Assembly: GCA_038078835.1 (NCBI GenBank)
Contig: JBBTQI010000012.1
Location: 1 to 53,111 of the forward strand
Reading direction: 5' to 3'
Source: Patescibacteria group bacterium
Lineage (GTDB): Bacteria; Patescibacteriota; UBA1384; XYA2-FULL-43-10; 1-14-0-10-43-13
Length of the DNA stretch: 53,111 bases
Shown here: piece by piece, positions 1-53,111 of the stretch
Layout of the letters: the number at the start of each line of letters is the position of its first letter
How positions within the stretch are numbered: position 1 is the stretch's first letter
The notes under the pieces: model-generated
Database searches by the model: none
What the model was told of the DNA's origin: nothing
The model's input: only the letters and a program-made list of their open reading frames with translations
Made by a program: the position numbers and the translations under genes

Positions 1-1617
1 CAGGACTTGGGTGGGAGAGGAGATAGAGAGAGAGCCTTGGCCCGAGACGGAGGGAGTGATGGTGTGGTAGGTGGCGGGAGTGTAGGTTAAGACAAAGGCA
101 TTGAACTGTTTGGAGGTATGGGCCGGAGCACTGCCGCTGGCCGGCTGATAGACGGGAGAGCCGGTGTCGGGCAATGTTACTGATATCTCCGAACCATTGT
201 ATGTCCCGGTGGCAATGGGATCTCCGAAGTAGTTTTGAACATCTTTGATGGCGTAGGTGTCGCCTGAGCTAATACCTGTTCCCGAGAGGTCTGAGGACGA
301 CAGAGAGACGGAGTCAAGATTATCCCAGTTGTAGACAGTAATGTGAGAACGGTTAGATTCAAACTCATTGGGACGGACGGCCTTGACAGTGCCGGTGGGC
401 TGACCGCTTGTCAATGTGCTGCTTGCATCATACCCGGTGGCTGTTTTCCAGGCATCGAATTGCATATAACTACCATCATAAAAGGCGCTTGCACTACCGA
501 TCTGGTAGTAGGAGTTATTGTTCCAATTTTCAGAAACCATACCATCGACATTAGGTAAACGACCTACTAGTGCCAGACCCATAATGGTATTTCCCGTAAC
601 TTCGATGTTGTTAAAACGGCGGGAGAAGAGGCCGCGGTATTCGCCCTTCATTGCAATATAGTTGTTGTTGAACTTCATACTCTGGTGACCGCCGGTATAA
701 CCAAACTGGACGCCATTGGTATATTGTAGAGAGTTGTAAAGATAATTATTTAAAAATTGCAAGTTATTGGAGTTACCGGAACCGCCCAAAAGAACATCGC
801 CTTGGTTGCCACGGCCATTATTGATAAAGGTATTGCCCTGAACTAAGTAGTTATCAACACGAGCTATTTCCGACCCGTAAGCATGAATTCCGTATGCCCA
901 GTTATTAAAGATAAAGTTGTCACGAATGCCCTTGGTGCCATCGCCGTTCTGGGTGTAGATGCCATGATCAAGATTATCATCTTGCCTGCCATTCTCATAT
1001 ATCAGAGAACCATAAATTTCCGAGCTCGTTGCCGCCGACCAAAAACCGAACGCACTCGAACCATAAACATCATGAATAGTAAGATTTATAAAACGATTAT
1101 TGCTTGAAGTCAGGGTCCAAATGCCTGCGTCGCGTGCCGCGTCGTATCCCGGCCCGTAAGTAGGGTGCATAATGTCAAAGCCCCAATAGTCAATCCAGTT
1201 ACTGCCGTTAACCCTCAATTGCCCGTTAATTGTTGCTCTTTCACCTGAGTATTGTCTGACTGTAATACGGTTTCCCTCTGTTCCGTCCAAAGTACTATCA
1301 AATCTGGTAGTGCCATCTCCGTAAGTCCCTCCCCTCATCCAGACGGTATCTCCGGGTTGGATTGAATCTCCGGCACCGGCCAGGGCATAAGAGAGGTTCC
1401 AGGGAGAGTCGATACTTCCAGTATTGGATTGTTCTCCAGTTGGCGAAACATACCACTCGGTCGCGGCCCGGGCTGAATTAAGGGCTGGTCTTTGAGCAAT
1501 GTTGATGTTTGGTGCGGTCTCCAAAGGGTAAAACCAGCGCAGAGCGATAGCTAATAATAAAAATAGTGAGATGAGCCTTAATAGTCTGTTGGAGGCGATG
1601 CGTTTGATAGTAGTCAT
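1..1617 (-). CDS. Secreted right-handed parallel beta-helix protein (pectate-lyase-like fold), truncated by the left window edge
   Basis: Absent from the ORF track because no stop lies in the window. My translation of the 5' part from ATG 1617 gives MTTIKRIASNRLLRLISLFLLLAIAL (signal/TM), then EWYVSPTG..GSIDSPW..IQPGDTVWMRGGTY, a typical beta-helix N-terminus. The frame is in register with base 1. Confidence 0.8.
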   Translation of the reverse strand, partial: MTTIKRIASNRLLRLISLFLLLAIALRWFYPLETAPNINIAQRPALNSARAATEWYVSPTGEQSNTGSIDSPWNLSYALAGAGDSIQPGDTVWMRGGTYGDGTTRFDSTLDGTEGNRITVRQYSGERATINGQLRVNGSNWIDYWGFDIMHPTYGPGYDAARDAGIWTLTSSNNRFINLTIHDVYGSSAFGFWSAATSSEIYGSLIYENGRQDDNLDHGIYTQNGDGTKGIRDNFIFNNWAYGIHAYGSEIARVDNYLVQGNTFINNGRGNQGDVLLGGSGNSNNLQFLNNYLYNSLQYTNGVQFGYTGGHQSMKFNNNYIAMKGEYRGLFSRRFNNIEVTGNTIMGLALVGRLPNVDGMVSENWNNNSYYQIGSASAFYDGSYMQFDAWKTATGYDASSTLTSGQPTGTVKAVRPNEFESNRSHITVYNWDNLDSVSLSSSDLSGTGISSGDTYAIKDVQNYFGDPIATGTYNGSEISVTLPDTGSPVYQPASGSAPAHTSKQFNAFVLTYTPATYHTITPSVSGQGSLSISSPTQVL

Positions 1618-1755
1618 TCTTCTTTGTCTTACGTCTGACGGTTACGGTTACGAGGCTCGTATCGTTTAGGGTCTTTGGGTAACGTCATAGGCCGCAACCG
1701 ACAAACGCGAACCAAAACGGGCCTCGTTACCCTTAAACGATTAACGTGGCCGGCG

Positions 1756-3066
1756 TTAAAGCTGGGTGAAGCCGGGATTTTCCGGCAGTTCCCAGGTGGC
1801 GAAGGTTGCATTACTCCCCTCTTTCTCCTCAATCTCCATAAGCCGGTTATACTTGGCAATCCGGTCGGAGCGGCAGGGGGCGCCGGCCTTAATAGCGCCG
1901 CAACCGGCGGCCACAGCCAAATCGGCAATAAAATCATCCTCGGTCTCACCGGAACGATGCGAAACAATCACCTTAAATCCGGCGCTCTCGGCGATCTTGA
2001 TCGCGTCGAGCGTCTCGCTCAATGTGCCGATCTGGTTGGGTTTAATCAGAATGCCGGTTGAAGCATGATAATCGATGCCGCGCCCCAGGAGTTCGGTATT
2101 GGTGGCATAGAGGTCGTCGCCAATCACCTCGACCCTGTTGCCGATTCGGGCCGTGAGATTTTGCCAACCCTCCCAATCGCCCTCATCCAAACCGTCTTCA
2201 ATCGAGACGATGGGATACTTTTCAATCCAACTCTCGTAGAAGTCAGTCATTTTTTGCGATGTCATCGATCTGTTCTCACGATGCAATTGATAGAGGTCGT
2301 TGGAGTAAAAACGGCTGGCGGCCGGATCAAGGGCGATGAAGACATCCTCGCCGGCGTGGTAGTTGGCTTCGCGAATCGCCATCATCAGAAGCTCCATTGC
2401 TTGCTCGTTAGAGAAGAGGGCCGGGGCAAAGCCGCCTTCGTCGCCGACCAGCGGCTGGTAGCTTCTCTCGGCGAGGATTTTACCCAAGGCGTGATAAATT
2501 TCTGAGCCAACGCGGATTGCTTCGTGAAAGTTAGGAAATTTAATCGGAACGATCATAAATTCTTGGAAATCAGTTGAGCCGACAGCGTGTTTGCCGCCGT
2601 TTAAAATATTGAGGAGCGGAATGGGCAGGGTAATTTTATCGGTCGGCTTACCGAGCAGTGCCGCCAGGTAGCGGTAAAAGGAGAGATGTTCGCTCTTTGA
2701 GGCCGCTTTGGCCGCGGCCAGGGAGACGGCCAGGGTGGCGTTGGCGCCTAACTTTGATTTATTGGGTGTTCCGTCAAGCTCGCGCATTTTCTGATCAATG
2801 GCAGCGAGATTACCGATGTCGGCACCGGCAAGAGCTGATTTAATCGGCCCGTTAACATTGGCAACGGCCTTTAAGACGCCCCGCCCGCCGTAGCGATTGG
2901 GATCGTTGTCTCGAAGCTCAAGCGCTTCGTGTTCGCCCGTCGAAGCGCCCGAAGGAACAAAGCCGATGGCGTGGGCATCATTGTCAAGAATCACCTCGCA
3001 GGCTACAGTCGGATTGCCGCGGGAGTCAAGAATCTCCCGCGCCATCAAGTCTTTAATCTTGGCCAT
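1756..3066 (-). CDS. eno: Enolase (phosphopyruvate hydratase)
   Basis: Motifs REILDSRGNPTV, VPSGASTG, GDEGGFAP, SHRSGETED. AAGGAGG RBS precedes ATG 3066. Confidence 0.98.
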   Translation of the reverse strand: MAKIKDLMAREILDSRGNPTVACEVILDNDAHAIGFVPSGASTGEHEALELRDNDPNRYGGRGVLKAVANVNGPIKSALAGADIGNLAAIDQKMRELDGTPNKSKLGANATLAVSLAAAKAASKSEHLSFYRYLAALLGKPTDKITLPIPLLNILNGGKHAVGSTDFQEFMIVPIKFPNFHEAIRVGSEIYHALGKILAERSYQPLVGDEGGFAPALFSNEQAMELLMMAIREANYHAGEDVFIALDPAASRFYSNDLYQLHRENRSMTSQKMTDFYESWIEKYPIVSIEDGLDEGDWEGWQNLTARIGNRVEVIGDDLYATNTELLGRGIDYHASTGILIKPNQIGTLSETLDAIKIAESAGFKVIVSHRSGETEDDFIADLAVAAGCGAIKAGAPCRSDRIAKYNRLMEIEEKEGSNATFATWELPENPGFTQL

Positions 3067-3171
3067 AAACCTCCTTACTTGTAAATTCCAAAATTCAAAT
3101 TCCAAAAAACAAAAATAAGGTATCTTGGGAGTTGTTATTTGTGATTTGTTGTTTCCGAATAATCCGGGGGA

Positions 3172-4356
3172 TTATTCGGCGGTGGCTGTTCCGTCGGGCG
3201 GGACGACGGCGATCCAGAAACGACCGCGGTTAAAGATGATCTCATTGCCGCTCTCGTCATAAAAGAGCTCGCGATCCGCCTTGCTTGCTTTTTTCCATGT
3301 TCCCTCTATCATTTTGCCGTCAAGAAATATCTTTGCCTTACCTCCGCCGACAATATCCATATCCCAGCCCGGTTCATTGATGCGGGTAACGGTCGCCCGC
3401 CGGTCGACAGTCATAGCAACAATATTCTTGGCGGTTATCTGGTTCTTGGTGATCTGATCGGTGTGAACTGAGCCGGCCATTTTGCGCTTGTAGCTGTTTG
3501 TCTCTCGGTCATAATCAAACTCAATCGCATATTGGGCGGAGGAAAAGTTTATCTTGGCTTTTTGGGATTGCGGCAGAGCGTCTTGTTCGGCCGCCGTGGG
3601 ATCATCCTTAAATTTAAAGACATTAAAGTTGTTGGCGGTTGAATAACCGTTCGTCTTGGCCTGTTCCCGAAGTTTGGTCGTTGAGGTGTACATAGTGTGT
3701 TCGGAGGCGACACTGCGGTTGCGGTCCCGCCAATAAGAGGAGGGGTAGGTAAACTGATCCAGATCAAGACTCTTCTCGGCCTTGATCTGGTCAAGCGCGT
3801 CAATGTTGCCGCCAACGTGAGATAAATAAGCATTATAACCCGAGGCCCAGTCGATAAAGTAGGTTCGAACCGAGCGGACCGGCCCAACCTTCTCGGCCTC
3901 CTCGGTACCATAGATTGCCATAAAACGGGTAATGCCACCCTCGGCGATTGCTTCGTAAACGATACTGGCCTTATCGAGGCCGGCTTGGGGACGAGCATCC
4001 GGATGATTTTCCACAATAACGGCCAGGGGGTGGCGACTCGCCGCTTCGGCCGAGGTCATAACACCGTCAAGGGGGGCTTGGTCGTTTCCGCTGGCGACAA
4101 TTGTTGCGGGTTTTTCCACCTTAATCTCATCTGTCTTAACCGCGACATCGCGCGTCATAAAGTAGAGTCCAACGGCAAAAAGAGCAATTGTGACCAGACC
4201 GAAAACACTCAGGACAAGCAGGCGTTTTTTGGGATCAACAAGATAAAGAGCAATCCGTTGCCTTATGTGAGTGAGCTTTTCTTTTAGGCCGCGCTTGTGA
4301 GTTGGCGGCTGACTGCTTTCGCCGGGCACATACTCTGTTAGGTCGATATCGGTCAT
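3172..4356 (-). CDS. DUF3048 (YerB-like) membrane-anchored protein
   Basis: N-terminal TM, then VENHPDARPQAGL, AEGGITRF, GPVRS. Confidence 0.9.
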   Translation of the reverse strand: MTDIDLTEYVPGESSQPPTHKRGLKEKLTHIRQRIALYLVDPKKRLLVLSVFGLVTIALFAVGLYFMTRDVAVKTDEIKVEKPATIVASGNDQAPLDGVMTSAEAASRHPLAVIVENHPDARPQAGLDKASIVYEAIAEGGITRFMAIYGTEEAEKVGPVRSVRTYFIDWASGYNAYLSHVGGNIDALDQIKAEKSLDLDQFTYPSSYWRDRNRSVASEHTMYTSTTKLREQAKTNGYSTANNFNVFKFKDDPTAAEQDALPQSQKAKINFSSAQYAIEFDYDRETNSYKRKMAGSVHTDQITKNQITAKNIVAMTVDRRATVTRINEPGWDMDIVGGGKAKIFLDGKMIEGTWKKASKADRELFYDESGNEIIFNRGRFWIAVVPPDGTATAE

Positions 4357-4393
4357 TTCCCTCTCCTTTGTTTAAGGTTTTGTTTGTCTTAAT

Positions 4394-5323
4394 TTAATGC
4401 CAGTCGGCAATAATGCCCCGCCGCCCGGTCAGGTGCTGGGTATAGTCAAAGGCGGCCAGAGCCGCTTTGGCGCCCTCGCCCGCGGCCACAACGATCTGCT
4501 TGTAGGGGGTTGGCGTCAGGTCGCCCGCCGCAAAAATTCCCGGAACCGAGGTTTGCTGATTGACCGGATTGATCACAACCTGATTTTGAGCATCAAGTTC
4601 AACCAGTTCCTGGACAAGCGATCTGTCAACAAAAAAACCGACCTCCACCATAACTCCGTCAACGTTAATCTTGCGCCCGTCCTTTAGTCGGATTGATTCA
4701 ACCTTATCCTGTCCCAGGATCTCTGCCACCTCTGCCTCCAGGATTTTGGCGATATTGGGGGCGGCATTCACCTGATCAATCAGGTGTTGCTCTCCCCGGA
4801 ATTCGTTCCGGCGGTGGATTAGATAAACTTTTTTGGCAATTTTTGAGGTCAGGACGGCCGCGTCGAGAGCGGAGTTGCCGCCGCCGACAACGGCGACGTC
4901 TTTGCCCTTAAAAAAGGGGGCGTCGCAGGTCGCGCAGTATGTTACCCCCCGCCCGCTTAGGGCCTCTTCTCCGGGCACGCCGAGTTCACGCGGCTTTTTG
5001 CCAAAGGCCAGGATAACTGCTTTGGCCGTGTATTCATTTTGGGCGGTTTTGATCCGAAAGGCACCCTCCCCCTCTTTTTTGATCTCTTTTACGGACTCGG
5101 TTTTAATCTCTGCGCCGAACTTCTGGGCTTGATCGCGAAAGCGCTTTGCTAAGTCGTAACCGCTGATGAGATCAAAGCCCGGATAGTTCTCGATATCAAG
5201 CGTCCGGGTGACCTGACCGCCGACATCATTGCAGAGAACCAGCGTTTTTAAGGCGCGCCGGCTGGTGTAAATTGCCGCCGCCAATCCGGACGGTCCGGCA
5301 CCGATAATAATAACATCGTACAT
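4394..5323 (-). CDS. trxB: Thioredoxin-disulfide reductase
   Basis: Motifs GAGPSG, CATCD, GGGNSA, GIFAAGD. Start placed at MYDVIII. Confidence 0.93.
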   Translation of the reverse strand: MYDVIIIGAGPSGLAAAIYTSRRALKTLVLCNDVGGQVTRTLDIENYPGFDLISGYDLAKRFRDQAQKFGAEIKTESVKEIKKEGEGAFRIKTAQNEYTAKAVILAFGKKPRELGVPGEEALSGRGVTYCATCDAPFFKGKDVAVVGGGNSALDAAVLTSKIAKKVYLIHRRNEFRGEQHLIDQVNAAPNIAKILEAEVAEILGQDKVESIRLKDGRKINVDGVMVEVGFFVDRSLVQELVELDAQNQVVINPVNQQTSVPGIFAAGDLTPTPYKQIVVAAGEGAKAALAAFDYTQHLTGRRGIIADWH

Positions 5324-5336
5324 TCGCTCTCCAAAC

Positions 5337-5600
5337 TTAACCAAGAGCGCCCTGGGCTCTTGTTAATAGAAATTTTACCACAAGCCAAAGCAGATTAGCA
5401 ACGTGTTTAGCTGCCGGCCAAGTTCCCGGCAGAAAAACAAGCAAACCGGCGACAAAGATCCAGTGGCCGCTGCGGATAACACCAAAAACCTGCCAGACCA
5501 AAAAGACAAGCAACAGAATCGCAACCAGGGCTTGGCCGGTTGGTGCCAGGCCGGCCGTAACCCTGTCGTAATAACCAAAAATTAAATCCAAATATTGCAT
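5337..5600 (-). CDS. Small membrane protein
   Basis: About 87 aa with 2-3 hydrophobic segments, tightly packed in the operon. Confidence 0.7.
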   Translation of the reverse strand: MQYLDLIFGYYDRVTAGLAPTGQALVAILLLVFLVWQVFGVIRSGHWIFVAGLLVFLPGTWPAAKHVANLLWLVVKFLLTRAQGALG

Positions 5601-5601
5601 T

Positions 5602-6375
5602 TTACTTGTCCCCGACAACGACAACGATATTGTTATCATCTGCAACAGTGTCGGAGAGGGTTAATTCGGTTTCACGGCCGGAGAGGGTTTCCTGAACAAG
5701 TTTTGCCTCGTTTTCTTTGCCGGTTTGGTGGTAGATAATTGTCTTAACATAGTTAAAATTGGCGGCATTGCTGACACCGGCTATCTTAAAACCGGCTTGT
5801 TTGATGGTTTGGCTGACGCTTTGGGCCGAACCTTTGATGCCGTTGCCGTTTAGAACTCTAACAGTAACTTGACCTTTGTCAATAGTCGGCGCGGCCGGGA
5901 CCGGACTCTCTGGTGTCGGCTTGGCTGGGGCACTCTCTGTCAGTTCGTCCTGTGTCGCGATTTCGCCGTTATAGTTTTGCTCGTCTGATGAGACGGCCTG
6001 GGGTTCGCTCTCTGCCCGAAAGAGACCGGAGTAGTTTTGGTAGAGGGCATAACCGATCACGGCGGTAAAAACCAGAAGCCAAAGGAGAATGATCCAGGCC
6101 GTTTTGGTGTTGCGGCCGTGATGTCCGGCAACAATCACCTCATCTTTTCGGTGGCGGGGAAGATCACTAAAAAATTGATCCTCGAGCTGCCGGCGTTCCG
6201 GGTTTGAGGTTTCAAATAATTTGGCGGCGCCTGTTTCCGGCGGCGCCTTTATTGCTCCTGCCGCCTCGGCGCTCTCCGGGGCAACTTTGTTTGTTGTTTC
6301 TGTCTGGCGCTCTGTTTTTGTTTTCTCCGCCCGATATGACGGATGTTTCGGCCGGATATCGTTGGCAATACCCAC
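5602..6375 (-). CDS. LytR C-terminal (LytR_C) domain membrane protein
   Basis: One TM, then VRVLNGNGIKGSA...YVKTIIY...IVVVVG. Start placed at GTG 6375 after a GGAGGGG RBS; the ORF-track extension to 6438 crosses a palindrome. Confidence 0.85.
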   Translation of the reverse strand: MGIANDIRPKHPSYRAEKTKTERQTETTNKVAPESAEAAGAIKAPPETGAAKLFETSNPERRQLEDQFFSDLPRHRKDEVIVAGHHGRNTKTAWIILLWLLVFTAVIGYALYQNYSGLFRAESEPQAVSSDEQNYNGEIATQDELTESAPAKPTPESPVPAAPTIDKGQVTVRVLNGNGIKGSAQSVSQTIKQAGFKIAGVSNAANFNYVKTIIYHQTGKENEAKLVQETLSGRETELTLSDTVADDNNIVVVVGDK

Positions 6376-6414
6376 AATTCCCCTCCGCTTCCCAACCACA
6401 AATGGATGACTAAT

Positions 6415-6538
6415 TCCGCCAACCGGCGGACCAAACAACTAATGACGAATAGTCCGATTTTGCTCACCATAAGCATTGGTCATTCGTCATTTGGTCTATT
6501 CGCCTGCCTGCTGTCGGCAGACATGGCCGGCCGGCAGG
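6415..6538. repeat. Intergenic cluster of REP-like palindromes
   Basis: TCCGCCAACCGGCGGA at 6415-6430 (identical copy at 11809-11824), AATGACGAAT/ATTCGTCATT inverted pair, and CCTGCC...GGCAGG at 6503-6538. Confidence 0.7.
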
Positions 6539-6560
6539 TTATCCCTTCCCGGGTTACATT

Positions 6561-7484
6561 TTACCCCTGTTTTTGTTTTTTGGCAAAATTTTCGTGCATT
6601 TTAAAAGAGATAATATGTTCCCGCCAGTCATCGCCGGCGATAATATGCTCTTTTTTACCGGCGCCAAGAAGCGAGAGGTAGCCGACATCAGCGGTATCAA
6701 TGCCCATTAATTGGCAAGCGAGCCAATCGGCCGCAACAGGGTTGGCTCCGGCAATGGCGTAATGAGCCGGCACCATTGTGCCGTTAATCGGACCGTTACC
6801 CTCCATTGCGGCATAAGCGTCAAGGACGGCAAGTTTTAGGGGAATTTTTTCATAGAGGCGTTTAATGTTTTCATTAATCGCGGCGTCGCCCTGATGAATA
6901 GCCGATTTGTGGTTCAGCCGGCGGCGAAACAGGCGGTTGGCAAGGCGGAAAGCGAAGCTGTTGCTTGGCCGGGCCAAGCTTCCCACCGCCACATTCTTAA
7001 TTGCGCCCGTGTAGGCGACAACATTGTGGGTTTTTGGCGGCGAAACGGAGATGAGATAGTCGGCACCAATAAGCGTTCGGGCCACTTTGGCCAACCAGGG
7101 CTTGCCGCGGCGGTCAACTAACTCAACTGTCTCGTATTCATCAGTGTTGAGGTCAGTGACGGCAAAACCGTAGATGCCCTGGAGCTTGAAGTAGCCAAAG
7201 TTTTCGAATGCCCTCATTGTCTCGCCAACCGCCGTGCCCTCGGCCAAGGTAACCTGATGCTCCACATACGGCTGGATAAAGCTAAGAACGGCGTTAAGCG
7301 CTTGAGCGTGAGTAGCCGCAAGCTGGACATTGTCGGTCACGCAATTGGGCTTGATTACCACCTTCTTGGCGTCGCGCAGGCCGTTAATAATCTCACTTTT
7401 GATTAAGGAGAGGGCTCGATCAATGTTGTAACTCCGGTCATCCGATTTTATAAAGGCTACTTTAGACATTTTATCTTTTCTCAT
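6561..7484 (-). CDS. DUF362 family protein
   Basis: Motifs VVIKPN, KTH..GAIKN, AMEGNGP..G, NPVAAD..QLMG. The start may be the second Met (7469). Confidence 0.85.
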   Translation of the reverse strand: MRKDKMSKVAFIKSDDRSYNIDRALSLIKSEIINGLRDAKKVVIKPNCVTDNVQLAATHAQALNAVLSFIQPYVEHQVTLAEGTAVGETMRAFENFGYFKLQGIYGFAVTDLNTDEYETVELVDRRGKPWLAKVARTLIGADYLISVSPPKTHNVVAYTGAIKNVAVGSLARPSNSFAFRLANRLFRRRLNHKSAIHQGDAAINENIKRLYEKIPLKLAVLDAYAAMEGNGPINGTMVPAHYAIAGANPVAADWLACQLMGIDTADVGYLSLLGAGKKEHIIAGDDWREHIISFKMHENFAKKQKQG

Positions 7485-8080
7485 CGCTTGGACACAAATG
7501 GGCTGTCCTTAATATAAAAGCGCCAGGGAAGATCCTTGGAGTCCTTGGCGTAATCGACGCCGATGCGGGTTGTTGTCGCGATCTTGAATTCGGTTCCTGC
7601 CGGCGATCTCGTAAGATAAAGGTGCGGCGAGGCCGCAAGATCAGTACCGTTGTGCCCGGTATCAATCCCCAGGGCAAGGGAGAATTTGCCCGGACCCGTT
7701 GCCGGCTGTTCGTTTAGCTTGACGAACTTGCTTTGGGCCAGGTTGCGGCGAGCAATCACCTCGCCCGCGACGATCTCGGCGGCTCTGATTAAGGCGGCAC
7801 TCGCCTCTCCGGTTTTGCCGCAAACAATGTTGGCTAAACTAAAGATACCATAGATTTTGTAAACATATAGAACACCTGCCGGGCCAAACATAATTTGGCT
7901 GCGCGGCGTCGGGCCGAAGCGGGCGTGCGAGGCCAGGTCGGTCGCATCGCCGTAGGCTTCGGTTTCAACAATCCTCCCAACAATCTGATTTGATTTGAGA
8001 TTTTGTACAAAAAAACAGCCGAGCAGATCCTTGGCGACAGCGACAGCATCTCGCTCGAAAAAAGAGCGGTCTAGCCTCAT
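7481..8080 (-). CDS. mpg: DNA-3-methyladenine glycosylase (MPG/AAG family)
   Basis: Motifs GRIVETEAY, ASHA, YVYKIYG, GPGK, RIGV..PWRFY. Confidence 0.93.
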   Translation of the reverse strand: MRLDRSFFERDAVAVAKDLLGCFFVQNLKSNQIVGRIVETEAYGDATDLASHARFGPTPRSQIMFGPAGVLYVYKIYGIFSLANIVCGKTGEASAALIRAAEIVAGEVIARRNLAQSKFVKLNEQPATGPGKFSLALGIDTGHNGTDLAASPHLYLTRSPAGTEFKIATTTRIGVDYAKDSKDLPWRFYIKDSPFVSKR

Positions 8081-8244
8081 GCTCTGTTTTCGTGCTTCTC
8101 GACGAATTGTTTGATACTCTCAATATTCTCCAGAATCAGCTTCGCCTTCTTGAGACCAAACTGAAACGGGTATTTGTCCTCCTCTGATGTTTTAATCACT
8201 AGCATCGGATTGCCCTTGAACTCCGATTCCCCTATTGTGGCCAT
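8077..8244 (-). CDS. Small hypothetical protein (~55 aa)
   Basis: GGAGG RBS before ATG 8244; its stop overlaps the mpg start (ATGA). Sequence SEFKGNPMLVI..DKYPFQFGLKKAKLILENIESIKQFV. Confidence 0.8.
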   Translation of the reverse strand: MATIGESEFKGNPMLVIKTSEEDKYPFQFGLKKAKLILENIESIKQFVEKHENRA

Positions 8245-8354
8245 AGCGTTTCCTCCCATTATTGCGACAAAGCGCGAGAGTCATTTTTTCATTAAGCGCG
8301 CTACAATCAATTATACCAGAACCTGCTAACGTCCGCGTTCACAATTAACACCGG

Positions 8355-8960
8355 TTAAAACTTGCGGATCACTCCCCTGACCTTACCCTGGATGGCGACG
8401 CGGCTTTTGGCGAAGCGCAGGGGCTTCATTGTTTTGTTGGCCGGTTGAAGACGGATCTTGCCCTTGTCGTCATAGAAACGCTTCAGCGTCGCGTTTTGAT
8501 TGTCGATGAGGGCGACGACAATATCACCATTGCGCGCGGAGGAGGTTTGCTCAATGATAATATAGTCGCCGTCAAGGATGCCGTCATCGATCATCGATTC
8601 GCCCCGAACACGCAGGGCAAAGGTGCGCCGCCCCATCATATCACGGGGGATGTCAATCGTCTCGCTTGTCCGGATGGCCTCAATTGGCCGGCCGGCGTCG
8701 ATAACACCCTCAAGCGGGATATTAAAGGTCTCGGCGCCGTCATCAAAGGCGGGGGTCAGCTGGATGGCTCGCGCCTCCATTGCCTCTCTGGTGATATAGC
8801 CCTTCTCGGCGAGGATGCTAATATATTCAGCAATAGTGCCGGTTGAGGAGAGTTCAAAATAGTGCCCGATCTCTCGATAGCTTGGCGCGTAGCCATTCTC
8901 ATCGATAAAGCTCCGGATGTAGTCCAAGATCTCTTTTTGCCGCTTGGTTAGAGGCCCCAC
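8355..8960 (-). CDS. lexA: SOS repressor LexA
   Basis: wHTH (LTKRQKEILDYI, PSYREIG), Ala-Gly cleavage site, catalytic Ser (GESM) and Lys (TLKRF). GTG start after AAGGAG. Confidence 0.95.
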   Translation of the reverse strand: MGPLTKRQKEILDYIRSFIDENGYAPSYREIGHYFELSSTGTIAEYISILAEKGYITREAMEARAIQLTPAFDDGAETFNIPLEGVIDAGRPIEAIRTSETIDIPRDMMGRRTFALRVRGESMIDDGILDGDYIIIEQTSSARNGDIVVALIDNQNATLKRFYDDKGKIRLQPANKTMKPLRFAKSRVAIQGKVRGVIRKF

Positions 8961-8971
8961 TCCATCTCCTT

Positions 8972-9042
8972 TCGTCTTTTGTTCGACACCTCCATTATCA
9001 AACAAAGGCCGAACGCTTGTCAACCCCGCCGGTTGTGGATAA
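8972..9042 (-). promoter_or_regulatory. lexA promoter with candidate operator sites and a DnaA box
   Basis: TTGACA (9023-9018), 18 bp spacer, GATAAT (8999-8994). Related 14-mers at 8972-8985 and 8999-9012. Consensus DnaA box TTATCCACA at 9034-9042. Confidence 0.6.
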
Positions 9043-9098
9043 CTTTTTGTCTTGTCGCAAATCTGAGATTATTTGAGGGGCGCAGCCGGTTTGCCCCG

Positions 9099-9977
9099 TT
9101 ATTTTGGTAGCCTGCCGCCGCTGGATAGGCAATCTTCAATTGAATCGAAGGCGGTATAGTTTTTAGTTTGGTTGTAGTACTGGCTCACGCCTTTTTCATG
9201 GCAGATGCCGCTGTTGCTCTTTTTGGCTTGCGGACCGTCAGCGCTAATGGGAGCGGTTGCCGCCGCCGGCTGGCTTGCAGCAGGGGCTGGTTGAGTAGTC
9301 GTGGCCGTTGCACCGTCTGCCGACTGCGTTGTATCTCAATTACAGGTATTAGCGCCCCAAAAGCCCTTACCCTGCTCTCCGGCTTGTTTTTCGGCTTCAA
9401 TAAATTCGTCTTGGTACTTATAGGGATTTGAATCGTATGTATACTCGTGAGCGTAGCCCTCGGTAATCAGATATTTATTGAAAAAAGTACCATCTTCGAG
9501 GTAGACATAACGGAGCAAGCGATTATACTTGTCTCGCTCACCCTGGGTGCTGTCTGCCTCAAGCCTGACTTTTTTACCATTTAAGATTTCTTTGGCTTTA
9601 TTGCTGGCTTCTTTGCCGAAACATTGAACCGGCTTGCGCGGATCAACCGTTTCCGGCGTATCCATACCGATAAGACGGATTGTCTCGGTTTCATTGTTTA
9701 TATAGACCTTAATCGTGTCGCCATCCGTAACGCTGGCTACTGAATATAGATCGGTCTGTTGCTGTGGGGCCTCAGCCGGCTTTATTTCTGCTTGTGTTGC
9801 TACAACTTGATTTGCAGGTTGAACCGTTTCCGGCTTTGCCGGTTCTTCGGTTTTGATTTCTCTGTCGTTTGAGTTGGTGGTACCGGTTGGTTGATCTGTG
9901 CGGCTAAAAAGAGCGATTAAAAAGACCGTCGCAATTATTGAATAGAGAACTAATTTTACTGTTTTTCGTTTCGTCAT
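9099..9977 (-). CDS. Thermonuclease (SNase) family membrane-anchored nuclease; its C-terminal domain is separated by an in-frame TGA at 9336-9338
   Basis: Motifs VTDGDTI, IRLIGMDTPE, RDKYNRLLRYV. The frame stays open for 78 codons after the TGA and ends ...CLSSGGRLPK at TAA 9099. Confidence 0.88.
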
Positions 9978-10002
9978 TACACAATCACTCTCCCCTTATC
10001 GC

Positions 10003-10239
10003 CAATGGCGCTACACCCCGAAACATGCCAGCTGGCTCAATATGGCCGAGATTGAAATCGGCAAGCTAACCAAAGCTGTACTTAAGAGAAGAATCCCCGA
10101 CAAGGAAATCCTAACCAGAGAAGTAAGGATGTACCAACAGAGACAGAACAAAGCCCAAACAACCATTAACTGGAAATTCACCCGTCAAAAAGCAAGGGAG
10201 AAGTTTAAACTACATATGAATTAAGATGTTAAGGTACTA
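10003..10239 (+). mobile_element. IS630-family transposase remnant (3' part and right end)
   Basis: Reads WRYTPKHASWLNMAEIE...INWKFT, the IS630 DDE C-terminal signature. Stop at 10224, then ...AAGGTAC and a TA dinucleotide at 10238-10239. The left part is missing. Confidence 0.88.
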
Positions 10240-10289
10240 GTGTACAAATTGGTGAAATTGTCGAAGATGCTTTCTTTTTTCGAGTCCAT
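10238..10289 (-). pseudogene. Possible 5' relic of a cas12a (cpf1) gene
   Basis: RBS GAAAGGGG and ATG 10289 give MDSKKESIFDNFTNLYT, cut at the IS630 TA. It resembles the Cas12a N-terminal F..FTNLY.(V/L)SKTLRFEL motif but is only 17 codons long. Confidence 0.5.
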
Positions 10290-10378
10290 ACGCACCCCTT
10301 TCTTCAAAATGATTGTTTGTTTTCTCTCTGCTATTTTTAGTAACTTTGGGTTCTGTGATAAGGATCGATTTTCGTACC

Positions 10379-11740
10379 TTATTGTAAAACCTGCTTAATC
10401 TTGGGAGTGGCAGTAAACAGTCCCACGCACTCGATGTGATGAGTATGGGGAAACATATCGATCGGTTGGATTTTTCTTAGCCTCACTCCCCCGCTCTCGA
10501 GAAGTTTGGCGTCGCAGGCAAAGGTGGCCGGATTGCAGGAAACATAAATAAATCTAGTTTGAGAGTGTGAAAGTGCTAAGTGTGAAAGTATTTGAATGAT
10601 TCGAGGGGCAAGACCGGCGCGAGGCGGATCGACAACAATAATGTCAAAATCCAAATGCTCAGTGCTAAAAGCTTCAAGGTATTTATTAACATCCGTGCAG
10701 ACAAATTCACAGTTGTGAATATGGTTTAGGCGGAGATTGTCGCGAGCGTCGCGAACAGCGCCAGCCACGGTCTCAACTCCGATAATCTTCTTGGCCAGCG
10801 TTGAGAGATAGATGCCGATGGTGCCGGTGCCGCAGTAGAGGTCCAAGACCGTATCCCCCGGCTTCACCTCGGCATATTTCTTAATAGTGTCATAGAGGGT
10901 TTTGATGGCGAGCGCGTTAGTTTGAAAGAAGGATTCCGGAGAGATTTGAAAGGTGAATCGGCCGACCTTTTCGCGAATGACGGGCGAGCCAAAGATAAGC
11001 CGTCTGCGAAGATTTTTTAATGATTTGGCGGGGGCGACAGTGTGATAGAGTGATTTTACTCCGGTAACCTTGGCCAACTCGGTGACAATTTCCCGTTGAT
11101 TGGGTAACTCCTCGCTTGTTGTCACAATCTCCACCATAAACTCGCCGGTGGTTTTGCCCTCTCTTATCTTAATTTGCCAGAGGCTCGAATTTGATTTCGG
11201 CGAAGAATTTAGAACGCTTTTTAACCGGGCCAGGATTTTGTTAGATGTTTTTGACTGGAGGAGGCAATAATCAATTGGCAGCAGCCCCGCTGACTCTGTT
11301 GTTGCCGCGGTATCACCGCGATGGCGGGCAAATGAGATCGTGCCATCTGCTTCGCGGTGGAAGAAGAAACGGATTGAGTTGCGATAGTAAAAATTTTCCT
11401 GAGCGCCGGCGATGATCGGCTCCGGCTTAATATCAAGCCCCTGGCGCACGAGCACTTCGGCAAACGCGGCGGATTTAATTTGCAGCTGGACCGGATAAGC
11501 CACATTCATATGCTCGCAGCCGCCGCACCGGTCAAAGTTGACACAGGCTGGCTCGATTCGCGCCGGACCGGACCGGACGACGCGCCCTACTCTGCCAAGA
11601 ACGCAGTTTTTTTTCTCAGCCATTATATCAACCTCGATTGTGTCGCCCGGGACGCTTTTTTTTACCAAAACAACTCGGCCGTTGCTGTCACGCCCCAACC
11701 CCCAGCCCGTATAGATAATTTTGTCTATTTTTACGAGCAT
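10379..11740 (-). CDS. rlmD: 23S rRNA m5U methyltransferase (RlmD/TrmA family)
   Basis: TRAM domain, 4Fe-4S cysteines (C..CGGC), SFFQTN, LDLYCGTG, DPPRAG, YVSCNP, DMFPHTHHIE. Confidence 0.92.
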   Translation of the reverse strand: MLVKIDKIIYTGWGLGRDSNGRVVLVKKSVPGDTIEVDIMAEKKNCVLGRVGRVVRSGPARIEPACVNFDRCGGCEHMNVAYPVQLQIKSAAFAEVLVRQGLDIKPEPIIAGAQENFYYRNSIRFFFHREADGTISFARHRGDTAATTESAGLLPIDYCLLQSKTSNKILARLKSVLNSSPKSNSSLWQIKIREGKTTGEFMVEIVTTSEELPNQREIVTELAKVTGVKSLYHTVAPAKSLKNLRRRLIFGSPVIREKVGRFTFQISPESFFQTNALAIKTLYDTIKKYAEVKPGDTVLDLYCGTGTIGIYLSTLAKKIIGVETVAGAVRDARDNLRLNHIHNCEFVCTDVNKYLEAFSTEHLDFDIIVVDPPRAGLAPRIIQILSHLALSHSQTRFIYVSCNPATFACDAKLLESGGVRLRKIQPIDMFPHTHHIECVGLFTATPKIKQVLQ

Positions 11741-11760
11741 TAAAACAAACCATTAATATT

Positions 11761-11965
11761 ACCAGTGTTGCGCAATTAATTGGCGATTCCTCGAATTGTC
11801 ATCTCGAATCCGCCAACCGGCGGATGAGAGATCTCCGATGTAGTAGCAAACCAATTCGGAGATTTCTCGCTGTTCGACTTTCGCTCACAGCGACCTGAGT
11901 CAAATCGAAGGTCGCCTCCAAGGCCTCGAAATGACAGATTGTGGGCAGGATTGCGCAACATTGGT
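11761..11965. mobile_element. MITE-like non-autonomous element (205 bp)
   Basis: 16-bp terminal inverted repeats ACCAGTGTTGCGCAAT / ATTGCGCAACATTGGT (1 mismatch), flanked by the 9-bp direct repeat ATTAATATT at 11752-11760 and 11966-11974. Nested palindromes inside. Confidence 0.8.
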
Positions 11966-12031
11966 ATTAATATTGTCTCTGCAATATTAACAAGACATCT
12001 CTCTCGACGCAATTATTCTTGATGATTCCGG

Positions 12032-12742
12032 CTACTTGAATACTTCCTCCAGCAGCGGCGCACGCGGCAGATCCAGGAGCGGCTGGTCTCCGGGTTCAAC
12101 CGAGACGATAATATATTGATAATCAAGTAAATTTTCATTCCGGCTGAACTGGCCCCGAAAAACACCATCCTTCTTTTCGAGCTTACCCATTGACAAGAAT
12201 TGGCGGGCGCTGCCCTTTTCGCCGACCCTTTTTGCCAGCCACGCCGCAAAAATATCATCTTGGCGGGGATCGGGTACGTTAGCTTGCGCCTCAAGACTAA
12301 ACGTCGACCCGTTATATGTCCGCGTTGCCACGCCGCTGCCCCCAAATCCCATAATTGGGCTTAGGGTGATCGTTTGCATCTTTAGTTGAGACTGAATTGG
12401 CGGCTGACCGCCTTCGTTGTATCGAGGCGGCTCCTCCTTTTTCCCCTCGGTTGGCGGCTGTTCCTCGGGTGCTTCCTCCCTAATTTCACCTTCGGGAATT
12501 GACACCTCCGGTTCCGGTTGTTCGACCCCGGTCGGCGGAGCTTCCTCGGCCGGCCGTCTTTCGTCGACAGCCAGAATCCAAATAACAGTGCCGATAATAG
12601 CCAAAACAAGAAGAGCGATAATTATGCCCAAGATGCGTCTTATTCTTTCTCGATCCAAATCCCTCACCTCCTTCTTATCCGACCCACCTGGAAGGTGTTT
12701 GAGTGCATTCACCTTCCAGGTGGGTGTTACTGTGGTCGGCAT
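12032..12742 (-). CDS. Membrane protein with Glu/Pro-rich linker and anti-sigma-K (RskA)-like C-terminal domain
   Basis: One TM; C-terminal AWL..MGKL..IIVSVEP pattern. Confidence 0.65.
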   Translation of the reverse strand: MPTTVTPTWKVNALKHLPGGSDKKEVRDLDRERIRRILGIIIALLVLAIIGTVIWILAVDERRPAEEAPPTGVEQPEPEVSIPEGEIREEAPEEQPPTEGKKEEPPRYNEGGQPPIQSQLKMQTITLSPIMGFGGSGVATRTYNGSTFSLEAQANVPDPRQDDIFAAWLAKRVGEKGSARQFLSMGKLEKKDGVFRGQFSRNENLLDYQYIIVSVEPGDQPLLDLPRAPLLEEVFK

Positions 12743-12803
12743 ACTAAAATAGCACAAGCCGGCAACTTGCGCCAGGGATGATAGAACAAAAATTAATCAA
12801 CTA

Positions 12804-14087
12804 TTATTTTAGGCGTTTCTTGATCTCGTCAACCAAGACCTTAATGGCGAAAGTCTCCTGGGTAGAGGTTGAGAGATCGCGCAAGATCACCTCCGCCTTC
12901 ATTGCTTCGCGCTGGCCGACAATAAGGGCAAACCGGGAGTCAAGTTTGGCGGCGGCTTGGAGCTGCTGACGCAAGCCGTCATTAGAGGGGATGTAGAAAA
13001 CATTAATATTTTCCTTAACAAGGCGGTCGTGAATATCTCTGGAGACCTCTTTGGCCTTATCGCCCAACTGAACAATGGTCACCTCAACGCCGCGCGGTAG
13101 AGGAATCTTCACTTTCTGCTCTCTCATTACCTCGATTATTCTCTCGACACCAAGAGAATAGCCGACTGCCGGCGTGACCGGTCCGCCCAGGAGTTGGACC
13201 AATCCGTCGTAGCGCCCGCCGGCGCCAAGAGCGGATTGCCGCCCCTTGTCATTAATCGTTGCAATTTCGAAAACCGTCCTGGTGTAGTAATCCAGACCTC
13301 GAACCAGGCGCGACTCGATCTCGTAGCGAACACCAAAATAATCAAGATATTCAAGCGTGTTTTGGAAATGGATCCGGCACTCCGGACAAAGCGAGTCCAG
13401 AATATTCGGCGCCTCCTTGGCGATTTCTTGACAGCGCTCATTTTTGCAGTCGAGCAGACGCAAGGGGTTTTTCTCCAGCCGGACAAGACAATCCTGACAC
13501 AGCCGATTGATTTTTTCTTTGTAAAACTTTTTCAGTTTGGCATAAAACTTAGGCCGGCAATCCGGACAGCCAATTGAACTTGCGTAGACTATCAGGTTGG
13601 ATAGACCGAGGCGCCGCAGGATTTCCCAGGCCGACATTACCACCAGGTAATCGGACTTTGCCGACTCGTCGCCGAAGATCTCGGCGCCGAGCTGATAAAA
13701 CTCCCGGTAGCGGCCGCGTTGCGGTCTCTCTCGCCGAAACATAGCGCCAAAATACCACAATCGAACTGGCTGAGACCAGCTGTTCATACCGTTTTGAATA
13801 TAGGCTCGAACAACGCCGGCAGTTCCCTCCGGCCTGAGAGCGTAAGTCACCTGTTCGTCAGAGGATGTCGGCTGAAGAAGAAACATCTCTTTTTGAACAA
13901 TGTCGGTAGTCTCACCGATGCCGCGAGAGTAAATTTCCGCATTTTCAAAATGGGGCGTTTCTATTTTAGTAAAACCGGCCCCCGAGAGCGTCTTTTGGGC
14001 GACATTGAAAAAATACTGCCAATAAATTTCTTCGCTTGGCAAGATATCCTTTGTTCCGCGCGGCGACTGATAAAACACCCTCGACAT
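12804..14087 (-). CDS. hisS: Histidine--tRNA ligase
   Basis: Motifs PRGTKD, LRPEGTA, RRERPQRGRYREFYQ, LVRGLDYYT, GGRYDGL. Confidence 0.98.
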   Translation of the reverse strand: MSRVFYQSPRGTKDILPSEEIYWQYFFNVAQKTLSGAGFTKIETPHFENAEIYSRGIGETTDIVQKEMFLLQPTSSDEQVTYALRPEGTAGVVRAYIQNGMNSWSQPVRLWYFGAMFRRERPQRGRYREFYQLGAEIFGDESAKSDYLVVMSAWEILRRLGLSNLIVYASSIGCPDCRPKFYAKLKKFYKEKINRLCQDCLVRLEKNPLRLLDCKNERCQEIAKEAPNILDSLCPECRIHFQNTLEYLDYFGVRYEIESRLVRGLDYYTRTVFEIATINDKGRQSALGAGGRYDGLVQLLGGPVTPAVGYSLGVERIIEVMREQKVKIPLPRGVEVTIVQLGDKAKEVSRDIHDRLVKENINVFYIPSNDGLRQQLQAAAKLDSRFALIVGQREAMKAEVILRDLSTSTQETFAIKVLVDEIKKRLK

Positions 14088-14194
14088 AATTGCTCCAATT
14101 TTAAATTCCCAACCCAAAAAAAGATTAACAGCAACTGTCGCAATTGTCAAAAATCATCACTTGCTTGGCGCAGGAAATGACCGGTCTGCAATGA

Positions 14195-16741
14195 TCAGGC
14201 TCGCATGAGTCGCCCGGCTTTTCGCAAACTAATTTTCTTATTTGCCAATAAAACTTTAACTGTGTCGCCAGCCTGGAATTCTTCCCGCAGAATTGCCTCT
14301 GCCAGGGGATTCTCAATGTGATCGGCGATGGCTTTACGTATCGGCCTGGCGCCGAAATCGGGGTCAAATCCGATTTCCGCCAGACGGTTTTTGGCTTTTG
14401 ACTCAACGATCAATGTAATTTTCTGCTCAGACAGGCGTTTGTTTAATTCCTCAATTTGAAGATTAACAATTTCCAGAACGGATTCGTGGCTTAGCGGACG
14501 GAAAACAATTACCTTGTCAACACGATTGAGGAATTCCGGACGGAAAAAATCTTCGAGTTCGTCAAAGACGCTCTCTTTGAGCTGTTCGTACTCGCTCTGG
14601 GCTTCATCGTCCTCGGCGTGAGCAAAACCGATCAGAGAATGCTTGTCAAAGACATTGGTGCCAAGATTAGAAGTCATCGCCAGAATGGTGTTTTTGAAGT
14701 CAACTCTGCGGCCGCGGGCGTCCGTCAATTCGCCGTCCTCCATAATCTGGAGCAAGATATTAAAGACCTCAGGGTGGGCCTTTTCGATCTCGTCAAAAAG
14801 GATAACCGAGTAGGGGTTGCGCCGGACCGCCTCTGTCAGTTTGCCGCCCTCTTCGTAACCGATATAGCCGGCCGGCGCACCGATCAGGCGCGAAACATTG
14901 TGGCGCTCCATAAACTCCGACATATCTATCTTAATCAAGGCGTCGCGGCTCCCCAACACTTCGTGGGCGATGATCTTGGCTAACTCCGTTTTGCCGACGC
15001 CGGTCGGGCCGAGAAAGATAAAGGAGCCGGTCGGCCGATGAGGATTGGAGACACCAACGCGCGCCCGGCGAATTGCTTTGGCAACCTCTGAAACCGCCTC
15101 GTCTTGGCCGATAAGATGCTTTTTAATCCGACCCTCCAGGTCAAGGAAACGCTTCTTCTCCTCGACCGTCAACTCGGAGACGGGAATTCCGGTCCAGCGC
15201 GAAACAACTTTGGCGATATCCTGAGCAGAGATAATTGCCGCCTTCTTTTCTTTGGTGTTTGTTTTGAGACGACGGATCTCCGCTTCAATTGCCAGCTCCT
15301 TTTCGCGCAGGCGGGTTGCCCGCTCATAATCTTCAGAGAGAATCAACTCTTCTTTTTGGCGCAAAATTTGACGCAGTTCCCGGCGCAATTCCGAGAGCCT
15401 GACCGCAGCATTATCAATTGTGTTTGTTGAGGCGGCGGCCTCATCGATCAGGTCGATTGCCTTGTCGGGCAGATTGCGATCATTAATATAGCGTGCTGAC
15501 ATTCTGACGGCCGCCTCAATTGCTTCCGCAGTAAATTGCACCTTATGGTAACTCTCGTATTGCTGCTTGATGCCGCCAAGGATAGCCAGAGTTTCCTCGA
15601 TTGACGGCTCCTTAACCAGAATGGGTTGGAAGCGGCGCTCAAAGGCGGGATCCTTCTCGATGTGTTTCTTGTACTCATCCAGAGTAGTAGAGCCGATCAT
15701 CCGCAGTTCACCGCGAGCCAGCATTGGCTTCAAGAGGTTGGCGGCGTCAATTGATCCCTCGGTAGAGCCGGCGCCCACAACAGTGTGGATTTCGTCAACA
15801 AAGAGTATCGAGTTGCCGCTGCGCTTAATCTCGGCCAACATTTTCTTGACGCGGCTTTCAAATTGGCCGCGATACATTGTCCCTGCCAGAAGCGCCCCCA
15901 TATCTATCGCCAGGATCTCCTTGCCCGATAATTTTGCCGGAACCTGGCCGTCAATAATGCGCTGGGCCAGGCCCTCGACAATGGCCGTTTTGCCGATTCC
16001 CGGCTCGCCAATCAGAACGGGATTATTCTTAGTACGGCGACAGAGAATCTGGATCAGCCGTTCGGTTTCACGATCGCGGCCGACAACCGGATCGAGCTTG
16101 CTCTCCCTGGCCTCCTTGGTTAGATTTGTCGTAAAGGCATCAAGCAGTGATTCGGATGATCGGGGTCGCATTTGAGCAAAATTTTGTCCGGGCAGCGGCC
16201 CGATCGGCCCAAAACCGTCGGCATCAGGTCCGTCAAAGCTGCCGGACGGCTGAATCTCCGCCGGTCGCTCCGGCTCTGACTCAAGCGCATCGAGCGTATC
16301 CTTGATGCCGCCAAAAATCACCTCGAGCTGTTTTTTGATCTCATCCGGCTTGACTCCGACTCGTTCAATAACGCTATAAGAATTAAAACCGTGATTTAAA
16401 ACCAGGGCAAGCAAGAGGTGCTCGGTATCGATGGCAAAGTGGCCGTACTGCGACGCGACCGATACCGCCGCCTTTATCGCTTCCTTCGCATCCTCGGTTA
16501 ATCCGTCGGGAGCACTTTGGTGCAAATTCTTGTTAACCAATGCTACTACAAGCTGAAGCCGCTCAGATGTTACATCAAAGCTGGTTAAAATTTCGTGAGC
16601 CAGGCTTCCCTTGGTCAGAACAAGCGCCATCAGTTGGTGTTCCGTGTTCATAACGGCACCCTGTTCGCGAGCAATTCTCTCGGCTAAGACCAAGACTTTT
16701 TTAAGATTGTCACTAAATTTTCGAAATACACTATTGTCCAT
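14195..16741 (-). CDS. clpC: ATP-dependent Clp protease ATPase subunit ClpC
   Basis: Clp-N repeats, two AAA+ modules (GEPGIGKT, GPTGVGKT), UVR-like middle domain. Confidence 0.93.
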   Translation of the reverse strand: MDNSVFRKFSDNLKKVLVLAERIAREQGAVMNTEHQLMALVLTKGSLAHEILTSFDVTSERLQLVVALVNKNLHQSAPDGLTEDAKEAIKAAVSVASQYGHFAIDTEHLLLALVLNHGFNSYSVIERVGVKPDEIKKQLEVIFGGIKDTLDALESEPERPAEIQPSGSFDGPDADGFGPIGPLPGQNFAQMRPRSSESLLDAFTTNLTKEARESKLDPVVGRDRETERLIQILCRRTKNNPVLIGEPGIGKTAIVEGLAQRIIDGQVPAKLSGKEILAIDMGALLAGTMYRGQFESRVKKMLAEIKRSGNSILFVDEIHTVVGAGSTEGSIDAANLLKPMLARGELRMIGSTTLDEYKKHIEKDPAFERRFQPILVKEPSIEETLAILGGIKQQYESYHKVQFTAEAIEAAVRMSARYINDRNLPDKAIDLIDEAAASTNTIDNAAVRLSELRRELRQILRQKEELILSEDYERATRLREKELAIEAEIRRLKTNTKEKKAAIISAQDIAKVVSRWTGIPVSELTVEEKKRFLDLEGRIKKHLIGQDEAVSEVAKAIRRARVGVSNPHRPTGSFIFLGPTGVGKTELAKIIAHEVLGSRDALIKIDMSEFMERHNVSRLIGAPAGYIGYEEGGKLTEAVRRNPYSVILFDEIEKAHPEVFNILLQIMEDGELTDARGRRVDFKNTILAMTSNLGTNVFDKHSLIGFAHAEDDEAQSEYEQLKESVFDELEDFFRPEFLNRVDKVIVFRPLSHESVLEIVNLQIEELNKRLSEQKITLIVESKAKNRLAEIGFDPDFGARPIRKAIADHIENPLAEAILREEFQAGDTVKVLLANKKISLRKAGRLMRA

Positions 16742-16847
16742 TACACCTTCCTACTTATTGTGTGAGGATATAGTATATCAGGCGACTCTCTGTTCATCAA
16801 TTGTTCTTGGCTAAAAATATTTATAAATCTCTCTGTTGGGGAGAGGA

Positions 16848-17927
16848 CTAATCGGCTGGCTCTTCCCCTGGCTCGGCTTTCTCGTTAGCTTCGATGTCGA
16901 TACCCCAGCCGGTCAGCTTTGAGGCCAGACGAACGTTTTGGCCGTTTCGGCCAATGGCCAAGGAGAGGCTGTCTTTATTAACGTAAACCGTCGCCTTGTG
17001 TTCCTTGCTCGAGATGGCAATATGCGCGGTTTTGGCCGGGGAAAGAGCATTGGCAATGAACTGTTCCGCGTCCTCGTCCCAGAGGACAATATCAATCTTC
17101 TCGTCGCCAATCTCATCCAAGACGGCTTGAACGCGGGTGCCCCGCTGGCCGACGCACGACCCGACCGGATCGATCTTCTCGTCATGAGCCACAACCGCAA
17201 TCTTGGTTCGGGAGCCGGGCTCTCGAGCAATGGCTTTGATCTCGACTACTCCGGCGTTGATCTCGGGCACCTCCACAGCAAAGAGACCGCTGATAAGCTT
17301 CTCGTCGGAACGCGATACCATAATTTGCGGGCCGCGCGCTGTTTCGTTCACTTCCTTAATCACTACCTTGAGGCGCTGGCCAACATAGTTGCGCTCCCCG
17401 CGAATCTGTTCCGAGGGATACATGGCCGCGCTGGCTTTACCCAGACTTAAAATCATATTTCTACCCTCAAACTGTTGGACTGTTGCCGTTGCAACCTCCC
17501 CCTCGCGCCCCTTGAACTCCTCAAAGAGCAAGTTGCGCTCGGCTTCACGCAAGCGCTGAATAATAACCTGCTTGGCCGTTTGAGCGGCGATGCGACCAAA
17601 CTCTGTATGTTTGGGCAAGGGTACCGCGACCTCTTTGCCGATTTTGGCTTTCGGATCAATCTCTTTGGCCTGTTCCAGGATTAATTGCTGTTCCGCTTCA
17701 AGAACCTCCTCCGGAGTTTCAACCACTTCGTAAACCCGGAACATCTCGGCTTCGCCGATGATCTCATCAAGCTTGGCACGGATAACTTGTCTGGGTCGGC
17801 CGTAATCTTTGCGGTAAGCGGCCGCGAGCGCCGCCTCGACTGCCTCGATAATAGTGGCTCGATCGAGACCCTTCTCCTCGCACAACTCGTTTATGGCGGA
17901 AATAAACGGACTGACTTTTTGGGCCAT
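16848..17927 (-). CDS. nusA: Transcription termination/antitermination factor NusA
   Basis: Motifs [37 protein letters not shown]. Start at MAQKV. Confidence 0.97.
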
Positions 17928-18144
17928 TTTTTCTCCCCGCGGCAGAGATTCGATTAATCGATCAATTATGCCGCTCAATTTAATTGTAGCACGTCTGTTT
18001 GGATGATTTTTAGCAAAAATGGCCGCCATTTGGCCGCCATCTCATCATTGCTAATAGTACACCAACCTTGAACCGCTGTCAAGATCAGCCGCCGCATTGA
18101 AGATAGCGCTAAATTGGCGTATAATTTTATAACATCGGTAAGTT

Positions 18145-19914
18145 ATGACGCAAAACAACGATCAAACCAAAAAACTTCTTTCCTATCTTCGGCCGTATCT
18201 GGGACCGATTATTTTAACATTGACAGCAATCATTGCGGCCCGGGCGGCGACCACCGTGGAGCCGTTCTACCTCAAGCAAATCATTGATTTCATCATCGCC
18301 CGGACCGGCCAGGCCGCCATCACCGATCCCGACCTGCTGCGCCTCCTGGTCATTTATTTCGCTCTGCGCATCGCCGCTTTCATCTTTGAATTTCTTCGCG
18401 ATTACGTCTTTGCTCCGGTGGAGATGGGCGTCGGCCGCAACATTGCACGCGATCTTTTCAACCACCTCCTCCACCTGCCTCTGGGTTATCACCACGACCA
18501 GAAAACCGGCACCCTGGCCCGGCGCATCAGCCGCGGCGCCCAATCCATTAACTTCATCCTTGATTTTCTGGTTAGCAGTATCCTGCCGACTCTCTTTGAG
18601 TTAATCTTTGTAACTGCCCTGCTTTTACGCTTCTATCCGCTCTATTTTAGTTTAATTACCCTTGCTACCGTCCTGGCTTACGCCGCCTTTACCATTCTCA
18701 CAACCGAACTGCGCCAGCGCTACCGTCTCGCCGCCAATGTGGCCGAGGATGAGTCGTCCGGCGTCCAAATCGAGACGATCTACAACATTGAAACGGTCAA
18801 ATATTTTGGTAATGAACAGTTTCAGCGCAAAAAGTTCCTCGATCGGCTCAATGAGTGGTACCGGGCCAGCGTCAGGTCGAATCAGCTGTTTGGCGCGATC
18901 AGCGCCGGCCAATCCCTTATTCTTCTTCTGGGCTTTGGCCTCATTATCTATCTTGCCGTGAGACAGGCCCTGGCCGGAATACTCACAGTCGGCGACCTTG
19001 TCCTGTTGACCACATACGTTGTCCGACTCTCTGTGCCGATCAGCACGCTCGGTTTTGTCTATCGCCGCATTAAAGATGGACTGACTGATATCTCGGAGAT
19101 GATGAAGATGCTGCAAGTCAGGCCGGATTTGGCCGCCGGCACGGCCAATCGAACCATTGCCAAGCCAAAGGGCAAGGTGGAGCTTTGCCATATTAATTTT
19201 CAATATGGCCGCCGAACCGTTTTACAAGATCTGACATTGCTTGCTCTGCCCGGCCAGCGCGTGGCGATTGTCGGACCATCGGGCTCGGGTAAATCTACGC
19301 TCGTTAAACTCCTCTTTCGGCTCTATCGTCCTCAAGGCGGACAGATCAATCTTGACGGGGTTGACCTTCAAGCAATTTTTACCAATCAACTTTATGATCT
19401 TGTTGCGCTGGTACCGCAGGAGACCGTTCTTTTTAATGACACTATCGCCGAAAACATCCGATTTGGCAAACCGGGGGCCAGTGACCGCGAGGTCGCCACG
19501 GCCGCCCGGTTGGCTAACCTGAGCGATCTGATTGAGCGATTACCCGAAGGCACGGATACCATTGTTGGCGAACGCGGCGTTAAACTCTCCGGCGGCGAAA
19601 AACAGCGGGTAGCGATCGCTCGCGCTATCATCAAAAACCCTCATATTTTAGTTTTTGATGAGGCCACCAGCAATCTTGATGCCGAATCGGAACGGGAAGT
19701 TTTGAAATCTATCCGGCAGGTTTCACAAGGACGAACCACGATCACCATTGCTCACCGCCTGCCGACTATCACTGATAGCGACGTGATCTATGTTATGGAT
19801 CGCGGCCGGATTGTTGAGAGCGGCACACACCCGGAGCTTTTGCGGCGAGGGGGTCTCTACTCTCGCCTCTGGCGCGCTTACGAGCGCGAGCACGCCGAGA
19901 TAAATCAGACTTGA
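18145..19914 (+). CDS. ABC exporter, fused permease/ATPase (Atm1/HMT1-like)
   Basis: TM domain, Walker A GPSGSGKS, LSGGEKQR, DEATS, IAHRL. Confidence 0.92.
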   Translation: MTQNNDQTKKLLSYLRPYLGPIILTLTAIIAARAATTVEPFYLKQIIDFIIARTGQAAITDPDLLRLLVIYFALRIAAFIFEFLRDYVFAPVEMGVGRNIARDLFNHLLHLPLGYHHDQKTGTLARRISRGAQSINFILDFLVSSILPTLFELIFVTALLLRFYPLYFSLITLATVLAYAAFTILTTELRQRYRLAANVAEDESSGVQIETIYNIETVKYFGNEQFQRKKFLDRLNEWYRASVRSNQLFGAISAGQSLILLLGFGLIIYLAVRQALAGILTVGDLVLLTTYVVRLSVPISTLGFVYRRIKDGLTDISEMMKMLQVRPDLAAGTANRTIAKPKGKVELCHINFQYGRRTVLQDLTLLALPGQRVAIVGPSGSGKSTLVKLLFRLYRPQGGQINLDGVDLQAIFTNQLYDLVALVPQETVLFNDTIAENIRFGKPGASDREVATAARLANLSDLIERLPEGTDTIVGERGVKLSGGEKQRVAIARAIIKNPHILVFDEATSNLDAESEREVLKSIRQVSQGRTTITIAHRLPTITDSDVIYVMDRGRIVESGTHPELLRRGGLYSRLWRAYEREHAEINQT

Positions 19915-20047
19915 TCTTTCTTGGCGCGTCTGACAAAATAACCTGCCGGAGATCGCCTGTCCCGCCTGTCGCATCCCGGTGCCGACAGACAGGCCAATCC
20001 GGAAGGAGGTGTGTGATGTGCGGAGCCGTTACGGCAGATGAGTTCTC

Positions 20048-20428
20048 GTGGTTTACGGCGTGGATGCGGTACTTGTGTGGTTTTTCTACCACCGGCGCCA
20101 AGAAGAGATCACGGGGGTCGAGGAGCCTTTGCCTGCCGAGCATAATCCCTCGGGCTTTTCGGCCGAAAAAAGCGATTTGGTGCTAGCGCAAATCGGGGTG
20201 CCGCTCTACCTGGCCGCCCTAATCTCCCGCCAGGGATTTCAGCGCGTCTCCCCAGACAAACTGACCGAACTTGCCGGAAAGGAGGCGCCCGATATTCTGG
20301 CCGCCGTCACGACCGTCATGGAGGAGCACGTTGCTGCTCCAACCTGGCGCCAACAACGGCAGGTCGCACTTGAGAAATTGCTCGAGGCCCTGGCAACCGG
20401 CGAACTTCGCCGCGAGGACCTCCTCTAA
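20048..20428 (+). CDS. Hypothetical protein with an uncertain or disrupted 5' end
   Basis: 126-aa ORF followed by a GC hairpin. A strong AGGAGG at 20004-20009 lies upstream, but an in-frame TGA intervenes at 20039. Confidence 0.45.
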   Translation: MVYGVDAVLVWFFYHRRQEEITGVEEPLPAEHNPSGFSAEKSDLVLAQIGVPLYLAALISRQGFQRVSPDKLTELAGKEAPDILAAVTTVMEEHVAAPTWRQQRQVALEKLLEALATGELRREDLL

Positions 20429-20433
20429 TCCGT

Positions 20434-20473
20434 CCCCCCGCCGGATCTACCCCTGATGGCCTCGGCGGGGGGT
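20434..20473. terminator. GC-rich hairpin between convergent genes
   Basis: CCCCCCGCCG...CGGCGGGGGG stem. Confidence 0.55.
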
Positions 20474-20492
20474 GCTTCTTACTAACGATGTG

Positions 20493-21464
20493 CTAAACAT
20501 CGACGCTTTTGAGAGTAGTTTTGATAATCTCGGCGGATTTAAGAAGACCATCCTTCTCGGTTGAGGAGAGATTAATATCAAGAATCCGCTCGGCGCCATT
20601 GCGGCCGATTACCGCCGGCAGAGAGAGACAAATATCCTTGATGCTATGCTGGCCGGTTAAGTAAACTGAGACGGGAAAGACATGTTTCTCGTCGTAGAGA
20701 ATCGCTCGCACCAATCTGGCCGCCGCCAAGCCGATACCATAGCAAGTGAATCCTTTTTTGCCGATAAGAAAGGCGGCGGCGTCTCGCGCCTTAACGTAAG
20801 CGCTCTCAACCTTATCTTTCCTATACTGGGGCAGATTTGTGATTGGCTCGCCCATTACATTGCAGTGGGAGTAAACAGGAACGGAGCTGTCACCGTGCTC
20901 GCCGATTAAATAAGCGCCCATACTCTCCGTGGCCACACCAAACTCCTCGGCCAGAAAATAGCGAAAGCGCGATGAGTCAAGCGTGGTGCCCGTCCCGAAA
21001 ACCCGATTGGGCGGAAACCCTGACCGCTTTAGGGCAACATAAGTCAAAACATCCAACGGATTGGTCACCATCATAATGACAGCTTCCCGAGTGTATTTTT
21101 TGATATTTGAGACTATCTCGCCAACAATCTTGGCATTTGTTTTGGCCAAATCGAGCCTGGTTTGGCCGGGTTTCTGGGCCAGCCCGGCGCTGATCATTAT
21201 CACCCTGGCGTCACGGCAATCCTCATATTTACCGGCCGATATTTTAACCTCCGGAATAAAGGAGAGACCGTGCTCCAGATCGCTCGCCTCGCCAAGACAT
21301 TTATCCTCGTTAACATCAATGAGAACGATCTCCGAGGCAACGCCCTCAATCATCATAGCGTACGCCGCTGATGTGCCAACCGCGCCCGTGCCGATAATCA
21401 CAACCTTGTTGGGCTCGCACGCCTTTACCTGACCGCCTCTGCCTGAGAACAACTTCTTAATCAT
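20493..21464 (-). CDS. ldh: L-lactate dehydrogenase
   Basis: Motifs GTGAVG, AGLAQKPGQTRLDL (the Gln is typical of LDH), NPLD, LDSSR, GEHGDS. Confidence 0.92.
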   Translation of the reverse strand: MIKKLFSGRGGQVKACEPNKVVIIGTGAVGTSAAYAMMIEGVASEIVLIDVNEDKCLGEASDLEHGLSFIPEVKISAGKYEDCRDARVIMISAGLAQKPGQTRLDLAKTNAKIVGEIVSNIKKYTREAVIMMVTNPLDVLTYVALKRSGFPPNRVFGTGTTLDSSRFRYFLAEEFGVATESMGAYLIGEHGDSSVPVYSHCNVMGEPITNLPQYRKDKVESAYVKARDAAAFLIGKKGFTCYGIGLAAARLVRAILYDEKHVFPVSVYLTGQHSIKDICLSLPAVIGRNGAERILDINLSSTEKDGLLKSAEIIKTTLKSVDV

Positions 21465-21532
21465 CGCACCTCCTTTATTAAGTCTTTAAAGTCCATCAAG
21501 TCGAAAATCCATAAAGCATCTAGGTTTCAAGA

Positions 21533-22162
21533 CTAGAAGAGACTGATCTGCCGGTTGATTTGATTTGGCTGTTCGGACTCCTCCGCCTCTCGCTCAATCT
21601 TTCTTAAAACCCTGGGGATGTTTTGAAAATCATTCTTAAACTCATTCATAATGCCGGTGCCCCGCAGAGCGGCGGCCGGATGATACATGGGAACAAGGAC
21701 GCGACGCTGACCGGCAGTCATGATCCATTTAGGCTTGCCGTGAACTTGCGAGATCTTTGCTCCGGGCAAAAACTTAGCCATCGAAAATCGGCCGAGAGTG
21801 ACGATAACTTGCGGGTCGATAATCTCAATCTGCCGATCAACATAGGGACGGAAAGCGGCAATCTCCTCGGGTGTCGGATCGCGGTTCTCCGATGGACGGA
21901 AATAAACGACATTTGAGATCCAAATCTTTCCTCGCTCGATCCCGATTTCCTTGAGCGTCTCATTTAACAGCTGGCCGGCCTTGCCGACAAAGGGGACACC
22001 TTTCTGGTCCTCAAAGAAACCCGGCGCTTCACCCAGAAAGAAGAATTCGCTTTCGGGATTGCCGTCACCAAAAACAATCTGAGTTGCTCCCTGCCTTAGG
22101 GGCAGGTTTTTATCCTCCTCTGCCTCAGATTTAAGTTGGATCAGCTCATCCTGCTTTGCCAT
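21533..22162 (-). CDS. Uracil-DNA glycosylase, family 4
   Basis: Motifs GEAPG..ED..G.PFVGKAG, RPSENRDP, YHPAAALR. Confidence 0.93.
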   Translation of the reverse strand: MAKQDELIQLKSEAEEDKNLPLRQGATQIVFGDGNPESEFFFLGEAPGFFEDQKGVPFVGKAGQLLNETLKEIGIERGKIWISNVVYFRPSENRDPTPEEIAAFRPYVDRQIEIIDPQVIVTLGRFSMAKFLPGAKISQVHGKPKWIMTAGQRRVLVPMYHPAAALRGTGIMNEFKNDFQNIPRVLRKIEREAEESEQPNQINRQISLF

Positions 22163-22169
22163 AATAATA

Positions 22170-23117
22170 TTATAGCACTCTGGCCAATACTTTGGCCACA
22201 TCGACAGCGCTCTGTGTTTTCATTAATTCGGATTTTAAATTTCTTGCTTCGGGAATTCCTCTAAGATAGGCGGCAAAGCGGCGGCGCATTTGGACAAAGT
22301 TTTTCCGGCCGCCAAAGATACTCTCAAAAATTTTGGCGTGTTCCAGCAGGGCTTGCAAGATAACCCCTAGGGGCAGATTCGTCTTGCTGATGTCGGGATT
22401 AAAAAACCAAGGGTTGCCCCACAGCGCCCGCCCGACCATTACCCCGTCAAGGCCAAATTTTTTCGCCCTCTCCCCTGCCTCGATCCGGCTTTTGATGCCG
22501 CCGTTGCCGATCGCAATAATTCCGCTTTCCCGGATAATTTCGGCGGCGCGGCCGATCAAGTTCCAGTCGGCTTGACCCCGGAACATCTCCTTTTTGGTTC
22601 GGCCGTGAAGCGTAATCGCGGCGGGTTTGACCGCCGTAAGCACCGGCACCCACTTCTCAATGATCGGCTCAGAATAACCGAGGCGGGTCTTCACCGAAAC
22701 CGGCCTCTCCCCCGCCCCCTCCCTGGTTGCTAAAACGATCTCTTGGGCCAGCGAGGGATCGTTAATCAATGATGCCCCGCCATTGTATTTTACTACCTGC
22801 TTATCGGGACAGCCCATATTAATATCAACGCCGTCAAAACCAAGGTCGGCAACAATTTTAGCCGCCCGATAAAATTTTTCTGGGTCAGAGCCAAAAAGTT
22901 GGACTGTGATCGGTCTCTCCGCCTCACCGTAACTTAAGTCAATCCGGATACGCTCCCGCCCCTCCTCCGAACAGAGACCGTCAACCGAGGCGAATTCCGT
23001 AAACATTACGTCGGCTTTACCGTATTTTGCCAGCATAAAACGAAAGGGGGCATCGCTGATGCCCTCCATTGGCGCCGAAACCATAATCGGCGGTTTTAGT
23101 TTTTGCCAAAAATTCAT
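22170..23117 (-). CDS. dus: tRNA-dihydrouridine synthase
   Basis: Motifs APMEG, QLFG, DINMGCP, SVKTRLG, HGRT, GNGG. Confidence 0.94.
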   Translation of the reverse strand: MNFWQKLKPPIMVSAPMEGISDAPFRFMLAKYGKADVMFTEFASVDGLCSEEGRERIRIDLSYGEAERPITVQLFGSDPEKFYRAAKIVADLGFDGVDINMGCPDKQVVKYNGGASLINDPSLAQEIVLATREGAGERPVSVKTRLGYSEPIIEKWVPVLTAVKPAAITLHGRTKKEMFRGQADWNLIGRAAEIIRESGIIAIGNGGIKSRIEAGERAKKFGLDGVMVGRALWGNPWFFNPDISKTNLPLGVILQALLEHAKIFESIFGGRKNFVQMRRRFAAYLRGIPEARNLKSELMKTQSAVDVAKVLARVL

Positions 23118-23767
23118 AACTGCTTGGCGAAGATAATCCAGCGATTCTTGATCGTGCCGGGCGGCCAGCACGTCATAATCGTTATGGTTTTGTCGTCGGG
23201 ATTATCCGGGGTGGCATCGCGAATCGAAAAATCATCGGCCGCCACCACTTTTGAGTCTAAGACTTCGTATTGGTAAGACTGGCGACGGTAATAAACGGTA
23301 AACTTGTTGCCCGCACTTAATTTATTTAAATCCTTAAAAACCTCCTTGTAGTCACCGGGTTTGTTTTCATAATACTTAGAGTGGCCAAAGATAAACATAT
23401 TGCCGTTTTCTTTGGGGTTGCCGGCCAACTCCCGGCTCAGAGCGACACCGCTCTCAATTGCCTTCAGGTAGGCCGCTTCATTTTTTTCGTCGACATTGGG
23501 AATGATCGGCGCCCAAACACCAATAGAGGGAATATCGAGGCCAAAATCTCCAATGTCGACCTTCTTCTGCTCGAAAACCTCCGCTTTCTCCTCCGCGTCT
23601 GTTGCGGGTGCGGTGGTAATAGTCGGACTGATTGTTTTGCGCGGATAAAAAACAAAGACAGCCGCGGCAATGACAAGAACCAAGCCAATCAAAAACACCC
23701 GGCGGCTCGAGGAAAATTTTTTAATCTTCGGCCAGGCGGCCGCCGCTTTGGCAAGAATTACTTTCAT
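23114..23767 (-). CDS. Sortase
   Basis: N-terminal TM; catalytic His (FGHS), Cys (IMTCWPPG) and Arg (NRW). Confidence 0.9.
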   Translation of the reverse strand: MKVILAKAAAAWPKIKKFSSSRRVFLIGLVLVIAAAVFVFYPRKTISPTITTAPATDAEEKAEVFEQKKVDIGDFGLDIPSIGVWAPIIPNVDEKNEAAYLKAIESGVALSRELAGNPKENGNMFIFGHSKYYENKPGDYKEVFKDLNKLSAGNKFTVYYRRQSYQYEVLDSKVVAADDFSIRDATPDNPDDKTITIMTCWPPGTIKNRWIIFAKQL

Positions 23768-23792
23768 TCTTGGGCTCCTTTTCAATTAAGAG

Positions 23793-23827
23793 TCCCGCAC
23801 CCTCCGCCGGTTGCGGATGGTGCGGGA
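23793..23827. terminator. Hairpin built around a REP-like core
   Basis: TCCCGCACC...GGTGCGGGA stem enclosing TCCGCCGGTTGCGGA. Confidence 0.5.
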
Positions 23828-23851
23828 TATCGCAAATGAAAAAGCTGGAAA

Positions 23852-26800
23852 TCAGAAGAGGCTGGCCAGAAGACCGATCATCTTTGCCCAAATTGAATCA
23901 GGCGCGGTTTCGGCTATACCGGTTACCGGCAAAACCCCCGGCGTGCCGCTTACCTGACTGGTGTTGGCAGAGATGTTCCCGGTGCTATCGTAACTTTTCA
24001 CAACATAGTAGTATTTGGTGCCGTTAGTCAATCCTGTATTCTCGTAACTGGTCGTGGTGGTGTTGCTGATTGTTGTGAGCAGATCGCCGACCGTACCCTC
24101 GGTAGTCGAGCGGTAGATCTTAATGCCGGCGAGGTCTGATTCGGTTGGATTACTCCACGATAGAGTCACCTTGCTGTCTCCGGCCGAAGCGGCAATGTTG
24201 GTTGGCGCCGAGGGCGCTGTGCTGTCCGTGGCCGCCGTGACGGCAAAGGAGGTGAAGTGGGAGGATTGACCCGTAACCAATATCTCATCCGTGGCGTCGG
24301 TGAGATCGCCATCACTATTGGCGTCCCGCTCGATGTAATTAACCGAGCCTTCAAGCGGCGCCCACTTGCCGTTCTCCTCATCGTAATAACTCATCGTCGC
24401 CTTTTTACCGATATCGCTGACCTCCAAGCCGGCGCCGGTGAGATCGCCTCTTTCAATAGGAATAGTGATAGCGACGCTTGAGTTTGTCGAGCTAATCGAC
24501 TGGCCGGATGAGTCAGAGACGGAGATATCAAGACCGGCGTCGCCAAGAGGTTTATCCAGAAGGTGATGGGGCAACTCTACCGTTGACCGTGCCGTCAGCG
24601 TCGCATTGTTTCCCTCGCCGTCAAGATCAAGAGCATCTTGAGGAATTGAGACTTGAGCGCCGCTCATCGAACCATCCGTTAATTTAACCAGCTTTGAGTT
24701 GTCGGTGTCAAAGGTCGTCGTCACCGGGGATGAAAGCGCATCGCCACTCGCAACTGTCAGGTTTTCCGTGAATGATTTTGCCGAAGAAGTATCAAGTCCC
24801 TGGCTTTTAGCCAAAAGAGGTGTCGGTTGAGCCGAACTGGTTGACAATTCATCCTTTTCGGCGACGACTCTCCACTCGCCGGAGGCAACCTTCATTGTGT
24901 AATTGCCGGATGAATCTGTGGTCGTCTCGATCGATTCGCCGTCCTTTGAGTAGGCGGTGACAAAAGCCGAATTAACGGCGGTGCCGTCAGATTTACTGAC
25001 CTTGCCGGCCAGCGTCACATCAGCCGCTTGGAATGTTAAGGTAAGACTCTTGCTGTCGTTTTTGGCCAGAGTTAGAGCCGAACCCTTCGGCGGCAGCCAA
25101 TTGTTGTTGCGCAGTGTCTCTGGAGGCAGAAAAGCCTTAAGGGTATAGTCATCGGCAGGCAAACTCAATGTTGCTTGACCGTTGGCATCGGTCAGATTGC
25201 CGGTGTTAAAGAAGTGGTCGATCTTGCTAAAGCTGTCTGTCTTGCGGTTATCCGCCTCAACAAAGGCGTTGGCGACGGCATTGCCGCTGGGATCCTTGAC
25301 CGTGACCGCAACCGTTGTGGTTGCCTTTTTCATAACGATATCCTTGGTGTGGGTTTGCCCGGCAACCGGCGTAACCGCGGCATCGCTAAAGGGTTGAGGA
25401 AAGTAGCCGGTTTTCGGGTCGACGAAGTAGCCAAGATTTAATTTGCCGCCGGCGGAAGGTACCCGCATCGAATAAGTGCCGTCGGCAGAGTTGACATCAC
25501 CGGGAATGAAGGCGCCCTTTGAGTTTGAGGCCGTGACAAAGGCAAAGATATTTTTAACGGTGTTGCCATCCTCGTCTTTAAGTGTGCCGCTGATCGTTGA
25601 ATCATTCGCCAGCAATTTGATAACAGCCGTAGCGTTTCCGCTTGTGACATCAACGCGAGTGACGTCGCCGGCAGAGTAATCGGAGCCCGGGGGCGTCATC
25701 ATAAACAGGTCGTAAACTCCGGCCGGGACTTGCATGGTCGCCATTCCGGGCATATTGGGATCAATCGGCTGACCGAGCCCGCCGCCCTTATCGAAATTAT
25801 CGCCGGCATCGGAGCTGACAAGCTCTGCCTCAATAAAGCCATGTTCTTGTACATTGTTGCCGCTTGAATCTTGAATGGTGACGCCGATAGAACGATCGGC
25901 CACCAGAGCGTCAAAAGTTGCCGTCGGCGTGTTGTCGGCGACCGTCACAAATTGCGGCCCGCCCATAACGACATATTTCTGACTGGCTTGCTGGCCCTCT
26001 TGGGCATAAGCCTTCTCGGCTAATCTAAGCCAGCGCAGAAAACCCATCGGTCCCCCTTCTTCGCCGCCGGGACCGCCCTCGCCCTTTGGCCCGCCCATAC
26101 CGGTAAAGGCCATACAGCCCCACTCGCCGTTAACGGCTGGAATGGAGGCAACACCGTCTGCTCCGGTTCGACCCATCGTAAACCCTTGGCCGCGAACACG
26201 GAAACAGCCAACCTCAAAGTTGGGCAAGCCCGACTTGCCGACATTTTCGCGAACGGTCGCCGAGATGGTTTTGTCCATCTTGGTTAATGTGATGGTGCCT
26301 AAATCCTTGGTCTCGTTATCTGAAACCGTGATCGGGTCGCGTTCCGGCATCATATACTTATCGCCGGCTTGGCTGGGATCCATAAACATATCTATATTGT
26401 AAGATCCGGGCGGGACTCTCACCGAAAATGAAGCATTTTGCGGATCCAGCCCGGTACCGGTACCGAAGCCGCTCTTATTAAAGATACCGACCCCGGCGAA
26501 ACCGCCCGGATTGGGGCTGACCGCACCCTTAATGGTTGCCGAGGCGGTTACAACCGTAAAGTTAACATCCGCTTTTGATTCAATCGTTTCGTCTTTGGTA
26601 AACTTGACCATAGTGCCGGGACCGGAGTAAGCATAATCCGGCGCTGTCTGACCGGGGCCGGCATAAGTATCGGGGCGAATCTCCCAGCGTCCGCCTGCCA
26701 ACCGTAACGTGTAATTTCCATTAACGTCAGCCTCAGTGTTCATAAAACCGGGGCCGTCCGTCCGCATTGCCGCTACCCGACCATTGGCGACAACTGCACC

Positions 26801-27634
26801 GCTTTGGCGCGTTATTTTGCCGGTAATGGTTTTGGTCGCGTTCTTTAAGGTAAAGTCGTGGGTTGTCGCCGTTCCCGCGTAAGTAAACTCGTAATCATCA
26901 GCGGGGACGAAGCCCTTAGCAGCACCGTTGGGGTCGGGATTAATAAATGTTCTAACTATATATGTTCGTCCCGATGTTAAATCGCCAATGCCATAATTGC
27001 CGTTATCATCAGTAGAAGAGCCGAAACGAGCACTAAAATCCGTCTTGTCCTGGGCCTCAATATAAACGCCGCCCACGCCGGTGCCGCCGGGGTTTTTGAC
27101 CGTCCCGGAAAGCGCGATCGTCCCAATGGTAACTGTCCCCATACCGCTGTCGGTCGCGGCCATACCCTGATAGGTGAAAATTTGAATTTGGTATTTGCCG
27201 GATTTAGGGGGGTTGACAATATTCTGCAAAACCACTGTCACCTCGGAAGCCGGCAGATCTTGAGCTTGCAAGCCGACACTTCCACCGCTCGCCTCCACAT
27301 TAACATTCTCAATAGAAGCAATAGAGCTCGAGGTGCCCGCGCCAAGACCGGCACTTTGAACCGAACCCAGATTAAATGATGCGTCCGGCGGCCCGAATAT
27401 GTTAATACTGACAAAAGAAGAACCGCTCAAAGCGGTTGCGGGGGTAAACTTTATGGTATAATTCGCACTTGCCCCCTTGGTTGCACTGGAAGGAGTCACG
27501 CTGACCGAACTGATCGCCCCGGCCTTGGCGCGGGGAACAGTTGACCGCTGACCTCCGCCATTAAAAATAAAAGTGTAGCCAAAAACAAGTGCTAAGATAA
27601 GCACCTTGGCCACGAGTTTCCTATATCGCCACAT
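23852..27634 (-). CDS. Large cell-surface protein: tandem carboxypeptidase-regulatory-like beta-sandwich repeats, FN3 domain, C-terminal LPVTG
   Basis: Signal peptide; repeated 'GTVK..G..V....V....TD..GNY' units; FN3 pattern (PSAPTNI..VTLSW..GLTNGTKYYYVVKSYD); LPVTG 21 aa from the end. Confidence 0.88.
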   Translation of the reverse strand: MWRYRKLVAKVLILALVFGYTFIFNGGGQRSTVPRAKAGAISSVSVTPSSATKGASANYTIKFTPATALSGSSFVSINIFGPPDASFNLGSVQSAGLGAGTSSSIASIENVNVEASGGSVGLQAQDLPASEVTVVLQNIVNPPKSGKYQIQIFTYQGMAATDSGMGTVTIGTIALSGTVKNPGGTGVGGVYIEAQDKTDFSARFGSSTDDNGNYGIGDLTSGRTYIVRTFINPDPNGAAKGFVPADDYEFTYAGTATTHDFTLKNATKTITGKITRQSGAVVANGRVAAMRTDGPGFMNTEADVNGNYTLRLAGGRWEIRPDTYAGPGQTAPDYAYSGPGTMVKFTKDETIESKADVNFTVVTASATIKGAVSPNPGGFAGVGIFNKSGFGTGTGLDPQNASFSVRVPPGSYNIDMFMDPSQAGDKYMMPERDPITVSDNETKDLGTITLTKMDKTISATVRENVGKSGLPNFEVGCFRVRGQGFTMGRTGADGVASIPAVNGEWGCMAFTGMGGPKGEGGPGGEEGGPMGFLRWLRLAEKAYAQEGQQASQKYVVMGGPQFVTVADNTPTATFDALVADRSIGVTIQDSSGNNVQEHGFIEAELVSSDAGDNFDKGGGLGQPIDPNMPGMATMQVPAGVYDLFMMTPPGSDYSAGDVTRVDVTSGNATAVIKLLANDSTISGTLKDEDGNTVKNIFAFVTASNSKGAFIPGDVNSADGTYSMRVPSAGGKLNLGYFVDPKTGYFPQPFSDAAVTPVAGQTHTKDIVMKKATTTVAVTVKDPSGNAVANAFVEADNRKTDSFSKIDHFFNTGNLTDANGQATLSLPADDYTLKAFLPPETLRNNNWLPPKGSALTLAKNDSKSLTLTFQAADVTLAGKVSKSDGTAVNSAFVTAYSKDGESIETTTDSSGNYTMKVASGEWRVVAEKDELSTSSAQPTPLLAKSQGLDTSSAKSFTENLTVASGDALSSPVTTTFDTDNSKLVKLTDGSMSGAQVSIPQDALDLDGEGNNATLTARSTVELPHHLLDKPLGDAGLDISVSDSSGQSISSTNSSVAITIPIERGDLTGAGLEVSDIGKKATMSYYDEENGKWAPLEGSVNYIERDANSDGDLTDATDEILVTGQSSHFTSFAVTAATDSTAPSAPTNIAASAGDSKVTLSWSNPTESDLAGIKIYRSTTEGTVGDLLTTISNTTTTSYENTGLTNGTKYYYVVKSYDSTGNISANTSQVSGTPGVLPVTGIAETAPDSIWAKMIGLLASLF

Positions 27635-27858
27635 TTGCCCTCCTATATTAGTAACAATACAAAACAAAAGCCTTTTGCGTTCTTTTACTATTTTATAATA
27701 CAGGAAACGATTGTCAAGCAAAAAATAATTTATGGGCGATTAATCGTCTTTCCTAATGATTATTTTTTAGAAACAGTCAAGCGGCGCGCAAAATCTTATC
27801 AACCGCGCTATAATATACTATACTTTACTGCATTGCATTAAACAGCAGGGCAAGATCG

Positions 27859-28512
27859 ATGTTTTCCAGGAACGATTTACCCAAAATCAAAGCAATTGTC
27901 GCCAAGCATCCCGAATCGCTTCGCACGCTGATCCCGCTTCTGCAATCAAGCGCCCTGCCAATTGATGATCGGGAACTCGATGAGGTCTTCGGATTTGATT
28001 TCAACAGAGCCGCTCACGGAAACCCTCTCGATTTAATCGGGCAATTTGGACACGAACAGTTCACTTACGAGGCAACGCCCTATGATTATATCCGGGAATT
28101 TCTCCGAACAACCAAACCGGCCGCCCAAGATGTTATTTATGATTTGGGTGCCGGCCTTGGCCGTGTTCTGACCTATTGCAGTCTGGCAACGGAAGCCAAG
28201 TGCATCGGCATTGAGATTGTGCCCGAAAGGGTCGCACGGCAGCTTAAGATAAGCAATTTACACTACCTTTGCGGCAATGTGCTCGACTTTGACCTCTCTT
28301 GCGGCACGATCTTTTTTCTTTTTAATTCCTTTCATCCGGAAACACTCATCAAGGTCACCAAGCGTCTAAAAAAGATTGCCCGAGACAAGAAGATATCAAT
28401 TGCGGCCTGGGGCGGTCCGACCGAGCGCTATTTTGCCAAACAGGAGTGGCTGGGAGAGGCGGAGAATAAAAAAAGCAGCTCCGCCAAGCTGCACTTTTTT
28501 CGATCAATTTAA
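27859..28512 (+). CDS. Class I SAM-dependent methyltransferase (DOT1-like)
   Basis: Motifs YEATPY, DVIYDLGAGLGRV, CIGIEIVPER, IFFLFNSF. Confidence 0.8.
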   Translation: MFSRNDLPKIKAIVAKHPESLRTLIPLLQSSALPIDDRELDEVFGFDFNRAAHGNPLDLIGQFGHEQFTYEATPYDYIREFLRTTKPAAQDVIYDLGAGLGRVLTYCSLATEAKCIGIEIVPERVARQLKISNLHYLCGNVLDFDLSCGTIFFLFNSFHPETLIKVTKRLKKIARDKKISIAAWGGPTERYFAKQEWLGEAENKKSSSAKLHFFRSI

Positions 28513-28533
28513 TCTTAGTCCCTAAAAACGCGA

Positions 28534-28571
28534 AGCGCCCCGCCAACCCGCGTGTGCGGGCGGCGGGGCGC
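28534..28571. terminator. GC-rich hairpin between convergent genes
   Basis: GCGCCCCGCC...GGCGGGGCGC stem with inner CCCGC/GCGGG. Confidence 0.55.
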
Positions 28572-28584
28572 GAATGGTCGGGGG

Positions 28585-28872
28585 CTACTCCTCTGTCGGT
28601 CTGGCCGCAAACGGCCAGTTACCATCAGAGACGTAGCCTTGTTTGGGCAGAAGATAAAACACCGTCTGCCCAACTTCGGCCTTCCTTGCCCGCTGGCAGA
28701 GCCAGAGGACAAAGAAGACCAGCCCAACAACGACTGACAAGCTCGCCGCATACACGGCAAGCCACCAACCGAAAGTGCGATCTGCCGGGTGATATCCGCC
28801 ACCCAGCAATCGCACCCCAACATCCAGAACGCCGGTCGCCCCGATGGCGACCGCGCTTACTACTAGTCTCAC
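28585..28872 (-). CDS. Small membrane protein
   Basis: GGGGAGG RBS before GTG, two hydrophobic segments, downstream hairpin. Confidence 0.55.
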   Translation of the reverse strand: MRLVVSAVAIGATGVLDVGVRLLGGGYHPADRTFGWWLAVYAASLSVVVGLVFFVLWLCQRARKAEVGQTVFYLLPKQGYVSDGNWPFAARPTEE

Positions 28873-29095
28873 CTGGAACCTCCCCGTCCCACTGTAGTGG
28901 GGCGGTTTCCGTTGGAATTAACCGAGATTCATCGGCTTGGAATAGGCGCAGACACGCCCATCGCCGCCCCGATAAAACTGTTTTAATATAACATAAACCG
29001 CCACAAAAGTCAATACCATCACCGGGGTATACTAAGACAGAGAGTTAAATTACAACCCTTCTTTAAAAAAGATCTAAAAAGTTAACGGGCGCCCC

Positions 29096-29275
29096 CTAGG
29101 GGACGCCCGCGGCTTGAGCGACGATAGCGGCCGCCGGTGGTGCAGAGCGAGGCTGAGGGTGGCCTTCAGCCGCCGCCTCCCGTGCCCTCTCGAACCGTCG
29201 GGGAGTTTCTCCATGTGTTTCCTCCTCAACGAGCTCCCGTAGGGCGCGTTCCAGCGTACCAAGTTCCCTCTCCAT
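29096..29275 (-). CDS. Small orphan protein (59 aa, not in the ORF track)
   Basis: GGGAGGG RBS, then MERELGTLERALRELVEEETHGETPRRFERAREAAAEG...GVP*. Upstream TTGACA-16-TAAAAT; the stop lies within the hairpin at about 29086-29109. Confidence 0.5.
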   Translation of the reverse strand: MERELGTLERALRELVEEETHGETPRRFERAREAAAEGHPQPRSAPPAAAIVAQAAGVP

Positions 29276-29468
29276 ATGGTCCCTCCCTGAAATACGATTG
29301 TTTATTTTACTCGTATCTGGAAAATTGTCAAGGGTTCACCTTTCCCAATCTTGCAAAGCTCTAAGGGCAAGAGTAATATAGTATTTACCAATGTCGCGTA
29401 ATTGTCATCCGCCCGGAATGACAGATTGAAGCGGAATTACACATCACGCGTTAATTTAAGGAATTGAT

Positions 29469-30554
29469 ATGTTCTATGCTGTTATTATGGCTGGCGGGCA
29501 GGGCACCCGTCTCTGGCCGCTGTCAAGAATAAAGGCACCCAAGCAGCTGCACGCTTTAGCCAGCGAGAAATCTCTTGTTCGGGAGGCACACGACCGCCTT
29601 ATCCCAATGGTCAAAACACCCCGAAGGATCTACGTCTCAACCAACCCCTTATATGCCGACAGAATCGGGAAGCAGCTGCCCGGGGTTCCGAAAGAGAACT
29701 ATATCATTGAGCCCTATCCCATGAACACCGCCGCCGCTTGCATCCTGGCCACGGCCATACTGGCGCAGAAGGCGAATAATCCGACCGTTTTTTTTGCCTA
29801 CTCGGATCCGGCCATCAAGGATGAAGCACGATTCCAAGAAATCATATTGGCCGGCAAAAAAATCCTGGACAGTCACCCTAATCATATCCTAACCGTCGGC
29901 ATCAACCCGACCAAACCCGACACCGAACTGGGCTATGTCCAATTCGGCAAAGAAATTACCAAGGACGATAACGGCATTAGAGCCTTTCGGGTTAAGCGGT
30001 TTGTGGAAAAGCCGGACCTGAAAACAGCGGAAAAATATGTTGCCTCCTTTGATTATCTCTGGAACTCCGGCATGTTTATGTGGCACACCGATTATCTCTT
30101 GAAACTGGCAAATGAATTTATGCCTAAGACATATCAAGCGATTATGAAGATTGCCCAAGCCTGGAATACGCCCGAACACGAAACTGTCTTAGCCCGGGAA
30201 TACGCCAAGGTTGAAAACACCTCAATTGACTATGGCATCATGGAGAAAACCAAAGATATTATTGTCGTGCCGGGAGATTTCGGCTGGAGCGACATTGGCT
30301 CCTGGGGCACTCTCTTTGAGCTGCTCTCCGAGATTCAGGCCAAGCCGGTTGTTTCGCGAGGCCACCATATCAGTTGTGATGATAACAATTGTTTGGTTAT
30401 GGCTGGCGACAAACTCATCGCCACCGTCGGCCTGGAAGATGTTGTCGTTATCGATACCAAGGATGCCGTTTTGATTTGCAACCGCCACAAAGCTCACAAG
30501 GTTAAAGATTTGCTGGGTAAACTAAAAGAGGCCGGGAAAGAAGAGTACCTTTAA
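29469..30554 (+). CDS. manC: Mannose-1-phosphate guanylyltransferase
   Basis: Motifs MAGGQGTRLWPLSR..PKQ, FVEKPD, WNSGMF, SIDYGIMEK, WSDIGSW. Confidence 0.93.
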   Translation: MFYAVIMAGGQGTRLWPLSRIKAPKQLHALASEKSLVREAHDRLIPMVKTPRRIYVSTNPLYADRIGKQLPGVPKENYIIEPYPMNTAAACILATAILAQKANNPTVFFAYSDPAIKDEARFQEIILAGKKILDSHPNHILTVGINPTKPDTELGYVQFGKEITKDDNGIRAFRVKRFVEKPDLKTAEKYVASFDYLWNSGMFMWHTDYLLKLANEFMPKTYQAIMKIAQAWNTPEHETVLAREYAKVENTSIDYGIMEKTKDIIVVPGDFGWSDIGSWGTLFELLSEIQAKPVVSRGHHISCDDNNCLVMAGDKLIATVGLEDVVVIDTKDAVLICNRHKAHKVKDLLGKLKEAGKEEYL

Positions 30555-30557
30555 TAA

Positions 30558-30693
30558 CTCATGTTACGCACCAGAGCGCAAGCTTTAGCTTGTAGGGACA
30601 AAAGCATTGTTTACAAGCCGGACTTGTTCCCGACACGCTAAACCTGCCTGCCAGCAGGCAGGGCGTGGTCTCCGAGTGGGTGCGTAAGGTGAG
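30558..30693. mobile_element. MITE-like element (136 bp)
   Basis: Inverted ends CTCATGTTACGCACC / GGTGCGTAAGGTGAG (13/15), flanked by TTAATAA at 30551-30557 and 30694-30700. Contains CCTGCCTGCCAGCAGGCAGG. Confidence 0.7.
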
Positions 30694-30728
30694 TTAATAA
30701 ATCAAAAATCAAAGACAAGGAGATTGTT

Positions 30729-32093
30729 ATGGAGATTAATTTAAAAAGCATCTTCCGTTCTTATGATATCCGTGGCGCTTATCCTGATCAGATTAATGCA
30801 GAGATGGTCCATAAGATTGCTCAAGCTTATGTTCAATATGTCAAACCTGATGGCAAAGTTGCCGTTGGCCGAGACGCCCGAACCTCCTCGCCCGAGCTCC
30901 AGGCCGCTGTTATCAACGGCCTCGCTGATGCCGGAATTGATGTTATCGATATCGGACCGATTTCAACCGAAATGTACTATTTTGCGGTCGGCTATTATAA
31001 GCTTGCCGGCGGCATCCAAATCACCGCTTCCCATCAGCCCGCTCAATTTAACGGCATTAAAATGGTTAAGGAAAATGCTTTTCCGCTGTATGGCGAGGCC
31101 GGTATCCAACAAATTCGCGACCTTGTTGAGAGCGACCGGTGGAAAGCTTTGAATAGCAAAAGGGGAAGCGTTGAAAAAAGGGACATCTGGCCAGATTTTG
31201 CCGATCGTGTCCTTGGCTTCGTCAAGACCGAGGCTATTAAACCCTTGAAGGTTGTTATTAATCCCAATTTTGGCTTCCAGGGAAATGTTTTTAAGTATGT
31301 TGTTGGGCGCGGCAATCTTCCGCTCGAAATTATCGGACTTAATGATGAACCGGACGGAACCTTCCCCAAGGGTATGCCGGATCCCTTTATTCCCGAGAAC
31401 CGACCGGAATTTGTTGCTCTGGTAAAATCCAGCGGCGCTGATTTGGGAATCGCCTGGGATGCCGATGGCGATCGTGTTTTCTTTTGTACCGGTTCCGGCA
31501 GATTTGTCGACCCGTATTACACGAATGCGCTTCTCTATGCCAACACCCTCATCAAAAACCCCGGCGCCACGGTTCTTTACGAACCGCGCTACATCTGGGC
31601 ACTGATTGATGTGGCCAAGAAATATGGCGGCAAGGCAATACCGGAAAGAGTTGGCCACTCCTACATTAAGGCGCGAATGAAAAAAGAGGATGCCTTAATT
31701 TCCGGTGAATCGTCCGGACACACCTATTTCAAGGACTTCTGGTATGCCGACAGCGGCATCATTCCCACTCTTTTAATTATGGAGACAATAAGCACCTCCG
31801 ATAAATCGCTGGATGAGTTGCTTGAACCACTGTTTAACAAGTACTTTATCTCCGGCGAGATCAATAGTACAGTTGAGAATCACGAAGCTATGATGAATAA
31901 GATCAGAGATAGGTATCAGTCTCTCGGAGCATCGATTGATAATCTTGATGGAGTGACGATTGAGTATCCGGACTGGCGGGCTAATGTCCGGCCGTCCGCT
32001 AACGACCCCGTCTTACGCCTTTGTGTTGAAGCCAAATCGCAGAAACTGATGGAAGAGAAGCGCGACGAGCTTCTCGCCCTCATCCGATCGTAG
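30729..32093 (+). CDS. manB: Phosphomannomutase/phosphoglucomutase
   Basis: Motifs FRSYDIRG, ITASH (phospho-Ser), DADGDR, GESSGH. Confidence 0.92.
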   Translation: MEINLKSIFRSYDIRGAYPDQINAEMVHKIAQAYVQYVKPDGKVAVGRDARTSSPELQAAVINGLADAGIDVIDIGPISTEMYYFAVGYYKLAGGIQITASHQPAQFNGIKMVKENAFPLYGEAGIQQIRDLVESDRWKALNSKRGSVEKRDIWPDFADRVLGFVKTEAIKPLKVVINPNFGFQGNVFKYVVGRGNLPLEIIGLNDEPDGTFPKGMPDPFIPENRPEFVALVKSSGADLGIAWDADGDRVFFCTGSGRFVDPYYTNALLYANTLIKNPGATVLYEPRYIWALIDVAKKYGGKAIPERVGHSYIKARMKKEDALISGESSGHTYFKDFWYADSGIIPTLLIMETISTSDKSLDELLEPLFNKYFISGEINSTVENHEAMMNKIRDRYQSLGASIDNLDGVTIEYPDWRANVRPSANDPVLRLCVEAKSQKLMEEKRDELLALIRS

Positions 32094-32097
32094 AGCT

Positions 32098-32838
32098 CTA
32101 AAATATCGTGGCGGTTTTGCCGCCGTCGATAACAATCGAAGAACCGGTGATGTAGGAAGCATCGTCCGAGACGAGAAAGAGAACAGCGGCGGCAACCTCC
32201 TCCGGCGAGGCAATCCGGCCAAGCGGGATACGTTTTATTTTTTCATGGCGAAACTCCGAGTCATTGAGCAGTTTGGCGTTAATTCCCGTATCGGTCGTAC
32301 CCGGACAGACGGCATTAACAGTAATGTTGTGTTGACCCAGGCTGGCCGCCATTGATTTGGCCGCTAAGATTAGCGCCGCTTTAGAGGCGCCATAACTTAA
32401 CTGTTCAACTCCGCCGAAGAGTCCCTTGGTGGAGCTTATAAAGATAACCCTGCCGTTGTTTTTGGCCCTAACCATCCTTTTGGCAACGCACTGCGACAAC
32501 AAAATGTGGCTGAAAAAATTGACCTCAAAGGTTTTTCTTAAGTGGTCTTCGGACATCTCCAGAAAATCTTCAAAATAAGAGATGCCAGCGTTATTAACCA
32601 GGATATCAATCGGGCCGATCGCTTTCTCAACCTTTTCCACTAGAGCCGGAATTTTTGCGCTTTGGGTAAGATCAAAGTTGATATGAATGTGCCGCTCACT
32701 CTTTTCCAGCTCGCATGCCGATTCGTTCGAAAGACCCGCCACGGTCGCGCCCTCGGCCAGAAAGCGTCGACTAATCGCCAAACCGATACCGCGCGAATCA
32801 CCCGTTATTAAGACCCTTTTGTCCAAAAATCTCTCCAT
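32098..32838 (-). CDS. Short-chain dehydrogenase/reductase (SDR)
   Basis: Motifs TG..RGIG, NNAG, YGASK. Confidence 0.9.
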   Translation of the reverse strand: MERFLDKRVLITGDSRGIGLAISRRFLAEGATVAGLSNESACELEKSERHIHINFDLTQSAKIPALVEKVEKAIGPIDILVNNAGISYFEDFLEMSEDHLRKTFEVNFFSHILLSQCVAKRMVRAKNNGRVIFISSTKGLFGGVEQLSYGASKAALILAAKSMAASLGQHNITVNAVCPGTTDTGINAKLLNDSEFRHEKIKRIPLGRIASPEEVAAAVLFLVSDDASYITGSSIVIDGGKTATIF

Positions 32839-32855
32839 GGCAACCTCCTGTCGTT

Positions 32856-33809
32856 TTAATATGGCAAGTACATTATTTCCAGCTCCAGATCAACACCAAA
32901 GCGCTTCCCGATTGTCTTGCGGGCCAGATCAATGAGCGCCAAGACATCCTTGGCCGTAGCGCCGCCCAAGTTGACGATAAAGTTGGGATGCTTCTCTGAA
33001 AACATCGCCGCCCCAATCTGTTTGCCCCTCAGTCCGGCATCAGAGAGGAGCCGGGCAACCGGGATAACCGGAAAGGGGTCGTTTTTAATTGATTGCCGAT
33101 ATGCCTCGATCAACTCTGCCGGAGCCTGTCGAACATCAATATTTTTAAATGTGCTGCCGGCGCTGGGGTACTCGAGCGGTTGGTGTGATTGGCGATAACC
33201 CTCCCTCTCCCGCACCTCTTGAGCAATCTTCGACCGATCACCCGCCTCAAAGTCAAACACCGCCAAAACAATAACCTCGTCCTGTCCGGCCTGAGTTTTG
33301 AAATAGCTTGTCCGATACCCAAATCGGCACTCCGCCGCAGAAAAACGGCGCGATTGTCTGGTTTTTAGGTTAAAAGAAGCCACCTCCCGCAGATTATCCT
33401 TGATCTCGCCGCCAAAAGCGCCGGCATTGCCTCGAACGGCGCCCCCGACAGAACCCGGCAAACCGCCGGCCCAGGCAAAGCCGGCCAGACCGGCCTCAGT
33501 GCAAAAGTTAACCGCCTCACTCATTGGCGCTCCCGAACCAAAGGTTATGGCAAAATCATCGTGCTCAATAAAATTAAAATCGGTCCGGATAACCAAACCG
33601 CCAAATCCCCGATCGTCAATAACCAGATTGGTTCCGCCACCCAAGATAAATATTTTATCAGCCCCCTTGGCTAAGGTCGGTCTGATTTTGTCCCACTCAA
33701 CCAGCCCCGCCCTCAGATCCGAGAGGTTTTTGACCTCAAAGAAATAGCGGGCCGGTCCGCCGATATGATAGTTGGAGTAGTCGGAAAGCGGTACATTTGT
33801 TTTTATCAT
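32856..33809 (-). CDS. murB: UDP-N-acetylmuramate dehydrogenase
   Basis: Motifs IGGPA, GGGTN, GLPGSVGGAVRGNAGA, PSAGSTFKN, KHPNF. Confidence 0.96.
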   Translation of the reverse strand: MIKTNVPLSDYSNYHIGGPARYFFEVKNLSDLRAGLVEWDKIRPTLAKGADKIFILGGGTNLVIDDRGFGGLVIRTDFNFIEHDDFAITFGSGAPMSEAVNFCTEAGLAGFAWAGGLPGSVGGAVRGNAGAFGGEIKDNLREVASFNLKTRQSRRFSAAECRFGYRTSYFKTQAGQDEVIVLAVFDFEAGDRSKIAQEVREREGYRQSHQPLEYPSAGSTFKNIDVRQAPAELIEAYRQSIKNDPFPVIPVARLLSDAGLRGKQIGAAMFSEKHPNFIVNLGGATAKDVLALIDLARKTIGKRFGVDLELEIMYLPY

Positions 33810-33810
33810 T

Positions 33811-34644
33811 TCACCCTTTCTTTGTCGCTGACATCTTACTTTTCAATATAAGCCAGAGAAATTTAGGTATGGCCGCCTGACGGGAAATGCGGCCGGGCTC
33901 CTGAAGCAAGCGGTAAAACCACTCCAAGCCCAGGCGCTGAATCCAGCGCGGCGCGCGGCTTTTGACACCGGCGATAAAATCAAAGGTGCCGCCCAGACCG
34001 GCGCCAAGACGACATTTTGTTTTAACCAGATTATCGCTCAGCCACTTTTCCTGCCTAGGGGCGCCAAAAGCCACAAGCAGAATGTCGGCCCTTGACTTGT
34101 TGATTAGCCGAACGATCTCCTCCGCCTGCGCGGAGGGGCCGGAGTACACGCCCGCAATCCGGAGGTCCGGCACATTTGTTTGAAGCACCAGAGCGCATCG
34201 CTCCGCCACCGCCGGGCCGCCGCCCAAAAGAAAAAGGCGAAGCTTTCGCCGGGCGGCAACGCGCGCAATATTCCAAATAAAATCCGAACCGGTGATGCGC
34301 TCAGGAATCGGTTTGGTAAAAAAATGAGGGAAAGGGGGCAGGAACATTATTAAAAACAGCCACTGACAAAATACAACCAAATAAGAGATCGGCGAACCTG
34401 CCGCAACGGGCAGTGTTTGAAAACGGGCGGCAAAGAGCAAGCCGATACCGTCAGCCAAATTTAGATCTCCCCTGTTTAATATAACCCGAAACTCTTTGTC
34501 CCCCTGCGCCCGCACAACCATCTCGGGGTTGGGAGTAAAGAGAAAGCTCTGTTTCTGGCCGTCGACAATCTCGACCAGTCTGTCTTCGGCCTCACTCTTG
34601 GTTAGAGCGTCAACTTTTATCCCCAAAACATCAGTTCTTCTCAT
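33811..34644 (-). CDS. WecB/TagA/CpsF family glycosyltransferase
   Basis: Motifs TPNPE, ADGIG, RITGSD, GAPRQEKW, RAP..GLEWFYRL..EP.R. Confidence 0.92.
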   Translation of the reverse strand: MRRTDVLGIKVDALTKSEAEDRLVEIVDGQKQSFLFTPNPEMVVRAQGDKEFRVILNRGDLNLADGIGLLFAARFQTLPVAAGSPISYLVVFCQWLFLIMFLPPFPHFFTKPIPERITGSDFIWNIARVAARRKLRLFLLGGGPAVAERCALVLQTNVPDLRIAGVYSGPSAQAEEIVRLINKSRADILLVAFGAPRQEKWLSDNLVKTKCRLGAGLGGTFDFIAGVKSRAPRWIQRLGLEWFYRLLQEPGRISRQAAIPKFLWLILKSKMSATKKG

Positions 34645-35743
34645 TTATCACCTTATCAATAAAAGTAGAGAGCTTGCGCACAAAAATCTCACTTGAAAAC
34701 TGTTCCGCCCGCTGCCGGCATTGACTCGGTTCAAAGAGGCGATAATCTTGCTCCAGTCGATCGAGGGTTTCCCTTAACGACTCAACGGAGGGTCGGTCAA
34801 AAAATAGCCCTGTTTTGCCGGCAACCACCGTCTCGGTCACGCCACCGCGACCATAAGCCACAACGGGGCGGCCCGCCGCCATCGACTCAACCGGTGTTAG
34901 GCCAAAATCTTCTTCTCCCGGAAACACCAAGGCGTATGATCTTTTCATATAATTTATGACAAGATCATCAGATTGATATCCCAGGAAACTAATGTTCTTG
35001 TCTGCCATCCTGGTCAAACGACCTCGGTCAGAGCCCTCGCCGATAACAACAAGTTGACGACCCGTCCCATTAAAAGCCCTGACAGCCAAATCTACTTGCT
35101 TATATGGTTCCAGGCGCGAGACGACAAGGTAAAAACTTTCCGGCTCTCCGGTGGCCGGTACTATCCGCGCCAGGTCAACGGGCGGATTAATAACCAAGGC
35201 ATCGGCATTATAATACTTTTTAATCCGGGCTCGAGCCGTCTCTGATTGGGTCAGCCAGTAATCGACCCTGTCCGCTGCCAAGCGGTCCCAAATTCTCACT
35301 TTGTGCAAAATCGATCGAACGATTAAGCCTCTCGGCCCAAAACCGATTTTATTCTCCCGTAGATACTCATTATGCCAGTCCCAGACAAAACGCATTGGCG
35401 AATAGCAATAACAAATGTGCGGAGTTTGGGGCTTGGTCAAGACACCGTGAGCAAAGGAGTTAGAGAAGGATAAAACAAGGTCATAGCCGGATAAATCAAA
35501 CTCCTCAACCGCTTGGGGATACCGGGCCAGGAACAGCTTTTTACTGCCGGGAAGGAGATAATGCCGGCGGTTTAGGCTCGAGGCAATTATACGTGGGTTG
35601 TGCTTGAAAAGGTTTTTGATACCAAGGGGGTCATACAATAGCGTATAAATCGGGGCATCGGGAAAACGGGCGCTCACCAGGGCCAACACTTTTTCGGCGC
35701 CGCCGATTTTAGTTAGAAAATCGTGGATAATTGCTATTTTCAT
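34631..35743 (-). CDS. GT4 glycosyltransferase
   Basis: Motifs HDFL..GGAE, SRLEPYKQVD, EDFGLTPVESMAAG. Confidence 0.92.
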   Translation of the reverse strand: MKIAIIHDFLTKIGGAEKVLALVSARFPDAPIYTLLYDPLGIKNLFKHNPRIIASSLNRRHYLLPGSKKLFLARYPQAVEEFDLSGYDLVLSFSNSFAHGVLTKPQTPHICYCYSPMRFVWDWHNEYLRENKIGFGPRGLIVRSILHKVRIWDRLAADRVDYWLTQSETARARIKKYYNADALVINPPVDLARIVPATGEPESFYLVVSRLEPYKQVDLAVRAFNGTGRQLVVIGEGSDRGRLTRMADKNISFLGYQSDDLVINYMKRSYALVFPGEEDFGLTPVESMAAGRPVVAYGRGGVTETVVAGKTGLFFDRPSVESLRETLDRLEQDYRLFEPSQCRQRAEQFSSEIFVRKLSTFIDKVINEKN

Positions 35744-35744
35744 C

Positions 35745-36821
35745 TTACACCGATCTCAATACCGCCAAAACCTCTCCGGCAGTCTTGTCCCAGCTAAATT
35801 TTTGGCACTGCTTGTAACCGCGCCCGATCAACTCTTTTTGCATTGCCTCGTCCTCAATAATCTCGGTCATTGCCCCGACAACCGCATCAATGTTGCGCGG
35901 ATCAACAAGAAGGGCGGCATCGCCGGCCACCTCGGGCAAGGAAGAGGTGTTTGATGTTATAACCGGAGTGCCGCTAGCAAAAGCCTCCAGCACCGGCAAA
36001 CCGAAACCCTCATACAAACTGGGAAAAAGGAAAAGCTTGGCTCCGGCGTACAGCTCCGGCAACTTTTCTCCCTCAACATAATTCATTAAGATGACATCTT
36101 TTCTCAGGGGACCAAGAAGAACAATCTCTTTTTCGATACGGCCAAAACCGTAACCCGGCCGGCCGGCCAAAACCAGCTTGATTTGGCGCTGGCTCTGTTG
36201 GCGATATCTCCGATAAGCCTGCACGACAGCCGCAACGTTTTTGCGCTCCTCCAGGCGGCCGACGAAAAGAATGTAATCAGAAGCCGAGGACTTTTTCCGG
36301 TTTTGGTAAAATCTGTTTTTGTCCCAACCCGGATAGACAACCGATGTGCGGGACTCGGGGAAATCATAAAACTTATGAAGGTCTCTCTCGGTTGAGCGGC
36401 TAATGCAGATAATGTGCTTTGCGGTCCTGACCGTATGGCCCAGAGCCCGGGCTTGAAGCTGGCGCTCCATCACAGAGTAGGCCTCCGGAAAATACTTGAA
36501 TGCCAAATCATGCACTATCACAACGGTCCGCTCCGGCGCAAGCGGCGGCGGCGTGTAGCCGGGAATAAGTAAAACATCGGGCCTTTGCCTTAAAAGCGCC
36601 AACGGAAAACGAAATCTCCGCCAGAAGCGCGGCAGAGGAGCAAGAATTTGAGTCAGGTTTTGTCCCCGCAAAATCTCGCCGGGCAGAGACCTGTCGGTGT
36701 AGAGCAGGTATTTATTGGCGTTATCCTGTGCAGTCAAGTGTAAAATCAGTTGATAGGTTAGCTCCTCAACTCCCGTTCTCTCCGCCCTTGCCGCTTTTGT
36801 TGCATCGATACCGATAATCAT
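35745..36821 (-). CDS. GT4 glycosyltransferase (MtfB-like)
   Basis: Starts MIIGIDA; VHDL, GRLEERKN, PSLYEGFGLPVLEA. Confidence 0.92.
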   Translation of the reverse strand: MIIGIDATKAARAERTGVEELTYQLILHLTAQDNANKYLLYTDRSLPGEILRGQNLTQILAPLPRFWRRFRFPLALLRQRPDVLLIPGYTPPPLAPERTVVIVHDLAFKYFPEAYSVMERQLQARALGHTVRTAKHIICISRSTERDLHKFYDFPESRTSVVYPGWDKNRFYQNRKKSSASDYILFVGRLEERKNVAAVVQAYRRYRQQSQRQIKLVLAGRPGYGFGRIEKEIVLLGPLRKDVILMNYVEGEKLPELYAGAKLFLFPSLYEGFGLPVLEAFASGTPVITSNTSSLPEVAGDAALLVDPRNIDAVVGAMTEIIEDEAMQKELIGRGYKQCQKFSWDKTAGEVLAVLRSV

Positions 36822-36822
36822 A

Positions 36823-37830
36823 TTAAGACTTGGCCCATAGTACGGAACGCTTGAACGAAGCGAGATTCTCAACCGCGATACCCGACCCCTTGGCAACACA
36901 ATCCAGCGGATTGCCGGCAACCTCGCAGGGCACACCGGTAACCTTGGTCAGCAGACTGTCGAGGTTGGAGAGCAGGGATCCGCCGCCGGTAATGATAATG
37001 CCCTTATCCATAACGTCCGAAGCTAACTCGGGTGGAGTTTTTTGAAGAACATCCTTCACCGCATTAATAATATCCATAAGCGAAGATTTAATGGCCGCCA
37101 CAACATCATTCGAGGAAACCATAATGCTCTCGGGCAGACCGGTAATTGTGTTTGAGCCGGAAACCTCCATCTTTTCCTCTTTTTTAGGATTATGAGCCGA
37201 GCCAATTTGAATTTTAATCTGCTCCGCCGTCTGCTCTCCAATGATCAGATTGAATTTTTTTCGAATATAATTAGCGATAGCAATATCTATTTTGTTTCCG
37301 CCCATTCGAACAGAAGACGAGGCAACAACATCGCCCAGAGAAATCACGGCCACCTCGGTGGTTCCGCCGCCGATATCAATAATCATATTCCCGGATGGAG
37401 CGGCGATCGGAACACCTGCACCCAGAGCAGCGGCAACAGGCTTCTTGATGACATAGGTCTGGCGCGCTCCGGCTGAGTTGCAGGCGTCAATCACGGCCCG
37501 ACGCTCCGTCGAGGTCACGCCGGCCGGAACCGAAACCATAATATCGGGCTTAAAAAGACGGACCTTGCCGGAAACACGATTGATAAAATAACGAAGCATT
37601 GCCTCGGTAATCCGATAATTGGCAATCACGCCGTCTTGGAGGGGGGCGGCGGCAATGATGCTCTCCGGTGTTCGGCCAAGCATCTTTTTTGCCTCTTCGC
37701 CAATTGCCATCACCTTGTTGTCGGAAACCTGCAGTGCCACCACGCTTGGTTCACTAACAACAATTCCCCTTTTGGGCACATAAACCCGAATATTAGTCGT
37801 TCCTAAATCTATGGCAATTTTTCGCACCAT
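36823..37830 (-). CDS. mreB: Rod shape-determining protein MreB
   Basis: Motifs IDLGT, EPSVVA, DIGGGTTEVA, TPPEL, GGGSLL. Confidence 0.95.
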   Translation of the reverse strand: MVRKIAIDLGTTNIRVYVPKRGIVVSEPSVVALQVSDNKVMAIGEEAKKMLGRTPESIIAAAPLQDGVIANYRITEAMLRYFINRVSGKVRLFKPDIMVSVPAGVTSTERRAVIDACNSAGARQTYVIKKPVAAALGAGVPIAAPSGNMIIDIGGGTTEVAVISLGDVVASSSVRMGGNKIDIAIANYIRKKFNLIIGEQTAEQIKIQIGSAHNPKKEEKMEVSGSNTITGLPESIMVSSNDVVAAIKSSLMDIINAVKDVLQKTPPELASDVMDKGIIITGGGSLLSNLDSLLTKVTGVPCEVAGNPLDCVAKGSGIAVENLASFKRSVLWAKS

Positions 37831-37841
37831 CTAGGGTACCA

Positions 37842-39104
37842 TTATTTAATCCGGAAGATCTCCGCTCCCGCCTGGGATAGTTTCCCGTCAATGTTTTCGT
37901 AACCCCGGTCAATAAATTCGCACTGGTCAATAACGGTTTCGCCGTTGGCGATAAGTCCGGCAATTACCAGAGCCGCGCCGCCCCTCAAGTCCGAACAAGT
38001 CAGGCGCTTGCCTCGCAGCGGGGTCGGACCAAAAATTTGGATAATGTGAGGACTTAAAACCTCGTGCTTCGCCCCCATTTTTGCCATCTCGGAAAGATAG
38101 GAAAACCGGCCCTCAAAGATTGTCTCAAAAATTCGGCTTGGGCCGTTTGCCTGCGTCATAAGGGCCGCATAGGGCGATTGAAGGTCGGTGGGGAAACCGG
38201 GATACGTCCGGGTATCGATACTGACCGGTTTAAGTTTAGCGTGTTTTTTTACCTCTAAGTATCTTTGACCTTGCCGCGCTAAAATATCGATATCGGCACC
38301 TGTGTCTCTTAATTTCTTCAAAACAATCGAGAGATGTTCAGGCACAATGGGGCCAACAATTAATTTGGAGTTAGTTGCCAGCGCCGCCATAAGAAATGTT
38401 CCGGCCTCAATCCGATCCGGCACAACAATATGGTCAGCGCCTTTGAGATTACTAACACCCTCGATCGTAATGTCATGGGTCCCGGCACCCCGAACTTTGG
38501 CGCCCATCCGGTTGAGGAAGCGAGCCAAGTCGGCAATTTCCGGCTCAGCCGCCGCGACATGGATTCGCGTTGTCCCCGACGAAAGAACAGCCGCCATAAT
38601 GGCATTTTCCGTCGCGGTCACACTCATTTTATTAAGGGTTATGTCAGCCGCCCTGGGCTTCCCCTTTAAGTGATAGTTGCGGCCGTGGCGCCTAATCTCA
38701 ACACCCATTTGGGCAAAAAGATCGAGGTGGTCATCAATCGGCCGAGCACCGATTAAGCAGCCGCCAGGTTGACTAAAGTTTACCTCACCAAAACGAGCCA
38801 ACAGGGGGCCAACCAGTACAATAGAACCCCGAAGCTTTCGCATTAAGCGCGCCTCAGGCTGGTTGTTGTTTATCTGGCGCGGATCAAGGGTGACGGTGTC
38901 GCCATCAACCCAAATCTTAACACCAACGCTGCGTAAAATATCCTCCATTCGCCTGACATCTAAAATGTCGGGGACATTGTGAATGGTGGAAGCGGAGTCA
39001 GCCAAAATAGCCGCCGGCAGAATTTTAAGCGCCGCGTTTTTTGCTCCACTAACCTTAATTTCGCCGGATAGCTCTTTTCTTCCAACTATTTTAATCTTGC
39101 TCAT
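37842..39104 (-). CDS. murA: UDP-N-acetylglucosamine 1-carboxyvinyltransferase
   Basis: Motifs SGAKNA, PGGCLIGARP, PDRIEAGT, YPGFPTDLQ. Confidence 0.97.
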   Translation of the reverse strand: MSKIKIVGRKELSGEIKVSGAKNAALKILPAAILADSASTIHNVPDILDVRRMEDILRSVGVKIWVDGDTVTLDPRQINNNQPEARLMRKLRGSIVLVGPLLARFGEVNFSQPGGCLIGARPIDDHLDLFAQMGVEIRRHGRNYHLKGKPRAADITLNKMSVTATENAIMAAVLSSGTTRIHVAAAEPEIADLARFLNRMGAKVRGAGTHDITIEGVSNLKGADHIVVPDRIEAGTFLMAALATNSKLIVGPIVPEHLSIVLKKLRDTGADIDILARQGQRYLEVKKHAKLKPVSIDTRTYPGFPTDLQSPYAALMTQANGPSRIFETIFEGRFSYLSEMAKMGAKHEVLSPHIIQIFGPTPLRGKRLTCSDLRGGAALVIAGLIANGETVIDQCEFIDRGYENIDGKLSQAGAEIFRIK

Positions 39105-39279
39105 ATACTTCCCTCACCTAAGTTTAAATTAGCGCTATGTCGGGCAACTGCGATAGGTTAACTGCTGATATTGTATGGTAATTTTGGCCATAATGCAATA
39201 TAAAATACCCCGGGCTTGCGCCACAGAGTATTTTTTAACGCCTTGAGGTTGTTGTCGCATCTTGTTATAATTTAAATCA

Positions 39280-39996
39280 ATGAACGATCGCCGGACGAAA
39301 AATTTCACCCGGATTGTCATCTCTCAGCTTGCCGTGGCCTCTCTAATGTTTGCGATCGGTCTTGTTATTGTTTTTTACGCTCAGGGTTTTCGTTATGACT
39401 GGCAAAAGATGACCCTGATCAAGACCGGCATTCTTTATCTATCGTCGAATCAGAAAAACGCCTCGGTTTACCTTGATGATCAGTTTGTCTCAGCTAAGAC
39501 GCCCTACAGCCGCAATCTTTTGCCGGGCTACTACCAGATCGAGGTTAAAAAGGATAATTACGTCGCCTGGTTGGCTGTGGCCAAAATTGAACCGGAGATG
39601 GTCACCGACTTTCGCGATGTGATTCTTATCCCGAACAGCATCACCCCCGCCCCGCTAAACGACGAAAAGAAGATTGCCCTGTTATCACTGCCGACCGATG
39701 TCCTGGCGGTCAACGCCGACAAGGCTCTTGTTTATAATGATCATGAAATCTGGGTCAGTGACATCCTTGTCACCCGCTTTGCCGAACCCATCCAAAAGGC
39801 AATCTGGTACCCTGATTATAACCACATTATCTACCAGCAGGGTCAAAAGATTAGAGTAATTGAAAAGAGCGGCTTTAACGACACACTGCTGGTTAAACTA
39901 AACCAGAGTACCGTCACCGATCTGGCTGTAGGAGGACGCGGCGAGGAGCTCTATTATCGCGACAACGGCCAGACAATGATGGCCAAGATAAAATAG
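39280..39996 (+). CDS. PEGA domain membrane protein
   Basis: N-terminal TM with YAQGFR; PEGA pattern SSN..NASVYLDD..TP..LLPGYYQIEVKKDNY..W. Confidence 0.85.
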   Translation: MNDRRTKNFTRIVISQLAVASLMFAIGLVIVFYAQGFRYDWQKMTLIKTGILYLSSNQKNASVYLDDQFVSAKTPYSRNLLPGYYQIEVKKDNYVAWLAVAKIEPEMVTDFRDVILIPNSITPAPLNDEKKIALLSLPTDVLAVNADKALVYNDHEIWVSDILVTRFAEPIQKAIWYPDYNHIIYQQGQKIRVIEKSGFNDTLLVKLNQSTVTDLAVGGRGEELYYRDNGQTMMAKIK

Positions 39997-40037
39997 TCTT
40001 TCTGGTTGTCGTGTGGCTTTGTCCCTTGCTCATATTT

Positions 40038-40814
40038 CTACCGAACACCCGGCAAATCATTTTTAATTTTGTCAGCTGATTGTTTTTCGATGTTGCCAGC
40101 CGGATCCGGCGCAACCTGATCCGCCACAACAATCAGGCGGCGCAGGGTAGTGCCCACGGGCGTACAGGTCATAAGTGTCAGAACCGGTTTTCCTCTTGAC
40201 TCCATCACCGAGATCTCGCTGGGGGCAACGGTTTTTATCTCTTTAACAACGTACTCGTAAGACTTATTGTCATACATTAATCGGACACGGTTTCCGATCA
40301 CCACGCGTCCCAACAGGGCAAAAACGGTCTTGTAGCTCCCCTTGGACCAGGGCAGATCCGAACTGTGCCCGGTAATAAAAACATTGCCGTTTTCACCGGG
40401 CAGAGCTGTGCCCCGAATGTGAATCAGGCCGTTTTGGAGGTTCTGCCGTATCTCCCGCTCCTCATTTTCGACCCGCCAGGTCACGGGGGCAGTGACATCA
40501 ATCGCTTCAACGCGAAGCTGGTTATTGGCGAGACCGGTGCTTTCGGCCAAGTTTGATGCCCCGTCCCCGCCTGCGCCGGTCCCACCGATCTCGACTTGAG
40601 AGGTGACCGCCAGCGGCTGATATTCGCTCCGATACCACCAGGTCAAATTCTGCCAAATATTGGCGAAATTGAAAGCGACAAAAACCGCAACGTATATGAG
40701 GACAAAAACCAAAAAAGACCGCCCGAAACGCATCAGCCTGGACCGTCTTTTTTTGTTTCTGGAGGTAAAGAGCAAAACCAGATCCGACTCATTTAAAAGA
40801 TGATCTTTTTTCAT
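40038..40814 (-). CDS. Sortase
   Basis: TM; PGENGNVFITGHSS, LTLMTCTPVGT, RRLIV. Confidence 0.92.
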   Translation of the reverse strand: MKKDHLLNESDLVLLFTSRNKKRRSRLMRFGRSFLVFVLIYVAVFVAFNFANIWQNLTWWYRSEYQPLAVTSQVEIGGTGAGGDGASNLAESTGLANNQLRVEAIDVTAPVTWRVENEEREIRQNLQNGLIHIRGTALPGENGNVFITGHSSDLPWSKGSYKTVFALLGRVVIGNRVRLMYDNKSYEYVVKEIKTVAPSEISVMESRGKPVLTLMTCTPVGTTLRRLIVVADQVAPDPAGNIEKQSADKIKNDLPGVR

Positions 40815-40852
40815 TCCGGCAATACCATTAATTTTATAGCGGGCGGAATTAG

Positions 40853-41272
40853 TTATTTCTGCTGTTCATACACAGGCAGCGGATATGACATTACCAACTC
40901 ATCGTCAATTGAAATCTCTACCCAATATACGCCTGGTTTTTCAAAATTGACGCTCACGAGCCCACTGATGATGTTCGCTGGGCTTGTTTCATTTTGTAAA
41001 ATAAATTCTTGATCAGCAACCTCCGCAACACTACCGTTCAAATCCGGATTTTTAATCGCTATTTTTTGCTTAAATTTACCTTTGCCATAAATCCATCTGT
41101 TAGCGATAAAAAATTGTGGGATAACGCCGGTGCGGACAAAGTTATCAAATATACCGATAAAAACAGGCTTGCCGCCTTGTCCTTTGGCAACGCCGTCGCA
41201 CAAAACAGAAAACTGCAAAATCGGCTTGCTCTTTTCTTCTGCCGCTGGTTGTGTGGTGTTATCTTTTGCCAT
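40853..41272 (-). CDS. Hypothetical beta-strand-rich protein (DUF6941-like)
   Basis: Pattern LCD.V....GK...IGIFD ... F..PG.Y.V.I.ID recalls DUF6941. Overlaps the upstream protease gene by 14 nt. Confidence 0.7.
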   Translation of the reverse strand: MAKDNTTQPAAEEKSKPILQFSVLCDGVAKGQGGKPVFIGIFDNFVRTGVIPQFFIANRWIYGKGKFKQKIAIKNPDLNGSVAEVADQEFILQNETSPANIISGLVSVNFEKPGVYWVEISIDDELVMSYPLPVYEQQK

Positions 41273-42350
41273 ATTTCTGTGATAAGTCCTTTATAAAATT
41301 CTTCTCCACTGGCACGGAGAAAGTGTCAGTTTCCAAAACGGTCATCACCTGTCGGTATTCCACCAAGTTTTCGGTCAGAAGCCGCTCGTTCCGGTTGTTT
41401 CTCATCATGTCGTCGTAAAGCTTATGCAGCCGCCAAACCGACTTCCAGACTTCGGGGTCAAAACCATCATTGCCCGGACAAACGACATTGAATCCAAGTT
41501 CTTGCGCTTTGTCCGTGCCTATCGCATAACCGTGGGAATAATAACCCTCGGTTAACTGGTGCGCGATATTTCTGTGTTTTGGCACTTTCTTTTTTGCGTC
41601 ATTGACATCCGCTTCCTCAACGTCCTTATCTTTCAAAAGACCGCTCATGTGCAAGAGGTCAGAGGCGTATTGTTTTGCGCTCTGTATCGCGCGGTCATAC
41701 TGTCCAAGCACCTTGAGATCGATCTTCTCAATCAGCGGCATGTATTTCAGAGCTTTTTCCTGATTGTCTTCAGTCAGTCCTTCAATGACCTTCAACGCGT
41801 CTTTAATGGATAGCGCCGACACCTGCATTGTTCGCCCGTATTCATCGGGTATGCGAATTTGAGGGTCAATTGGTCCAAGTTCCGATGAAGGCCCCATCAA
41901 AAGCGTGTCCGCACCCAAAGAAAGCAAAGTTGCGGCACTTTTTGCGTAGTAGGGAATGATTACATTAAATTGCGTGGCGTATTGCCTGCACCAGCGCGAC
42001 ATATTGAAAGCTTGGTCGGCAAATCCACCGGGACTTAACAAAAAGAGATCGAGCTTTTCTTGTTTGCCGACTTCTTGCAAGAGTTCAAAAAAAATTTCCG
42101 CATGTTGCGCGTCCAAAGTGTCGTGAGAATAAAACACGAAAACTTTGGAGCCACGTTTTTGCTGAATGTTCTTGATAAGCTCAATTCGTGCCTGCCGCAA
42201 ACTGTTTTCAAAATTTTGGTTATGCTGGCTACGCTTTTGATTTAGCTCAATGGAGACTGGCAACGAAGCGCCCTCACCGCCTTCTTCCGGTTTTCTTGGG
42301 GCTGGCTCCGTTAGTTCCAGTTTTTTCGGTTGTTTTGGATCATTGCTCAT
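41259..42350 (-). CDS. SDH-family Clp-fold serine protease (Ser-Asp-His, DUF114/S49-like)
   Basis: LDLFLLSPGG; AKSAATLLSLG (Ser); ELGPIDPQ (Asp); YYSHGYAI (His). Confidence 0.88.
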   Translation of the reverse strand: MSNDPKQPKKLELTEPAPRKPEEGGEGASLPVSIELNQKRSQHNQNFENSLRQARIELIKNIQQKRGSKVFVFYSHDTLDAQHAEIFFELLQEVGKQEKLDLFLLSPGGFADQAFNMSRWCRQYATQFNVIIPYYAKSAATLLSLGADTLLMGPSSELGPIDPQIRIPDEYGRTMQVSALSIKDALKVIEGLTEDNQEKALKYMPLIEKIDLKVLGQYDRAIQSAKQYASDLLHMSGLLKDKDVEEADVNDAKKKVPKHRNIAHQLTEGYYSHGYAIGTDKAQELGFNVVCPGNDGFDPEVWKSVWRLHKLYDDMMRNNRNERLLTENLVEYRQVMTVLETDTFSVPVEKNFIKDLSQKYGKR

Positions 42351-42735
42351 ATCGGATTTCGTTATTGGCAGACGGGTAATAATATGGGTTCACCTGACGC
42401 AAATAATCATCAAGGGGGTTATCATTCTGCGGATAAGGCAGTGACTTGCCCTGATATTTATCTCTGTATGCGTCATAAAGCTCGCGGACGTTTTTCTTTC
42501 CACTTTCCGCCGCCGGTCTATCTTTCTGATCGGAAGCCAAAAAGTCCGCGTAAGAGCAGCTAAACGCCTCGCAAAATTTGAGCAGTTCTTCAACTGTAAC
42601 CTTGCGCTTTCCTTGTTCTATTGAAGTAACCGCTCCGCGGGACAAACCGACTTTTTCTGCAAGTTTCTCCTGCGTCATGCCGGCCTTTTGGCGGAAATCC
42701 TGTATTTTCTTGTAGAGATTTGGTGCCGTGCTCAT
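42340..42735 (-). CDS. XRE-family HTH transcriptional regulator
   Basis: RQKAGMTQEKLAEKVGLSRGAVTSIEQGKR. Start at MSTAP, downstream of a consensus promoter. Confidence 0.9.
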   Translation of the reverse strand: MSTAPNLYKKIQDFRQKAGMTQEKLAEKVGLSRGAVTSIEQGKRKVTVEELLKFCEAFSCSYADFLASDQKDRPAAESGKKNVRELYDAYRDKYQGKSLPYPQNDNPLDDYLRQVNPYYYPSANNEIRYEQ

Positions 42736-42758
42736 ATAAATAACCTTATTATGTAAGT

Positions 42759-42798
42759 AATGTAGCAAATTCAAACAAGCGTGTCAAGTTTTTCTACA
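42759..42798 (-). promoter_or_regulatory. Sigma70-type promoter of the XRE-protease operon with an overlapping inverted repeat
   Basis: TTGACA (42787-42782), 17 bp spacer, TACATT (42764-42759). Inverted pair TGTAGCAAA (42761-42769) / TTTTCTACA (42790-42798). Confidence 0.65.
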
Positions 42799-42813
42799 AA
42801 TATACTGGAATAA

Positions 42814-45306
42814 CTAGATTTCGGCCAAAACTTGCGTGATTTTACGTTCCATCAGCTCAATCAGACGGCGGTTGGCGGCGATGATTTCTTCTTCCTTTTC
42901 CGCCTCGGCGACGAGCTGTTTTTGGACTTCAAGCGTTGGGAGCGGGATTTTATATTTTTTTACAAAGTCAGGCGATACTCGTTGAAGTCCACCTGTACCA
43001 GACATTCGTGCTTTGCCTGATTCTCTAAAATCATCACTGGAAGTAAAGCCATATACAATTTCGGGCAATATCCGTTCTGAAGCTCGTAAAACGATAAACT
43101 CACTGGAGCCAAACCCAATACCATTTTTTAGATTCCGAGCTATACCGGCTTTTCCGTTTTCAAAACAGGGGGTAACTTTCGCGAGGAGCACGTCGTTGTC
43201 TGCAAAATAAGTATAGCTACCAGAAACATCAGATAAATTCTTTATCTGTTTTGCTTCAAATTGCATTGAATTTTCTGATATATCTGCCATAGGCACAAAA
43301 GATACTTCTGTCTTTGCAGGCAACTTTGCAATCTGACTTTTCTTGGGATTGATTTCGCATACCTCTCCTAACTCCACCCACTCAACGTCTTTTAACTTTC
43401 TAAGCGACTGGCCAAAATAGCGTCTCTCTCTCTCTAGATTTTTGATAATTTCTTTGGCGTGCTTGATTGCGTTCTGCTTGACCTCAATCTGCTCGACAAT
43501 TTCCTTTTGGATTTCGAGTGGTGGAAGTGGGATTGTGTACGGAAATAAGGATGCGCGCGTAATTTGCGGCTGTGCTGAACCAGTAATCGTCTGTCTAAAA
43601 TCCCCCTGTTTCAAAATGTAGTATAAAAACTTTTTGTTGAGGCATTCATCTTTTGGTTTAACAACCATCGCATTGCCAGTAATCCAGGACTTCGGCTCGG
43701 AAAAATTTATTGTCCCACAAGTCGCACCGCGACAGGTGACAAGCACCTCCGCATCTTCGTGATTATATTTGTCGTAATAGCCGATGACACCATTCGCACC
43801 AAAAACTTTATAAGGACCAGATTCTTTAATGTCCTTTGAGGTAATTGTTTTCGGTTGATACATTTCACAAATTTCACCCAATGCTACTATTGGCCACTTT
43901 TCATTTTTCCGAGCTACAATTTCTTTATATCGTTCGCTAGTTAAACTGTATCCACCATTTTCAGCGATTTTTTCTTTCTTTACCCAAAGGGCGAGATTGC
44001 TCTCGCCCGCCTTCGCCGAGGCTTCGGCGGGCAAGTATTTCTTGCCGTTCTTCCATGCGTCTAAAACAGCCAGGGCTTCCGGTGAGTCGTTTTTATCAAT
44101 CTTTCGTCTTTGCGCGCCGAGATCAAAGCCGTCGTTTTCTATTTTCACGAACAAAAGCTCGTTGCTCTTTTTCGCAAGCTGATTATCAAAAAAGAGAATG
44201 CTCGTTTTTACGTTACCTTTGCCGCCGGGCTTGGCAAACACGCCTTGCGGTAGAGAAACAACGGCATACAGACCATCTTCAACTAATTTCTTCCGCAATT
44301 CTTTATATGCCGAGTCGTTTCGGAAAATGACACCTTCGGGAACAATAATACCGGCACGTCCTTTGATGTTGAGGTGTTCCAAAATATAATCAACAAACAA
44401 TACTTCACTGCGGGTGGCTTGCACGGAAAAACGCTTGTGTGGGCGAATCCCGCCTTTTGGTGTCATAAACGGCGGATTGGCGAGAATGACGTCAAAAGTA
44501 TCATCCCAGCGATCCTCATACGTCAGTGTGTCGTATTCGTATATTTTCGGATTGGGGAAATGGTGCAAATACATATTCACGATGGCAATTCTCATCATCC
44601 CCGGATCAATGTCGTAACCCACAAAATTACTCATCATCTTTTGCTTTTCTTCCGGTGAGAGGCGTTTTTCCGCACTCGTTGGCTCTCCGGTTTGGTCATT
44701 CTTGCCGTCGTGCTGGCGCAAAATGTGTTTGTACGCGGAAATCAAAAATCCGGCCGTGCCGCAGGCGGGGTCTAAAATCGTTTCGTTTTTCTTTGGGGCA
44801 ACAACCTCAACGATAAAATCAATGATATGGCGCGGCGTGCGAAATTGTCCGGCTTCTCCCGATGTACCGACGACATTCAGCAGGTATTCATAGGCGTCGC
44901 CCAAATCCTCGCTGTGGTCAAAAGTAAATCCGTCAATTTCTTTCAGAAACAAATTTAATGTTTGAGCGTCGTTATAGGGCAAGGCCGCACCCTTAAAAAT
45001 ATCCTTGAAAAGCTGGGGGATGTGCGGATTTTTGGACATATTCGTAATGGCTTGTACATACAGATCAAGCCGCTCGGCGCCGGAAAGCCGCTTGTCTAAA
45101 AGTTTGGTCCAGCTGTATTTTTCAAAACCATTGGCAAAAAATCGCGTCTGTCCGCCAAGCTCCTGCGATTCCTTATCCATATCGTCCATGAACTTATAAA
45201 CCAGCGCGGTGGTGATTTGCTCCACTTGCGCCTTTGGATCAGGAACTTTGCCGACAAGGATTTGCCGGGCAGAGTCAATTTTTCGTTTTGTAGTAGCGTC
45301 TAACAT
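42814..45306 (-). CDS. hsdM: Type I R-M N6-adenine methyltransferase fused to the specificity subunit (HsdM-HsdS, two TRDs)
   Basis: Motifs GQFRTPRHI, DPACGTAGFL, NPPF; then two TRDs ending in IPLPPLEIQKEIV and IPLPTLEVQKQLV. Confidence 0.93.
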   Translation of the reverse strand: MLDATTKRKIDSARQILVGKVPDPKAQVEQITTALVYKFMDDMDKESQELGGQTRFFANGFEKYSWTKLLDKRLSGAERLDLYVQAITNMSKNPHIPQLFKDIFKGAALPYNDAQTLNLFLKEIDGFTFDHSEDLGDAYEYLLNVVGTSGEAGQFRTPRHIIDFIVEVVAPKKNETILDPACGTAGFLISAYKHILRQHDGKNDQTGEPTSAEKRLSPEEKQKMMSNFVGYDIDPGMMRIAIVNMYLHHFPNPKIYEYDTLTYEDRWDDTFDVILANPPFMTPKGGIRPHKRFSVQATRSEVLFVDYILEHLNIKGRAGIIVPEGVIFRNDSAYKELRKKLVEDGLYAVVSLPQGVFAKPGGKGNVKTSILFFDNQLAKKSNELLFVKIENDGFDLGAQRRKIDKNDSPEALAVLDAWKNGKKYLPAEASAKAGESNLALWVKKEKIAENGGYSLTSERYKEIVARKNEKWPIVALGEICEMYQPKTITSKDIKESGPYKVFGANGVIGYYDKYNHEDAEVLVTCRGATCGTINFSEPKSWITGNAMVVKPKDECLNKKFLYYILKQGDFRQTITGSAQPQITRASLFPYTIPLPPLEIQKEIVEQIEVKQNAIKHAKEIIKNLERERRYFGQSLRKLKDVEWVELGEVCEINPKKSQIAKLPAKTEVSFVPMADISENSMQFEAKQIKNLSDVSGSYTYFADNDVLLAKVTPCFENGKAGIARNLKNGIGFGSSEFIVLRASERILPEIVYGFTSSDDFRESGKARMSGTGGLQRVSPDFVKKYKIPLPTLEVQKQLVAEAEKEEEIIAANRRLIELMERKITQVLAEI
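43423..43435 (-). repeat. (AG)6A dinucleotide tract in the inter-TRD spacer
   Basis: Plus strand TCTCTCTCTCTCT, encoding LERERR. Confidence 0.8.
44002..44035. repeat. GC-rich REP-like palindrome in-frame within hsdM-S
   Basis: CTCGCCCGCCTTCGCCGAGGCTTCGGCGGGCAAG, read as LPAEASAKAGE, embedded in AT-rich coding sequence. Confidence 0.7.
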
Positions 45307-45308
45307 AG

Positions 45309-47825
45309 TTATCTCATGTATTGATTAACTGACACATAATCTTTTACATATTCCGGCACAGTTTCGCGCCAGCCGTTCAGCGCCTTAAACTCCTGCATGG
45401 AAAATCCAGGATACACGTTCAACTCGGCAAAATGCTTGCTGTTGATGATTTCGCGGAAGCGATCATCGGCAACATACGCTTTCAGATAGTTTCGGATATA
45501 CGGCACATACTTACTTTCAGGCTTGTAGATTGAGATAAACTTCTCAACTTCTTCTTCTAGTTTTTCGTCTTTGGATTTGAAAGCGTCAATCAAGCCGAAT
45601 ACTCGCTCCAAAAATTCACGCCACGATAAACGGCGGTCAAGGTTTTCGCTCTTGCGGATTTTCTCAAGATTCAGGAATAACTGGGGTTTGTCCTCGTATT
45701 TGTCGCGTAAGATTTTTACCGCTTTTTCCCATTGCTCTTGATTGACTGCCTCCTTTACTTGTTCGTCATTCTGGATTTTCTTTCTCGCTTCCTCAAAAAG
45801 TTTTCGGTCAACCTTCATTCCTTCGGTGCCGATTGGCGTTTCGGTTAGTTGCTTGATTTTGTCAGGGTCAAAAATTTCAAACTCATCAATATCAATGGGA
45901 CCGGGGCCGTCTCCGCCGGGGCCACCTTTTTTGATCGGTAATTTTAATGCCTCGTCGTAGTCAAACTTTTCTTCAAAGTATTCAAAGTTGGCGAAGAAAT
46001 CGAAAAACTTGAATTTGTCTTTGATGACTTTTCGCACTTCGCCGTCCTCGTTTTTGTATTCAAAGGTGAATTTGCGCGTGCCTCGTCCTTTCATCTGCAC
46101 AAAATCAGTCGGCGAGAATACAGGGCGCAGGAGAGCAAGGTTCAAAATATCCTCGCAGTCGTAGCCGGTCGTCATCATACCGACGGTAACGCATACCCTT
46201 GTTTTGCTTGATTTGTAGCCGGGCAAAAATTTTGTATGGCCATTGAGATTATTGTTGGCGAAGTTGATCGGCATTTGTTGGGAGTCCTGAATGTTTGAGG
46301 TGATTTGAATGGCAAAATCGGAATTGTATTTATCCGGCCATACTTGGTGAGCCATCTGATTTAAGGTTTGCGTAATCTTGGAAGCGTGCTTTTGGCTGAC
46401 GCAAAAAATAAGCGTTTTACCCATCTCGCCGCTTATTGGGTCTTTGAGGGCATTTTCAATAATGGATTTACAAAATACCTGATTTGTTTTGTCGGAAAAG
46501 AATTTTTTCTCAAAATCGCGTTGGAAAAAAGTTTCTTCGGTTTCTTCGCCTTCCTTGTTTTCCACCATAACGGCATAGCCCTTTTCCGAAAGAAGCTCCG
46601 TTGTAATGTCGGTGCGAGCGTCAACGGCAACAGGATTAATGAGGAAGCCGTCTTTTACGCCGTCAAGCAAGGTATATCTGAATGTCGGCTCACCGCTCGG
46701 ACAGCCAAAAGTTGTGTAGGTATCCAATAACTGCCTGCGTTCCCAGGCGCGCGGATCGTTTGTTGAAAGTTTTTGAGGATCAACATTTTTTAGATAATCT
46801 TTTGGCGTTGCAGTAAGTCCAAGTTTATAGCCGACAAAGTATTCAAAGACGGCGCGGCTGTTGCCGCTGATTGAGCGGTGCGCTTCATCGGAAATAATAA
46901 GGTCAAAATCCGTCGGTGAAAAAAGTTTTTTGTACTTGGCTTGCGAGGCAAGACTTTGAACGGTTGAAATAACGATGTCCGCTTTTTTCCAATCATCGCG
47001 ATTTTGCTTGTAAACAACAGATGTGTAGTCGTTTTTTAGATAGCGGACGAAATTTTTGTACGCCTGATCTTCAAGCTCCAGACGATCTACCAAAAACAAA
47101 ATTCTTTTCGCGTTGCCGGTTCGCAAAAATAGTTTGATGACAGCACCGGAAACAAGTGTTTTCCCTGTGCCGGTCGCCATTTCAAAAAGAAAGCGGTCAT
47201 TTCCGGCTTCCGCGCTTCTTTGCAGAGCTTGGATCGCTTTAAGCTGATACGGACGCAAAATTCGCAAACCCTCGTCGTAGAGATACTGGGCTCTTTTCGC
47301 TTCATCTTGATAACGAGGGTCGTCTTTGAAATTTGGATTTTGCGTCGTGGCAATGTAATCCGCTTCAACTTTGTCGTCGGCAAGGCGTTTGTTGTCCGGC
47401 GTAAATTCCAAGCGGTGCAAGAGTGATTCTTGTGTCGGAAATTCTGTGATAATTTCGGGATTGCCTCGTTCTAAATCCCAAAAGTAGTGAAGATTGCCGT
47501 TTGAAAGCAAGACAAATCGGGCATTTTGGGATTGAGCGTAACGGCGCGCCTGTTCTTTGCCGTCGAGCGGGTCTTTTTCCTCTTTTTTCGCTTCCAAAAC
47601 GACAAATGGAAATCCTTTTTCGTCGAGGAGCAGAAAATCAATAAATCCGCCTTTGGTACTTTCAAAATCCTCACCAAAAGCGTCTATATCTTTCTTGGCG
47701 ATTTTTACGTTTGGCTCAAGCTGGATATTTGCCTCTCCTTTTTCGTCATCAAAAAATCGCCATCCTGCTTCTTCAAGCAGTTTGTTTATTTTTATGCGCG
47801 CTTTTGCTTCCTTAGTGTTTACCAT
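45309..47825 (-). CDS. hsdR: Type I restriction endonuclease subunit R (EcoEI/EcoAI-like)
   Basis: Nuclease motif D..LEAK, Walker A MATGTGKT, DEAHRS, LTATP, MMTTGYD, QMKGRGTR. Confidence 0.93.
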   Translation of the reverse strand: MVNTKEAKARIKINKLLEEAGWRFFDDEKGEANIQLEPNVKIAKKDIDAFGEDFESTKGGFIDFLLLDEKGFPFVVLEAKKEEKDPLDGKEQARRYAQSQNARFVLLSNGNLHYFWDLERGNPEIITEFPTQESLLHRLEFTPDNKRLADDKVEADYIATTQNPNFKDDPRYQDEAKRAQYLYDEGLRILRPYQLKAIQALQRSAEAGNDRFLFEMATGTGKTLVSGAVIKLFLRTGNAKRILFLVDRLELEDQAYKNFVRYLKNDYTSVVYKQNRDDWKKADIVISTVQSLASQAKYKKLFSPTDFDLIISDEAHRSISGNSRAVFEYFVGYKLGLTATPKDYLKNVDPQKLSTNDPRAWERRQLLDTYTTFGCPSGEPTFRYTLLDGVKDGFLINPVAVDARTDITTELLSEKGYAVMVENKEGEETEETFFQRDFEKKFFSDKTNQVFCKSIIENALKDPISGEMGKTLIFCVSQKHASKITQTLNQMAHQVWPDKYNSDFAIQITSNIQDSQQMPINFANNNLNGHTKFLPGYKSSKTRVCVTVGMMTTGYDCEDILNLALLRPVFSPTDFVQMKGRGTRKFTFEYKNEDGEVRKVIKDKFKFFDFFANFEYFEEKFDYDEALKLPIKKGGPGGDGPGPIDIDEFEIFDPDKIKQLTETPIGTEGMKVDRKLFEEARKKIQNDEQVKEAVNQEQWEKAVKILRDKYEDKPQLFLNLEKIRKSENLDRRLSWREFLERVFGLIDAFKSKDEKLEEEVEKFISIYKPESKYVPYIRNYLKAYVADDRFREIINSKHFAELNVYPGFSMQEFKALNGWRETVPEYVKDYVSVNQYMR

Positions 47826-48020
47826 AGAGTTGTTTAAGTGAGTTGTCCGCGCTCACATTAAGCGCACGAGCAATTTTTGTAAGTGTTTCAGCGGTTGAGT
47901 TTATTCCACGGGCAGAGGGGCACAAAGAGCGTCGATAAGTAGTCCTAAGTCCTCTATAAAATCAGCAGGCAACACTTTGCACCACCGAATCGGTTAGGGG
48001 GAAATCGGAAAGCTTAATAT

Positions 48021-48105
48021 TGGTGCCAGAGGAGGGACTTGAACCCTCAAGCCTTGCGGCACGCGATTTTGAGTCGCGCATGTTTACCGGTTTCATCACT
48101 CTGGC
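48021..48105 (-). tRNA. tRNA-Leu (CAA), 85 nt, CCA encoded
   Basis: GCCAGAG/CTCTGGC acceptor stem, anticodon arm CGCGA-CTCAAAA-TCGCG, long variable arm, GGTTCAAGTCC T-loop. Confidence 0.96.
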
Positions 48106-48137
48106 GCACAGTCGCAAGATAAATTTTAACACAAATG

Positions 48138-48749
48138 TCAGCTTCGTTCAATCTTTAGCGGCCGATCCCCGGTCAGATCAAAAATCTCCGAGGGTTTAGG
48201 ATGAGGAATCCGACCGCCATCGATAATCAGATCGATGCTCTCCCACTCGTCGCGGGCGAATTGCGCGCGAACATCTGCAAGAGTTCCGGCGGGCGGCAAA
48301 CCGGCCTTATTGGCCGAGGTTTGAGCCAAGATTAATCCGGATTGCCTGGCGATGGCCAGAATTAACTCGCTCCCGGGCACTCGAAAGGCGACCGTACCAC
48401 CCTGCTGGCAAAGCCCGCAAACAGCTTGCGCCGATTTGAGCGGCACAATAAAGGTGTAGCGCCCCGGTATCCTGGCCGCCGCAAAATCCCGGGCCAAAGG
48501 CGAGAGATGAGCAACCCTTTCTGCCCCAACCAGATCGGCAAAGACGACACCGACCGGCTTGGAGAGAAGCCTCGCCTTAAGATGGAATATCCTCTCTACC
48601 GCCCTATCATTCCCGGCATCAGCCATGAAACCATAGATCGTATCAAAGGGAGCCAAAACGACCCTGCCCGATTTTAACACCCGTGACGCTTGCGCCGCTA
48701 TCTCATTAATATTATTTTCCGTCAACTTGAGGCGCTTCATCTTGGACAT
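48138..48749 (-). CDS. tsaC: L-threonylcarbamoyladenylate synthase (Sua5/YrdC)
   Basis: Motifs P.DTIYG, IFHLKAR..KP, PG.YT, AFRVP, TSANKAG. Confidence 0.88.
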   Translation of the reverse strand: MSKMKRLKLTENNINEIAAQASRVLKSGRVVLAPFDTIYGFMADAGNDRAVERIFHLKARLLSKPVGVVFADLVGAERVAHLSPLARDFAAARIPGRYTFIVPLKSAQAVCGLCQQGGTVAFRVPGSELILAIARQSGLILAQTSANKAGLPPAGTLADVRAQFARDEWESIDLIIDGGRIPHPKPSEIFDLTGDRPLKIERS

Positions 48750-48842
48750 GATCCATTGTTATCGTTAAAACATTCTACTATAATTATTACCAGGCACTAT
48801 TATAATTATATGCCATTCTAAAATAATTATGAAGGGAGGCTT

Positions 48843-49889
48843 ATGGCCGAAAAGCTGGATGAGATCAATTTTGAATCACAGGACAAGCGGCGGATCATCG
48901 ACCACATTGAGGACTTTAGCAATGACTGCCTTAATGCCTGGAAACAAACCACCGAAATTGCCCTGCCCCTTGATTACCAATCCCTGAAAAAAGTTGTCCT
49001 CTTGGGTATGGGCGGTTCGGGTATCGCCGGCGAGACCATCAAAGAGCTGCTCTACGATTCGCCGCTCGCGATTGAAGTTATTCATGACTATGATATCCCC
49101 GGCTATGTTGATGCCAACACTCTCGTTGTTGCCAACTCTTACTCCGGCAACACCGAGGAAACGATAATCGGCCTTGAGAACGCTATTGAAAAGGGGGCGA
49201 AGATTATCGCCCTGACTACCGGCGGAAAGTTGGCTGATCTGGCCCACCGTCACAGCTTTCCTCTGGTTCACTTTGGCTACGACTCTCCTCCCCGAATGGC
49301 CTTTGCCTACAGCTTTACCCTTCTCCTGGCTATCTTTGTCCGGCTCGGGCAGTACCACCTCCCTCGACACTATGAAGACATCTGCCACCAGGTTAGAGGG
49401 TTGACTGAATCTTTCCGCTACGAGGCGCCCCTTGAGAATAATCCGGCCAAGAAGCTGGCCGGAGCTCTTTTCAATAAAATGCCGATAATCTGCGCCACCC
49501 CGCTCTTAAGGTCCATTGGACTCCGTTTCAAATGCCAACTCAACGAAAGCGCCAAGGCCCTTGCCCTGGTTGAGTTTTTACCCGAGATGCACCACAACGG
49601 AATCGAGGGCTTCCTTACCCCCAAGATTCCCCGCCACTACATAATTTTGCGTTCAAAATATGATCGGGACCGAAACAAGCTCCGCGCCGATATTACCGCC
49701 GAGATTATTAAAAAAAGTGGTTTTGATTATAGCGAACACACTCTCAGCGAAGCCGCCGATCCTCTGGCCGAGCACCTCGCTCTGGTTGTTTTTTGTGACT
49801 ATGTCTCCTATTATCTGGCCATCCTCAACGGTGTCGATCCGGACGTGATCGATAACATTAAATACCTAAAAAGTAAATTACAACATTAG
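48843..49889 (+). CDS. Bifunctional phosphoglucose/phosphomannose isomerase (SIS domain)
   Basis: Motifs GMGGSGI, SYSGNTEET, TTGGKL, QLNESAK, PEMHHN. Confidence 0.92.
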   Translation: MAEKLDEINFESQDKRRIIDHIEDFSNDCLNAWKQTTEIALPLDYQSLKKVVLLGMGGSGIAGETIKELLYDSPLAIEVIHDYDIPGYVDANTLVVANSYSGNTEETIIGLENAIEKGAKIIALTTGGKLADLAHRHSFPLVHFGYDSPPRMAFAYSFTLLLAIFVRLGQYHLPRHYEDICHQVRGLTESFRYEAPLENNPAKKLAGALFNKMPIICATPLLRSIGLRFKCQLNESAKALALVEFLPEMHHNGIEGFLTPKIPRHYIILRSKYDRDRNKLRADITAEIIKKSGFDYSEHTLSEAADPLAEHLALVVFCDYVSYYLAILNGVDPDVIDNIKYLKSKLQH

Positions 49890-49939
49890 TAATTTCGGTG
49901 AATTTGTAGTTTTGTAGGAGATTGTTAACTCGGAGGGAA

Positions 49940-51541
49940 ATGTTTAAGACGCCACAAAAGAAGCCTTTACTTTTATGTATTCTTGACGGATGGGGTCTCG
50001 CCCCCGATTGGGGCGGCAACGCCATCTCCCAAGCTAAAACGCCCAATTTTAGCAAGGCCTGGAAAAGTTATGCCTCGACCTCAATTCTGGCCTCCGGCGA
50101 TGCTGTCGGCCTGCCCACCAATGCTCCGGGCAACTCCGAGGCGGGACACTTGAATATCGGTGCCGGCCGCGTTATTCATCAGGATATTACTCTGATTGAT
50201 TCCCAGATTGATGGCGGCGCTTTTTTCAGCAATGCTCGAATTATCAAAGCAATTGAGCACGCCAAAGAGAACCACTCCGGCATTCACCTGATCGGCCTTT
50301 TATCTAAAACCGGTACCCACAGCCACATCCGCCACCTTTACGCCCTCTTGGTAATGATGCGGCAAAAAGATTTCCGCCGCGTTTATATCCATCTCTTCTC
50401 CGATGGCCGAGACTCGGAGCCGACTGCCGGATTAAACATGGCCAAGGAAGTTGAAGCCAAAATAGCCGAGATAGGCATTGGCCGGATTGCCTCAGTCGGC
50501 GGACGTTTTTACGGTATGGATCGCGATAATCGCTGGGGTCGCCTAGCCCGAGCATACAACCTGTTGGTTAAGGGCGAGGGCAATGCCTTCCCCTCGATTG
50601 AATCAGCTTTTCGCACCTCATACGACCAGGGCATCACTGATGAATTCATTGAGCCGCGGCTGATCGCTAGCAAAACCGAATCCAGAGTAACGATCGGCGA
50701 TAACGATACCGTCATCATCTTTAACTTCCGCGGCGATCGCGTTCGCCAGATTACCCAAGCCTTCTTAGATGATAAGGTTCCCGCCTTCCCCGATCGCCTT
50801 AAACTTAAAAATATTCATTTAGCTACCTTTGTTATTTATGATGAAAACCCCCACTCCGCTCAAGTTTTCTCGCCCGAGAAGATTAACAACCCCCTGGCCA
50901 AGGTCTGGTCAGCTCGGGGACTGAGGCAATTTCACACCGCCGAGACCGAAAAGTATCCTCATGTCACCTACTTTTTTAACGGCGGGGTCGAAAAACCCTT
51001 TCCGGGCGAGGATCGCCTGCTCATCCCCTCGCCTCGACACGTTAAAACATATGATTACCTGCCGGAAATGAGCGCAACCAAGGTTACCAATTCCCTCCTC
51101 TTTGCCATCAAAAGCAACGTTTATGATTGTCTGGTTGTCAACTTCGCCAATCCGGATATGGTCGGCCACAGCGGCAATCTTGGCGCAACCGTTCAAGCCG
51201 TTGAGCATGTCGATAAGTGCCTGGGCCCGATTCTCGCTGAAATAATTAATCATGACGGCACCGCTCTGATTTTTGCCGATCATGGCAACGCCGAACAGAT
51301 GATCAACCCGGAGACCGGTGAGGCCGACACGGAGCACACCACCAACCCTGTTCCCTTTATCGTTGTCGGCAACAGAAGCTACAACCAGAAGATCAAGGTG
51401 CAAAATGACGGCATTCTCGCCTCAATCGCCCCCACTGCTCTGGATTTAGCAGGTCTGCCCAAGCCCGAAGAAATGCACAACGCCTCTCTGCTCATTAAGG
51501 AAGAGATCTTAAATGCCACACCGAATTCTATTTATAGTTGA
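49940..51541 (+). CDS. gpmI: 2,3-bisphosphoglycerate-independent phosphoglycerate mutase
   Basis: Motifs ILDGWG, GNSEAGH, DGRD, MDRD, AETEKY.HVT, NPDMVGH, ADHGNAE, HT.NPVP. GGAGGG RBS. Confidence 0.97.
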   Translation: MFKTPQKKPLLLCILDGWGLAPDWGGNAISQAKTPNFSKAWKSYASTSILASGDAVGLPTNAPGNSEAGHLNIGAGRVIHQDITLIDSQIDGGAFFSNARIIKAIEHAKENHSGIHLIGLLSKTGTHSHIRHLYALLVMMRQKDFRRVYIHLFSDGRDSEPTAGLNMAKEVEAKIAEIGIGRIASVGGRFYGMDRDNRWGRLARAYNLLVKGEGNAFPSIESAFRTSYDQGITDEFIEPRLIASKTESRVTIGDNDTVIIFNFRGDRVRQITQAFLDDKVPAFPDRLKLKNIHLATFVIYDENPHSAQVFSPEKINNPLAKVWSARGLRQFHTAETEKYPHVTYFFNGGVEKPFPGEDRLLIPSPRHVKTYDYLPEMSATKVTNSLLFAIKSNVYDCLVVNFANPDMVGHSGNLGATVQAVEHVDKCLGPILAEIINHDGTALIFADHGNAEQMINPETGEADTEHTTNPVPFIVVGNRSYNQKIKVQNDGILASIAPTALDLAGLPKPEEMHNASLLIKEEILNATPNSIYS

Positions 51542-53036
51542 GGGGCTGGGTTTAAGTTCGACCTGGCCCGGTAATGCCCTGCTGGCGGCCAGACCGCGCA
51601 CTTTTTTTAATCTTTTCAACCATCACTCACGTCATATCTTACAAACCTGCCCGGCCGGCGACCGTCATCTTTCCGGCCTGGCTGATCCGAACTTCACTCT
51701 CGCCGCTATTGGCCGCGGCGTTAGCGGCAAGTCAAACCAAGATCGCCTTGATGAATTAATACTTTCTCATACTTTTTATGATAACCCGACCTTAACCGAT
51801 GCCATACTCTGGACAAAGCGGCACTTCTCCTCTCTCCACACAATCACCACTCTCTCTGAGGATAATATCTTTGGTAAACCGGATCACCTTGAGGCCATAA
51901 TCCAACTGGCAAAACAAAAATCGATTGATCGGCTCTATCTTCACCTTATACTGTCCCAGAATAAGCCCGATCGGGCCGGCCTTCTAAAACAGGTTGCTAT
52001 CACGCAAAAAATACTGGAAAAGAAGGGTCTTGGTGAGATCGCCACAATCTCGGGCCAGAATTATTTTAAGACAGCAAGCTCCGAGCGTTTTGTCGACACC
52101 CTTTGCGGCCGCGGGTTGCGCGCCCTCTCAATTGAACAGGTCCTCGCTCGGGCAGAGAAAAACAATCAAAACCTCTCTGACTTGTCGCCAGCTTACCTCA
52201 TTAATAACCATACTCCGGTTGGGATCCTGCGAGACTTTGACTCCCTTCTCTTTACTGACTCGGCGCCGCTCATACTGAAACAGTTGATCTTCTCTCTCGC
52301 CGCCGGCCGGCGGCGGCACACCGCCAAGTCTCTCCTGATTACCACCTTTTTCCCGCTTCCCCTGCTCTCAAAATCAAAAGCGGGTTTCGCTTTTGATGAT
52401 AAAATAAGCGAAAATTTAATCTCTATTCTCACAGAGAACGGTTTTCGGGTAGCTATAATTAGTGAGGGCAACCGCCTGCCAACCCTCAGGCAATATCTTT
52501 TCCCTGGCGCTTCGCCGGACGAACTTTTTGTTCCCACAACGGCGGATTCACGCCGCTATATTAGTAATGCCGCTGGAATTATTGATGAGATTGCCCGGAA
52601 ATTCGTTGAAGCGGCTGAGAGCAAAAAGTATGATTTTGTCATACTTGATCTGCCCTACTTGGTAAACTTAGCTCAAAGCGCTAATTTTGCCACCCTGGTG
52701 CGAGCGGTCCAGATAGTCGATGAGTTTATGGGCAAACTGGTCAAATTTTGCCGAAAACAAAACTCCGAGATCTTTATCACCGCCAATGCCGGCAAGGTTG
52801 AGGCCTTACCGAACGAGGATCGGCGCTGGCTTAATCTGGCCACGACCAATCCGGTTCCTTTCATCTTTGTCGACCCCAAACTGCCCGAGGCCCGCCCGAT
52901 TGATATTAATCTCCAACTGCCGGTCAGCGAACTAATCCGGCTCCGTCACTCTCTGGCCGATATTACGCCGACAATTCTCGCGCGCTTTGGCCTCCCCGTC
53001 CCAGACGCGATGACCGGCCGTCCCCTCCTTTTTTAG
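51513..53036 (+). CDS. Degenerate iPGM (GpmI-like) paralogue lacking the catalytic residues
   Basis: Collinear with GpmI and keeps TNPVPF and LADITPTIL, but the catalytic Ser and metal-ligand motifs are substituted. Confidence 0.85.
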   Translation: MPHRILFIVEGLGLSSTWPGNALLAARPRTFFNLFNHHSRHILQTCPAGDRHLSGLADPNFTLAAIGRGVSGKSNQDRLDELILSHTFYDNPTLTDAILWTKRHFSSLHTITTLSEDNIFGKPDHLEAIIQLAKQKSIDRLYLHLILSQNKPDRAGLLKQVAITQKILEKKGLGEIATISGQNYFKTASSERFVDTLCGRGLRALSIEQVLARAEKNNQNLSDLSPAYLINNHTPVGILRDFDSLLFTDSAPLILKQLIFSLAAGRRRHTAKSLLITTFFPLPLLSKSKAGFAFDDKISENLISILTENGFRVAIISEGNRLPTLRQYLFPGASPDELFVPTTADSRRYISNAAGIIDEIARKFVEAAESKKYDFVILDLPYLVNLAQSANFATLVRAVQIVDEFMGKLVKFCRKQNSEIFITANAGKVEALPNEDRRWLNLATTNPVPFIFVDPKLPEARPIDINLQLPVSELIRLRHSLADITPTILARFGLPVPDAMTGRPLLF

Positions 53037-53111
53037 GATGCCCCCCTGCTTGTGTGTGCGGAGGCTGAGATACATTGGTAACAAATCTGGTATGATTACT
53101 GATCAAAACCA

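Follow-up and report, generated by a model that had tools for sequence, protein, structure and literature searches.

Three co-oriented genes lie on the minus strand of the window (the whole stretch of DNA analyzed, 53,111 nucleotides), in ORFs at 40853-41272 (139 aa), 41259-42350 (363 aa) and 42340-42774 (144 aa when read from a TTG); the regulator and protease genes overlap by 11 nt and the protease and DUF6941 genes by 14 nt. An earlier note on the bare sequence had described this arrangement, overlaps included, and had named the products as an XRE regulator, a Clp-fold protease and a DUF6941-like protein; the ORF coordinates bear out the former, and Pfam matches to HTH_3, SDH_protease (PF01972) and DUF6941 the latter. 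Below, P stands for the protease, D for the DUF6941 protein and S for the tail of the regulator; loci are given by number (L002 and so on). The features are:

40839..42832, minus strand: mobile cassette, the stretch that blastn finds in common with L002 and L003 (86-87% nucleotide identity), with unmatched flanks
40853..41272, minus strand: D, DUF6941 protein of 139 aa, an all-beta sandwich by Pfam and AF2
41259..42350, minus strand: P, SDH-type Clp-fold serine protease of 363 aa, Ser138-Asp162-His273, by PF01972, alignment and AF2 model
42340..42735, minus strand: regulator gene, an XRE helix-turn-helix followed by the S tail, 131 aa from ATG (HTH_3, E 1e-14)
42343..42504, minus strand: S domain, regulator residues ~78-131, by HMM match to free S proteins
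42759..42798, minus strand: promoter and inverted repeat, a candidate operator, kept in L002, L003 and L004
42814..47825, minus strand: type I restriction-modification (R-M) context, a fused hsdM-hsdS (42814-45306) and hsdR (45309-47825)

The hsdMS and hsdR genes are directly upstream of the trio, and family matches and coordinates uphold the earlier placement of the trio right downstream of them. The block is AT-richer, as had been said, with a GC content of 0.41-0.47 over 41-48 kb vs 0.50-0.54 on either side. Its description as tRNA-flanked is half right: there is one tRNA, for Leu (48021-48105), on one side only. No att-like direct repeats were found flanking the island, and no terminator-like fold was found 3' of the DUF6941 gene (z = -0.3).

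The trio has its own promoter, TTGACA-17 nt-TACATT with an extended TG (42787..42759, minus strand; -35 at 42787-42782, extended -10 at 42764-42759), and an operator-like inverted repeat, TGTAGAAA (42798-42791) / TTGCTACA (42768-42761), which brackets the -35 element and overlaps the -10; both had been picked out in the earlier note and both stand. The repeat, a pattern defined post hoc, is unique in the window, and the distant relative L004 keeps it with a compensatory change in its arms (TGTAA / TTACA). The most likely start of the regulator is ATG 42735 (131 aa) and not, as had been assumed, TTG 42774, because the TTG falls within the promoter and the ATG is conserved in L002-L004.

Protease, DUF6941 protein and S tail

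P matches Pfam SDH_protease with an E-value of 8.8e-21 and 74.6 bits against a gathering threshold of 31.3, and PF01972 is present in all 120 homologues among the matches listed. The motifs AKSAAT, GPIDPQ and YSHG, which the earlier note had taken for an intact triad, are present and align with the same catalytic motifs of the E. coli prophage SDH enzyme; Ser138, Asp162 and His273 are invariant in 19/19 aligned homologues. About 30 disordered residues and a long helix (32-66) make up the N-terminus. The AF2 model (pLDDT 84.2) predicts a Clp/crotonase-like fold, whose nearest solved relatives are the stomatin-specific 1510-N/NfeD protease, ClpP and SppA (TM 0.50-0.67, target-normalised). P differs from these enzymes, which have a Ser-Lys dyad or the triad order of ClpP, are partnered with stomatin, signal peptides or AAA+ unfoldases, and are found with neither S nor D. 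A search of PDB sequences with the protease profile returned two spurious matches only, and Pfam and NCBIfam gave no metalloprotease family match. Against the equivalog model Clp_like_SDH (NCBIfam NF047768) P scores 82.8 bits, below the cut-off of 250, and by this measure the window protease is a divergent subfamily.

D matches DUF6941 (PF22091) with an E-value of 4e-17 and 63.2 bits against a cut-off of 27, and its AF2 model is a beta-sandwich (pLDDT 90.9). The PDB holds generic beta-sandwich matches to it, namely the Wzt carbohydrate-binding domain and PDE6-delta / UNC119 / RhoGDI, at TM of at most 0.55, too weak for functional inference; the ESM Atlas returned only DUF6941 clusters and unnamed small proteins, and tblastn of D against phage (50,697 records) and plasmid collections gave no match. 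Protease-linked members carry a charged N-terminal extension of 16 residues that is specific to them. Relatives of D with 36-42% identity occur singly in trp operons, and members of the broader family stand in dnaK-dnaJ operons: among the other genomes of the phylum having DUF6941, 7/27 have it between or beside dnaK and dnaJ (L086, L091, L095, L101, L102, L104 and L108, four of them confirmed by Pfam). A toxin role for DUF6941 is unlikely in view of these slightly more distant, solitary relatives in trp and dnaK operons. The same contexts argue against DUF6941 as the effector, and would fit a housekeeping or chaperone-like role and a stress switch as well as defence.

HMM matches indicate that the conserved first component of the trio is the ~54-residue tail, S, with its NPY motif, and not the XRE domain, which is found in one clade only. 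That the conserved partner element is the tail described as unstructured in the earlier note is in line with the sensor or substrate role guessed for it there. S contains a helix with the pattern ELYxxY, the motif VNPYY and an aromatic C-terminal residue, and is homologous to free-standing proteins of 59-89 aa encoded upstream of the protease in other loci: an HMM made solely from free S proteins, 26 in number, matches regulator residues 79-130 (E 5.2e-8 in a search of 11,827 ORFs), and an HMM of the NPYY subtype matches the window tail with E 1.5e-9. Most relatives have S as a free protein of this size; one clade has it XRE-fused, and a second clade has, at its position, a tailed protein with a LexA-type DNA-binding domain. 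The XRE-fused and LexA-fused loci form separate clades of the protease tree, with support of 100/100 and 100/99. The LexA-fused tails were tried as S homologues and rejected (no BLASTP match, insignificant HMM scores); they resemble S in position, length and, by eye, an NPY/SPY...EQY pattern only. Neither the window regulator nor the LexA-type proteins of L183 and L187 match Peptidase_S24. The helix-turn-helix of the regulator matches PADLOC R-M Control_protein models (E 1.7e-10); compared with an R-M controller (C) protein, the regulator has 54 additional tail residues, stands first in an operon of its own and adjoins unrelated R-M types.

Conservation, mobility and neighborhood of the cassette

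D is encoded directly downstream of P in 15/80 P-anchored genome loci, a set that comprises every locus of 38% identity or more and all but one of the 16 best. S or XRE-S is directly upstream of P in 14/14 assessable genome loci, giving the order S-protease-DUF6941. In a D-anchored metagenome scan, P is upstream in 39/40 loci with D of at least 43% identity, the remaining one being not assessable for P; conservation of the genes as neighbors, which the earlier note had proposed as a check, is thus what these counts reveal. Of the loci in which P is full-length and preceded by more than 250 nt, 24 in all, 21 have S (11 XRE-fused, 10 free) and three have a LexA_DNA_bind domain and a tail of ~60 aa before P.

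The 2.0-kb cassette has 86-87% DNA identity to stretches of two other candidate-phyla genomes (L002 and L003), with unrelated flanks by blastn. Judged from such comparisons, the three genes form a single cassette, S-P-D, that is autonomous and horizontally mobile. It is rare and patchy in the phylum: the P-D pair is present in 2/401 sampled genomes, and a DUF6941 gene in 0/4 genomes of the same family. The cassette, D and S were each found on 0/34 viral contigs with SDH proteases.

R-M genes lie within 6 kb in 6/16 genome loci (the 15 P-D loci plus the window), and DRT2 lies near one further locus. In the window, L002, L003, L008, L098 and L183, the cassette has R-M genes of type I, II or III as its immediate neighbors. 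Neighbor proteins of trio loci matched 233 PADLOC families (102 proteins), vs 7 matched by 102 neighbors of stand-alone D, a contrast that is not a statistical test because the loci are related and partly redundant and the control was hand-picked. The clustering with defense islands asserted in the earlier note agrees with this excess, and its PADLOC check came out as it had anticipated for a novel system, with no model covering P or D. Some trio loci stand among ribosomal and tRNA-synthetase genes with no defense gene in view (e.g., L005). No toxin family is among the Pfam, NCBIfam and PADLOC matches of P or D; only the helix-turn-helix matches antitoxin models. The cassette recurs beside restriction systems in tiny symbiotic and predatory bacteria.

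Comparison with known systems

Literature searches found nothing on this trio, on DUF6941, or on a ClpP-like protease in anti-phage defense. The Tai system is unrelated: its description mentions no protease (PMC11364771). Searches for PF01972, DUF114 or serine dehydrogenase proteinase gave nothing relevant by title or abstract, and those for SDH-type serine or ClpP-like proteases nothing relevant among the matches listed.

A system called FS_HP_SDH_sah reportedly originates from PICI satellites and has anti-phage activity (Fillol-Salom et al., Cell 2022). DefenseFinder includes this system, which, according to the available part of the source, is named for an SDH-type protease and a hypothetical protein (PMC13532340). 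The likeness to the cassette, at the Pfam level only, lies in a PF01972 protease paired with a small upstream protein on mobile elements, and it makes the earlier note's view that the trio matches no named system uncertain. SDH proteases are also encoded by a Klebsiella phage, in which a 71-aa ORF overlaps the protease gene, by a Shewanella Mu-like phage and by an E. coli lambdoid prophage, in which the gene lies between cI and N. Unlike the cassette, these phage and prophage loci have no DUF6941 annotated beside the protease and no DNA-binding fusion; their small ORFs were considered as S-like and discarded, the NPY motif being absent by eye. The defense precedent is distant because P falls well short of the NF047768 cut-off (82.8 vs 250 bits) and has just 22% identity to its E. 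coli prophage counterpart.

Regulators controlled by a neighboring protease offer a second parallel. In Deinococcus, IrrE is the protease adjacent to the XRE repressor DdrO, whose C-terminal dimerisation domain it cleaves, as far as the available parts of the source go. On the same partial sources, DdrO/IrrE and ImmR/ImmA of ICEBs1 share with the cassette an XRE-family repressor with a C-terminal region and an adjacent protease gene; however, their protease is a COG2856/M78 zinc metalloprotease and that of the cassette a Ser-Asp-His Clp-fold enzyme, and the cassette differs further in that its tail also occurs as a free protein, its third gene is DUF6941 and it has no known regulon. LexA and CI bring in the idea of a repressor inactivated by a serine protease, and in the L183 and L187 clade a LexA-type winged-helix domain precedes the protease gene; LexA, in contrast, has an S24 Ser-Lys peptidase within the same chain, whereas the cassette has a separate Clp-fold protein. 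Type II and tripartite toxin-antitoxin modules (e.g., toxin-antitoxin-chaperone) are like the cassette in combining a DNA-binding domain and a disordered tail, translationally coupled genes, an autoregulation-like promoter, mobility and R-M-rich regions, but the components of the cassette match no known toxin family in Pfam, NCBIfam or PADLOC.

Proposed switch and alternative readings

The cassette probably represents a switch, so far undescribed, that acts in conflict or stress under protease control. From its intact triad, P is predicted to be an active Ser-Asp-His Clp-fold protease. S, by this reading a short, largely disordered tail module, is usually free at ~65 aa and is XRE-fused here. 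We infer that XRE-S represses its own promoter via the inverted repeat and that the S tail is the element bound or cleaved by P; free S may then be a pseudo-substrate or inhibitor of P, and fused S a cleavable repressor tail. Such logic would be like that of antitoxins, DdrO/IrrE or ImmR/ImmA with a different protease class. D may be a beta-sandwich accessory, an adaptor, sensor or substrate, set apart from its stand-alone relatives by its charged extension. The released protease would be the effector, since the cassette has no other output gene. Because of its mobility and R-M-rich surroundings, the role would most likely be abortive infection or addiction in phage or mobile-element conflict. 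A complex prediction for P, D and the S tail (residues 72-131) gave a score of 0.00, which counts neither way. Our reading, that the cassette is a self-regulated switch worked by protease action on the S tail and serves phage or mobile-element conflict, is tentative, and we put it somewhat short of an even chance.

A rival reading is a stress or proteostasis switch that confers stress tolerance, with D as a chaperone-like binder, P-D as a quality-control protease with its adaptor, and an XRE-S or LexA-type-tail repressor removed by P under stress. The position of DUF6941 beside dnaK/dnaJ in 7/27 other genomes of the phylum having it, stand-alone D in trp operons, the pairing of an XRE repressor and adjacent protease known from DdrO/IrrE (in the source parts available) and the LexA-type fusions of the second clade all point this way. 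We nevertheless consider it rather unlikely: the cassette is rare and patchy (P-D in 2/401 genomes, DUF6941 in 0/4 same-family genomes), moves between lineages, adjoins R-M genes far more commonly than the control does, and has no visible regulon under its control. Immediate R-M neighbors of types I, II and III, as in the window, L002, L003, L008, L098 and L183, and the match of the XRE domain to Control_protein models (E 1.7e-10) would suit a companion that controls or backs up neighboring restriction, e.g., by proteolytic restriction alleviation or C-protein-like timing. This is improbable, given that the same cassette stands beside unrelated R-M types and elsewhere beside none, has its own promoter, and in most versions lacks a DNA-binding domain.

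A small S with a conserved C-terminal motif, encoded beside a protease, might also be a precursor from which P frees a C-terminal NPY peptide as a signal or bioactive peptide; the cassette, however, has no exporter or modifying enzyme, no signal peptide is obvious by eye in any of the three proteins, and one clade joins S to a DNA-binding domain while another has a DNA-binding domain plus tail in its stead, so that peptide maturation appears very improbable. A remnant of phage head morphogenesis, i.e., a ClpP-like prohead protease with a decoration-like protein, is already close to refuted, and we give it hardly any credence. It would draw on weak head-maturation protease matches (NCBIfam, 26 bits vs a cut-off of 120; PHROGs, E 0.003-0.009) and on uncharacterised phage proteins of ~135 aa that have the D fold (TM 0.67-0.75), but portal, capsid and terminase are absent nearby, the top-scoring PHROG is a family without an assigned function, D or S is on 0/34 viral contigs with SDH proteases, and D has no tblastn match in 50,697 phage records.

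The self-regulated switch acting through S can be taken further, to a split LexA-like switch in which S is a portable, protease-recognised tail, the Ser-Asp-His Clp-fold protease acts in trans and DUF6941 is the sensor or adaptor; the XRE domain would have captured S in one clade, and a LexA-type domain plus tail would substitute for it in another. That this constitutes a new class of protease-gated immune or addiction modules in candidate-phyla symbionts and predatory Bdellovibrionales is speculative and, in our estimate, doubtful. If a switch of this kind is real, the SDH-type Clp fold would join the few protease classes that remove a repressor or antitoxin, and S would be a small portable tail able to turn various DNA-binding domains into switches under protease control. 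There would be a first lead to the function of two families to which no role has been assigned, DUF6941 and the small S protein. Candidate-phyla bacteria, whose defense repertoire is poorly known, have few candidate conflict systems typical of them, and the cassette would be one. The same reading may also shed light on the mechanism of the DefenseFinder SDH_sah system. With three proteins and a 40-bp DNA site, its predictions are inexpensive to test.

Anatomy of the trio in the window

The regulator, protease and DUF6941 genes overlap at their ends, by 11 nt between regulator and protease and by 14 nt between protease and DUF6941, and all three match Pfam families above the gathering score.

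42787..42759, minus: promoter, TTGACA-17 nt-TGcTACATT
42340-42774, or 42340-42735 from ATG, minus: regulator gene, HTH_3 (XRE type)
41259-42350, minus: protease gene, SDH_protease PF01972
40853-41272, minus: DUF6941 gene, PF22091
directly upstream of the trio: fused hsdM-hsdS gene, then hsdR
48021-48105: tRNA-Leu, single

Alignment of the upstream region with three relatives places the regulator start at a conserved ATG, 42735. The repeat TGTAGAAA (42798-42791) / TTGCTACA (42768-42761) is kept in all three; in L004, the most distant of these loci, it reads TGTAA / TTACA, both arms having changed. The earlier note set the trio in a tRNA-flanked, AT-richer block: the AT-richness holds, GC dropping to 0.41-0.47 across 41-48 kb, but the flanking comes down to one tRNA-Leu. 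The genome is small (878 kb, 99.6% complete), with a single gene each for DUF6941 and SDH protease. At 42814-45306, the type I methyltransferase and a specificity subunit with two target-recognition domains are fused into one 830-aa protein.

Ser138, Asp162 and His273 are invariant in the aligned protease homologues. The protease model (pLDDT 84.2) opens with a disordered N-terminus, which bears a conserved PEKLxLP-like motif, continues through a long helix into a Clp-like core and closes with a C-terminal beta region. Among solved structures, it is closest in fold to the NfeD-type 1510-N protease, ClpP and SppA; no solved relative is detectable by sequence. The protease falls below the NCBIfam equivalog cut-off. 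DUF6941 is modeled by AF2 as an all-beta sandwich (pLDDT 90.9), which finds only generic matches in the PDB and matches uncharacterised phage proteins of ~135 aa better (TM 0.67-0.75).

Gene order and the first component

A profile of 19 protease homologues found 266 relatives, one genome per species. Among the best 80 of these 266, DUF6941 lies directly downstream of the protease at 15 loci (L002-L015 and L017), which account for 15 of the 16 best protease matches, including all of at least 38% identity; the 6-kb flanks of the other 65 hold no DUF6941 gene. A partner upstream of the protease is present in all 14 assessable genome loci, L008 being cut by the contig end. Conservation as neighbours, on which the earlier note made its reading depend, holds. 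A scan of metagenome contigs with a DUF6941 alignment gave 80 further loci: the protease is directly upstream in 39 of the 40 whose DUF6941 is at least 43% identical to the window protein (L149-L188; the exception, L181, with just 99 nt of upstream sequence, is not assessable) and in none of the 40 at 36-42% (L189-L228). Going by record titles, the genome loci come from a number of candidate-phyla lineages and from five Bdellovibrionales, one Pseudobdellovibrionaceae and one MAG each of Anaerolineales, 'Planctomycetia' and 'Pseudomonadales'; MAG contigs may have been misbinned.

The conserved first component of the trio, as judged from sequence, is the tail of the regulator (S) rather than its XRE domain. 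An XRE gene precedes the protease in L002-L004 only, of the 15 genome loci; 11 others have an ORF of 59-89 aa directly upstream, often overlapping the protease start. Common to these free S proteins are a basic helix, an [IVM]NPY[YIL] motif and, close to the C-terminus, an aromatic residue. In a search of 11,827 ORFs, an HMM built from 26 free S proteins alone matches residues 79-130 of the window regulator (E 5.2e-8), and every S-HMM match of at least 100 aa is an XRE protein at the same position; a 19-sequence subtype S HMM matches the window regulator with E 1.5e-9. Against 1.84 billion proteins, the S profile retrieves only 16 cluster representatives, all of 59-80 aa.

Of the 24 metagenome loci in which the protease is full-length and the upstream sequence exceeds 250 nt, 21 have S there (11 XRE-fused, 10 free). 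In the remaining three (L183 and the near-identical L187 and L188), an ORF of 127-129 aa takes this place, made up of a LexA_DNA_bind domain followed by ~60 aa of tail and running into the protease start; the tail reads ...DNPYSS...NNEQY, and is treated as a positional equivalent of S only, because it has no significant similarity to S. In the protease tree, XRE-fused loci form one clade (100/100) and LexA-type loci another (100/99); L153 falls in the XRE clade, and its label as free stems only from truncation of its ORF at a contig end. Free S can also have a separate regulator gene upstream, XRE/MqsA-like in L011 and MerR in L014.

At L014:5850-6825 (Bdellovibrionales), the protease is split into two ORFs of 66 and 245 aa, either through a frameshift, perhaps, or because the copy is decaying; immediately downstream is an IS66 transposase. 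The L007 trio has a further, divergent DUF6941 gene (L007:1041-1445), some 120 nt upstream of its S gene.

Mobility and surroundings of the cassette

The trio forms a cassette. One block is common, by blastn, to the window (42832..40839) and the two closest loci, L002 and L003, in records titled Roizmanbacteria and Peregrinibacteria, respectively: 86-87% identical over 2.0 kb, it runs from just upstream of the -35 element to 14 nt past the DUF6941 stop, and the flanks at L002 and L003 are unrelated to those in the window. None of the four sampled genomes of the window's own family has a DUF6941 gene.

Around the 15 genome loci, 130 neighbour ORFs were examined with PADLOC and Pfam; they include type II and III R-M genes, GmrSD-like and HNH nucleases and a DRT2 reverse transcriptase (L012), together with serine recombinases and the IS66 transposase. 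Ribosomal proteins, EF-Tu and tRNA synthetases are among them too. In 6 of 16 genome loci, an R-M gene is no more than 6 kb away (the window, L002, L003, L008, L009 and L010, the assignment for L002, L003 and L010 being deduced from family counts and pairwise identity); R-M genes also adjoin L098 and L183. In the metagenome set, 102 of the 105 trio neighbours of at least 90 aa (two LexA-tail proteins and one duplicate dropped) match 233 PADLOC families, with REase_II (5 members) and several MTase_II models (4 each) at the head of the list. A rough control of 102 out of 209 neighbours from stand-alone DUF6941 loci, chosen by hand so that near-duplicate trp loci would weigh less and thus not random, matches 7; since the loci are related and partly redundant, this is a contrast, not a test.

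The XRE-fused cassette is repeatedly preceded by the same pair, an EcoRI-like methyltransferase and a GmrSD_N/DUF262-type restriction gene (L002:3291-5513, L003:172-1630 and metagenome loci with PDLC03418 matches). The L002 and L003 copies of the restriction gene share 92% identity, and the metagenome set contains five members. Unlike these, the window cassette is preceded by a type I system.

Stand-alone relatives, proposed working and known systems

Protease-linked DUF6941 proteins are set apart by a charged extension at the N-terminus, ahead of the PxLQF motif: in 38 linked loci its usual length is 9-18 residues counted from the nearest ATG and at most 23 from the farthest (a closer in-frame ATG leaves 3-7 in three loci), versus mostly 4 residues in 41 stand-alone loci, counting the contig-end-cut L181. 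DUF6941 genes occur in 28 of 401 sampled genomes of the phylum, or 27 of 400 without the unpublished genome G154 (locus L087). Among the 27 besides the window genome, an SDH protease is upstream in L098 only, and seven have DUF6941 between dnaK and dnaJ (L086, L091, L095, L101, L102) or beside one of them (L104, L108), Pfam-confirmed for L086, L095, L101 and L104. This placement hints at a chaperone-linked role for an uncharacterised family. The metagenome relatives at 36-42% identity include genes between trpB and trpA, in the order trpC-trpF-trpB-DUF6941-trpA (L190:4998-5426 by Pfam; L192, L200, L205 and L211 by reading), and one after gltB (L217). Residence in such operons makes it unlikely that DUF6941 is a toxin.

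The L098 pair (L098:450-3339, genome G250) is very divergent, without an S gene; it adjoins a type III methyltransferase, and its other flanking gene is RadC/JAB-like by eye. At L085:396-3136, DUF6941 is followed by two co-oriented proteins of 141 and 216 aa without Pfam matches, the last having a relative in L103 (L103:570-1474); this may be another DUF6941 module.

Anatomically, the cassette has the make-up of a self-contained switch. It combines a promoter and candidate operator, a tail module that stands free or is joined to a DNA-binding domain, a protease with an intact triad and a beta-sandwich as accessory. In their working, its closest analogues are antitoxins, in which a DNA-binding domain is joined to a disordered neutralising tail, and the DdrO/IrrE and ImmR/ImmA pairs, in which the C-terminal part of an XRE repressor is cut by the protease encoded next to it. 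By these analogies, the protease would act on S; as there is no further gene in the cassette, the output would be the protease once freed, with DUF6941 perhaps directing it. Mobility, rarity and R-M-rich surroundings lead us to favor, tentatively, a role in conflict. A stress switch seems rather unlikely, yet the relatives of DUF6941 in housekeeping operons keep that reading alive.

The earlier note did not recognise a named system. Neither the protease nor DUF6941 is matched by PADLOC. DefenseFinder includes FS_HP_SDH_sah, a system reportedly from PICI satellites, in work attributed to Fillol-Salom et al. in Cell in 2022. A Klebsiella phage and a Mu-like phage of Shewanella each carry an SDH protease preceded by a small ORF. 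These and prophage enzymes are distant from the window protease (22-28% identity), and the small ORFs do not look S-like. Neither DUF6941 nor S, and hence no cassette, was found at 34 SDH-protease loci on viral contigs, and tblastn with DUF6941 gave no match in phage and plasmid collections. An 'SDH family Clp fold serine proteinase' (L146:4992-5993) sits between a cI-like repressor and N in an E. coli lambdoid prophage, the place that rexAB occupies in lambda; 49 of 5426 complete E. coli genomes have DNA matches to it. Other distant SDH proteases directly follow ThiF-JAB fusion and DUF6527 genes (L059:4293-6010, L072:4271-8384 and L027:4065-5866, in Mesorhizobium, Longimicrobiales and Leifsonia/Streptomyces records), and in L072 the protease precedes multiubiquitin and a second ThiF: a further conflict-system context, of the ubiquitin-like kind.
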